A stretch of 63,373 bases of DNA, filler included, from Octopus bimaculoides (GCF_001194135.2; 4 parts of 3 records of this genome joined end to end with filler, not necessarily neighbours in it); one strand, 5' to 3'; positions 1-63,373 are shown, counted from the first letter of the whole stretch. The notes: generated from the letters alone by a model not told the origin. Translations and numbers: made by a program.

Positions 1-59
<59 letters not shown>

Positions 60-152
60 TACATACATACATACACACATACATACATGCATACATACAT
101 ACATACAAACATACATACATACATACATACATACATACATACATACATACAC
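1..152. repeat. (CA)n/(CATA)n compound microsatellite
   Basis: Directly visible. Confidence 0.97.
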
Positions 153-792
153 GTAGTAATTTTTTCCGGATTACTTCGGTAAGTTAACAGCGTTAGAATT
201 TAACTTTACTGAACATACCAACATAAATGTGGTTCGGTGTTTCTCCCATAATATCTATAATAATGACTTTATTTATTATCGAGGATACTGAAAATTAATC
301 TAAATCATCAACTCATATGTTTTTTTGTTTTCTCACCAAATATTTGACTAATATTTAGCTTTCTACTTTTCTGCAATATTGGTACGATAGTTCTTGCAAT
401 TATACTTAGTTATGTAAAATATATTGCCTTTCAATATATTTGTAGATGAATTTCTATTTCTCGCCTTGCTATGCATTTTTCTGCACTTCAGTTATATATA
501 AATCAGAAATGTATTCAGTTGATTGTCACGGCTAGGATTTATTTTTGTTATTTTTGTTTATAATTAGCAACTGAAATGCGAGTAATGTTTTAAGAAGTTA
601 AAAAAAAATAAAACAGAGAGAGACACTATTAAGAGTAAAATAAACAATGTATTTCAAATTACAAGGTTATGTAAAAGATCTATGATTCAAGCTCTTGTAA
701 TAAGCGACCAACAAAGTAGCTTATTTCTCGATCAATGCAGGGTATCCTCGTAGTATTCGATAAATATTAAGATTTTTATGACCTGCTTCTTT

Positions 793-1590
793 TTCTCTTT
801 TCTCTTTTACTTGTTTCAGTCATTTGACTGCGGCCATGCTGGAGCACCGCCTTTTTAGTCGAGCAAATCGACCCCAAGACTTATTCTTTGGACGCCTAGT
901 ACTTATTCTATCGGTCTCTTTTGCCGAACCGCTACGTTACGGGNNNNNNNNNNNNNNNNNNNNNNNNNNNNNNNNNNNNNNNNNNNNNNNNNNNNNNNNN
1001 NNNNNNNNNNNNNNNNNNNNNNNNNNNNNNNNNNNNNNNNNNNNNNNNNNNNNNNNNNNNNNNNNNNNNNNNNNNNNNNNNNNNNNNNNNNNNNNNNNNN
1101 NNNNNNNNNNNNNNNNNNNNNNNNNNNNNNNNNNNNNNNNNNNNNNNNNNNNNNNNNNNNNNNNNNNNNNNNNNNNNNNNNNNNNNNNNNNNNNNNNNNN
1201 NNNNNNNNNNNNNNNNNNNNNNNNNNNNNNNNNNNNNNNNNNNNNNNNNNNNNNNNNNNNNNNNNNNNNNNNNNNNNNNNNNNNNNNNNNNNNNNNNNNN
1301 NNNNNNNNNNNNNNNNNNNNNNNNNNNNNNNNNNNNNNNNNNNNNNNNNNNNNNNNNNNNNNNNNNNNNNNNNNNNNNNNNNNNNNNNNNNNNNNNNNNN
1401 NNNNATATATATATATATATATACATATATACGACAGGCTTCTTTCAGTTTCCGTCTACCAAATCCACTCACAAGGCTTTGGTCGGCCCGAGGCTATAGT
1501 AGAAGACACTTGCCCAAGGTGTCTACGCAGTGGGAATGAACCCGGAACCATGTGGTTGGTAAGCAAGCTACTTACCACACAGCCACTCCT
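793..1590 (-). mobile_element. tRNA-derived SINE family 1 (octopus OR-type/CORE-like), with internal TA tract and N-gap
   Basis: Minus-strand head ggagtggctgtgtggtaagtagcttgct...ccgggttca...ccttgggcaagtgtctt and tail actgaaacaagtaaaaga. Homologous copies at 9388, 11145, 15980, 18193, 36868, 37585 and 63133. Confidence 0.9.
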
Positions 1591-1966
1591 TCTTGTTAAT
1601 TAAACTGACAACTACTATCTGCATGCGCAGCACTAGTGTTATGGAGCAAAAGAAACAACCGCTTGTGTCCTCCATACTTGTTAGAAACGTTTCAATGGCA
1701 ACTGTACAATATGGAAATTGCAAACTTTCAATTTCTGTCTTTGCTAGTATGATTTCTAGATCTCCATAGGGATTTCGTCGTCTTATATACATAATGGAGT
1801 GACTTTACATTAAGGAGTGGAACCCACAGTTTCCTGTAAGACTGCCTCAATGGTCCCATTTGACAAAATGGAAAAGGCATTGCCTCGGAGGATAGTGAGG
1901 GTCCTGGAGACAGAGTTTGTCACAGGCTCGACTATGAACTTATCAGAGAAATATCAGTTAAATGTC

Positions 1967-2005
<39 letters not shown>

Positions 2006-2664
2006 ACTCTTCTTAAATAAAGAGTGACACATGCGACAATAAAAACCTTTGCATACGAAATANNNNNNNNNNNNNNNNNNNNNNNNNNNNNNNNNNNNNN
2101 NNNNNNNNNNNNNNNNNNNNNNNNNNNNNNNNNNNNNNNNNNNNNNNNNNNNNNNNNNNNNNNNNNNNNNNNNNNNNNNNNNNNNNNNNNNNNNNNNNNN
2201 NNNNNNNNNNNNNNNNNNNNNNNNNNNNNNNNNNNNNNNNNNNNNNNNNNNNNNNNNNNNNNNNNNNNNNNNNNNNNNNNNNNNNNNNNNNNNNNNNNNN
2301 NNNNNNNNNNNNNNNNNNNNNNNNNNNNNNNNNNNNNNNNNNNNNNNNNNNNNNNNNNNNNNNNNNNNNNNNNNNNNNNNNNNNNNNNNNNNNNNNNNNN
2401 NNNNNNNNNNNNNNNNNNNNNNNNNNGTGTGTGTGTGTGTAATTTCATTCTATTCTGCATAGGTTTTGGTTAACACATAATTGAATGAATGTATTTGTAA
2501 AAAAATCACACCATTACATAAACACAAACACACACACACACACACACACACACATATGTATACGCGTGTGTGTGTCAGTCTGTCTGTGTTAATGTGTATG
2601 CCTTATGAATATGTGTGAAAGAAGCGTTTTCTAATTAGATGGTACTTTCAATATCAAATCCATT

Positions 2665-3110
2665 TAAGGCGACGAGCTGACAGAATCGTTAGCATGCCGG
2701 ACAAACTGCTTAGCGGCATATTGTCCATCTTTACGTTTTGAGTTTAAATTCCATCGAGGTCGAATTTGCCTTTCATACTTTTGGGGTCGATAAAATAAGT
2801 ACCAGTTGAGCATTGAGTCGAAGTAAACAACTCACCCTCACCTCCGAAATTGCTGGCCCCGTGCCATAATTTGAAACTATTTAAACTCATTTAAGGGGGT
2901 GAGTTGGGAGAGCATGCCTCGCAAAATGCTTAGCAACGTTTCATACGTCTTTACGTTCTGAGTTCAAATTCCGCCGAGGTCGACTTTGCCGTTCATCGTA
3001 CCGAGTCGATAAAATAAATACCAGTCAACCACTAGGGTCGAGGTAATCGACTCACCCATGCACCAAACTTGCTGGCAATGTGCCAAAATTTTAAGTTTGA
3101 AATCAATATT
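2665..3110 (+). mobile_element. Two head-to-tail copies of SINE family 2 (MetaSINE-like central domain)
   Basis: Each has gagctgacagaatcgttagc...gagttcaaattcc...gcctttcat...gtcgataaaataagtaccag...gtcga. Confidence 0.88.
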
Positions 3111-4299
3111 AAGTTCATTTAATTACATAAAGAGTATAACAAATACTGCTGTACCAGAAGCAAGCTCCTGAAAATACAAATTTCAGTATATTATATTCCC
3201 TATTGTTCTTCATCTAAACCAGTAATGTGAATGATAAAAGCATAAACATCTTGATTATTATTTCCATGTGTCTAAAGTAAAGCCTTATGGCTGTGTAGTT
3301 ATGAAGGTTGCTTTGCAATACACGGTTTCTAATTTCACTGTAGGGCACTATAACCTCAGAACGACTAATTCTTTGTGCATGAATTTAGTAGGCACAAACT
3401 GTGTACAAGCTAGTCACGTAAGTACATACATACATACATACATACATACATACAAACATACATATATATATGACACGCTTGTGTAAAGCTATATATAATA
3501 GCGTGTAGAATAACGGCTTAAAAAAGGGGAAAAGATGGATGGAGTAAAGTGAAAAGCTGCGTTTGAGACTCGAACATACGCCTGTATCATTCAAAGAAAG
3601 TTCACACAGTATCAAATATAAATAATCACGCACGCGCACTCACTAAAACTATGAAAATTCTATCCTATCCTATGTTGCCTGAAGACCTTTGACTTCTAAC
3701 TTAACAGTGTAAAAATGTTAACGATATTTCAGATCCGTTTTCGCTACGAACAGCAGCAATGGAACGTGTTATTTTAAAAAATTAGTCAATCTACCATACA
3801 CGTGTACGCTGTTTTAAATAAACAATTATTTTGTTGTTGTAGTATCGGTTTTGAATTTGGGTAGCAGTAGTTATCATGAGAGGTGGTGGAATTCAGAAGC
3901 ATTTCATGTGAAGGGTGACATATATTTTGTGTTGCTATCCTATTTTGTTTTTGTTTTGTTTTAATTTTCAAATACATCTTTTCCTAGTAAGAATGAATAC
4001 ATCATAATAAACGTAAAATCAGCGTGAATCGTTGTTAGACGGAAATTTATATACGCCAATGTATTTGTTATGTTTACAGGATGGATTGTTTGTTTATTAG
4101 TGTTAAACCCAAATTTAGTATCCCTAACCTATGGGCATAGTAAGTTCGTTCATCAACGGACTGTTGTTACAATGATATGAACACCCTCTCTACTACCAAG
4201 GCAGGGATTTGCTGTAGATTTGTATTATTTTTTTCATCATTTTTTTTTTTAGGGAGGGGTGACCAATTAAAAGGACCTTCCTTGTTATTCTTTCGCATT

Positions 4300-4670
4300 G
4301 AATTACGTATGACAGATATACCAACAGACATGACAGGAGAGAGTGGTGTGGAATGGAATGAAGCGATGAAGAAATGCGTGGTGTGTGTAACAAGTGGCTG
4401 GAATGAGATGTTTGTAGTAACAGAGGTCTGGGGAAATGTAAAAGTAATTCTAACAGTAGTAATAACTGCAACGCGAAAGTCATTACTGATAGACTCGTTA
4501 GAGACGCTGACAAAATACTTTTCGAAGAAAGTATAGAGGTGGAACCACGAAAGTATATAAGTGGAACAAATTTCGGAAAGCATTTTGTCTGCTGAGGTCT
4601 AGTTTGTAGATGGACATTAAGAAAACGAAGTATACATGAATGGTGTGTGCAAGTAACGCAAGCTATATAC
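4300..4670 (+). mobile_element. Highly decayed RTE-like RT fragment
   Basis: Frameshifted remnants resembling RT motifs (RDADKILFEES near YADD; MDIKKTKY near the KT motif). Confidence 0.35.
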
Positions 4671-4835
4671 AGAAATGCTGTCGAAAAGCATTTTGCCCGC
4701 TAAGGTCAATTTTGTGTTTATTATTCCAGAATTGAAAATATAAAATACCAGTCAAGTACTGGAGTCCATTTAGTTGACGAACTCGCTCCTCTCAAATCTA
4801 CTAGCCTTGTGCTTATATTAGACGTAATTATTATC

Positions 4836-4981
4836 ACATGTTTACAGGCACTTCGTCTGTCCTTACGTACTGAGTGCAAATTCCGCCGGGGTCTATAAAA
4901 TAAGTACCGGTTGACCACTGAGGTTCATGTAATCGACTTACCCCCACCCCCGAAATTGCTAGCTTTGTGCCAAATTTTGAA

Positions 4982-5023
<42 letters not shown>

Positions 5024-5497
5024 TAGTTTTATTTTTATAACGTGCTTTCACTTCACTACCGAGCGCAGCTCTGTGCGCCTTGGGTATGTGCTGTGGTTTG
5101 CTGTGGTGCTCTTATGTTTACTGTATTGAAAGTGTTTTGCGTAGGATGTGTGCAGTACCCAGTAGTGCAATTTTCTGTATGTTATATATATTTGTAAGTC
5201 CTGCTATTTTTGTTATGTATTTGTCTGAATATTTTTTTTATTATACCTCAGGCACCTACTATGATAGGAATTGTTTCTGTTTTTAGATTCCACATTCAAG
5301 TTATCTCTATTTCCAGGTCTTTGTATTTTGAAAGTTTTTCCATTTCTTTTAGAGAAACGTTGTCATCTGCTGGTATTGATACATCAATTAGAAAGCATTT
5401 TTTTTCTTCATGATCTTTGACAACTATATCTGGTCTATTTGCCTTAATTTCTCTATCTGTGTGTATTGGCATATCCCAGAGTATGGTTGCTTTCTCG

Positions 5498-5571
<74 letters not shown>

Positions 5572-6043
5572 TACTGAAGGCAGTGAGCTAGCAGACTCTT
5601 TAGCACGCTGGACGAAATGCTTAGCGGTATTTCGTCTGCCGTTACGTTCTGAGTTCAAATTCCGCCGAGGTCGACTTTGCATTTCAACCTTTCAGGATCG
5701 CTAAATTAAGTATCTGTGAAACACTTGAGTCGATCTAATCGACTGGTCCCCTTCCTTAAAATTTCAGGCCTTGTGCCTGTAGCAGAAAATGATTATTATT
5801 ATTATTATCATTATTATTATTATTATTATTATTATTGAGTAGGTGTCGAGCTAGCAGAATCGTTAGCACGCCGGGCAAAATGCTTAGCGGCAATTCGTCT
5901 GTCATCATTTTCTGAGTTCAAATTCTGTTGAGGTCGGCTTTGCCTTTCATCCTTTTGAGGTCGATAAAATAAGTACCGGTTATACACTGCGGTCGATGTA
6001 ATCGACTTAACTCCTTCCCCAAAATTACTGCCCTTGTGGCAAA

Positions 6044-6094
<51 letters not shown>

Positions 6095-6500
6095 AATTAC
6101 GTATGGCTGATCGGTTAGAGCGTTTAACTCACGAAACATGAAATCATGAGTTCAGTTCCTAGGCCTCTCACAATGTGTTCATGTCAACATTTCAAAGCGG
6201 TGAGCTGGCAGGATCGTTAACACGCTGGAGGAAATGCTTAACGGTATTTCGCCCGTCGCTACGTTCTGAGTTGAAATTCGGCCGAAGTCGACTTAGCCGT
6301 TCATACTTTCTGAGTCGATAAATTAAATACCAGTCAAGTACTGGTGTCGATGTAATTGACCATCCCCTTCCCCTCAAATTCCAAGCCTTGTGCCTCTAGT
6401 AGAAAAAATTATCATTATTATTATTATTGAGAAGGTGGCGAACTCGCAAAATCGTTAGTACGTAGGGCAAATGCTTAGCGATATTTCGTCCATCCTTAAT
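4836..6500 (+). mobile_element. Stack of five family-2 SINEs (4836-4980, 5576-5791, 5837-6044, 6195-6408, 6429-6500) separated mostly by (ATT)n tracts
   Basis: Repeated SINE body in the same orientation. (ATT)n tracts at 4981-5020, 5503-5573, 5792-5836, 6043-6093 and 6409-6428. An extra tRNA-like head lies at ~6100-6190. Confidence 0.88.
5021..5502 (-). mobile_element. 5'-truncated RLE non-LTR retrotransposon (R4/Dong-like), 3' end, flanked by (TAA)n on both sides
   Basis: Minus ORF remnant KATILWDMPIHTDREIKANRPDIVVKDHEEKKCFLIDVSIPADDNVSLKEMEKLSKYKDL carries the PD..D..K RLE motif. It is followed by a 3' UTR and an (AAT)n tail. Confidence 0.9.
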
Positions 6501-6779
6501 TTCTAGACGAGCTCATCTTCATCGGAGCCCTCTTCGCTGCTTTCAGTGTAATCGGAAATGTGCCTCTAGAATCGGCCTTTTCAGCCATGAAAGGGCCTGC
6601 CAACGCCTTCAAGACAACCCCTAAGGATCAAAGACGACGTCGTCATCTGTCAAGATGGACTGCCTTAATCAAGTAAGCATATTACCCAGAACAAGTCAGT
6701 GGTCCTCGACTTAACTCTTAGTGAAACAAGTGCATGCTCTTGTTACATGATAGAGGGTCTAGTTAACGTGCTAGAGTTC

Positions 6780-7260
6780 ACCCGATAAAGAAATAAAGGC
6801 TGAGAAAAGGGTGGTTAGAATTTCTCAGATATGAGCGAAAGAAGCTTGCTTCATGGATCAAGCGAAATGACTAAAGACCAAATAGCTTCGCTGTATTACC
6901 ACGTGTTTGTCGTGCTTTGTTCCAGTAAGCAAATAATCAAAGTGGAGCGTATGATCTTTCGCTTCTGGTGGAAAGAATGGATTCCACTTAACTTGTGACA
7001 ATACTCACAATAGAGTCGCCTCCGAATAGTGTGGATAATATTTCACATGCGTGCCCTGAGTCTGATACATCTGCAGAGCGTCCTGGACAATGATGATGGA
7101 GGAGATATGGCAGAGTTCGTTGAATCTAACTTGCTGCGATCGGCTCACTTTGTCTCGAACAATCAATACTCTCTTGCAGTTCTGTCAGTGCAGGGATTTC
7201 TTGAAATTAACCACAGTCCATGTAACGGAAGTCCTCCAGACTATATCAATCGAACCGGGC
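6780..7260 (-). mobile_element. Decayed APE-endonuclease fragment (L1/Tx1-like)
   Basis: Interrupted remnants LQES, GRSADVS and LDYLL resemble APE motifs LQET, GRSAGV and IDYI. Confidence 0.3.
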
Positions 7261-7574
7261 CCCCATAGCACTCAGAGTTTCTTCGAGAACCTTTTTCCCA
7301 TCTCCAATTTAAACCTAATATATTGCTTTCAAATGTTGACACAGGGTCAGCAAAACCGTGGAGTGGGTAAATCGATTACATCAACCCCAGTGTTCAACTA
7401 GTAATTATTTTATCGACCTCAAAAGGACAAAAGTAGCTATCGGTTCTTCTATTATGTTAATTAATTACAACTGGCGGAAGAAAACGCCTTAGAATATTTT
7501 CTGATTTCAAATCTGACCAAGATCCGCTTTGCCTGCTATGCGGCTAACACCTGTAATTAGTAATACACTGCCAG

Positions 7575-7694
<120 letters not shown>

Positions 7695-8111
7695 TACGTA
7701 TGTATGCGCAGGAGACAAGATGCGTTTAAATGTAAGTTGTATACGTGCGTAAGTGAGAGAGGGAAAAGGGAAGTATGAAAGAGAAAACGAGAATACTGGT
7801 TCATAGTTGTTATTGTCATCCTATGCCATACAAACATCAACATGGTTCGGTGTTGGAGTGAAAATAAACGCTGAATTCATATGTACATGTATGTATACTA
7901 TGTATATATGTATACATGTATCTGCAACTTACTAGTTCGTACACACGAAAATAAACGCAAAAAGACGAGCACGTAAACACACATCTATCTATACATACAT
8001 AGAAATATATACATAGATTCACACATACATATATTTGAATGAACATACATACATGTATGTATATATGAACATATATTTATGTATATATGCATACATACAT
8101 GTACGAATATA

Positions 8112-8144
<33 letters not shown>

Positions 8145-8303
8145 NNNNNNNNNNNNNNNNNNNNNNNNNNNNNNNNNNNNNNNNNNNNNNNNNNNNNNNN
8201 NNNNNNNNNNNNNNNNNNNNNNNNNNNNNNNNNNNNNNNNNNNNNNNNNNNNNNNNNNNNNNNNNNNNNNNNNNNNNNNNNNNNNNNNNNNNNNNNNNNN
8301 NNN

Positions 8304-8342
<39 letters not shown>

Positions 8343-9101
8343 GTATGTATGTTTATATATATACATATATATGTGTATGTTTATGTGTGCATGTGTGTGT
8401 CTATGTATGTGTTCGTGTGTGCCTGTGTGTACGAGTATGATTGTATGTTTATACTATTTATGTACCCAGGAATGTATGTATATGTAATATATTACCAGAC
8501 GGTCAAAGGTTACAGTAGCGGCATACCAAAATCTTATTAGCCAAATATCTCGAATCAGTAACAACTTTGCCATACGTGGTTCTAAAACAAGTTTCAGGAA
8601 TTCAAGATAGTTAGAATGGGTGAGTTGTGGTGAGTGGAACCAAACATAAAGACAGATAAATCACTGGCATTTTTTCACTATGTAGTACAAACATACAATG
8701 TTTTAAATTAGTTAAACAGAATGGATATTCAGAAGACAAACAAAACATATAAAGGAATGAGTGAAAGACGGCAAAATAAGTTATATTTCAAGCTACGGAT
8801 AATGGAAATGAAGATAAAATGATAAAATGGTAATAAATTTAAATATTAAACAATATACGCAGAGCGGACATAGCGAATTTAAATTTAATTTCCAAACAGA
8901 ATTATGTGGTCTCTCATATCTTACAGTATTCTGTCAGTTTTATGCAATAAAATCATTTAACAAAATCATTTGCTTTTGCTTGTTTCTTTACGCTTGTGAA
9001 ATGTATTATCTCTCACTCTCTCTCCCTCCTTCTCTCTCACTTTCTCTTTCTCTTTCTCTCCAGACATACACATACTTGCAAATATATCTCTGTTATGTAT
9101 G

Positions 9102-9332
9102 TACGAGGATGGGCTGAAAAATGTCTGGCTTTGGGTAAAAGAACGCACAGGAGAATCAGTTAATACTGATTTTATCCAACATATGACCCTCTTCAGGTTC
9201 ACAGACTTTTTGCAGTGGTCCCTCAGTTTTATAAGAACTCTAGAACAGAACTTGGAAGGTTGGGCCTCCAACATGGCGTTTCGCGAAACCATTACATACA
9301 GGAATTTTTCAGCCCCCGCCCCATCCCTTGTA
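9102..9332 (-). mobile_element. Internally deleted mariner derivative (MITE-like)
   Basis: TA-flanked imperfect TIRs (TAcgaggatgggctgaaaa ... ttttcagcccccgccccatcccttgTA). The interior encodes a remnant of the mariner C-terminus (QPSKFCSRVLIKLRDHCKKSVNL). Confidence 0.7.
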
Positions 9333-9387
9333 AATACACACACACACACGTTCTCCGTCGGAGTGGGGGTCGTTTATCCTATAGGTT

Positions 9388-9720
9388 CAGGCGTGGCTGT
9401 GTGCTAAGTAGCTTGCTTCACAACCAAATGGTTCCGGGTTCAGTCTCACTGCGTGGCACCTTGGACATGTGTCCTCTTCTGTAGCCTCTGGTCAACTAAA
9501 GCCTTGTGAGTGTATTTCACAGTCGGAAACTGAAAGAGGCCCATCGTGTATACTTATACGTGTGTGTGTGTGCGTGTGCGTGTGTGTGTTTATATCAGTG
9601 TTTGTCCCCACTACCGCTTGACAACCGGTGTACTAGGGGCAATTCATTCGAATAAAAATTCTTCAGCGCGGTGCCCCAACATGACCGCAGTCTAATGACG
9701 GAAGCAACTAAATGATAAGA
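9388..9720 (+). mobile_element. SINE family 1 copy
   Basis: Head caggcgtggctgtgtgctaagtagcttgct; homologous to 793-1590. Confidence 0.88.
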
Positions 9721-10106
9721 TATATAGTACCTACTTGTGGATACACTCAAGCATATAAAACCAATAATGATAACATTAACTGTTAGTAGTATTAGTTTGG
9801 CTAAATGATACCACACCTATCTAGCAATCTGCAGACACCTGTTTCGATTCCTCAGATGATTGTTTTCAATTTTCTTTCCATCGGACGGATATTTTATCCA
9901 ATATATTATGAGCCACTATGTATAGCTCTGTCAGCATTTGATCAGCCTCCCCAATTCCCACTCTCTCTCTCCTCTTTCTCTCTCACTGTATATATATATA
10001 TATATATGCGTTTGTATAGTTATGTGAATAAACAAGTGTATGTAGGTACATAAATATATACATACATAAATATGCATATGTAGCTATTTCATAAATATAC
10101 ACCTTT

Positions 10107-10143
<37 letters not shown>

Positions 10144-10246
10144 CGCGCGCGCGTGTATGTGTGTGTGTGTGTGTGTGTGTGCACGCTTGTATTATGTGTA
10201 TAATGTGTATGAGTTTGCTCGTGTACCTGTGAATGTGTTTGACTAA

Positions 10247-10277
10247 AGGATAGATAGATAGATAGATAGATAGATAC

Positions 10278-10338
<61 letters not shown>
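10247..10338. repeat. (GATA)n microsatellite
   Basis: Directly visible. Confidence 0.97.
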
Positions 10339-10339
<1 letters not shown>

Positions 10340-10742
10340 TGTGTGAGTGGGTGAATGTGTGAGTGAGATACAGAGAGGGAGAGAGGCGAAATGGTGAGTC
10401 CTATAGGGAGACACAAAGTATGTTCGCATGGCGTGTATCTGCGTTAGTTGGAAATAAGAGTTTTCTTCGCAACTATGTTATTGATGTCAACATTTTACGG
10501 AATAAATATACGCACAAAAAGACCGATCCTTTTGAAATTTCTTTCCCGACAAGTTATTACTTGACAGCTAAACCATGAATCCTTGTTAACTAGTCCCCAA
10601 TAAATTGATAAAAACGAATCAAAGAAAGAAGCTCCATTATAGAAAGATATAAAAGTACTGAAAGCTATAAAGATTACTTTCAAGATGGATGTAACTTACA
10701 TTTGGACACTGGGAACATATGAAATGCATTTCCATGTTCATC

Positions 10743-10764
10743 AAGCAGCAGCAGTAGCAGCGGT

Positions 10765-10817
<53 letters not shown>

Positions 10818-10822
10818 TAGTA
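10743..10822. repeat. (AGC)n(AGT)n compound microsatellite
   Basis: Directly visible. Confidence 0.95.
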
Positions 10823-11144
10823 GTTGGTTAATATATGTAGAATCTCTTAGCTGTTGGTTCAAATCTGATATCCGTATCGACGTCACTTTATCGATAACGT
10901 AAAGCATTATATCATGCTGCTCTTATATAATTTTGAAGTACTAGTATCCGTTTTCTTATATTTTCAATAACGCTCATTCGGGTTTGTTGGTGTTGTTGTC
11001 GTTATTCTAGTTAAGCATTATGTTTTATACATCGCTTCTGAGCAGAATGCCATGAAACTAAAAGTCATATATCCACCGATCCTCCAATCTTTGTTTATAG
11101 ACAGTGTGTACTCCATATCATCGACATTCTATCCATATACATAA

Positions 11145-11460
11145 GCACAGGCGTGACTGTGTGGTAAGAATCTTGCTTTCTAACCACAAGGTTCTGGGTT
11201 CCCACCTAGGGCAAGTGTCTTCTATTATAGCCTCGGGCCGACAAAGTCTTGTGAGTGGATATGCTAAACGACAACTGAAAGAAGCCCGTCGTATATATAT
11301 ACGCGTATATTTGTGTATGTATATAAGTGTTTGCCCCCCCCCCCTATTATCACCTGACAGCCTGTGTTGGTATGTTTACGTCCACGTAATATAGCAGTTC
11401 GGCAATTGAGGCTGGTAGAATAAGTACTGGGCTTACAAAGAATAAGTCCTGGGTCTTCTA
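11145..11460 (+). mobile_element. SINE family 1 copy (runs into scaffold spacer)
   Basis: Head gcacaggcgtgactgtgtggtaagaatcttgct...gggcaagtgtctt. Confidence 0.88.
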
Positions 11461-11560
11461 NNNNNNNNNNNNNNNNNNNNNNNNNNNNNNNNNNNNNNNN
11501 NNNNTTAATTAATTAANNNNNNNNNNNNNNNNNNNNNNNNNNNNNNNNNNNNNNNNNNNN
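11461..11560. other. Artificial scaffold spacer (44 N + TTAATTAATTAA + 44 N)
   Basis: Identical 100-bp structure at 25507-25606 and 51197-51296. The 12-mer gives a stop in all six frames. Confidence 0.95.
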
Positions 11561-11573
11561 ATATATATATGCA

Positions 11574-11604
<31 letters not shown>

Positions 11605-12752
11605 GTATATATATATATATATATGCGTGTGTGTATGTGTGCGCATATGTATGCATGCATGTATGTTTATCATGAAGTGAGACAAAAATGCTGTCATTCT
11701 TCATTGACATTTGATAAAAATGTCTTCCTGCCGTTATCTCTGAAAGATATGATAGATTAAAATCATTGAATAGCCATGTCTGTACTATAGCAATTTCTCA
11801 GTGACTTCGTGCTTCGTGGCGACATATCTGAGTAGATAGAAAGAAAAAAGAAAGAAATGCTACAGTGTGACAGAATGTGTAAAAGAAGTGGAATATACAG
11901 GATGTTAAAGAAGGGAGAATTCAAATAGTAATAGTTAGTCGTTGGAGAACAGGAGTGAAAAAGTTATTGCTAAATGCAGTGAAAATTAAGGAACAGAAAA
12001 TGCTTGCATATGCAGATAGGGAGGATAAATACAATGAGTGAGTATGTGTATATCAGCATGTGAGATAGACAGATGTAAGGAGTCATACATTAGGTATCGC
12101 TTTAGAGTTCAATAGCAGGGGCGACACGCGCAGTTTGACCACTCAAATACCCATCTTTTGTTTTAGTTTAAACCTTAAAACAAACTCTTTAAGAACTCCT
12201 GGATGAAGGCGGAAAAAACATCATTTCTTACGGTTACTGAGATTGTATTGATATTATAATAAACATGGCTGCTAGAGATATATGAAAAACAATTTTATTA
12301 CTTAATACACTAGCAGTCTTCAGGAACATACATAAACACATAACCACTCATACACATTAAAACGCACAAACTCTCAAATACATCCTACACATTGTTGCCC
12401 GCTCATAGAAGAATACTTATTGTATGATTTAAGAAGATCGTTTCGCAAAAGATTTTGACTTGAACGCTAACAAAGCAAGTTTGGTTTTAGATGTACACCA
12501 ACGCCAATTGAGGAATCTAATCTAATGATAGAAAGTTGTTTTACAATGCTTCAGGTTCTTATCTAAACTGAATCATAAATAGAAATGCCATGTCGGTAGC
12601 CTCTTTAACAGGTTGATTGTCTCCAACTCCTAAATATATTCTATACTGAAACTCAAAATTAGTTATGTGCATAATGAATGTGTTTATATAATTACATCTG
12701 TAAACGGATATAAACACCTCAATACATACATACATACATACATACATACGTA

Positions 12753-12800
<48 letters not shown>

Positions 12801-13168
12801 TATATATATATATCATTATAATCACGGATAAAATCTATATAGCTCCTGTGCAGGGCACTTTTGAGGCATTCGACCCTACTACAGTGTGTAATAAAACTTA
12901 TTTCCGCAAATGTGTTAAGCACTGATGCTGACCATAGTTTAATCAATAAGCATAGGAGCGAGTTATATGCAGTAAAAATAGATGGGGGCAGTGGGGCTCT
13001 AATTAGGCTGTCCTTAAAAGAATAAAAATGAACCCCCTTGGGATTTGGGTAGTTGCTGGTTTGAGTTTCGTTGTCCTTGCACCAAAGGTCTAAGAAGAGT
13101 TAACGAACATAAACACGTAATGGACAGAGAGACATCACACAAATTTACATTAAAATAATTTTGATAAG

Positions 13169-13388
13169 GGCAACTACTGGGTAGCTCCACATGCTAGAAA
13201 TAGACGCTAAATGACTCTAAAACTACCGTATTTATCACATAGGCACGGGTTGAAAGCGAGGGAAATGAACAAAAAAGATCTTTTTTCTTCATTTCCCTCG
13301 TTTTTAGCCCGTGTCTATGTGACGAATAAGGTAGTTCTAGAGCCTTTTAGCGTCTATTTCTAGCATGAAGAGCTACCCAGTAGTTGCC
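13169..13388. mobile_element. 220-bp near-perfect palindrome (foldback MITE) with no spacer
   Basis: Arm ggcaactactgggtagctc...gagggaaatgaacaaaaaaga is mirrored around GATC at 13277-13280. Confidence 0.85.
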
Positions 13389-13389
13389 T

Positions 13390-13422
<33 letters not shown>

Positions 13423-13892
13423 NNNNNNNNNNNNNNNNNNNNNNNNNNNNNNNNNNNNNNNNNNNNNNNNNNNNNNNNNNNNNNNNNNNNNNNNNNNNNN
13501 NNNNNNNNNNNNNNNNNNNNNNNNNNNNNNNNNNNNNNNNNNNNNNNNNNNNNNNNNNNNNNNNNNNNNNNNNNNNNNNNNNNNNNNNNNNNNNNNNNNN
13601 NNNNNNNNNNNNNNNNNNNNNNNNNNNNNNNNNNNNNNNNNNNNNNNNNNNNNNNNNNNNNNNNNNNNNNNNNNNNNNNNNNNNNNNNNNNNNNNNNNNN
13701 NNNNNNNNNNNNNNNNNNNNNNNNNNNNNNNNNNNNNNNNNNNNNNNNNNNNNNNNNNNNNNNNNNNNNNNNNNNNNNNNNNNNNNNNNNNNNNNNNNNN
13801 NNNNNNNNNNNNNNNNNNNNNNNNNNNNNNNNNNNNNNNNNNNNNNNNNNNNNNNNNNNNNNNNNNNNNNNNNNNNNNNNNNNNNNNNNNNN

Positions 13893-13957
<65 letters not shown>

Positions 13958-13974
13958 GTGCGCGCGCGCGTTGT

Positions 13975-15850
13975 ATATATATATTCTGGCATAGAGGACC
14001 AGCATACGTATGGAGTTGGCATTAGTTTGAACAAAGAGCCGACAGCAGCATTAGTTGGCTGGAAGCCAAATGAGCGGATTATAATAGCACGGTTCTAAAC
14101 CAGACTCGAGAAAGTTATTGTAGTTCAGGTTTATGTGCCAATTATGTGCTTCATGGTTGTGCGAATGAGACGAGCAACAATGGAGTAAGAATAGTGCCGT
14201 TGATTGGTACCACAGGACACCAAAGGTGTGGGGAACACCTTTCAACACAATAACATTCAGAAGATAATGTGGACCTTCCCTGATGGTGAGACCAAAAAGG
14301 AAACTGACTACATCTACAATACCAGACGATGGCAACCATCGTTGCTGAGTATTCACAGTTATAAGGGGAGGGGGCAGACGCTGTATCGAACTACAATCTT
14401 GTCGAAGAAGTCCGGCTAAAGTAGAAAAGAACAAAAGTGAACAAACTTTTTGAGAAAACATCAACGCTACCAGGTCGAAACTTGAAGTAACAAACTTGAA
14501 GCACAGCGTCTTATTAATGAATTTAAGAAGCAGTAGAATATGTTTCAACAGACTGCAACAAAAAGTGCAAGTGTCATCTAAGACAAGAGAAAAGATTCCA
14601 ATAAAGAAAGGTGGATTACAGCAGAGACATAGGCTTGTATCGATGAAAGGAGGCAAGCCAGATCAAAGAGTGATTAAGTAAATCTAACCTAACCAGTGGA
14701 AGCTCTACGATGAAGACAATCGGAGAATTTATCGGGAACTGAAGAAAATATACAGATGAGAAAAGCAGCAGTGGCTAGAAAAGAATGGTGTAGAAGCTCA
14801 TGAACTTGTAAACAAAAACGACTAACGAATGTTGTATAAGATCGTGTGCGAGTTAATAAGTGTAAGGAGTAATTTCAATGTACTGATAGAGGCTATGGAT
14901 GGTAAAGTTCTTGCAACAGAAGAGCAACATGCAACGCGCTGGAAAGAGCATTTCCTTGAAGTTTTCAGTTAGCCGATTTCAGCAATTATCTTTGAAATGA
15001 GCAACGACCCAATCATGAATGAAATGAACATCAACATGGCTGATACAACAGCAGAAGTGGATAAAGCAATAAGCAGGTTGAAGATCAACAAAGCAGTTGT
15101 CATGGATGAGATACCTGCCGAACTGTTGAAGCATGGCAGGGGAGCAATTGTACAACGTCTGACATTTGTTTAACTTTGTTTGGAAGCAGGGAGATATGCC
15201 AGATGGCAGGATGCATAGAAATGTAGTCCTGCTACCCAAGAATAGGGTAGTGGGGCCACCTTTCCATGCAATCTTACGGACTGTAACAACTGGTCTAGCA
15301 TTACTGCTATCCGTGTTTGGCAAAGTTCTTTGTAGTGTCCTGCTGAATAGATTAAAGAAGCAGATTGATGCTGCATTGAAAGGAGAGCAGGCAGGTTTTC
15401 GGAGTAGCATGTCCTGCGTGGAACAGATTTTCGTGTTGCGCAATATAATCGAGCAGGGAACATAAAGTGCAGCTGCTTATTAATTTCATCGACTTTAAGA
15501 AAGCATTTAACAGTGTTCACCATCATGCGACCTGAAATATCTTAAGAATCTATGGGGTCCCGAGCAGATATATCAACATCTTTAAGTCTTTGTAGAAAGG
15601 CTCACCGTGTTGCATGAAGACAAGCAGAGGAATCACCGATATGTTCGAAATTGCTACCGGAGTGAGATAGGGTTGCATTTTGTCGCCGTTATTTTTCCTG
15701 GTGATGATTGTCTTCATCACGCGTGAAGATATGGATAGCTCCAGTTTTGGAAAAACGTGGGGACCGGATAGACTGACGGATTTGGGTTTGCAGATGACTT
15801 GGCGTTACTGTTGTCCGCCCTCTTTCCAATCCTCAGAAGCTCTCCCCATG
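13975..15850 (+). mobile_element. Decayed RTE-clade LINE (APE endonuclease plus RT)
   Basis: IYSG..HTYGVGISLNK..ERIIIARF; GNTFQHNNIQKIMWTFPDGETKKETDYI; QAGFRSSMSCVEQIFVLRNIIEQ; FIDFKKAFNSV; GVR*GCILSPLFF; LGFADDLAL. Many stops and frameshifts. Confidence 0.92.
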
Positions 15851-15979
15851 AAGCAACCTGCCTTTTTCTATGATAAATACTGCTCTTCAGTGGAGCCTCT
15901 AATGACATACTAGATTAATGGGATCACCAACTAATAACTAGGTCTTTGAACGTCATAAAGAACGAATAACTTTGTAGTA

Positions 15980-16342
15980 CTTTTACCTTTTCCATGTTTC
16001 AGTCATTGGACTGCAACCGTTCAGGGGCACCGGTTATTTTTAGTCAAACAAATGGTCATCAGGACTCTTTTTAAAAATCTAGTACTTATTATTTCGCTCC
16101 CTTTTGCGGAGCCTTAAACAAATCAATACCGGTTGTCAAGTAGGGTGGGGACACAAACAAGCACAAAGACACACACACGCACACACATACACAGAAAGTT
16201 TCTACACAGTTTCCGTCAATTAGAATTCACTCAGAAGGCCGGGGGCTATAGTACAAGTCATTTGCCGAAGTTGCTGCACAGTGAGGCTGAATCAGAAACC
16301 AAGTGGTTGCAAAGCGAGCTTCTTAATCGTACAACCTGCGCC
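15980..16342 (-). mobile_element. SINE family 1 copy, decayed
   Basis: Homologous to 18193-18552. Confidence 0.75.
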
Positions 16343-17767
16343 TTGCAGACAGGAAAATATTTTTTATTGAGGTTAATTTGCGCAGTATCTTTCAACATAT
16401 TCCTTCTTATATTACCTGCTCTTAAAACTACCATGCAGTAAGTAATGCCTGTTGAAGTTTAATTCCCATTTATCATAGCATATAAACACTTAAGAGAAAA
16501 ATCTAGCCACTAAGCTATGGTCCGATGTTCGAAACAGCAGCCGAATCTCACTCAAATCGCAACATACTATCATAGGAGAAAATGTGTTCTATAATGCAAT
16601 ATATTCTATTTTTTTTTATAATGCAATTCGACGTAGAAACCAATAAAGACCGGATGATCACAACTGAAATGCTTTTGATCAAAGTTGACTTGGGGCTAAA
16701 CAGCAACGTCCTACTCATATTTGAATTGGTTGAATCATTGGAAATTAAATTGCTTCACAAAGGGCGTAGCAGTTCTGGCGGTGGTGGGTTTTTGGCTCGT
16801 CAGGTTTACACATTAATGACTCAATCTGCCCAGGATGTCAACCTGTTTGAATTCATCCTGATGTTTAATATATTCTTTTCTTTCGATGAATAAACCCTCA
16901 CCCCCTCCCTTATACACACAAAATCATCATCAAAGCATATTCCCATTCTTCTATTATAGCATAATAATTCAGTTACAAATCTACTGTGTATGATAAGCGA
17001 TATGAAATTAAAGCTTTGGTAGCTAAACTTGGTGAATTAGAGAACTAATACGCTCTAATGAGCAGATATAACTTCAAATACATATAGAATATTTCCCCCA
17101 GTCACAAAACTAGAATGTTAATGTGAGTGGAGTAGGGGAAAATACACAAGCCATCCCAGTCATAAGCTGCAATATAAATTGGAAATAAAGTGAAAGAAGA
17201 GTCTACTGCATTGCAAATTTCCCCGTCTTATAACTTAGATAGAAAGGATATATATTTACACACGATCTGATATAATAGATAACGAAGTAGAGTACGACGA
17301 TGTTCGCTTTTTTGTTTTGTTACTGCCGGATAAATATAGGCTAAAATTATGTAAGTATAGGCTAAAAAGAAGCATTATTTTTCTTTAAAAATGTCGACCT
17401 CCAGAGATGCTTAGGGAAACGCCATACACTAAACTCTCAATACACGAAATATTTTTGTTCACCTCCTCATATTATGGTGTTCTGTGTACAGTTTCCCCTC
17501 TGCTACCACACCCGTGAGATAGTCTTAGGAAGTGTATAGAATAGAAAACAGATTCAAAACAGCTTAACCAGCTGTTGGGGGCAAATCTCCGTCACATTAC
17601 AGGGCAATTTGTGTGTGTATATATTCCCTAAAATTGGTTATATTCCCTAAAACTATATATATTTTATATATACTTTATCTATAAGGCTCAATTTAATTTT
17701 AATTTTTTATAAATTGATTTTAATTGAGTTTTTTACCTGTAATTTTGGATTTTGTCCCTAATAATAT

Positions 17768-17802
<35 letters not shown>

Positions 17803-18192
17803 CAGAGACAGTTAGAATTCTACCTAGAACTAATTACTAGCCTGATAGCCTTGGCTATGTCAAGATGGATTTTTATGTATTCTTCTTCCCAGTGGGATTT
17901 TAAACGTTGCCACAATAACAATATGTCTATTCTACTGTAATTTTCTACATTTTTGTGCAGCTGAAGATTGCTCTACATATTGCATTTAATGTGATGCTCG
18001 CATTACTTAAATAAATGGAGTAGCATGAAACGTGCGTACTGCAGTCATCTTTAAANNNNNNNNNNNNNNNNNNNNNNNNNNNNNNNNNNNNNNNNNNNNN
18101 NNNNNNNNNNNNNNNNNNNNNNNNNNNNNNNNNNNNNNNNNNNNNNNNNNNNNNNNNNNNNNNNNNNNNNNATATATATATATATACACACA

Positions 18193-18552
18193 TCTTTTAC
18201 TCTTTTACTTGTTTCAGTCATTTGACTGCGGCCATGCTGGACCACCGACTTTAGTCGAGCAGATCGACCCCCAGGACTTATTCTTTGTAAGCCTAGTACT
18301 TATTCTATCGGTCTCTTTTACCGAACCGCTAAGTTACGGGGACGTAAACACACCAGCATTGGTTGTCAAGCGATGTTGGGGGCACAGACACAGATACACA
18401 AACATATACACACATATACATATATACGACGGGATTCTTTCAGTTTCCGTCTACCAAATCCACTCACAAGGCATTGGACACTTGCCCAAGGTGCCACGCG
18501 ACTGAACCCAGAACCATGTGCTTGGTAAGCAAGCTACTTACCACACAGCCAC
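18193..18552 (-). mobile_element. SINE family 1 copy
   Basis: Near full length; closely similar to 793-1590. Confidence 0.9.
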
Positions 18553-18677
18553 ATATATGCCCATACATATATGTATATAATTTTTTGCGACAGAAGCAGT
18601 ATTAATACCAAAAGGCAATCTTTATGTTCAACTTAACTTTGTTAGAATACCAAATATTGCGGCATTTCCCTTCAGAG

Positions 18678-19009
18678 GACCTCTCATCTGGACGCTTGGT
18701 GCATAAAAGCACTCATATCTATATCGTTGGCGGACATGAATCGTCTGCTATTGGCATTAGAACTGCCATTATCTTTTAATAAACCTGCTGGCTATTTGCG
18801 ACATCAACGCCTGAAGAGTTACAGGTACTCTATATATCGTTGACTGTGGGATTTGTCTGGTATGTGGCCAGCGGATAGCTGTAACTGAAGAGATGCAGTA
18901 CATCGAAATCACATGATCTGTTAGTTTCGGCACCCATGGCAGACGATACACGTCTGCCAACAGTATAAATATGTATGCTTTTATGCAGCAAGAGTCCATA
19001 TGAGAGGTC
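18678..19009. mobile_element. Decayed MITE with ~80-bp terminal inverted repeats
   Basis: Left gacctctcatctggacgcttggtgcataaaagcactcatatctatatcgttggcggac versus right reverse complement gacctctcatatggactcttgctgcataaaagcatacatatttatactgttggcagac. Confidence 0.75.
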
Positions 19010-19414
19010 TTCTCCAGCTGGATACCGCATCGTTCGGCGTTCTAACAAAGCATCTACATTATGTTGGATATAAAAATTGCCCTTTGCAAATATATGTATG
19101 ACGGTTTAAGCGTTAAAAAATATCGACATCCAGAATTTCGATAACATGAAAACCAAAAAAAAAAAACAAGAAAAAAAGGAGAGAGGAAAAGCTGGTACCA
19201 AAATATGTCTGTACGCAAAGCTGGTGATCCTTGTGCTAAGGAAAACACTCTTTCATTATTACTCAAATGAAAATCATTTTCTTTAGAGGACAGTGAAGAA
19301 TTGTAAATATTTTTTTCCGGGGAAATTTATGGCCACAGGCTAGAATTATTTTGTGTCCCTGTTTATTACTGCTGTTGACATTCCACTTCTGATACCCTTT
19401 ATACCTAAGCCTGT

Positions 19415-19513
<99 letters not shown>

Positions 19514-19585
19514 TGCACATACATACACACACACACACACATAGTATTAATAATAGGAGATGGATTTCGTATTAGACTTTTATTA

Positions 19586-19630
19586 GGTACAACATATGTT
19601 TCAACCCATCAGTCTAGGTCTCTTCAGGTA
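19586..19630 (-). ncRNA. Minimal type-I hammerhead ribozyme-like motif (Penelope pseudo-LTR remnant)
   Basis: Minus: TAC CTGAAGA GACC-loop-GGTT GAAA CATATG TT GTA, followed by AATAAA. Stem III is palindromic (ACATATGT); stem I is only 3 bp. Confidence 0.5.
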
Positions 19631-21922
19631 TATTGATAATTAAACATGCGAGTCTCTATAAATCATTATCCCGGAAATGCCAGCTATGTTCCGAAGAGTC
19701 ACTCTCGGTATAGTTAACAAAGGAGCGCATTATAAACAGATTTACGGAGTAATTACCCAGGTTTCTGCATACAGCTAAACACATTCACATACAACAATCT
19801 AAACCACACCTAACTAATGCAAACCTAACACCCACAACTCGGATTAATCTTTCTGAGTTAAAACTTTATATACTAAAAAAGATCCGAATGACGTATTTAG
19901 AAACGTAACTTTACAATCCAGATGTGTATATCTATATAGATATATGTATCTATATATGTATGTATGTATGTATGTATGTTTGTATGTATGTATGTATTAT
20001 GTATGAATGTGTATGTGTATACGAATGGATATGTATATAAATATATATATGTATGTGTGTGTGTATGGATCTATGTACGTATCTACAGGCATCTTTATGT
20101 ATCTGTGTGTATATGTATATATGTGTACTTAGATATATGTGTTTGTGTATATATGTATAGATATATATATGTATATATATATGTATATGTATGTATATAT
20201 ATATAGTTTTAGGGAAAAGAACCAAGGTTCATGAACTCATCGATGAAAATCCACTGTCACATATAGAAAAATTAATAAGTAAAAGCACAATAAACAAGTA
20301 TNNNNNNNNNNNNNNNNNNNNNNNNNNNNNNNNNNNNNNNNNNNNNNNNNNNNNNNNNNNNNNNNNNNNNNNNNNNNNNNNNNNNNNNNNNNNNNNNNNN
20401 NNNNNNNNNNNNNNNNNNNNNNNNNNNNNNNNNNNNNNNNNNNNNNNNNNNNNNNNNNNNNNNNNNNNNNNNNNNNNNNNNNNNNNNNNNNNNNNNNNNN
20501 NNNNNNNNNNNNNNNNNNNNNNNNNNNNNNNNNNNNNNNNNNNNNNNNNNNNNNNNNNNNNNNNNNNNNNNNNNNNNNNNNNNNNNNNNNNNNNNNNNNN
20601 NNNNNNNNNNNNNNNNNNNNNNNNNNNNNNNNNNNNNNNNNNNNNNNNNNNNNNNNNNNNNNNNNNNNNNNNNNNNNNNNNNNNNNNNNNNNNNNNNNNN
20701 NNNNNNNNNNNNNNNNNNNNNNNNNNNNNNNNNNNNNNNNNNNNNNNNNNNNTATATATATATATATATATATATATCCCAAGTTTTCTTTCCTCAGTCG
20801 AGTTCCAGATTATCTTTGCAATTTCGCTTGGTAATACTCGAGATTGCTCCAATCTGGCCAGCCCCAAGGAAAAACTAAGTTAAGAGCACTAGATTCTTTG
20901 GAACAAAGCAGCGAATGTATACGAAAACAAGGACGGAAGTAAACGGAGAAATGCTACACAGATACAAATGCAAATAACAAGATATAACAACAGGTGTCTT
21001 TCGACTAAGGACGAATCAAATTAAGCTGGCGTGTGTGGAAGTGAAGCCTTACGGCAGGGACATAAGAGATGGCAAGCATGAGGAGGCATATAGACGTTGC
21101 ATAGATGGTAGTCGACCCAAGAAAGAAAGGTCACGTGGAGAGAGAGGAGAGAGGTAGAGGCAGAAGGAAAGAAGAATTTGGGAGGGACGAGAAAAAAAGA
21201 AAATAGACAGAATGAAGTGATAGAGGAGGGAAGGTGAGAACGAAGAGAAAGCCAGGAAATGTGAGAGAGGGGGAACGAAAGAAAGAAGAGTGGAAACAAC
21301 GAAGTAAGTGGGAAAGGGCTGATAAAAAGAAAAAAAGAATGAAACAATAAGAGAGTTGTACAAAATTTATATATATATATATATATATATATNNNNNNNN
21401 NNNNNNNNNNNNNNNNNNNNNNNNNNNNNNNNNNNNNNNNNNNNNNNNNNNNNNNNNNNNNNNNNNNNNNNNNNNNNNNNNNNNNNNNNNNNNNNNNNNN
21501 NNNNNNNNNNNNNNNNNNNNNNNNNNNNNNNNNNNNATATATGTACTTACATATAAGAGACCAAAGTGTACGTACGCTGCCATATGTATATAAAAAGGAA
21601 TACAAAAAATGGAACAAGAAAGCAAAACATCCAGGCAGCTAGATGATACAAAAAAGGGACAAAAAAAAACACGGACGAGTCATTCGAAGTTTTCTTTCCT
21701 CAGTCGAGTTCCAGATCATCTTTGCAATTTCGGCTGGTTATACTCGAGATTGCTTCAATCTGGCCAGCCCCAAAGAAAAACTAAGATAAGAGCACTAGAT
21801 TCCTTGTAAGAAAGCTTATAGGGATATTTTTATCCAAGATTCTCTGGTTTGATATATTATATTCTGAAGACATATTTCTTCAATGAATATATTATATAAG
21901 ATATCGTAAAATATCAAATATT

Positions 21923-22495
21923 ATTATCGAGTTAGAAAACAGAGAGATCTAATGGATACAAATTAATTCATTCTTTTCTACTCTAGGCATAAGGCCCGAA
22001 ATTTCTGGGGAGGGGGCCAGTCGATTAGATTGACCCCAGTACGCAACTGGTACTGAATTTATCGACCCCGAGAAGATGAAAGGCAAAGTCAACCTAGTCG
22101 GAATTTGAACTCATAACGTAAAGACAGACGAAATAACGCTTAGCATTTCGCCCGGCATGCTAACATTTTTGCCACCTCACCACCTTATATAAATTAATTT
22201 ATTAATTATTTAACATATTCACCTACAATTGTTTCATTTCAAAACCAAAATTAAAACTACAAAACATATATAAATATATAATTTTGCATTTTGAAATACC
22301 TTGGATGGAAAAGAATCAGGGTGCACAAAGGATCTGGTGATCTTCCCTCCAACGTATTTTAAAATGCAAAATTATATATATTTATTTGTTTTGTAGTTTT
22401 AATTTTGATTGTGAAATGAAACAATTGTAGGTGATGATGTTAATTAATAAATTAATTTGCATCCATTAGATCTCTCCGTTTTCTAACTCGATAAT
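21923..22495. mobile_element. Foldback MITE (~170-bp arms) interrupted by a SINE
   Basis: Left arm attatcgagttagaaaacagagagatctaatggatacaaattaatt...cacctacaattgtttcatttc...attttgcattttgaaatac mirrors the right arm ending ...gatctctccgttttctaactcgataat. Confidence 0.85.
21969..22190 (-). mobile_element. SINE family 2 copy inserted into the MITE arm
   Basis: Full SINE body. Likely TSD aaattaatt at 21960-21968 and 22191-22199. Confidence 0.88.
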
Positions 22496-22745
22496 GTATA
22501 TATATATATATATATATATATATCCACAGGCACACATACATACATATGTATATGTGTGTGCTGCACTATGGAATCGAACTTAGAACCTTTGTAACTTTTG
22601 CTTCATAATCGCATGTCCTCTCTACGCCTATATTTCTTATACTAAACTTCTTTCGTTCACATAGACTCTGTGTCTCGCTTTGTCTCTCTTCAAATATATT
22701 CTGTGTGTACCAGACATATTTGTGTATGGATGTGTGCATGTGTGT

Positions 22746-22796
<51 letters not shown>

Positions 22797-23939
22797 TGTT
22801 TTAACGGATAAAACTTATTTGTGGTCTCATTCTCTTCTGTTACAAACATTTCGACAGATTATATATATATTTCTTTGGCAAACAATCCCATGACATCCCG
22901 CTAAGATTCATATGCAAGTTCCATCATATTGTACCATTAATGACGCATAAGTATTTGTCATAATGTTTACCTTTTAGAATAAAACCAAACAATCCTAGTA
23001 TTTAATTTGAAGGACATTTTGAAGCATCTTTTAACCTTACAAATGCGCAGCACGAAACTTTATGGTTTGGTTCTACTCATTTTGGAATACTTGAAAGGAA
23101 ATTTTTTACATGTAGAAAACAGAGTAACTAGGAACACGGTCTAAAGTATTTTATATAAACAACAGTCATCTGACAGGGAGGTAAAATTCTCTGAAACAAC
23201 ATCTCCAGCTTTTGAATTAAACATTTACTTTATATTTTGTTGTCTTGTAAATGTTGCGAGAATTCTGCTGTTTCAAAGTATATTCCTGCATTTTTTTATA
23301 TTTTCACAAATTTAGAGTTATGCTGGTTGAGATATTAACAAATTGGAAGACTTATTTACGTGTTTCGAATAAGCGTGTTTTCTGCCATCTTGACATTCTG
23401 CTGCAAGTTCAATTTCAAGAAGTTGATGAAGGATAGGTTGGAGGGATCATGAAAACTCTTTCGCTATAGTAATTAGACAGAGAAAAATGTCCTGTCCTTC
23501 ATTGCCATAGTGAGCGATGGCTTGATTCAAACTTAACTCCAAAGTTAGCAACTCCCGAGTACTAAATAAATACGTCACGCATGCGCAATGACAGCCTTCA
23601 GTAGAATGAAAGAATTCTATATTGTCTGATTGGTCGAGGTCTGAGATCCTAACAGTATTCCAGATGCATGATACCCACCTTGATCCAGGCTTGAATTTGA
23701 TATTAACTCCGTGGAAAAAATGTCACTGGCAAAGGCGAACACGAATGCACATTATCCACCACGGCATTCTGAGTAGGCCGTGCAGATGGACCTTCTCGTC
23801 TGTAGAATATGGCCATTCTATAAAAACAGAACTAGCATGCGCACTAGCTAGAGAATATTGCACGGAACTAAGAAAAAAAGTATAATTTGGAGAGATGGTA
23901 CGATTATCAACCTAGCGGAGTATAAGAAAAAGGAATTTA

Positions 23940-24330
23940 AGTTGTAGCAGTTCAATATTGAAAATGGGTGAAGTAAGACAAAACATTGAAGCAAAAGCAC
24001 CACAAATTGTTATCGTGAACGAAATGAAAGATATAGCAAAATACTTCTTTTGGCATCTCTGCAGGACAGCAGAATGTACGAGAAAAAATAAAGAAAGTTT
24101 GAAAAATACCAAAACCTAAAAAGTGCAAGGATGTGGACCATAAAAAAAATACTGAAATGGTCCCAGTGGTAACGAAGGATCTTGATATTCATGCATCTTT
24201 ACTTTCAAAAAGCTGCTTAAATTTGTGAAAAAAATTGTACTTAAAGAAGTATAAAACTATTTAGTAGAAATAGGTATTCCGCCCACGGATTTCTCAAAAG
24301 TCACAAACAAAGCTTCGATTGAGGTACGCT
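23940..24330 (+). mobile_element. Decayed RLE-domain fragment of an R4/Dong-like element
   Basis: IEAKAPQIVIVNEMK...KFEKYQNLKSARMWT..EMVPVV, with frameshifts. Confidence 0.7.
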
Positions 24331-25454
24331 TCGTTATGTAATTAAAGAAAAGATTGAAGCAGAAATGATTACAACATGAGAACTCCCTAAAAGGATTATT
24401 CCCAAAGTAACTATATTGACTGGATTGTGACAAACAACAGAGTTCCAGCTGGTTCTTTGAACAGCATTCAGTGAGAATATAGAACCCTGGGGATTGCCAT
24501 TCAGTATCAGTGTCTCTGAATGAAATATTACCAAAAGTACATTTTGAAGCAGACTTTCAAGCTGGAATGCTGCTCGAGTGATAGGTTTAATATGTCCATC
24601 AACCACATACTAAATGGATGATCCACATTGCATCAGAACATGCCAGAAACTTTGATAGCTTTTCTACCTAAGAACATTAGAAGACATGCAAAGAAATCAA
24701 AATCACCGCTACAGAAATATCGTATAAGCATGTACAAGAGTATACACTAGAAAATTAAATGTTGCGATTCTCTAGGATTACCGGTAAAAAGATACTAGGT
24801 TACTAGACGGAAGAGCCTAACAAGCGATTAATGTATTGTAGACTAATTGTGTGCCTCGCTTAAGTGGCAATAAAATTGAGACTGTGAGATAGGGAAACAA
24901 AGAGCCTTGTTATGAGAGCGGTATTATGACGGAATTTTCAGAGCGATGGACAAATGCTTAACAGGTTTTGGTAAGGACCCTTTAAGTTCCAGTTTCAAAT
25001 CCCGTGAGAAATGTGACATTTAATCTGGGTCAAGAAAATGAAGTACAATTCAAATGGTTTCGATACTATCGGCTAGACTATCGACATATAAACTCTATTC
25101 CTTTGCCGATTTTAGAGGCCATCTTGTTTCTATTATTAATTGTCTGTTTCCGAAAACACTCAAACACAGATACAGACACACATGCGCCAACACACAGACA
25201 CACATGCACAAGCACACATACACAGATACATACAAATATACAAAGACAGACAGAGGCAAAGAGCAAACATATATAACAGATACATAGATATACAAAGGCA
25301 CGTATAAGTCACACGTTCATAAACAAACACACAATACGAATAACATTCCTGTGAAATGTTGACATAAATACACAGACTATAAATACTTGTTTCACCAAAC
25401 ATCGTAAAAAGACTATTATTTCTTAAACCTGTCTCCCCATTCTCATTATTCTAC

Positions 25455-25506
<52 letters not shown>

Positions 25507-25606
25507 NNNNNNNNNNNNNNNNNNNNNNNNNNNNNNNNNNNNNNNNNNNNTTAATTAATTAANNNNNNNNNNNNNNNNNNNNNNNNNNNNNNNNNNNNNN
25601 NNNNNN
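25507..25606. other. Artificial scaffold spacer (44 N + TTAATTAATTAA + 44 N)
   Basis: Same structure as 11461-11560. Confidence 0.95.
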
Positions 25607-25962
25607 AACGTTCACGGTTCAAGGAAGGCAACTCTGTCATATCTAATAAAAAAAAATTCCTAATTATGTCCCTTGGCACGTATCGCGAGATGATTTAGCA
25701 CGTTTCTGTGTTTATTCTTGTGTGAAAAAGTCCGTGTATGCGTTGGACTATTCCTCCTCATACTTTAATTTATTTATTTGGAGCCAATGAACAAATCTGT
25801 ACAGATGTGTTTCTTTTGTTTGTACCTTCTGGTATTATGCACATACTAGAAAAGACAAATACTCTCTTTCCTCCGCCCTTTTTTCTATCTTTTTATCTTT
25901 TTTCTTGCTCTCTGTATACACGCACACACACATACCCACACCCACACATGCATATATGTATG

Positions 25963-27370
25963 TTTTCTCTTTTTATTCAAGTTCTTAAGGAAGTTCAGGC
26001 CGGTTGCTAACAAAGCAACAAGATCATTTGAGCTAAGCGAGTTCCTGCTGTGTGGAATTATATGTCTGAGTTGGTGTGTGCATCTATTCACTTAAAGATT
26101 TTCAAATTAGAATCTTTGGAATGTCTCACAAATCTTCATTGTGCCACTAATAGATTGGATTTGGAGAATCCGCGTCAGTTTCTTTTGCTCTTTGTTCGAA
26201 AAACCTACCGTTTCTAGCTTTTTTTTTTTTAGAATCTTATTGATACATGACCTAATGCACTTATGATGACAGGTACAAATGAAAATTTATAGTTAGGGTA
26301 CAAGAGCTGTAAATTTCGCATTAATTCGCCTCAAATGTTCTCTTTTTTCCTGGACCTTTGATAGAACATTCACAGATAGCATCTCGTAGACACTTAAGGA
26401 GCAGCTGCTGATAATGTGGGTGTTATCTTCCACACTAGTATTGCAGAGCCGACATTTTTTATTACCCCATAGGGGATTAGTAACTTTGTCCCTCTTGTTT
26501 AACAAGTATTTAATAGCTATCTTCTGTTCCTTTTAGGTCCATGAAAGGTTACTCTTCCTGTCAATGCTGTTGTCATCCTATAGTTTACAGGATATGAATC
26601 CATGCATTGCTTTTCGTTGTTATGATGCCTGCTTCTCCTCCAATTCTCTGGTTAGGTAGACCAGTCCAACCTCGTTTGGATCACATGAGAGTATTATCAG
26701 AGTAGCTGCACAGTTCTTCTCCAATACTGATGAATATACATGAAATGTACTCGTTCCTTTCCTTACTGTTCGGTAGGTGTTGTTTGAATGATACAATGTG
26801 GCATTCAAAGGCTGTTTGCACTGACCTTTATGCCTCTACCGCTATCATTTTGTTCCATATATCCTATCGGTGTCGCTGTTAATGTGAAAGTTGCCAGTGA
26901 TGGTTGATACCTTTCTGGTTTTGATGTCCAAGTTGCATGTCCATTCCAAGATCCCAAATTTTGCTACTAGTACTGGTACCGAAAAGCATTGTGAAATATG
27001 GTCTTGAGATAGTTCTGAGTTCCATATTTTCCGGAGTCTACAAAAGTATCTCTTTTGTTATTCTGGCTTTAGTCGCAACACCAATGTACATAACATTCTC
27101 ATCGATTCCGAGATATTTTTAGTTTTCATCATTAATGATAGACAAGTCATTGATGTACATATCCTCAGCGTGACTCGTTCTAATTGTCTCTTGATGGTGA
27201 TCAAGTTACCAGGATATAACTTTAGGTCATTAACAAATAATGTGACATAATTTTAATTACTTTTTGCATGTCCCAGCATGTAGGCTTGGCATTTTGTCAA
27301 CAGAGTTGACGAGGGATTCACAGCGAATACAAACAACATTAAGATAAATTATCACCCTGGAATATACCTG
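25963..27370 (-). mobile_element. RLE non-LTR retrotransposon (CATA-associated family): RT domain 4 to 3' end, internally deleted
   Basis: Minus: GIFQGDNLS..., HYLFVNDLKLY, CRLCNTSVEDNTHIISSC (CCHC), then a jump to LMRNLQLLYPNYKFSFVPVIISALG. The 3' UTR is followed by catacatatatgcatg. Confidence 0.88.
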
Positions 27371-27751
27371 CCCTGCAGATATAGATATCTCTTTGAAAGT
27401 CAAAGAAAAAGAGGATATCTAAGGACAACTGCTTCGAAACCTCCAGCTTCTACACCCAGACTATGAATTCATATTCATACCAATAATAATTGGAGCACTA
27501 GGTTTTGTTAGTAAATGCTTAAAGGAAAATCTGGATAAACTGGGATTTTCAGATAGAGAAATCGACCAGCTAATTCGTACATTACAAGTGCAATCTGTGA
27601 GTGGAACAGTAAAAATATGCAAGACTTTTCTCAAGTTGCAAATGTAAATTTATCAATATTAACTGCATCCCAAAGATGGAGCCTTGTATCTTTGTTGGAA
27701 ACCGGCTCCCTCCTCAGAGGAAGATTTATGATAATTAAATAATAGAAGAGA
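27371..27751 (+). mobile_element. 3' end of a second CATA-associated RLE element
   Basis: CPADIDISLKVKEKEDI*GQLLRNLQLLHPDYEFIFIPIIIGALGFVSKCL...VSGTVKICKTFLK, then a 3' UTR and the tail catgcatacataatacatacata (27752-27774). Confidence 0.88.
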
Positions 27752-27774
27752 CATGCATACATAATACATACATA

Positions 27775-28155
27775 ATAGGCCCAGAGCATGCTTGACTGTT
27801 ATGTGCAAAAAAAAAAAATACAGGTTTTCTGAATATGTTTCTCCAAGATCACTGACAAATAAATAGTGTAATAACTGATGAACAAGCTGGAGGAGAGAAG
27901 GAAGTATGGAGCTGTGCTGTCCTTAAGAAACTCAAACAATATCGCTGTAATCTCTTAACAATGTGGCTACATTACAAGAATGCGTTCGAAGCTGTGCCTC
28001 ACTCATGGATGATAGAATCAGTACACCTTGCCAACGTACCAGTTGCTATAGAGAATGCCATTGAAAGATTGACCTCACATCATGGTCCACACAGTTATCC
28101 CTGACAACTACAATGTTACAAACATAATCAAGCTATCAACAGGTATATTCCAGGG
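27775..28155 (+). mobile_element. RT domains 1-4 of the element at 25963-27370, in inverted orientation
   Basis: RPRACLTVM...DEQAGGEKEVW...LTMWLHYKNAFEAVPHSWMIES...TGIFQG. Ends with the same 16 nt with which the minus-strand segment begins. Confidence 0.85.
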
Positions 28156-28240
28156 ACATTACAAGACAAAAGAAAATTGTTAGAATTATCATAGCAAATG
28201 CATTATACAATATTATACATATGATTTTTTTTTCTTCCAA

Positions 28241-28277
28241 CATAATAACCGGTTTCGCTATCACTTTTCAAATTTTG
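28241..28277 (-). ncRNA. Minimal type-I hammerhead motif downstream of the Penelope GIY-YIG ORF
   Basis: Minus: CAAAAT TTGAAAA GTGATAGC GAAA CCGG TT ATTATG. Stem I pairs 5/6; stem III is palindromic (ACCGGT); the core has U3/A8 instead of C3/G8. Confidence 0.6.
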
Positions 28278-28399
28278 AGTTTTGGCTGCAATTCTGAATT
28301 GGAAATTTTGTTTGTTAGCGGGAATAATTGATAACCAAGGTATATTTCTGTAAAGGGAAGGTAAATCTGTAATTTTTAATATTCATTTACATATGGTTC

Positions 28400-29110
28400 T
28401 ACCCTTCAATAGATGGGGTATATCTTCAATTTTCAATAGGGATTTATATTTATTTCTAGCTTATATTTTTTGATAAATGAGGTCTCTTTATTTAGTTGTA
28501 CTTATGTTGAAGTCCAAATAGCAAATTGATATAATGGGAAGATTAGGAATTGTGGTTGCAATTTTTCTGCACATCTGTCAATGTGTTCACTGAGATATAT
28601 CTGGTGATATTGTGGGGAAGATTTCTGTTGTCTACAGACTGTACATCTCCGTCGATTCTATATTGTTTTTATGGTAGCCCGAGCATTTGATTACATAAAT
28701 AAGGTTTCCAGAGGCGCAAGTGAAGTTGGGTTTAATTTTGAATTTTTTCCCTTGTCTAAAATGGAATTCTGATCCTTCCAATAGATTGGGACATGTTCCA
28801 CAGTTAGGACAACCACTTTTTCTTACTTTTGCGCCCGTTATTCTTGAGAATAATTTAGCATTTGTGAGGTTCTTCTTTAATGCCTTTGGTCGTTTACTGC
28901 TTTTAATGATTTTATGCGTACGTAAAATTTCCTTCAGTTTGGGGTTCTTATGGAGTATGGGAAGATTTTCGACAACGATGTTAAATGCTTCCTTGTTTCT
29001 AGGGTTGTATATGTACACATAAGATAATGTTTTCAGAATAGGTGTATCATTGTGATCGACTTTCTTAATGCCTTTATTAGACATGGTACAATGTAGTTCG
29101 ACATATAGAA
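28400..29110 (-). mobile_element. Penelope-like element, linker plus GIY-YIG endonuclease, decayed
   Basis: ORF 28632-29135 contains CPNCGTCP...KKFKIKPNFTCASGNLIYVIKC, typical of the PLE Cys linker and GIY-YIG start. It continues in broken frames to ETSFIKKYK. Confidence 0.88.
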
Positions 29111-30115
29111 AGGGGTGATGGCTACCTCCGAACATAGGTCCGCTCGATCAGAACTGACCTAGGGCTGAACAGCAAAAATAAATATTTCTAGCTTCGACTG
29201 AATGCTACAATTTCACCTTAGGGGCGTTGTTCATTATAAAGTCGAATCAGTTCAAAATTTGTTGGTATTTTATCTGGTATGGAAATACAAAATGCCAAGT
29301 CAATTTGGTTACGTAAATGGATGTAATTAAGTACTACAAAGATTATATTGTAGACATGATCATTTTGCGACTATTGATCCTATTGAAGACACTGATCTCA
29401 ATGCAGCTACTGATCATATTGCAATCATATCGTAAACATAGAATCTGACTGCAGCATAGTCACTGATCGTAGCGCTGACATTAGTAATAACGTTGCTATT
29501 TATAATTAAACAAGCAAACAAATAACAGAGACTGACGAGTATGATTAGAGCTATCATACTGTGGTCACTTTTCAAACAATAAAAATATTCCTTGTTCATG
29601 TTGCAAACAATTAACAAAAAAGAGGTGAACTCATTAATTAAAGCCATATAAATTCATTGTCATAACAACGTATTTAATGAATAATTCTTAAGTCGTTATT
29701 TATTTATTTTGTCTCACGCAAAGAGAAATATATAGTTTCATCTGAGTTATTATCTGTGGGTAGTATATATCTCGATAAATATTGGCTGGTTGTAAGAAAG
29801 AGGATTTGGTATTTACTCACTCTAAGATTAACTTTAGTATCCGAGGATATCAATCTTCACTTTAGTTTTAACACTCTCTATTATTCCAGTCTTTACAATA
29901 ATCATTCCCAAAACATAAGATCAGTAACTTGCTCATGCTGGCGTATATTTGCCTTCTTCCATCTTTTTCATAGATGGTACTCAATAGAAGAAGAAAAGTT
30001 TTGAAAATACATGTAAAAAATAAGCACAATCAAGCACTAAAATAATTCTGACAAAACCACTTGCCTACTTTGCATCTTCTGGATTTTCAATTAGTATACT
30101 ATGAAGGAAAATATT

Positions 30116-30331
30116 CTTTTTCTACTCTAGGCACAAGGCCCAAAATTTTGGGGGAGGGGGCCAGTCGATTAAGTCGACCCCAGTACTCAACTGGTACTTG
30201 ATTTATCGACTCCGAAAGGATGAAAGGCAAAGTCGACCTCGGCGGAATTTGAACTCAGAACATAAAGACAGACAAAATGCCCCTAAGCATTTCACCCGGC
30301 GTGCTAACATTTCTGCCAGCTCGCCGCCTTG
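30116..30331 (-). mobile_element. SINE family 2 copy with perfect 18-bp TSD
   Basis: actatgaaggaaaatatt at 30098-30115 and 30332-30349. Confidence 0.93.
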
Positions 30332-30615
30332 ACTATGAAGGAAAATATTGAACCGAAGGAGCGTAGTTTTCTATATTGTAAGTTTGTAATATTGAACTAA
30401 AACACGTAGTTTTCTATATTGTAAATTTATCTTATTAACATGTGCTATGCATTTAAGATATAGATATTTGACGTCATTACGAAAGCATAGCTGCACTTGT
30501 AATTAATAATAGCTTCCTCATGTTTCAGCTGAATGCACAATGCATTATACATTCAGTTACACGTTTATAAAACATCTTAATAATTGCTGTATAATCGGAA
30601 ATGTTCTGTTTGCAG

Positions 30616-30743
30616 ATTATATGAACTTTATCCAGCAAGACGAAATGACACAGAAAATAGAACTGCCTGGCAACAAGGTTACTACCAGTTAGCTGTAATA
30701 GGCAGCACTATGGGTATATCAATTATTGGTGGTATATTCACAG
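30616..30743 (+). CDS. Rh50: Rh-type ammonium transporter (Rh50 glycoprotein), penultimate coding exon (last TM helix)
   Basis: Acceptor gttctgtttgcAG and donor CAG|GTAAAT flank a 128-nt exon (phase 2 in, phase 1 out). It reads LYELYPARRNDTENRTAWQQGYYQLAVIGSTMGISIIGGIFT(G), matching the Rh-family segment recalled from human RhCG (TARTQGKFQIYGLLVTLAMALMGGIIVG). It splices in frame to the exon at 33769. Confidence 0.9.
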
Positions 30744-30939
30744 GTAAATAATAAGTTTTACTTGATTTCTTTGGACGTAGAGTTATAAAACGCAGTGTTA
30801 CGAGTTGATTATGCTATACAAATTTGTACTTATTTCATATAAAAAATTATATAAAAAAATTTAATAGATAGAGAAGCATCCCTGTCTTTTCCCTGGATAG
30901 TCAGAGATCTGGTTTAAATAACTGCAACATTGTTGATTC

Positions 30940-31885
30940 CGTGAGAAACACCCAACGACCAGCGAGTGGTGTTAAACTGGGCCACGGGTTAAGTATGCAA
31001 CCTCCATACAAGTACAATTCTTCTGACGAGCTTTTACTCACATATTCCACTCACAAAGTAGCAGGCTCGATGTTTGGGTCTCACATAAATTGTCAAACGG
31101 ACTTCCATCTGCGATTTTGTCGTGTCGACGCCTCCAGGCGAAGAAGAAGGATCTACCAAGACATATAAATAGAGGTAGTCTGGTCGTGGTAGAAGTGTTG
31201 AGTAGCAGTCGAGTAGAAGTTGTGTAGCGGTTGAGTAGAGATCATCCGAAGGTGCTAGATAGCAGTAGCTTGAGACATAACAGATTTGTTGGAGAAACGT
31301 AAAAAAAATGATTCTTACTTTTAAAGAGGATGGCGACGGGACAAAAAAAAAAAATGGATAATCTATAACAATGCAAAGTGAAGCGCGGCGAACAACCGTA
31401 AATAACCTTCAAAGCAGATTTCACTCGAAGAAGGTTATGCTTTCAATGTAATGGGATTGAAAGGTGATGTCTTATATGATTTTCTGTCAACGAACATAAC
31501 CATCAACTCGGATATGTATTGTGACTAGGTGGACAAATTAAACGCAACGATCGACCAGAAGCGTCCAGTAGGCTGGAGGTTGTTTGTGGTTGTTCGCCGC
31601 GCTAATCGTAGGAGACCTGTCTTTCATCACAACAATGCCAGATTGCACGCTTCTTTGCAGACGTCGCTAAATCCAACGAAGCTTGGCTGGGATATTTTGC
31701 CGCACGCTCCATATTCCCTCCTCCACCATGCATCTTCAGATTTCTACCTGTTTCGATCTATTCAAAATTTATCGACAGACCGTCAACGCTGAAGAAGTTC
31801 TAAAAATTCACATGGACGAGTTTACAGCAATAAAGATATGAAATTCTGTGAGCAGGAAATAATGGGTTTGTGAAACAACGAGCCG
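30940..31885 (+). mobile_element. Decayed mariner transposase in the last Rh intron
   Basis: DVWVSHKL (WVPHEL), TG.KKWIIYNN, VFHHNNARLH, LGWDILPHAPYS, SDFYLFRS. Confidence 0.85.
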
Positions 31886-33768
31886 CCGGGAAACGAATTC
31901 ACAACCTTACAATCGTGAGCGAATACCCTAACCTCTAGCACAAGTGTCTCCTCTCTTTTTTTTCTCTTTCTCTCTTTATATATATATATATTTGAAATTT
32001 ACAGAAAGACAAAAGACGAAGACAGGTGTATGACCAACAAACAGGTGCATTAGTTTGACGCTCGGGAAAATGAGAAAGTCTTTTACGTTTCAACAGAAAG
32101 GAATAAGAGAAAATAAACAGAGAGAAAATAAACGAACTTATGGATTTAGAGATCAAGCATGGCGACTGGTTGGGAAAAAAGGTTTGACAGGAGAGGCAGA
32201 AAAAAGGGGAGATAATAAAGTAAAGGTGATCCCAAAACAAAGGTGAACGTGTGTGTATGAGTATGTGAGGATGTGTAAGTGTGTACGTGGATGGTGGCTA
32301 GTGATTGTGAAGTATGTGGATGAGTGTGTGGATTGTGAAGTGTGTGGATGAGTGTAAGTGTGTACGTGTGTAGGTGTGTGCGTGTGTAAGTGCGTGCGTG
32401 TAATATGTAGGTGTGGATGATGGTGTGTGGTGTGGTGTGGTTGGGAAGTGGTCAGTGCTAGTGTGTGTGGAGTGGGGTGGGGTGGAATTATATGGTGGTG
32501 TGGTGGTGTGTGACATGATAGGGACGATGATGGGTGCCTGTGAGGATGGTGGTGTTGGAGAGGTAGGGACAAGTGCGGCAGCGTGGGCGGCGGGAGCAGG
32601 GAATCAACAGATGTGACCCAGAGATTCTCGGTATAGAAAACACTTAGCGCCCAAAGGATTGGAACATAGACTCCGATGTCTTTATGAGGGATCACTTCCG
32701 CAGGGAATTGGTGACTCCAAGAGGAGCAAATATTGAGGAAATTATGCGGATAAGCAAATGAAATATAACAGCTTGGGTTTGATACGCTATATATNNNNNN
32801 NNNNNNNNNNNNNNNNNNNNNNNNNNNNNNNNNNNNNNNNNNNNNNNNNNNNNNNNNNNNNNNNNNNNNNNNNNNNNNNNNNNNNNNNNNNNNNNNNNNN
32901 NNNNNNNNNNNNNNNNNNNNNNNNNNNNNNNNNNNNNNNNNNNNNNNNNNNNNNNNNNNNNNNNNNNATATATATATATATATATATACAAAATCGAGCA
33001 CACGTACGCAAGGTGTGTGTGTTGTTAGTTTGTGCGTCGGCTGCGTTTTAGGCGTACGGTGTTAAAAAAACCTGAAAGTAAGTCATAGGCAGCGAGACAA
33101 CTCACATCAGATCCCTGGTCGGAGCGACCAACATCAATATTTCGTCATTGTTGTAACTTTTCAATGCCGCATACCGAACAAAACCCGCTGCAAACTATAC
33201 CGCCGACTATACTAAGTGGTCTAAAAACCATCTGGCATGTCCCAGCGTTTCATGTCACGGAAAGAATCAAATATGAACTGGAAGCAGCTCGAGATATATA
33301 AACAAAATTGAACACACATATACAAGGTGTGCGTGTTGTTAGTTCGTGGGTCGGCTGTGTTTTAGGTGCAATAAGGCGAAAAGATTTTCAGGCGATCAAT
33401 ATTTAAGTATAAATATATAGATATTTATACATTAATAGATCAAACTTACACAGAGTACAAACGACAAAGAAAATTAAAGGGGAAGTAGTAAGGTCCAACA
33501 GCTGCTTCTGGAGTCTCGGAGGTCCATCGTAGTATTGGTAAGAATATAGATATATTACATTTACACAGACGTAAATACACATAAGCATATATGCACATAT
33601 GTAGCTGTGTACTTTGTATATATGCTTGGGAGTACAGGTAATAAAATATTTTCTAAATTAGATTTCTTTGTAGAGCTTTCTCTCTTCCTCCATCTCTTCC
33701 ATTTTGTATCTTACTCTGAACCTTATTGTAGCACAGGAATAATAAAAGAAAGCAATTTTCTTTTACAG

Positions 33769-33938
33769 GTATCCTGTTGAAATTACCGATATGGAACGAG
33801 CCCGATGCCGATAACTTGTTCGACGACAAGCAAAGCTGGTGCCTTACAGAGGAAAATGACCGGACTCTTGACAAGTCAATAAAAGCAGAAACATCAACAT
33901 TTACATCAACCGAGTTATTTATAATAAATAATCAATAA
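33769..33938 (+). CDS. Rh50: Rh-type ammonium transporter, terminal coding exon (cytoplasmic tail)
   Basis: Acceptor ttttcttttacAG, phase 1. Reads (G)ILLKLPIWNEPDADNLFDDKQSWCLTEENDRTLDKSIKAETSTFTSTELFIINNQ*, compared with RhCG [23 protein letters not shown] (recalled). Stop TAA at 33936-33938. Confidence 0.88.
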
Positions 33939-35689
33939 GCTACATACGAAGTGGTAATTCATTTGTCGTTACAACGAATATCAGCCCCTCGTGGAAATTA
34001 AATGGATCTGACTTTGTAACTAGTTCCTCATATTATTCTACCTCTGATATCCTTGAGAAAGAATCACATACGCTTCATATTTCCCATCTTAGCTCTCTTT
34101 TGAAGTTAAAAGAAGTTAATTATGCATTAATTAATATTGCTGAGTATAAATAGTCAAAAAATAAGAGCAGATATTTATTGATCATCTTGCAGATTAGTCC
34201 TACTCATTTTGTCGTTTTGTCGGGGTAAGTAGGTCATGCCTAAGACCCATTATTACGTTTTGATATACGTCATGCCAAAAGTGGTCCCGACATTATAACT
34301 TGCGGAAAACATTTGATTCTTTTCCGTCCTGAAAAGTACAATAAAACACAGTTAGTATCAATATTTTTCGCGTGATTCGTCAGGTCCTAATTTGTCGGAC
34401 AAATTTAAGGATTAGAGTTTAGAAAAAAAAGAAGAAAGCAGTTGAAGTAGGCTATCCTCTGACAGTTAAGTCGTTACTAATCTCGTGTATAGATCTGCAT
34501 ACATATATGAATGTATGTATGCGTATATGTATACATGTGTGTAAATAGCGAAGGAATAAATATAGATATTTGTTGTTGTTATTCTTGCTGTTGGTTTATC
34601 CGAGATCCTCCTTTTTACCACTTATCCGGGCTGTGTCTGTGACTATTGCGTCTGTGTTCGCGTAACGCAAAGTCTCAGTAACCTCAACATTAAAATCTGA
34701 GTAAAATATTGAATTTCGGTACTGAAAAGCGCAATTCAACACAAATGCAATCGTTTACTATTCGCGAGTTGAGAAGTTATTATAAATACTAGCGATAAAT
34801 AAGGAAATTTCTTATAGGTGCTCAGTGAAGGTTATGCTTATTTAGAGGCCATTTAATTTAATCGGTAGCGCATTTACTAAGCAAGCGATTGATGCGTGGT
34901 GCTTCTCCCATAAGCGCATGGTACATAAAACTACAGACATAAATCGCACTGCGACATCAAGTAACTAAAAAAGACACTGAAACTCTTCATGTTGTGGCAG
35001 CGAGATTTGGTTGGTATGCGGTCACCGGACGACTGCAACTGAGGAAGTCTAGAAGGCTGAAATCACCTGATCTGACAGTTCCGATGCCGATAACAGACGA
35101 CTCTAGTCAGCTACGATTTACGCCTATGCATTTATACACTATGCACCAATATAACATGGTCAATAACTCAGTAATCGACATTCTAAAAAGACATTCACTT
35201 CAAATTGGATATAAAGATTACATTTTAGTTCTAATACTGTTTCCATCTCTAATAATTATTATTTGAAAATGCTTTTTTACTATTAGGCACAAGGCCCTTA
35301 ATTTGGGGAGGAGGTAATACCAATTATATCAACCCTGGTACTCTATTTTGTTTACTTGGATAGCTGAAAGGCAAATTTTGAGTCGGCGACCTTTGAACTC
35401 AGAACTTAGAAGAAATTTAAATAATTACCGTAAATCATTTTGTAAATCATAGTTTAACAACCCACCAATCAATCGACCCTTTTGACTATTTAATAATGGT
35501 CTCAAACTTGTGAAACTATCTTTAAGTAGGAAAATAACAATCGACTAAATCTCTCCTGTTAAATTTGCTCTCCTTGACAAAAAGGACAGCAGTTGTAGTG
35601 GGGAGGTTAGTCAATATGAACCCACTAATTTTTAATAGTACTGTATTTTATAGACCATAAAAGGATGGAAAGTACACAATTCAACAGGT

Positions 35690-36860
35690 ATTTTGTTGTC
35701 AGGACGTTTTTCTTTTCTTAATTTGATGTTTTTGTTTTGTTTTTTGACATGTTGAATCCAAGAATGGAATCCATTTTTTTATTATCACGTATAAATTTCA
35801 AGATAACCAAAGCTCAATCATCAGCGGTTGATATACATGGACTTTAAGGTGGTTAATTTTCTACAGGAGTAACAAAGTGGATACACCAAATATCCATGCT
35901 TTTTATGTATGTGGCACAGCAGAGCCAGAGAAAAACATTGGGTGGTCAAGGAATGGCTGCAGCGAACAGTAAGTAGCTCAATGATCTTTTAATGTGGTTG
36001 AACAACCTTTAGTTCAACCGGGAGAAAAGTCATCCTACCACCACCCCATACCAAACTTAGCATTATGAAGCAGTTTGTTAAACATCTGGATAAAGATGGA
36101 CTTTGTATTCATTATATCGGCAGCACGTTTCCCGGTCTTAGTAGGGAAAAGATGAAAGTTGGAATTTTTGGTGTGCTTCAAATAATAAATTAATGAAAGA
36201 TGAGAACTTTGTAAATTTATTGAGCTGCATTGAAGCAGCAGCACGGAATTCATTTGTAATAGTTGTGAATGACTTCTTGGACAACGAGAAAGCAGTCAAC
36301 TCTGCTGAAATGGTCGACAACATGCTGGAGAAGTTTCAAAATTTGGAAGCAAATATGAGCATAAAACTGCACTATCTCCACAGTCACTTTGATAAATTCC
36401 CCGAAAATCTTGGTAACATAAGTGACGAACAAGGAGACCGTTTTTATTTTTTTTATCAAGACCTAAAATCAATAGAACAAAGGTATCAAGGCAGATGGGA
36501 CTTGTATATGATGGCAGAGTATTGCTGGAACTTAACTCGGATCTTCCTGAGGTTCAACACTCAAGAAAATCATTCAAACGCAAAGTTATGGGAAATTAGG
36601 TATAAACAATTATATAATTTGTCCGTAGAAATTCACGAGCTTTTCAGTAGAAGCTTACTAAAGCGTTGTTTTTTAAGAAAAATCAATTTCTATATATGTT
36701 TGTATATTATGCCTTCTTCCGCATAAGCTGTTTTATGAAAAAAAAAACCAAAAAACGTAATTCATTGGATCCAGTATCTTAACGTCTTGACGTGATAATA
36801 ATAAATGGATGTCACTTTCAGATTCTGTCTTCAGATCCAAACTTTTTGACAACAGAGAAA
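35690..36860 (+). mobile_element. Decayed DNA transposon, Chapaev3/CMC-like
   Basis: KLSIMKQFVKHLDKDG...MSIKLHYLHSHFDKFPENLGNISDEQGDRF..QDLKSIEQRYQGRWDLYMMAEYCW. Imperfect subterminal inverted repeats (cacgt...atccattt). Family assignment is from memory. Confidence 0.7.
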
Positions 36861-36867
36861 AAAAATG

Positions 36868-37135
36868 CCTGTGAGTGGATTTAGTAAATGGAAGCTGAAT
36901 GAAGCCTATCGTATACATGTATATACTCTTGTGTGTGTGTGTGTGTCTTTGTGTTTGTCTCCCACCACTTGTTGGATTGTTTACGTACCCGTAACTTAGC
37001 AGTTCGTCAAAAGAATAAATGCCTAACTTGGGAAAATATGTACTGGAATTGATACAACCGACTAAAACTCGTCAAGTGAGTGCCTCAGCATGGCCGCAGT
37101 CCAATGACTGAAACAAGTAAAAGACAAATAAAAAG
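36868..37135 (+). mobile_element. SINE family 1, 5'-truncated
   Basis: cctgtgagtggatttagtaaatggaagctgaa ... gcatggccgcagtccaatgactgaaacaagtaaaaga. Confidence 0.8.
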
Positions 37136-37584
37136 AAAAAGAAGCCTTTAATATTCCTACAAATGTAACTAAAACAAGTTTTACAAAACTTTCAAGAGAA
37201 CATTACCTGTTTGGGGTAATTTAAATGATGTTATTTCCAAAGATGCGGTAACAGCGAATCCAAAATCATAGTTTTCAGTGATAGGACAGTGTTAATAACA
37301 ATACTAATATAAATTATTCTAAATCCACCAGATCGAATCACCATTATTAAATAATTTTCTTGAAAATGATTAAATAACTGATATCTGGTGTCACTATGTG
37401 GTCGTTCAACAACCGAATTTTCTTTAATAAAACTCCTAACGTTTTTAAAACAATCAAGTCCACAATAGATAATGGTATCGTAGATACATGGCGATTGAAA
37501 AAGAGAGACGAGTAGGCAATGCCCAGAACGCTTTTGATGATAGCTCGGTTAAACAACTTTATTACTATTTTATGATGGTGCTTG

Positions 37585-37830
37585 AATGAATTATCTTTTT
37601 AACTTGTTTAGACTGCAGCACATGCTGGGGCACCGCATTGAAGAATTGCAGTTGAATGATTCGACTCCAGTACGTCATTTTCTTTTTTTCTTTTTTAAGT
37701 TTCATTCGGTGTCCTTTCTATCGCGAACTTACGGGGACGTAAACACACCAACACCGGTTGTAAAGCGGTATTAGGGGACAAACACAGACACAAAAGATAT
37801 ATACACACACATGCATACACATATATCGGC
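37585..37830 (-). mobile_element. SINE family 1, 3' half
   Basis: Homologous to the 3' half of 18193-18552. Confidence 0.75.
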
Positions 37831-38540
37831 AATTATGCGAGTAAACAAATTAAACACATTAAATATATTAAATATAATAATTTGGATATGAAATACAAAA
37901 TATGTCTATATGTATACATGCAAAACGAGAGAAAGCAAACGGTGGAAACTTTCCGATAATGATTAATTAAGTATAAATATATAGATATTTATATTAATAG
38001 GTCCATCTTACACAGAGTACAAACCACAAAAAAAAAAAATTAAAGAGTTGGAAGAAAGGTGTTATACATTCAACAGCTGTTTCTAGGAGCTTGGAGATCC
38101 ATAATAAAGTTGATAGAATTAGTTCAATGCCTTTCTTTACATTAAGGCCTTTCTTTATCTTGTGGAATCGATCCCTTGTAAATATATATCGGAGTATGAG
38201 TTCGAATCTTTTGAGCACTCGGAGAGCCGTACCAGGCCATACATCTTCACAAACAACGTTACAACCATAATATTAGTTATATATAACATGCTGCCCTATC
38301 TTTTCTGACTAAACTGTAAAAACTATATTGTCTATTCTTTCACTCGTTTCTTGAACAAAAAAAGCGTGTGACACACACACGCGCACGCTCACACGCACAC
38401 ACACGCACACACATGTAGAATGTATATGTGTGTGTTACTTCTTCACGAATCTCATTAAAATCCTATGGATTCAATTGGGTCGAAATGTTTTTTCTAAATG
38501 TTATCTTTATCCCCGCAGGGCTAAACTTCATAAATAATTA

Positions 38541-38601
<61 letters not shown>

Positions 38602-38608
38602 TGTAGTT

Positions 38609-38646
<38 letters not shown>

Positions 38647-38733
38647 TGTAGTAGTAGTAGAAGAAGAAGAAGAAGAAGAAGAAGAAGAAGAAGAAGAAGA
38701 AGAAGAAGAAGAAGAAGAAGAAGAAGAAGAAGG
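38541..38733. repeat. (AGT)n to (AGA)n compound microsatellite
   Basis: Directly visible. Confidence 0.97.
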
Positions 38734-39126
38734 TAGAGGAGGAGTGAAATGTAATGTTGCAGTTCTCGCCAAAGTTCGACACGAAAGTTCTGAATGGAAA
38801 ACAAATAGATTAATATATTCATTAGGCCAGCTAATTATTCACACTCGCACATACAAGCACACAAACAATGACGGTAAATAATTAAGAAACCAACAAAAGT
38901 AATTAACTCAATCGCTGAAAGAAACTGCTTAAGTGTGGTAAACATATTTTCAATACTTCGGCTTCTCTACACATTTAATTCTCATATAATTGAGTCTGGC
39001 CGTATTGTTTTTTAGAAATGGTGGCCTGAGACAACACAACACATTCTTGCCGAGGTCAACTATTTTTGTCGCTCTGCAGTGAATGAGATGAAATAATGTT
39101 GGCGATGGAGGTAAAGTTGTTTATAT

Positions 39127-39193
39127 CTCTTCAAATATTGCTCCCTCTTCAAATATTGCTCCCTCTTCAAATATTGCTCCCTCTTCAAATATT
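39127..39193. repeat. 18-bp tandem repeat, ~3.7 copies (ctcttcaaatattgctcc)
   Basis: Directly visible. Confidence 0.95.
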
Positions 39194-39561
39194 CCCGCTC
39201 CTATGTCTTTACTAGAAATTATCCCGTTTTCAATAAATTCATTGAGTTTCTTCTGTACCATCTAGAATCAGATGCTTCTCTGTGTTTCTGAAATGTAAGC
39301 AGCACCGATTTATGGGGATGTACAAATGTGTTTAATGTACAAATTCAGCTTTAATTTGTCGGGGCAATTTGGTTAATTGTATCCGGCGTTCTATTCTTCT
39401 ACATATTTTCTCAACCATTTCTGCCTCGGTGACCCTTTTAATCGAATAATGTTCTACTAACGCCATCTCAGCTTGTTTTTCAAAAAAGAAAAGAGAAAGA
39501 GAGGGGGAAATAGATTATTTTAATTATATAGACATTAAATTTGCTCAGTGTTCATTATCAC

Positions 39562-39639
<78 letters not shown>

Positions 39640-41295
39640 GTGCTTGACTTTTGCTTTGTATTTGTACAAGTTACTCCAAGTCTCACCCAGAGACCTCAGG
39701 AGACAAACAAGTTAGAAGTTCATGTTGGTGTTATGCCTAGGGTGTCATATATTTGGTTTTGCGCATAGTATTGTTCTAGAGAATGTTTAAGAAAACATAA
39801 GAAAATTATGAGTTTGTATTAAAATTTGAGATTAGATAGACAGTATTTTATGTAGGATATTGGTAGTTCCCATGAGCACTATCTTGTGAATTTCTGCAAT
39901 TTTGGGGTTTCCAGGTAACTGAGGTAGGTAGGAATCAGCCTTTTTTGCTTTCATTCCTATGGTGCGTATGACAACAGGTATTGTTTTAGTCTTGAGGTTC
40001 CACATTTTGCCAATTTCTATTTCAAGATCTTTATACTTGTTCAGTTGTTGGTAGGTTTTGACAGGCAAATTTATGTTGATTAGGACAGTCATATCAATGA
40101 AGAGGCATGATTTTTGTCTGAAATCCTTCAATATAATGTTTGGTCTATTTGCATCTATCTTTCAGTCAGTTTTAATGGTGAAGCCTCAGATGAGCAAGAA
40201 GTAATCATTTTCAAGCAATGGAGATAACTTCTGTTCCCATTAGTCTTTATCATGGGACAGATCCAGGTTTTTGCAAATTTCCCAGTGAATATATTGTCCT
40301 GCTCTATCATGCAGCATCATTAGCTGAAATTATATAGTGCAAGGTGAATTTTACCAATTACTTTTAGGTTTTGGTCAGAATTGCAAACTTCTGAGAGAGT
40401 GTCACGTTCATTCATACTGGCTTCTTTAATTTTCAGCCATTCAATCATGATTTGATTTTTTAGATAGTGTAGTTCAGTTGGGTCAATTTCTGTGTAATTT
40501 TATTCATCTATTTGATTTTCATCTGCCTTAGTGTTTATGGTTGATTGAGAGTGTATTTCACTTTGCTTATCTGTTACATTAACTCTTTCAATCAGTATTG
40601 CATTTTCCTCAGACCTGGATTGGTCTATAATTATTTCCTCAACAGTATCTTCTTTAGCTGTAACTTCGTTCCTTTTATCCTTTACTAATTGTTTAATTTG
40701 GTCAGTCTGTAATTCAATTAGTAATCTCTTTTTCATAATGTTTCTTCTGACGTTGGCAAGTTTGTTACTGTCTATGTAGGGTCTTATTTCAAGGTGTTTC
40801 TGTTTTCAGTTTAAGTAGGTTTGTACAGTATTAGATTTATTTGTGGGGAAATACATAGCATGATAGAAGGCCTTAAGAACTTCTTTATTATCGCCTCTAG
40901 ACCATTTTCATTCTTTTTCTTTTGGTTATTTGACGACGAGAAAGGATTGCCATCTGTTGGAATATTCCATTTGTGGGGTACTTCCAGCTCTTGTACTATG
41001 GGAAGATTTGAACCAGTAACTGATTTTTCGTACCCGATCTGGTTCATCACTCGGGTACGTGGCCTTTGTTTAAGCGGGTGACGGCGGATCCGGTTTGTAT
41101 TTGGTATTGTAATCATTGAAGCATGACGAGCTTGGACGTCGACATTAGGGGACGGATTTGTCTGTTTAGGGTTAATTTTTGAGACAACACCACCTCCGAG
41201 TTCTCTGAATGAAAACATTGCTCGTAACGTAGATCCTTAAGACTAACAGATCTGTATTCTTCTGTATTTTTTGTTGTTACATTTATCTCCGAGTA

Positions 41296-41296
<1 letters not shown>
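39640..41296 (-). mobile_element. Dong/R4-like RLE retrotransposon with both termini but RT deleted, embedded in (TAA)n
   Basis: 5' UTR abuts (TAA)n at 41297-41356. N-terminal KWSRGDNKEVLKAFYHAMY...KLANVRRNIMKKRLL joins, after a deletion near 40350, to HDRAGQYIHWEIC..., DANRPNIILKDFRQKSCLFIDM...KYKDLEIEIGKMWNLKT. (TAA)n tail at 39563-39639. Confidence 0.88.
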
Positions 41297-41356
<60 letters not shown>

Positions 41357-41907
41357 GAATGAGAGAGCTGCGCATGCAATCAAAATGACATTGGGGCAGA
41401 AATGTACGAAGCCAAATATACCCATCATGACTACCCGTCTGATAAGGATACACCAGGCACATTCATCACAACCACATGTGCGCGACATGGTGATCTCATA
41501 TCAAGATAAACAGTGCATGACCTTGCTGGTGGGGCTTGTTAGAATTTTCTTCGGGTCGAGTAGCCCATCCCGCTTAAATGGTCCCTAAATAAGGGTCATT
41601 TAAGGATATTGAACGAAACATCGAAGTTTCCAAATATGAATTATTCAAACGGAAACGAATTATTCTCAACATATGACTATGATGCTCCCCCACTACTCCT
41701 GCTCGTGATCAGAGATGCACATAACGTTAGCAACCAAGATATGCTCAAATGGTTAAGGTCAAGCGACTGACAAGTAAATCTATGGTATTGAGCAAAATGT
41801 TTATTGTAGCCCATATTTTATACCAAGACAAAGCATGTACACGATAACACTTTCAATCAATTAAGATAAGAAGCCATGAGAGCCAGTGCCTGGCATTGTA
41901 TCAGGGC
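41357..41907 (-). mobile_element. 551-bp non-coding element flanked by (TAA)n, putative RLE-mobilised non-autonomous element
   Basis: Bounded by (AAT)n on both sides (41908-41918 and 41297-41356) and ends ...ctctctcattc(AAT)n. No ORF, tRNA head or TIR recognised. Confidence 0.6.
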
Positions 41908-41918
41908 ATTATTATTAT

Positions 41919-42070
41919 CATTTTGCTTTGTATTTATACAAGTGAACTCCAAGTCTCACCCTGAGACCTCAGGAGACAACAAGTTAGACGTTCAAGTTGG
42001 TGCTATACCAAAAGTGTCATATATTTGGTTTTTACTGTTCCAGAGAATGTGTAAGAAAACATAAGAAAAC
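41919..42070 (-). mobile_element. 3' UTR fragment of the same Dong-like family as 39640-41296
   Basis: ttttgctttgtatttatacaagtgaactccaagtctcaccctgagacctcaggagac... aligns by eye to 39649-39805. Confidence 0.88.
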
Positions 42071-42621
42071 ACTGATGACAACGACAATGCATAAATTTAA
42101 TTATAATTACTATAATTACTATAGTTGTAATTTTTTCCTTACATATTTGTATTGTCCTTTGAAACGCGCGTATGTATTGAATCTTATTTTGTATTACATC
42201 TAATTTTGATTCAGCATCTTTTTCTCCTCCATTTTTCTATAATTGTTTATGGTATTTTTATACCTATAACGATAATTTTCAACTACTATTTTCATATTCT
42301 TATTACTTGCTCTGGCTGTGCATCATGAATATGATGGATCTTTATTAAAAATCATTCTTTCTCTCTTTTTGGACCTCTCAAAAAGTTTGAATTGTTCTCT
42401 TTCGAACTTATGTTTTCCTATATNNNNNNNNNNNNNNNNNNNNNNNNNNNNNNNNNNNNNNNNNNNNNNNNNNNNNNNNNNNNNNNNNNNNNNNNNNNNN
42501 NNNNNNNNNNNNNNNNNNNNNNNNNNNNNNNNNNNNNNNNNNNNNNNNNNNNNNNNNNNNNNNNNNNNNNNNNNNNNNNNNNNNNNNNNNNNNNNNNNNN
42601 NNNNNNNNNNNNNNNNNNNNN

Positions 42622-43912
42622 AGTGAACACCTTGCTGTCTAAATTACGCAAAAACGAAAATAACATTGACATCTCATTTTAACAGATATATTTACCAAAG
42701 TTACATAAAAATATTTTGAAATACAATAGAGTAAATTTATTCAATAAAATCGCCATTTCTTTCGACCAGAGACGACTTTGGTATCTCCTGCAACTCTTCT
42801 GGACGGTCTCCTTGTTTAAGTTGGTGAATGCTGCCATAATCCTTGTCTTCAGTTCATCTTTGATGTTACAAAGAGTTTTGTGAGTCTCTCGCTCAAATGC
42901 GCCCCACACATAATTATCAAGGGGTTTGAAGTCTGGGGAGTTAGGTGGCCAGATGTTAGAGATGATGTGGTCCGAGAAATTGTCTGACAGCCATGACTGG
43001 GTTCTCCTGCTTGTGTGGCATGGTGCAGAGTCCTGTTGCCAGATATAAGGTCTTTCAGCAGCCACCCAATTCACCCAGGGTAACACTATCTCCTCCAGGC
43101 ACTTGATGTAGGCCTTCGTGTTGAGTCTGAGGCCGTGTGGGAAGATGAATGGAGGCATAACGTCACCAACACTAGTGATAACTCCAAACACCATGATGTT
43201 GACTTGATGCTTGACTTTTATCACTCTCGGTACGTCTTGGGGACACGGCAAGCCAACGGTTGTTATGTATGTTCACTATTTGATCCTGGCATAAATTTTT
43301 CACATCTGAGAAAAACCAAAGCATGTTCGGATGAAGGGAATACTTGAGTTTGTTCAAAGGCTTCGCTCCACGGTCTTTCCTCTTGTACTTGATGGTTTCG
43401 GATAAATATTGACGCTTTCTCATCTTATATGAGGAATACCGAATGTATTGATGCACTCCCTGCCTGATAAGAAACTCAGATAGTCCCATGTCACTGGCGA
43501 TAGACCTGATTGACTGACGATGGACCTGACTGAGGAATCGTTGTCAATTATAGCTTGGATTTCACTAACAAATTCAGGAGCTCTTTTCTTATCAGAACCA
43601 TCAGAGTGAGTTTTCCGAGCTGGCGTACCTTCATATTCACCCTTAGACTCAGCCAACTCTTCCCGAATCTGTCCTCAGTTCGACACCCAAACACTCTACA
43701 ATGTTCGTATTGGAGCTTCCAGCGCGAATGCCAAGCTGTACAGTTTGTCGTTTCCAAATTTCTATCAGAGTTAATTACGTCATGGGGGTGTTTTTTCTTT
43801 CTCAGACCGTGCCCAACTAATCCTACTATACTGTGTAGTCGACAAAATGAAAATCAATGTGCATGTGCGAAATTAAAAATATGGCGACAATTTACCCATC
43901 GCAACCTGCATA
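42622..43912 (-). mobile_element. maT (DD37D) Tc1/mariner transposon, near full length, decayed
   Basis: WFFSDVKNLCQDQ..N..NRWLA; WQQD-SAPCH...WPPNSPDFKPL-D with 37 residues between D2 and D3. Terminal repeat caggttgcgatgggtaaattgtcgcc at the right end; the left end enters a gap. Confidence 0.92.
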
Positions 43913-45112
43913 NNNNNNNNNNNNNNNNNNNNNNNNNNNNNNNNNNNNNNNNNNNNNNNNNNNNNNNNNNNNNNNNNNNNNNNNNNNNNNNNNNNNNNNN
44001 NNNNNNNNNNNNTATATATATAATTATAAAACTTATTGACTTTCTATGTGAAATACCAATGTACGACATTATAAAACAATTAGAGAGGTATTTCTAAAAC
44101 TTCAAACTTAATTAAATGGAAATAATTGAATGAGTATGTATATTTATGTCTTTAAGGGTTGGGTAAGACATGTATATTTGGATTTGTGTGCATGTGTGTG
44201 TGTGTCTATGCGGGTTTGTGTACATATGCAGTTAGCCAATCACTCTTAATTGAAAAAGTATTGAGCATATAGTTTTTTTTCTTTTACATGACTTGTTGTT
44301 TAGCCTCAGGTAAATCTTTATTCAACATACTTATAATCAAAGGTTCTCCATTTGTGAGACTCCTGTATTTTATTGTAATGTAGGTCTACACTATCTAACG
44401 TATATTTTTTTAAAGATACCAGAGAGTGATTTGATGGGCTTTGTCTTTCATTTATAGTCAGGTGATGATATCAGGGCATCTTTTTGACAATTTTTGCATA
44501 TAACACTGTTCTCTGGCACATGCCCAGTTCTGATTTAAAAGACCAATAATTGAAGATGTTTCAAACTTAAACATCATACCTTTTAGGCTTACATTATCTA
44601 ATAAATCCATTTCTATTTCTTTAGATAGTAGGCTATGATTCGGGGAAAAGTTGATTTCTATTTCTAGCTACTTCTAACAGGTTGAGCAACCATGAAGATG
44701 TACTTTCATTGGCTTTTGTTGCACATAACAGTTGTAGGCAGGACATACATTTGCAGAAGAATCCAGAAAATTCTCAGTATTTGAGAGTGCACTAATATTA
44801 TCGCAATTGTCATTCAAAATGTAAAACACGATGAATATAACTATTGCAACTTATATGAGTTCGGCAGATTGGAGGTGTGTAGAATACTAAACTTGAAGCC
44901 CTCTGCTCATCTCATTCTTTTCTGCTAGAAACCACTACTCAGTTTCCTCTGTTATTCTCCATGCAGTATCTTATACAAATACACGTACACACATTTTTAC
45001 TTTCTGTATAATCTATCCTACTTCACTTTCCAAGTGTGCTGAGAAAAGAAAAGTCAAGCACTTGTCTATTTATTTTCTTCTGTTTTAGCCCACATCTTAC
45101 CTTCTTATAAAT

Positions 45113-45185
45113 GCATATGTATGTATGTATGTCTGTATGTATGTATGTATGTATGCATGTATGTATGTATGTGTGTATGTATGTA

Positions 45186-45216
<31 letters not shown>

Positions 45217-45240
45217 ATGTATGTATGTATGTATGTATGT
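45113..45240. repeat. (TATG)n tail/target array
   Basis: Directly visible. Follows the 3' end of the minus-strand element. Confidence 0.95.
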
Positions 45241-45784
45241 CATTATTCAGTTTATTTCAAGATTTCTTGTCAATAGAGAAAGAGCCGGTTTCTAACCTAG
45301 ATTCAAGACCCCCTTCATTGGAATTTCAGCATTAACAACAGGGTATTTTTGTATGTATGTATGTATGTATGTATGTACGTATGTAGCTATATATGTATGT
45401 ATGTATGTGTATGTGTGTATATATGTATGTATGTACGCATGTATGTATGTATGTATGTATGTATGTATGTACGCATGTATGTATGTATCTATATGCAGAT
45501 TTGTATGTTTTATGTATGTATTCTCATGCATAGGTTCCTCCTATATTCTCGCCCCTCTGACATCACAGTTTTGTTGATTAACAATTGCTCGGCACATCAC
45601 CAGACTCCCTTCTTCCCAACATCTTGTTCTGCTGTGATAGTGTTATTGGTTTCATAATGGTCTTGGAGGATGAGGTTTAAACATGATGTATAAATTTCAT
45701 ACGTTAAGTTTCGGCATGCAATTGGCCGGTAGTTTTTGTCATGTGGGTGGTTCTGCATTCAGGAATCAATTTTGTCTCTGCTAT
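45240..45784 (-). mobile_element. Internally deleted CATA-associated RLE element (RT domain 1-2 piece fused to 3' UTR with internal (CATA)n)
   Basis: ETKLIPE...YRPIACRNLTYEIYTSCLN...EQLLINKTVMSE, then 3' UTR part X (45489-45532), (CATA)n (45351-45488) and 3' UTR part Y (45240-45350). Confidence 0.85.
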
Positions 45785-45822
45785 ATGTATGTATGTATTT
45801 ATGTATGTATGTATGTATGTAT

Positions 45823-47941
45823 GCACAGAGTTGTATGTTTTATGTATATATTCTAATGCATATAGTTGCATATCTAGATATGCTCATATATATTTAAATG
45901 ATAAACTTCTGGAAAGTTTTACAGACTTTTACAGTTCCAGTGATGGATTTGAAGTGTAGTCTTCGAATTAGCTTTCCCCTCTCTGGTTTTGAGAAGCCTA
46001 TTTCTCAAGATTGGTATTTAGACAGTGTGTTACACATCCCAGGGTCCCAGTAATTACAGGTATAAACCCCTGAACTTGTAATCTGGACACAGTAACTGCA
46101 GATTTCTCAATAGTTCAACATAAGTGTTGTCTTTTTCACTGATCTTCAGCTTTATGTTAACATCCGCTGGGCAGCTAATTTCCACAACTGTATACAGTTT
46201 CTCTTCTCTATCCCAAATCATTATATCAGGTCTGTAGTGCTTACATTTTATTGAGGTCTTCACTAGTACAGTCCACCAGTATTCCTTTTTATTATTATGA
46301 GTGGCTATGACTTCTACCATATTGTGGGTTCTTATTTCTTTGTCCTCGGGATTATCCTTCCGACGGATTTCATTATAGAGTGTGTCATCGGTAGATAATA
46401 CCATGATGACATTTTCGGACAACTGCTTATGATGTGGGTGATATCTTCAGTGTGAACTCCACGAAGTTTGTATCGGTTGTCACATTTTACGACTTTTCCT
46501 GCATCTCTATCCCTTTTGTGAATCAGGTACTTGATATTTCCTGTTCCTGGACTGCACACGTATACCCTTCAACGTGAGAGGTAATAATCCGGTTGTTTGT
46601 CCATGATAAACTGTTTCGATGATCGATGTTACTATCATAAGGAGCTTTCTGCTAACATATCCATGCATAATTTTCTGCTCATATAGGCGCATCCTTTCAT
46701 CTGATGATGCGCTGTGGTAGAGTAGTGCGACTTCTTTGGGTATGTATTCTAGGTTATCAGACAAAGAGTGTTGCTCAAGGAGCTGCCTTCCAAGTCTTAT
46801 GATGTTGTCGACCTCATGTATGCAAACTAGGTCAAGGGATGCACTTCAACATTTGGTGGTTAAAAGATGTTGCCGAAGGGATAAGATGCGACATTCAAAG
46901 GCAGTTTGGATTGATGTTAAGCCTCTGCTGCCTTGTTTATGTTTTAGGTAGAAGCAGTCTATGTCACTGTTTATGTGGAAATTATCTGTGCTTGTTAATA
47001 TTTTGCAGGTGTTCTCATCAATGGCTTGCATCTCATCAAGCATTCAATCAAGCAGCCCAAATGTTCGTATGAGTACTGGTACTGCAAACACATTGTGGGC
47101 CACTGTTTTATTGAATACAGAGAGTCCTGAGGTCCAAATTTTCTTTATTCGGTTGTAATATTCTTTAGTGACACGTGTTTTGTTACAGGTGCCATTGTAA
47201 GATATGTTTTCATCCACTCCTGGATACCTGTAACATTTCTCGTCAGATAGAGGGGAAACAATCAAATCATTAATGGAGATGTTACTAGTCTGGTTTATAG
47301 ATTTCCCCCTTTTCACAACCATATAACATTTATCCTGACCAAGCTCCAACCCTACATCCTTTGAGAATGTTGTAACTAGGTCAAGGCTCTTTTCCATCTC
47401 ATGCATAAAGTCATCCACAAAGAAACAATGTATAATTTTGGTATTTCTATTTCCTCGTGAACCAGTGAGATATCCTTCAGACCTCCTTAACATGAATGAT
47501 AACGAGTTTACAGAAAGTATAAGCAACATCACAGAGAGGCTGTCTCCTTGGAATATGCTTTGTGATATTGTATTCCATCGGTGATAATACAGTCACTCTT
47601 TGTGTTTAATTTCAAGATGGTGGCCCACGATGAAGTCAGGTTAGCTATGGCTTAGACTATTCTCACTGAAACTTTAGCAAGCTGAAGGGCTTCTAGCATC
47701 CATAAGTGGGGAACAGAGTCTTTCTTGTAGTGTAGCCACATCGAAACTAGGTTCTTCCTATGCTCTCGCACCTCTGACATCACAGTTTTGTTGATTAACA
47801 ATCGCTTGGCACATCCCCAGACTCCCTTCTTCCCAGCTGCTTGTTTTGCTGTGATAATGTTATTAGTTTCACAAAGGTCCTGGAGAAAGATGTTTAAACA
47901 TGCTGTATAAATCTTATACATTAAGTTCTGACATGTAATTG
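45823..47941 (-). mobile_element. 5'-truncated RLE non-LTR retrotransposon (R4/Dong-clade-like): RT-CCHC-RLE, bounded by (CATA)n
   Basis: [11 protein letters not shown]...KQAAGKKG; FQGDSLSVML; HCFFVDD; EDITHIISSCP; HYRPDIMIWDREEKLYTVVEISCPADVNIKLKISEK. (CATA)n lies at both junctions. Confidence 0.93.
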
Positions 47942-48077
47942 TATGTATGTATGTATGTATGTATGTATGCATGTATGTATGTATGTATGTATGTATGTAT
48001 GTATGTGTGTGTGTATGTATGTGTGTATGTATGTGTGTATGTATGTATGTATGTATGTATGTGTGTGTGTATGTATG

Positions 48078-48180
48078 TCATTATTCAGTTTATTTCAGAA
48101 TTTCTAGTCAATAGAGAAAGAACCGCTTTCTAACCTACATCCAAGGCTCCTTCATTGGAATTTCAGCATTAACAACAGGT
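48078..48180 (-). mobile_element. Isolated 3' UTR part Y of the CATA family, between (CATA)n arrays
   Basis: tcattattcagtttatttcagaatttctagtcaatagagaaag...ttcattggaatttcagcattaacaacagg is homologous to 45240-45350. Confidence 0.88.
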
Positions 48181-50971
48181 TATGTATGTATGTATGTATG
48201 CATGTATGTATGTATGCCTGTATGTATGTATGTATGTATGTATGTATGCATGTATGTATGTATGAATGTATGTATGTATGTATGTATGTTTGCGTATGAG
48301 TGCCTATGTAGTATGTATGTAAAAATGTGAATTCATCTAGGTGAATTCTATTCTTAATTATTAGCGCTAAGAATATTTGTTACTTTCATAATCTACAGCA
48401 TTAATTTGATGCCCCTGTAATTGCTTCTTCGAGCATCTTCTTTGCTTTTGTAGTGAAAGATGGTTATACTGTAATGGAAATAACTAGGTATGATCCTTCC
48501 CCTGTATAACTTGGTTGGCTACGCGAGTGACTATCTTGAGCCCTACACCACCACCACCACCACCACCACCACCACCACCACCATCATCATCGTCATCATC
48601 ATCAGCAGCAGCAGCAACATCATCATCGATGATATAGCAGAAATGAAATTCCAAGCATTTGTAGAAAGCTCACTATCAGCCAAAGAATAAACCAGATGCC
48701 TCAAGCGATTTATCTAATTCATCACCTTCAACGACAGTGGGGAAATGAAATCGGTTATAGTGATGGGTGGAAATTACATGGAGCGAAAAGAAAAATGGGA
48801 TCCCCCCAAAAAGTCCTATTAATGATAAAATCTGCAAAAATATCCTACCTAGAAAATTCCTATAATTCGTAGTTCCTTAACGTAACATTTTCCTGTAAAG
48901 ACAAACGTGAAATTGATAGAGCATATAAGAGAAGAAATTTTAAAAAAAATTGTCCTAATGAGGTGATAATAGAGGTCGTCCACAAAACGTTGATGGATAA
49001 ACTTTGATAGGATAACAGCTGCAAACTAATGATTTTAACTCTTCCTAGGAGTTGTAGGGTGTTAATTGCTGAGCTAAGGCCCCAGTACCAAACGGCATCT
49101 GCAATAAGGCCCCAATACCAAAAGCATCTGCAATAATAGCACGACTAAAGATTGGTTGTTTGAATGTTTATTACCTGGTGATGGCTGAAAGTAGTGTCAC
49201 TGTTTATACATGGTATCTATCAGCGTGACTGGAACTTCTGGCACACAGTTCACTTGCACCTCTCCTGACTCACATCCTGGAGTATGCTTCAATTGCCCGA
49301 TTCGTCAGAGGCAAATCCTCACAAATATTTTATTGAAGTTTAGTGTTGGGTATCAGCGATGACGTTCATGGGAAGACCATAAGCACCAGAAAACACCAGT
49401 TAATTAGTCTATTACTGAAGATTTTTGACTCTCAGAAGCCCCTGCAACTACATTATAACTTGCCTTAATTGTAGCATTTCCCTCGTGTATCGCTGAATGG
49501 AATAATTGTCTACTTTTACTTTCTGTCTTTTAATTTCAACAATGCAATCGTTCGAGACACCCCCTATTTTAACACATTTATTGTCCTTGTCAGTAACAGT
49601 GCTGGTGCACATTGTATTTCTTCATTGTTGAAAGCACAGATATCTCAGAGCAAGCAATACCACTAAGAAGTTTTACCGATTCGAAGAAACTCTACAAATA
49701 TGCGAGTAGTGTCTGTCGTCCATTTTCGAGTTGCGGAGAGAGTGATGTAACAATTCTTCACGCACACGTTTGGTGTCGGAGAATTGCTGATATATGGAGC
49801 TTTTCAACAATTACTATCATATGTAGAACAGACATATTTGCCGGCTGTATACTTTGTAAAGATCACTGAATTACATTCCTTTAGTGAGAGGTGGACACTT
49901 TCCCTGTCTGTAGGCTATGGCGGAACATAATCTTGAGTACAAGCTTATTTCTCTCCGCCCCAAAACTTATCGATTTCTTTAAGTCTACTTTAAGCGGAGA
50001 AGGTGGGGAAGGTACTTTTTCCAATGAAATTTAATGAAACGTAAATAAAATGGTGAAACTGGTTCGTGTGAGAAGGCAAGGTCTTAAGTTATGCCTGGAA
50101 ATTGAAATAAAGAGACGGAATATTCAGATCTCGAAGGGTGAATTCCTTTTACGTTGCCTAAAAATAATATTTTTCCTATGTTTTGCACATTTAACCTCAG
50201 TCCAGCTTACAGCATAGGTACACTTAAATGTTTCAAACCATTTTGTATAAAATATTGAGTGCGTCTGTGTAATGCATTGCAGGGCAATAAAGACCAACAG
50301 TTATTATTATCATTGTTGTTGTTAATATTTCATTATATTTAGCATAAAAACAAGTTTCCATATTAGTTTTGATTGTTCACATTGTATTCATATGCCTCCC
50401 TCGTTAAACAGTGATTACACATAAGCACAAGTACTTCACAGCAACATATGAAGTATATATAACAACACCCACACGAACATAAACACAAACAGGCAAAAAC
50501 TTATTGACTACTATGATATGCGATATTTTGTTTTGAGTAGAACGTAGTCTTTAAGAAAACAAGCAACCATTTAGTAGTAAGTAGAAGCTGTAACAAAAGT
50601 AGTAAGTAACCTATAGCAAAGAGCCTTCACTAGTCTTAGTATGGAGCCTTTTTGTTTGGTAGCTGGCGAATGATTGCTAAAATGATTATTACTATTTTAG
50701 TATTCTCTTCATTTCTTTAAAATTCTTATAACAACAGCCTTATTTTCAGAAACTAAAAAATTTACATAATTTCGCTCTGCGATAGGATCACCGATACTTA
50801 TTTTAAACAGTACAACAATGAGCTGCAGAAGCAATTGTAAATGCTTTGATGCAATCAAACCTCCAATCATAAGAAATTCTTCATTGCGATGCAAATTGTC
50901 TCCTATGATAAACAAGCTGTATTTATTAGTCGGCATCCCATCCTCGCTTTATCTCTCGCATTCTCTTTGTG

Positions 50972-51034
<63 letters not shown>

Positions 51035-51196
51035 AATATATGAGTATATGCATATATATGTACATGTATGTATATACGTCCATCCACATGTACATATAGA
51101 TACATAACTGGGTACATGACGTGGCAAAAGAACAAGGACAAAAATGGTAAATAAGGTGCAACAAACACGCAGGCCACATAGAAACATCCCCTTCAT

Positions 51197-51296
51197 NNNN
51201 NNNNNNNNNNNNNNNNNNNNNNNNNNNNNNNNNNNNNNNNTTAATTAATTAANNNNNNNNNNNNNNNNNNNNNNNNNNNNNNNNNNNNNNNNNNNN
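51197..51296. other. Artificial scaffold spacer (44 N + TTAATTAATTAA + 44 N)
   Basis: Same structure as 11461-11560. Confidence 0.95.
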
Positions 51297-51649
51297 AACG
51301 ACACTAGGACTTTAACATTTGCAACAACACCAACCAACGAGCATTAACAAATATCAGCCAGCTAAGGTTAGCAACCGCACTAGTCTGTTGGCATTAGCAC
51401 CGATATAAGCCGATTGACGTTAGCAACAATACTAGCCAACGAACTATAACTTCGACGCTTGCCAGCCGATGTCACCGTGGCCAAGCTGCGAAGCAACATT
51501 AGCAGAAGTTTAGCAGAGATTGCATATGTTTCAGGAAACAGTCATGAAATGTGATGTGAAAGGAACTGTTATTAGTCGTCATCATACGATTAAGGCATAC
51601 GTGCAGATGTTAATTTCCTTCTATTTCTAGTTCACGAACAATAATAATA

Positions 51650-51680
<31 letters not shown>

Positions 51681-51761
51681 AGTAATAGTAATGACGAAGC
51701 GCCGTGTAAATTGTTCTTATATTTGTAAAAGTTCTGTGGTTTAAGCATTTTTTATTACTGG

Positions 51762-51811
<50 letters not shown>

Positions 51812-51817
<6 letters not shown>

Positions 51818-52135
51818 GTGTATATATGTAAATATATATGTATGTATATATATATACGTGTATATATGTAAATATATATGTATGTATATATATACGTGTA
51901 TATATGTAAATATATATGTATATATAATATACGTGTATATATGTAAATATATATGTATGTATATATATGCGTGTATATATGTAAATATATATGTATGTAT
52001 ATATATACGTGTATATATGTAAATATATATGTATGTATATATATACGTGTATATATGTAAATATATATGTATGTATATATATATACGTGTATATATGTAA
52101 ACATATATGAATATATACGTGTATATATGTAAACA
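51812..52135. repeat. ~34-36-bp AT-rich minisatellite (atacgtgtatatatgtaaatatatatgtatgtatat)
   Basis: About nine imperfect tandem units visible. Confidence 0.85.
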
Positions 52136-52193
52136 CATATATATGTATGTGTATCGTTATATATTTGTGTGTGGATATATTTGTGTATATGTA

Positions 52194-52226
<33 letters not shown>

Positions 52227-52736
52227 GCATGTATGTCGTTTCATTATAAAATCGTTCGTGAGCGAATGCATGTGGAGAAGACGTGGTTTTAGTGAACAAG
52301 ATTAACTCCATTTTCCAACATCAAAAACTCTTACTGGTTGTGGCCATGACGACAGTCATTGAAAGTAATGAGAAAACATTAGATGAAACAAGCTCGCCTG
52401 ATGTGTGAGACGGATCAAAAACGATCGAATGCGAATATCTGTATAATCTTTGTCTTAAAACTACCGACTGTAATTGCACAACACCGTTGGAATGTTCTTT
52501 CTTCTTTTCTCTCATTCTGTCATCGTTAACATATCGTCATCGTCGACGTCGTTGTCATTGTCACTGTCATCATCATCCTTCTTCTTCTTCTTCTTCTTCT
52601 ACATTGCTACTACTTCTACTACACTACCACCACAACCACCACCACTACTACTACTTGTCTAGTTTTCTTATTTGTGCCTTGCTCTTGTTATCGCTAATTT
52701 CCTCTCTACGTGTGTGCGCGTGCATCTGTGCTCTCT

Positions 52737-52775
<39 letters not shown>

Positions 52776-52781
52776 CATATC

Positions 52782-53465
52782 CAGAGTGCGGTGAATAAAT
52801 TATTGTCTAAATTACGCAAAATCTAGAATGACACTGACATCTGCATTTTTACATATATTTACTAAAACTACCTAAGAATATCTCCAATTGCTAACGAGTA
52901 AATTCATACAATAAATTTGCTATTGTCTCCAACCATGGCCTCCAGATGACTTTGGAATCTCTTGCAACTCTTCTGGATAGTCTCCTCGTTTAAGTTGATG
53001 AATGCTGCCATAATCCTTGCCTTCAATTCACCTTTGGTGTTACAAGGAGTTGTGTTAGTCTCTCGCTCAACTGTGCTCCACATATAATTACCAAGGGTCT
53101 ACAGTGTAGGGAGATAGATGGCCAGATGTTAGGGGTCATGTGGTCGCAGAAATTTTCTGACAGCCATCGCTGGGTTCTCCTGCTTGTGTGGCATGGTCCA
53201 GAGTTCTATTGCCAGACATAGGGTCTTCCAGTAGCCACCCTCTTGACCCATGGTAGCACTCTCTCCTCCAGGCAAGTGATGTAGACCTCCATGTTGAGTT
53301 TGAGACCGTGTGTGAAGGAGAATGGAGGCGTATCACCGGCATGACTAGGGATTACTTTAAACAAGAGGCTGAATGTATGTTTGATCTTTATCATTCTCGG
53401 AACATGTTTTGGGGACACGGCAAGGCAACGGTTGTTCTGTGGGTGCACCCTCTTATACTGGCAGA
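52782..53465 (-). mobile_element. Second maT (DD37D) copy, 3' half
   Basis: TIR cagagtgcggtgaataaatt. NNRCLAVSPKHVPRMIKIKH...YITCLEERVLPWVKRVATGRPYVWQ; homologous to 42622-43300. Confidence 0.88.
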
Positions 53466-54469
53466 AATTTTACTCGTCTGAGGTAAAAGTCAAAGCATCT
53501 CCTCTTACAGACGTTGCCCAGCTAACCCTANNNNNNNNNNNNNNNNNNNNNNNNNNNNNNNNNNNNNNNNNNNNNNNNNNNNNNNNNNNNNNNNNNNNNN
53601 NNNNNNNNNNNNNNNNNNNNNNNNNNNNNNNNNNNNNNNNNNNNNNNNNNNNNNNNNNNNNNNNNNNNNNNNNNNNNNNNNNNNNNNNNNNNNNNNNNNN
53701 NNNNNNNNNNNNNNNNNNNNNNNNNNNNNNNNNNNNNNNNNNNNNTATATATATATATATATGTATGTATGTATGTAAGTATATGCTTGTATGTATGTAT
53801 CTATCTTTCATTGCCCCCCCCTCATATATACATATATGCTAGAATCGAATAGTGAGAATCAATCCTCAACTCTGTAGTTGGTGGTTTAACAGTTAATAGC
53901 TATGATCTTCATAATTCTTACGTGATCCACTTAGAAATATTGGTAACTGTTCCCATTTTTATCTTATAAGGTCTTTTAATGGTTACCTCCCCTGCACCGG
54001 CCTTGGACTTTTGTCTGAATTTGCATTCAACTAAGATGAATTAATTTCTTGATTATTGCATGCGAGAACGTTTGTGTACACCCTTATTTATAAATATATT
54101 TATCTACATCATGCGTTTTGTTCATGTTTAGGATGTACATATCACTTATCGAACGTAAAATTTAATTTATGTAGCTGCAAGTTCATGAAAATATTTATAT
54201 GTTCATATACATATATTCTTGCGAATGGTCTGATTGGAAAAATATATGACAAACTCGTGTTAAAGGTATGGATATTGGAAGCTAGTATGCGTTCTTTGAG
54301 GTATATCTCTGTATAACATATTGTGCTTAAAATCGACGTCAAAAGATTTACTTGTGATGGATAGGTGGCAAGTTGCCTGAAGGTTAATGCTTGAAATTTA
54401 GAAATATAAATTCACGCCAGGGGAAATGGTTCTGTCCCTAATATTGAAAAGGTTCCCTGTTGATGTTAT

Positions 54470-55330
54470 GGTACTTAATATTTCTCTGACGCAGAGTTCG
54501 CATTTTCTGTCCCACCCTGTATTTGCTGGCTTTATCCCCGATGCTCCAACTTCTTGGTTGGTGTCCACACTCCTCTCTTTAAGAGTCTATACCCTATTCG
54601 ATTAAGTTGTATGTCTTTTGTTCTGAACAAAATCAAGTTAGGAGTGCATCTCTCATTCAAGATGTTTCTCGTCATTCTAACCCATGTTTTTGTTTGCTAA
54701 GTTCAAACCAGTGATGCTGGCCTTGTATACCTCCTCTTTTTCTGTGCTCAAGTTCTTCAGGATACTGTTACTGGGGAACTTCAGCAACCATAAAATAGTT
54801 TGTATTCGTATCGCGACTGAAAACCATAGATGCTGTGTTGGAGAGTTTATTACAACGAACTTATAATTTTTATCTCATAATATTTATGTAAGTGTTGGAA
54901 GTGGGTATTGTTGAGCTTCAGGAAATTCCGAGCATTGTTTGTAACCACATTCAGGCTGTGTGAAAGACTACACTATAACATTTTTCTCTTTATACATTGT
55001 TTTGCTCTATCTTTAAGTTCAATATAGGTCGTACTATTCTTAAAGTTGGATCGTTCTTATGCGGTGATTTAATATGTCGTCTGCCTTTTTGAAAGTTGCT
55101 TCATTTTGGGTAGATTGGAAATACGATTAATGTTGCGATTAACGAATTGTTTGACTATTGACGGTGGATGTTTAGGGTCTAGGTCAATGTAGGACGTGTC
55201 TTCATTTGATTTATGGAAAAGTTTAAATGCGTATTAATGTTTAGTAAAATATCTCCTGTAAGATTAGTGCTGACTACAGATTTTAAGATGAATTGATAAA
55301 ATATTTAATCAGCGATATGAGTGGTAAGAT
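54470..55330 (-). mobile_element. Decayed Penelope-like element (RT C-terminus plus GIY-YIG)
   Basis: Broken frames: HPPSIVKQ; SLNVVTNNARNFLKL..THF..LHKY; VYKASIT; WSIGDKASKY...CELCVRE. Confidence 0.7.
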
Positions 55331-55811
55331 GGCAGAAGTATTAGTGCGATGAAAAAATGTGATTAGCACACTGCTTACAGATGTTTATGTACTGAGTTCA
55401 AAATCCTGTGCAGCAACCATTGTCTTTCGTCTGTTTTATCATTAACCCTTGACATTATCTCCTGGACCTTAGGACATGCAACGGCATTTACTCGGTTTCC
55501 ACATCATATAACTGATCGAGGATGCCAGAACTGGTGTGAGCGGGACTTCAGTCAGTCGGAGGGTTAGTCATTTACTCTGAGTGCATTGGAGGAGCAACGT
55601 GCAGGGAAGTGACTTACTCAAGAGTACAACGCACAACCCGGCCAATAATTCCAAACTACGATTTTACTATCGTGAATGCAATACATAAATCAATAAAACA
55701 CAATCCGTCAGCATTGTTTTGGGGTTCATAAATTAAAATACCAGTCGAGTGCTGAGGCTTAATGCATATCAACTTACTCTTCCCACAATTTATTAATGGT
55801 TCTATTATCTT

Positions 55812-56068
55812 TTTTATTTATGCGCCCTTTTCAAGCCTAGCCAAGCTCATGTGCCTGGTTTCCCTAGCTGGAAGGACGCCAGTCCATCGCAGCGTTAATC
55901 AAGGAACAGGAAGAAAGAGTGAGAGAAAGTTGGGCCGAAAGAGTACAACAGGGTTCGCCACCACCCCCTGCCGGAGCCTTGTGGAGGTTTAGGTGTTTTC
56001 GCTCAAAAAACACACACAACGCCAGGTCTGGGAATCGCAACCGCGATCCTCCCATCCATTGCGCCTCC
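55812..56068 (-). mobile_element. tRNA-derived SINE family 3 with V-domain-like segment
   Basis: Minus head gtggaggcgcaatgg...gatcgcggttgcgattcccagacc; internal gctgcgatggactggcgtcc (V-SINE-like, recalled); A-rich tail. Confidence 0.65.
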
Positions 56069-56239
56069 ACTACTGGTTTAATATTTGAAGTATTATAATA
56101 GAAAATATTTGAATATACAAATTGAAACATCACAGAATCGAACTTGGAACTTCCTGATATCAGTGCAATGCACTCCATTCGTCCGTTGTTTGCACCATTA
56201 AAAATAGCTTAGCTTGTTATTTGGCTCTGTCGCTGCTGG

Positions 56240-57007
56240 ATATATGCATGCGAGACTGTATGTGTATTATTGTACTAGTGAGTGAATGGGTGTGTTTTAG
56301 AATTTATATATGTGAGCCTGTGTACGTATGTGTGTACGTGTGTGAATGTATACGTAGGTGAATGTATGCGTTTATGTGTGCATGTGTATGTATAGGTTTT
56401 ATGTTAGTTTTCGTGTACGAAAGTCATATGTGTGCTTCTCTGGTTTCGCATATGTTTGTGCGTGAGTATGTATGTATATGTGCGTGCGTATATGCGTCTC
56501 TGTATGTGTGGGTGGGTGTGTGTGTGTGTGCGTGTGCGCACGATTGTGTTAGTGATATCGCACGTGTGTTGTAATCTACGTTTTTACGCCTGCATGTGTG
56601 AGGGTGAACGAGATAATGTGTCATATGTGCGTGTGTGAGTATGTGTGTGCGTGTGTGTGTCTGTGTGTGATAGTGCATATGGATTGTATGAGCGTGTAGG
56701 TGCGTGTGGACTGTGTGCGTGTCTATGTCTGTATGTTCTTTATACGTTGAACACGGTGTATGTGCGTATCTGTCCGTGTCCTGGAGTGTGAGCGTGTGCG
56801 CTTGTGTATGAGCTATAGTATATGTGTGTCTTTCCATATGCCGGTGTGCGTGCGTACCTGTATGTCTGTGCTTATGTGTGCGTTTGGCTATGTGATAGTA
56901 CGTTCTACTCAGATGTGTGACTGTGTGCGCGTATTGCTGTGAATGTGTGCACGTGCGCACGAACGTGTGCACGTATACTATTGCGGTATGTGCAAGCGTC
57001 TTTGTGC

Positions 57008-57045
<38 letters not shown>

Positions 57046-57270
57046 GTGTGTGTGTCTGTGTGAGTTTATACGTATATGCAACATGTATAGGCAATGTACG
57101 TATATGCAGCTTGCCCGTCTCTCTATATATGTGTGTTAATATATGTCAGATTACGTTTGCTAAAATCGGATGTGCTTCTCTGTATGTATATATCTGTGAG
57201 CGCGCATGCATGCGTGCGTACGTGCGTCTATAAGTGTGTGCCTGTGCGCGTATGTGTGCGTATGCACAGC
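56240..57270. repeat. Degenerate TG-rich low-complexity tract
   Basis: Directly visible. Confidence 0.85.
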
Positions 57271-57729
57271 ATTGTCCAGACCAGAGAGAATCAATTATAT
57301 AACGGGTTGCTGTCGTCACATCTGTACAAGCATAGCTCATTGATTTGCATAACAACTTAACACGGCAAGCAGCTTTCTTTAATATCGATCACACGTTTCT
57401 ATTGTTCTTTTCCTTCATATATTCTTGTTGCTGATGTTGCTGCTATTTAGCTCCAGGTCAACCTTGATCGAGCAGAACCATGATCAAAGGCGTTCCAGCC
57501 ATGACCATTTTCAAGATAGGGAAAACAGCTAGCAGAGACTGCAACGTCGGCTATTTTCACACAAACCTGACCTTTTATTAGTGATATCAGATTAACCGTT
57601 TAATAACGCATTCTCAATAGAAATAGTTATATAGATCTGTATCGGCCTAATCAATTCAATTGACCGTCTATTTTAGTAGTATATTAACTAATGCATAGTT
57701 AGTTATGGTGAAGGTGCATGACCCAGTAT

Positions 57730-57980
57730 TTAAGATGCTGCATTCACTATAGCGAGGTCGTGGTTTCGGTTCTCGGACCGGGCGATGCGCTGTGTACTTG
57801 AGGAAAATATTTGCTTTTCACATTGCTCTGCGCTTACTTCGACATCTGAAGTGTGGAACACTGCACCTGAACAGATAATGTCGATTTGATAGAAGGAATA
57901 ATAAGGATTATTGAACAGCAGAAACATTTAATCACCATAGACAAATCATCTGTGCAGGGTGCGTTCAGCAAGAAATGAGA
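57730..57980 (+). mobile_element. Decayed tRNA-derived SINE
   Basis: B-box-like ggtttcggttctcggacc followed by gctgtgtacttgaggaaaa...ttcacattgctc. Confidence 0.55.
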
Positions 57981-58437
57981 ACAGTCCACTAGTTAGTTAT
58001 TCCCCTTTCGGAAACGGCAGAAAGTTATTTGATTTATTGAGAAAGGGAGAGAGAGATATTTGACTGCTATTTCTAGCATGCTGTGGTACGGCTTAAATGA
58101 CCAATTCGGCGCTACTTCGTTCATATACGCGAAAGACAACGTTTCTTTGTGTGCTTCTGCTAAAATGTCATAACGAGATGATCTTCCTCGAAAGGAGTTC
58201 TAGCTATGGTTTATAGATAACAGAAGGTTGAGCAACAGAACTATAATTAGTGTTCAATTTTGTCTATTATACTTTATTGCTAGCTGATGTATTTAATGCT
58301 GTTTTTTTAAAATTCCATTGCTGTCAGTTCCAGACCGTACACGCATGAAGATAAACTCGGTAAAACTCCAATGCAGGCTGTCATCAGTAAATCAATATGC
58401 ATGCAATAAATACGTAACTAATACCTACATAGAATAT

Positions 58438-58523
<86 letters not shown>

Positions 58524-58833
58524 AATACCCAGGTATGTGCGACAGTCGCAATATGAAATTAAATTAGCCATCTGTGTAACATCTGTATATCATCTGGAAT
58601 GCTAATACATGATGTGAAATCAAATCAACTGTGGTATTCGGTCGGAGGTAATATCTCCTATGGAAGTATTATATTTAAGATCACAAATATATCAGCACCA
58701 GACGAATATCCTCGTCAGCGACGATGGAATATATGTATTTTTCAAACACAATATTTCGATAATATGTTTACATATTTATCCCTTTCTTCACACAGAATAC
58801 CGTTTGGTTGATCTTCCCTTAACGGAACAGTAA

Positions 58834-58870
<37 letters not shown>

Positions 58871-58924
58871 TTGCTTTTGGCATTTATTCGAAATACATTG
58901 GTTTATGAAATTATTTTAATCAGT

Positions 58925-58996
<72 letters not shown>

Positions 58997-58997
<1 letters not shown>

Positions 58998-59760
58998 TGG
59001 GTCATCCCATAAATAATGCGTTTTGTTATACTTCTTTATTTTCCAAAATGAAAATAAACAAATTTTTTTTTCAATCTAAAAGATACTCTCCTTCATTTTC
59101 TACAATACTCTTCCATCTATTTGGTAGACTTGCAAGGTCCCTCTTCCAAAATTCATTTGTTTGTGATGGAAAATACTCCTGTACTGTTATGACCTCGTCT
59201 ATAGAATCAATATTTTTTCCGTCCACATGCTTTTGAAGAGTATGGAATAAATGATAATCAGATGGGGCAATATCCGGGAGATATGGTGGATGGGTCCTCA
59301 TTTCTCCGACTTTAAGTTCATGCAATTGAAAAAAAATCGCATTGTGTACGGGATGACCAAACATATGAAAGTCCGTCCCGCTTAGATCCACTGCAATATT
59401 GGAGTTTGAGTACCTGGTATTGGTTGTGTTCTTAACTATGCTCGATTTATTCTTTGTGCATGTGCACATATTACCCACATGTACACACGCGTGCACATGC
59501 GTACGCACACACATACTCACACACATACTCACACACACACATGTGCACGGACGTTGGCGTACATCACACGTACGTTTCTTGCCATCTTTCATGTGTTGTT
59601 GAAGAATTTACATTTGTTTCTGATTGAATGGTTTCTTCTTTCATGTAGTATTCAGTGGCTATGTTTCAAATTTCTACAGGAAAATCATTCTACTATGTTG
59701 GGTATTAACGTTGCAGATTGCTCTCGGATCTTTTCCATGTCATTAAGTTCATATTTACTA
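58997..59760 (-). mobile_element. Decayed mariner transposon
   Basis: TIR tattgggtcatcccataaataatgcg after TA. HPPYLPDIAPSDYHLFHTLQ...LPNRWKSIVENEGEYLLD. Confidence 0.88.
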
Positions 59761-59850
59761 ACTCTAGCACACGGCTAGCAACTCTCGCTTCTAAATACCT
59801 TCATAATGTAAGAAAGGCTTTATTGTTATTGTTGTTTTATTGCACTTCAG

Positions 59851-59898
59851 TACCTTCGATAAAATCACGGGTTGAAAGAATGGAAGTGCAAGATGAAG
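59851..59898 (+). CDS. Candidate 48-nt symmetric micro-exon of an unidentified gene
   Basis: Strong acceptor (gttttattgcacttcAG) and donor (GAAG|GTAAGG). Only one frame is open (phase 1-1): PSIKSRVERMEVQDE. No homology recognised. Confidence 0.3.
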
Positions 59899-60342
59899 GT
59901 AAGGGTATTTGTGAATAGTGAAAAATGGTGTACATGCCAGATTCAAGGAAGAATGTAGGATGAATAAACGGATTGAACTTTTAGTTAGCTGTTACCAGTT
60001 AGGTACTTAAAAAAATATGAGGCCTTAATATTATTAATACATGCATTATAGAAGATATGTGGCTTATATGAGATCGGGCATTTGTAGTAAGCTATTAAAT
60101 CAATCATTGCAAATAGTCCGAATTATTCTATTTAGATATAGTTACTTCATGGTGTGGCCGTTTCCGTCAAACAGGTCAAAGAACAAATGTGTTAATATCA
60201 TGATAACATCAACCATTTTACAGAAGCATTATGTCCTAATGTATTTTGAATTGTTCCAAAGTGGAAATGGTTGTAAAGATGAAGTTCTCTATAAATGTTG
60301 TTGCTTTCTGTTACATTAATATTGCTAATTTCTTTTGTACAG

Positions 60343-60359
60343 TCACAAATATACACTGA
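60343..60359 (+). CDS. Candidate terminal exon following 59851-59898
   Basis: Branch-like gctaat plus ttcttttgtacAG acceptor. Phase-1 read gives (V)TNIH*. Speculative. Confidence 0.2.
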
Positions 60360-61294
60360 AAAGAATATAGCCCATCAACGATATTGAAAGGTAGTTTGAT
60401 AAACATATATATATATATGTATATGCGTTATAAATGCAACATTTCCGAGTAATATCAGTAAAAGAATCACTGCAAAGGACGTTGATAGCTATTGTTTTAA
60501 TTGCATAACCAGTAATTACAACAATGTATTAGAGACTAGCGGAGTAATTGCAACGAGTTCTCAATGTTGCAAATAGAAGCAAAATTTATAAAGAGAGAAA
60601 TATACGTTCCCAGCATTTGCTTTAAATGACACTTCTAATTGCTTGATGTTTCGTAAACGTAACAAAAAAGAAACGTTTCCCAAACAAAGACTCGCGAGAC
60701 CTTCATATAATTCATGCGGCCGCTGAATTTATCGATGAACCTGATACTGAAATGCAGAATTTTTTTACCTTTCCGCAAGTGTCATAATACCGATATATGT
60801 TAATTAGAAGGCAAATATCGTTCAAAGAATAATGCATACAAAGTAAAGATTTCAATAGAAAACTTGTTAATATTTTGCTTTTGCGATACCAATGCAAAAT
60901 ATTACATATGTATATGAATGAAATTATTTTTAAAGCAGAAATATTTTCATCATAAATATTCATTTAGATACATGTAAATGAAGAAATTTTCTTACCCTCT
61001 ACATGTATGCATACAATCTGAAGGAAAGGATCATTAATAATTAACAAAACTAAAGAAGAAAAAATGCACCTTTATAAACCTACGATTAATAAGGTTCTCT
61101 TCCTACCAGACATGGATGTACAGATAAATAGCTCACTTTTAAGCTCCGTAGTTTCATGTTCAGTCCCACTGCCAGGCGACTTAGGCAAGTAATCTTGAAT
61201 AGGTCCACGTCAACCATTTCTCTGCGACGTAATTTGTTCGCTGGAAAGTGTGTGAAGGCCTGTCGTAAATATATATATATATATATCTCCGTAT

Positions 61295-61331
61295 TCTTTC
61301 TGTTGAAGAGCGTAGCTCGAAACGTCAAAGA
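61295..61331 (+). ncRNA. Minimal hammerhead motif in a ~113-bp element embedded in (TA)n
   Basis: TCTTT CTGTTGA A GAG-CGTAG-CTC GAAA CG TC AAAGA. 5-bp stem I, 3-bp stem II, palindromic ACGT stem III, GUC cleavage triplet; A6 is replaced by U. Confidence 0.6.
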
Positions 61332-61417
61332 CTTTCCGTATTCCCGAGCGTCATACTAATACATCCTTTTGTTATTTACACCACCTGTCCTCGTCTGTTG
61401 TTTTTTCGTACATTCTC

Positions 61418-61460
<43 letters not shown>

Positions 61461-61504
61461 TATTTACAGCAGGCCTTCACATAGTTTACACACACATACA
61501 TATA

Positions 61505-61537
<33 letters not shown>

Positions 61538-62236
61538 GCATAAGATATGAATTATGCTAATGGAAACGATTCATTTCCATGGATTATTCTTTTATGATAC
61601 ATTAATATGACTTTACTATCGTTATTACACAATGACGCAACTCTTATTGCCATTCGCATTACTTAGCAGGTAACTAATTAGCAAAACACCGAACAAATTT
61701 GTTTGTTTGTTTTTCTAATTTGTACTCGAGTGTGACATGTCTGAAAATAGGGGAACGCCACTCAAATCTGAAAAACAGTAAACAGCAGTTTTAAAGGAAT
61801 AAGAGATACAAAAACCATAAAACGCTAAGATGAAAATATATTTAGTGTTTAAAAAACAACCCGAAATGCGAACGATTGTAGCTCGAAACCCAACACATTT
61901 TAGTTGTATTTTTCAGGATGTTTCTTTATTCAGTTTTTCCATATATTTTGACAAAACACTGCAACCTACCCAAACAAATCCTTTCTATCGCCTTTTGTCC
62001 AAATAATAAAAATAACATATCTGCCCTAAAGTGAAATAAACTATCGAATGTTATACCCTTAAACAATAATAAATAACCACTTGCTAATCTTTTATATTAA
62101 ATGTTACTTATTTATATTCTTCTGTTCAGCGTCATCTTGTCTTATTTTACAGTATATCATTCTCAATTCAGAAAATTCATTGTGCATTTCGCTTCCAGAT
62201 ATTCCAAAATTTCAAATGAACTGCATTGCACATGTA

Positions 62237-62258
62237 CATATCTATCTATGTATCTATG

Positions 62259-62333
<75 letters not shown>

Positions 62334-62345
62334 GTATCTCTATCT
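62237..62345. repeat. (TATC)n microsatellite
   Basis: Directly visible. Confidence 0.95.
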
Positions 62346-62444
62346 CTCTCTCTATCTGTGTGTGTATGTGTATGCATATATGTGTGTATGTATGTATGTA
62401 TGCTTGTATACGAATATATATATAATATAAACATNNNNNNNNNN

Positions 62445-62517
<73 letters not shown>

Positions 62518-63132
62518 ACATGCATATGCACACATGTAATGCATACGTACATACATATAAAAATATATATAAACATTTATATATAAATATGTAAACACGT
62601 TACATAACATAAAATTCATTTTGACTTACTGTCGATATCTCATGTTTCACTCTCTCTCTCTCTCCCTCTATCCTTTCTCATATATTACATTAGACTCCCT
62701 TAACATTTCCTAAAGTAATTTTCTTCTTCTAAACTTCCTTCTTTTCTGTTTACTTCTATATATTAATACATGAATCTTTCGTTATTTATGTCTAATTTAT
62801 AGTCTTTCATTCTCTCATAGTTATTGCTCTTCTCCATTCAGCCATATTGGCTCCTTATCTCCAACACTGTTCTCTCATCCCCCTCTGTTTATTGCCTTTG
62901 CTCTTTTCCTCTTCAAATCTTATTCCTTAATTTTCATTAAATACCTTTGCAGTATAAATCTTACTCCTTTGTCTTTTTCTTTGATATTCTCATCATTTCG
63001 TATGCATGAATCTTACATCCATATTCTACTCCCGCATCTCTCTAATTCTTAGTTCTCCTCTTATTTTCTGCATCGTATTTCCATTTTAATTTATTTCCCC
63101 CATTTCCGGTTTTCCTTTACAATACTCCTTTC

Positions 63133-63245
63133 AGGTATGAACGTGTGGTTAAAAAGCTCGCTTTGCAAAGGCGTGATTTCAGGTTCAGTCCTACTACGCA
63201 GCGCTGTTTTGAGCAAGTGTCTTCCACTATAGACCAGCGTCTACG
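63133..63245 (+). mobile_element. SINE family 1 head, decayed
   Basis: gtgtggttaaaaagctcgctttgc...caggttcagtcctact...gagcaagtgtcttccactatag. Confidence 0.7.
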
Positions 63246-63373
63246 AATGCATTGCAGAAACAATGTGCGACTTCGTAACATATACGTACTTGCATACATA
63301 CATACATACATACATATTTATATGTTTATAAATATGTATATGTATGTACATGTATAAATATATATATATGTAT

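What the first reader, a model, noticed from the sequence alone, without database searches (positions are those of the whole stretch)
45113..48290. RLE retrotransposon family that appears to target (CATA)n microsatellites and nests into itself
Seen: on the minus strand the order is (CATA)n - 3'UTR piece Y - (CATA)n - 2.1-kb RT-CCHC-RLE copy - (CATA)n - deleted copy - (CATA)n - Y - (CATA)n, all in one orientation. Both the 3' ends and the 5' truncation points abut CATA repeats. The related copies at 25963-28155 also end in CATA-like tails. Established: R4/Dong-clade RLE elements are sequence-specific, and Dong uses (TAA)n. Inference: this is a tetranucleotide (CATA/TATG)-targeting lineage. I do not know of a described CATA-specific family but could not search.
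Basis: partly seen in the sequence, partly recalled or inferred. Interest (0 to 1): 0.75.

Follow-up and report, generated by a model that had tools for sequence, protein, structure and literature searches.

The report
Retrotransposons that insert into (ACAT)n microsatellites
The window holds decayed copies of a Dong-like jumping gene that inserts only into (ACAT)n simple repeats, and it belongs to a widespread, well-separated branch of the (TAA)n-specific Dong group that has switched to four-letter repeat targets, (ACAT)n or (ACTT)n.

Summary
On the minus strand, 45116-48289 reads (ACAT)n-Y-(ACAT)n-copy A-(ACAT)n-copy B-(ACAT)n-Y'-(ACAT)n, all in one orientation.

Copy A is a decayed, 5'-truncated RT-CCHC-RLE element. 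Copy B is an internally deleted relative. Y and Y' are about 100-nt 3'UTR-only copies of a sister family whose coding end lies at 27357-27777.

The targeting idea holds up outside the window. Among relatives only 40-47% identical, from unrelated public assemblies, 11 of 12 readable 5' junctions, seven of them on (near-)complete elements, abut the same tetranucleotide repeat as the 3' end, on the same strand. Counting the window, the figure is 16 of 19.

Some families use (ACAT)n and others use (ACTT)n. All of them, including copy A, form one clade with 100% bootstrap. More distant relatives are flanked by (TAA)n, which is the Dong hallmark.

The clade shares the Dong-type N-terminal three-helix domain, has no zinc finger, and has an R2-like fold. 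It also has a clade-specific 3'UTR hairpin with strong covariation.

I found no paper describing an RLE element with an (ACAT)n or (ACTT)n target. Repbase and Dfam could not be searched.

Verdict: a new target variant of the Dong/R4 kind. The array is serial insertion into one repeat tract, not true self-nesting.

The parts
48181..48289 (-). (ACAT)n array 1, upstream remainder of the target tract; unique sequence lies beyond it
   Evidence: TRF period 4, 27 copies; sequence
48079..48180 (-). Y: 3'UTR-only (about 100 nt) copy of the D-type sister family. It carries the conserved hairpin at 48116-48154 and ends in AATAATG followed by the repeat
   Evidence: Alignment to Y' and to the 3'UTR of copy D; covariance-model hit, E 2e-6
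47940..48078 (-). (ACAT)n array 2: tail/downstream flank of Y and 5' flank of copy A
   Evidence: TRF 34.8 copies
45824..47939 (-). Copy A: 5'-truncated, decayed element covering residues 458-1149 of the 1151-aa relative P0004. RT active-site FFVDD at 47410-47424. CCHC remnant at 46419-46484, with the second Cys mutated. RLE core PD..E..K at 46132-46230. The ORF ends about 70 nt before the tail
   Evidence: Three-frame translation; tblastn E 1e-139; homologues at 45% identity
45784..45823 (-). (ACAT)n array 3: tail of copy A and 5' flank of copy B
   Evidence: TRF 10 copies
45496..45783 (-). Copy B: same family as A (86% identity). It starts about 60 nt further 5' than A and is internally deleted from RT motif 2 to the last ~40 nt of the 3'UTR
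   Evidence: blastn; repeat family D7; tblastn residues 453-522
45350..45495 (-). (ACAT)n array 4, imperfect
   Evidence: TRF row 45350-45521
45241..45349 (-). Y': second 3'UTR-only copy of the D-type family, with the hairpin at 45278-45316
   Evidence: E 5e-7
45116..45240 (-). (ACAT)n array 5: downstream remainder of the tract, followed by unique sequence
   Evidence: TRF 31 copies
25963..27342 (-). Copy C: third family of the same clade, residues 596-1149 plus the 3'UTR with the hairpin at 25993-26031. Its degenerate CATA/CA tail continues to 25916
   Evidence: tblastn; covariance-model hit, E 6e-8; sequence
27357..27777 (+). Copy D: residues 1056-1151, the 3'UTR with the hairpin at 27674-27712, and a short ACAT-like tail at 27751-27777. 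Its 5' end meets the 5' end of copy C head to head, with no repeat between them
   Evidence: E 8e-9
27778..28155 (+). Copy E: 5'-truncated RT fragment (residues ~455-563) that starts directly after D's tail. Its 3' part is missing

Best explanation
The cluster is a graveyard of at least four independent insertions (Y, A, B, Y') into a single (ACAT)n microsatellite. The elements are site-specific non-LTR retrotransposons of the Dong/R4 kind. A second small cluster (C, D, E) lies 18 kb away.

The elements encode one protein with this layout: an N-terminal three-helix Dong-type (SANT/Myb-like) domain without zinc fingers, a reverse transcriptase, a CCHC knuckle, and a PD-(D/E)XK restriction-like endonuclease.

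Shown here:
- The repeat flanks both ends, in the sense orientation, in this window and in distant relatives.
- All tetranucleotide-flanked elements form one clade nested among (TAA)n-flanked Dong-like elements.
- The target motif differs between families, (ACAT)n versus (ACTT)n, and it is always the same on both sides of an element.
- A hairpin conserved by covariation sits 40-100 nt before the 3' repeat in most families.

Inferred, by analogy with R2:
- The protein binds its own RNA through the 3'UTR hairpin.
- It recognises (ACAT)n duplex DNA through the N-terminal domain, and possibly also through pairing of the RNA's terminal ACAU repeats with the nicked (ATGT)n strand.
- The RLE nicks that strand, and the 3'-OH primes reverse transcription.
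- The 5' end is joined within the upstream part of the repeat, often after premature termination. This gives 5'-truncated copies that still abut the repeat.

Every insertion recreates target sequence on both sides. Later insertions therefore pile up head to tail in the same orientation.
For: Window anatomy.

Repeat on both sides in relatives that are 40-47% identical:
- L001: 41 ACAT units directly before a full-length 5'UTR.
- L002: the contig begins and ends in (ACAT)n around a full-length element.
- L005-L008: repeat on both sides, with unique DNA beyond.
- L010: a 5'-truncated unit between (ACAT)6 arrays.
- L015.
- (ACTT)n on both sides in L011, three elements, in L012 and L014 and in L017.

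Junction table: 16 of 19 readable 5' junctions and 17 of 17 3' junctions carry the family's own repeat on the sense strand.

Positive control: the same scan recovers (TAA)n at the 3' ends and at the 5' truncation points of the 28-36% identical relatives.

Phylogeny: tetranucleotide clade with bootstrap 100/100, including copy A.

Architecture:
- Nearly invariant CCHC, PD and K residues in alignment A1.
- AlphaFold pLDDT 85, and Foldseek top hits are R2 TPRT complexes over 900-1100 columns.
- BLASTP P0004 against the (TAA)n-flanked P0071 gives 3e-93 and is collinear through the RLE.
- The N-terminal domain is homologous to that of (TAA)n-flanked relatives, hhalign probability 95.8%. This matches the SANT/Myb-like domain reported for R4/Dong (PMC7998251).

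Hairpin: 92.5% of cells paired against 71% in shuffles; 8 of 10 pairs carry compensatory changes; slid controls give 20-48%. The covariance model finds it, sense strand only, in untrained members L005, L017 and a further copy in L014, and in none of 26 Dong-like (TAA)n loci.
Against: - No genome-wide sample from the source genome was possible. The window's copies sit in only two clusters, so they are not independent.
- Three 5' junctions lack the repeat: C, D and L013.
- At the 3' side, an element-encoded tail cannot be told apart from the downstream half of the target.
- Some upstream repeats are demonstrably tails of earlier copies, for example the hairpin at L014 2713-2751. 'Pre-existing microsatellite' and 'earlier tail' are therefore both used as targets.
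- Copy A's family lacks the conserved hairpin.
- The DNA-binding role of the N-terminal domain is inferred only. Foldseek on the isolated domain gave no significant hit.
- No biochemical evidence exists.
Confidence: 0.85

Rival explanations
1. The repeat is only an element-encoded 3' tail. On this view the upstream repeats arise because copies are strung together by RT template jumping from one RNA to the tail of another, or by unequal crossing-over and tandem duplication of an [element + tail] unit. Integration itself would be random.
For: L009/L010 is a true tandem array of identical 3,093-bp units separated by (ACAT)6. In the window, and in L014, upstream repeats are tails of other copies. 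Repeat tails are common in non-targeted LINEs (own knowledge).
Against: The outermost 5' repeat of each array is preceded by DNA without any element 3' end: the window beyond 48289, L001, L011 and L012, with no hairpin hit there. Full-length copies with precise, family-conserved 5' ends abut long arrays. Neighbouring copies belong to different families (A/B against Y; P0008-type against P0011-type in L011), so they are not duplications of one unit.
Confidence: 0.08
2. Passive association. On this view the elements integrate at random but survive preferentially in repeat-rich, low-recombination DNA, or the microsatellites grow out of A/T-rich element ends after insertion. This has been proposed for Waldo-A and Waldo-B near CA repeats in Drosophila.
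For: The piece is rich in other microsatellites and transposon debris. The review PMC3812793 describes such passive accumulation.
Against: The junctions are exact (0-nt distance), strand-specific and motif-specific. The other microsatellites of the piece, (TAG)n, (AGA)n, (ATT)n, (AC)n and (TA)n, carry no copies. Sister families switch to (ACTT)n on both sides together.
Confidence: 0.04
3. Assembly artefact: repeats collapsed or mis-joined in a gapped scaffold produce the apparent array.
For: The piece contains N gaps at 32795-32967, 42424-42621 and 43913-44012.
Against: There is no gap inside 45116-48289. The copies differ from one another by 12-14%. The same architecture recurs in unrelated assemblies made with other methods.
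Confidence: 0.02

Closest known systems
Dong (Bombyx mori) and Dong-like elements of insects, molluscs, cnidarians and ostracods; R4/Dong clade
   Same: Single ORF with a divergent N-terminal SANT/Myb-like domain and no zinc finger, followed by RT, CCHC and RLE. Strict, strand-specific insertion into a microsatellite. Collinear protein homology (3e-93 to a (TAA)n-flanked moth element; N-terminal hhalign 95.8%). Dong features are taken from PMC7998251 and PMC3812793.
   Different: The target is a tetranucleotide, (ACAT)n or (ACTT)n, not (TAA)n. The elements form a separate clade with 100% support and a long stem. They carry a 3'UTR hairpin that was not detected in 26 (TAA)n-type loci.
R4 (Ascaris and other nematodes) and Rex6 (teleosts)
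   Same: Same clade by published classification and the same domain order.
   Different: R4 inserts into 28S rDNA. No reference sequence for R4 or Rex6 was available here, so the distance to them was not measured.
Waldo (WaldoAg1, WaldoAg2, WaldoFs1), R1 clade
   Same: Targets (ACAY)n, which includes ACAT (PMC3812793). This is convergent use of nearly the same microsatellite.
   Different: Waldo is an APE-type element, with its endonuclease N-terminal to the RT. The present elements have no APE domain and carry a C-terminal RLE.
Togen ((TG)n, NeSL-related) and microsatellite-specific HERO families of the leech
   Same: RLE-bearing elements that target microsatellites (PMC4640811).
   Different: Different clades by publication, and different or unstated repeat motifs.
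R2 (Bombyx mori, zebra finch, turtle; solved TPRT complexes)
   Same: Best structural match over almost the whole protein (Foldseek E 1e-28 to 9e-35) and best PDB sequence match. R2 is the mechanistic model for nicking and target-primed reverse transcription.
   Different: 15-18% identity. R2 has N-terminal zinc fingers plus Myb and targets 28S rDNA.

Membership tests
R4/Dong clade of RLE non-LTR retrotransposons | One ORF with RT followed by a CCHC motif and a PD-(D/E)XK restriction-like endonuclease at the C-terminus | tested here: met
   Nearly invariant C955, C958, H967, C972, P1041, D1042 and K1073 in 36 sequences. The motifs are readable in copy A. The fold matches R2 through the C-terminus.
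R4/Dong clade of RLE non-LTR retrotransposons | Divergent N-terminal SANT/Myb-like domain and no N-terminal zinc finger (PMC7998251) | tested here: met
   No zinc-finger family found by Pfam. Three-helix domain at residues 21-83. hhalign to the N-termini of (TAA)n-flanked relatives gives probability 95.8%, E 8e-9. Foldseek on the isolated domain gave no significant hit.
R4/Dong clade of RLE non-LTR retrotransposons | RT phylogeny groups it with reference R4, Dong and Rex6 and apart from HERO, NeSL, R2 and CRE | not testable with these tools
   No Repbase references were available. Proxy result: its nearest outgroups are (TAA)n-flanked elements, and it is far closer to these than to R2.
R4/Dong clade of RLE non-LTR retrotransposons | Site-specific insertion into rDNA or a microsatellite | tested here: met
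   16 of 19 5' junctions and all 3' junctions lie in the family's own repeat (and the loci cited there).
Dong family proper | Target is (TAA)n | tested here: not met
   Flanks are (ACAT)n or (ACTT)n in every member of the clade.
Waldo (R1 clade, ACAY-specific) | Apurinic/apyrimidinic-type endonuclease N-terminal to the RT | tested here: not met
   No APE domain by Pfam. The endonuclease is a C-terminal RLE.
R2 | N-terminal CCHH zinc finger(s) plus Myb, and insertion at the 28S rDNA site | tested here: not met
   No zinc finger. 15-18% identity. Flanks are microsatellites.
HERO / NeSL (including Togen) | RT phylogeny with HERO or NeSL references | not testable with these tools
   No reference sequences were held. 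These clades are only named in papers.

The most novel reading that the evidence does not exclude
An ancient, widespread and still active clade of Dong-like RLE retrotransposons has changed its target from (TAA)n to (ACAT)n, and more than once between (ACAT)n and (ACTT)n. It has kept the same N-terminal domain and gained its own 3'UTR hairpin, and it has not been described. It would be a natural series of closely related site-specific integrases whose targets differ by one base per repeat unit. That is suited to mapping what sets target choice in R2-type machines: the protein domain or RNA-tail pairing.
Probability: 0.45. Interest if true: 0.7.

Novelty: new variant of a known kind. Interest (0 to 1): 0.6.

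Why it matters
Site-specific RLE retrotransposons (R2 and its relatives) are being developed as tools for gene insertion, and how they choose their targets is an open question.

This clade offers intact proteins of about 1,150 aa. Several families have hundreds of near-identical copies. Their targets differ minimally, ACAT against ACTT, and differ from the (TAA)n of their nearest relatives.

For genome biology, the result explains why (ACAT)n and (ACTT)n arrays in some animal genomes are interrupted by same-orientation strings of LINE fragments, and why assemblies break there. It also adds a second, independent origin of ACAY-type microsatellite targeting beside the APE-type Waldo elements.

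Tried and rejected
No read-level or genome-wide census of the source genome was therefore possible, and read laying was not used.
- Pfam on the stitched copy A gave only a sub-threshold RVT_1 hit.
- Rfam found nothing real. There was nothing at gathering level on eight loci. On two 5'UTRs at E<=1 there were no ribozyme hits, only microRNA and snoRNA hits that fall on the repeat and are artefacts of it. The idea of an R2-like HDV ribozyme at the 5' end is therefore unsupported, though not excluded.
- Foldseek on the isolated N-terminal domain gave no significant match. The best was E 2.7, with weak resemblance to the Sap1 and Timeless DNA-binding domains.
- A first bootstrap run timed out, and the support values were lost in a tree file. 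The analysis was redone.
They used ACAT, tetranucleotide, Dong-R4, HERO, Waldo/ACAY and STITCHR as terms, and found no RLE element described with an (ACAT)n or (ACTT)n target.
- Key papers are not held: Kojima & Fujiwara 2004, Kapitonov 2009, Kojima 2019, Biedler 2015 and Shivram 2011.
- Cluster look-up gave no organism names for the relatives, so their hosts are unknown.
- Twin-priming inversion was considered for the head-to-head pair C/D. I rejected it because each has its own, different 3'UTR and tail.


Full report
**What is in the window**

Read on the minus strand, 48289-45116 consists of five (ACAT)n arrays of 40-146 nt. They are separated by four element pieces, all in the same orientation.

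- Copy A (47939-45824) is 2,116 nt. Across three frames, with several stops, it encodes the RT motifs, a CCHC remnant and a PD..E..K endonuclease core. Its ORF ends about 70 nt before the repeat.
- Copy A aligns to residues 458-1149 of an intact 1,151-aa relative.
- Copy B (45783-45496) is 86% identical to A. It starts about 60 nt further upstream and jumps from RT motif 2 to the last ~40 nt of the 3'UTR.
- Y and Y' (about 100 nt each) are not part of A's family. They align over their whole length with the 3'UTR of copy D at 27645-27750 and begin within a few bases of where D's stop codon lies.
- The second cluster contains three more pieces. C is on the minus strand, covers residues 596-1149 and has a degenerate tail. 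D is on the plus strand and comprises the C-terminal 96 residues, the 3'UTR and a short ACAT-like tail. E is an RT fragment that starts immediately after D's tail.
- At least three families of one lineage are therefore present.
- C and D meet head to head with no repeat between them. That is the exception in the window.

**What the protein is**

The stitched copy A finds 71 relatives, the best at 45% identity, with full-length forms of 1,130-1,160 aa.

- Pfam detects RVT_1 and a weak zf-RVT, but no zinc finger and no APE domain.
- The closest solved structures by sequence are R2 proteins.
- An AlphaFold model of P0004 (pLDDT 85, pTM 0.76) superposes on R2 target-primed reverse-transcription complexes over 900-1,100 columns. 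It matches these ahead of LINE-1 ORF2p.
- In a 36-sequence alignment the CCHC residues, the PD dipeptide and the downstream lysine are nearly invariant.

**Tail or target?**

I therefore fetched the DNA around relatives in other public assemblies.

(ACAT)n families:

| Locus | Finding |
|---|---|
| L001 | 41 ACAT units directly precede a full-length 5'UTR, with non-element DNA upstream |
| L002 | A 3,993-nt contig begins and ends in (ACAT)n around a full-length element |
| L005-L008 | One locus recovered from four samples, repeat on both sides, unique DNA beyond |
| L009/L010 | 5'-truncated units separated by (ACAT)6 |
| L015 | 5'-truncated copy abuts 46 units |
| L013 | The repeat only at the 3' end |

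(ACTT)n families:

| Locus | Finding |
|---|---|
| L011 | A full-length copy between 26 and 29 units, a 5'-truncated copy, and the start of a third element from another family |
| L012 | Repeat on both sides |
| L014 | 237 units upstream and 44 downstream |
| L017 | The contig starts and ends in the repeat |

Overall, 16 of 19 readable 5' junctions and all 17 3' junctions carry the family's own motif on the sense strand, at zero distance.

The same procedure serves as a positive control. It recovers (TAA)n at the 3' ends and at the 5' truncation points of the 28-36% identical relatives, including a moth element.

**Where it belongs**

- An RT-domain neighbour-joining tree was built from 67 sequences, 359 columns and 100 bootstraps. 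It puts every ACAT- or ACTT-flanked element, including copy A, in one clade with 100% support and a long stem.
- The two basal branches of that clade are (ACAT)n families.
- (ACTT)n families appear in at least two places, but those inner nodes have support below 60%.
- All other sampled relatives are (TAA)n-type or have no readable flank.
- P0004 is collinear with the (TAA)n-flanked moth protein from the pre-RT region through the RLE (3e-93).
- The conserved N-terminal ~75 residues are predicted to form three helices. They are homologous to the N-termini of (TAA)n-flanked relatives (hhalign probability 95.8%).
Formal clade membership therefore rests on this proxy.

**A conserved RNA element**

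A motif lies 40-100 nt before the 3' repeat: CCUUG, a 6-bp stem, a 5-nt loop, the 6-bp stem partner, then CCGG. It occurs in Y, Y', C, D and in eight foreign copies of both target types.

- On a 12-sequence alignment, 92.5% of cells pair, against 71% in shuffles.
- 8 of 10 pairs show changes on both sides.
- Slid controls give 20-48%.
- I drew the structure from these same sequences, which inflates the pairing figure but not the compensatory changes.
- A covariance model finds the motif, on the sense strand only, in members it was not trained on (L005, L017 and a further copy in L014). It finds it in none of 26 (TAA)n-type loci.
- Copy A's family lacks it and has a different small hairpin.

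**Mechanism**

What is shown:
- repeat-specific, strand-specific integration;
- co-variation of the motif on both sides of an element;
- an R2-like protein with an RLE;
- a conserved 3'UTR hairpin.

What is inferred from R2:
- The protein binds its RNA at the hairpin.
- It recognises the repeat duplex with the N-terminal domain and possibly through pairing of terminal ACAU repeats with the nicked (ATGT)n strand.
- It nicks that strand, primes cDNA synthesis, and joins the 5' end inside the upstream repeat.

Each insertion leaves target sequence on both sides, so later copies stack in one orientation. This is serial insertion rather than nesting.

**Known or new?**

Published microsatellite targeters found in the library:

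| Element | Target | Type or clade |
|---|---|---|
| Waldo | (ACAY)n | R1 clade, APE type |
| Mino | (AC)n | APE type |
| Kibi | (TC)n | APE type |
| Koshi | (TTC)n | APE type |
| Dong | (TAA)n | R4/Dong clade, RLE type |
| Togen | (TG)n | NeSL-related, RLE type |
| Leech HERO families | motif not stated | HERO clade, RLE type |

Eight full-text searches found no RLE element with an (ACAT)n or (ACTT)n target. Repbase, Dfam and several key papers could not be consulted. The kind is well known, but this target and the clade may be new.

**Caveats**

- The hosts of the foreign contigs are unknown.
- The tree is distance-based.
- Copies within one array are not independent.
- At the 3' side, tail and target cannot be separated.
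- There is no biochemical evidence.

Noticed in passing
window 47939, 45783 and 27778 (5' ends of copies A, B and E): Three 5'-truncated copies from two families begin within about 21 codons of each other, at the RT motif NYRPIAC.N.MYKIYT. Its DNA (ATGTATAA..TATACA) resembles the target repeat. This suggests 5' joining by microhomology with (ACAT)n, but there are only three cases.
   Followed up: partly
window 48180 and 45349 (5' ends of Y and Y'): Both 3'UTR-only copies start within 7 nt of each other, at the position of the stop codon in copy D. They could be a short non-autonomous (SINE-like) derivative rather than two chance truncations.
   Followed up: partly
window 27342-27357: Copies C (minus strand) and D (plus strand) meet head to head at their 5' ends with about 14 nt between them and no repeat. 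Each has its own, different 3'UTR and tail, so this is not a twin-priming inversion. The origin of the junction is unexplained.
   Followed up: partly
window 39835-40179 (-): A distant RLE-domain fragment, 22-25% identical to residues 1021-1142 of the relatives, probably from another RLE-bearing retroelement.
   Followed up: no
window 42682-43251 (-): A 190-aa ORF with a weak DDE_3 match (E 0.004). It looks like the C-terminal part of a Tc1/mariner transposase.
   Followed up: partly
window 28632-29135 (-): A 167-aa ORF with a Cys-rich stretch followed by ..NLIYVIKC... From memory this resembles the GIY-YIG endonuclease region of Penelope-like elements, but Pfam found nothing. It lies just beyond the point where copy E breaks off.
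   Followed up: partly
window 30110-30264 and 35266-35408: Two copies, 74-77% identical, of a short dispersed repeat (..GGCACAAGGCCC.. / ..TTTGAACTCAGAAC..). It is possibly a SINE.
   Followed up: no
L015 3373-3558: The 5' flanking array is mixed: (ACAT)n, then 14 units of (ACTT), then (ACAT)n again. It comes from the same sample that also yielded the (ACAT)n tandem array L009/L010. It may be a trace of both target classes meeting in one tract.
   Followed up: no
L011 6709-7014: Between two (ACTT)n runs lie (AACT)n and about 60 units of (AACG)n. The 70 nt upstream of two separate (ACTT)n arrays (1316-1386 and 6640-6708) are the same repeat, so another element with an (ACTT)n end may exist there.
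   Followed up: no
L009/L010 (contig of 18,187 nt): A tandem array of 3,093-bp units, each a 5'-truncated element plus (ACAT)6. The 3'UTR contains a roughly 16-nt minisatellite (GTCTATATTGTCTGAG-like) of about 25 copies.
   Followed up: partly
window 48546-48627: Adjacent (CAC)n and (CAT)n trinucleotide arrays about 260 nt beyond the cluster. They are unrelated to the elements.
   Followed up: no
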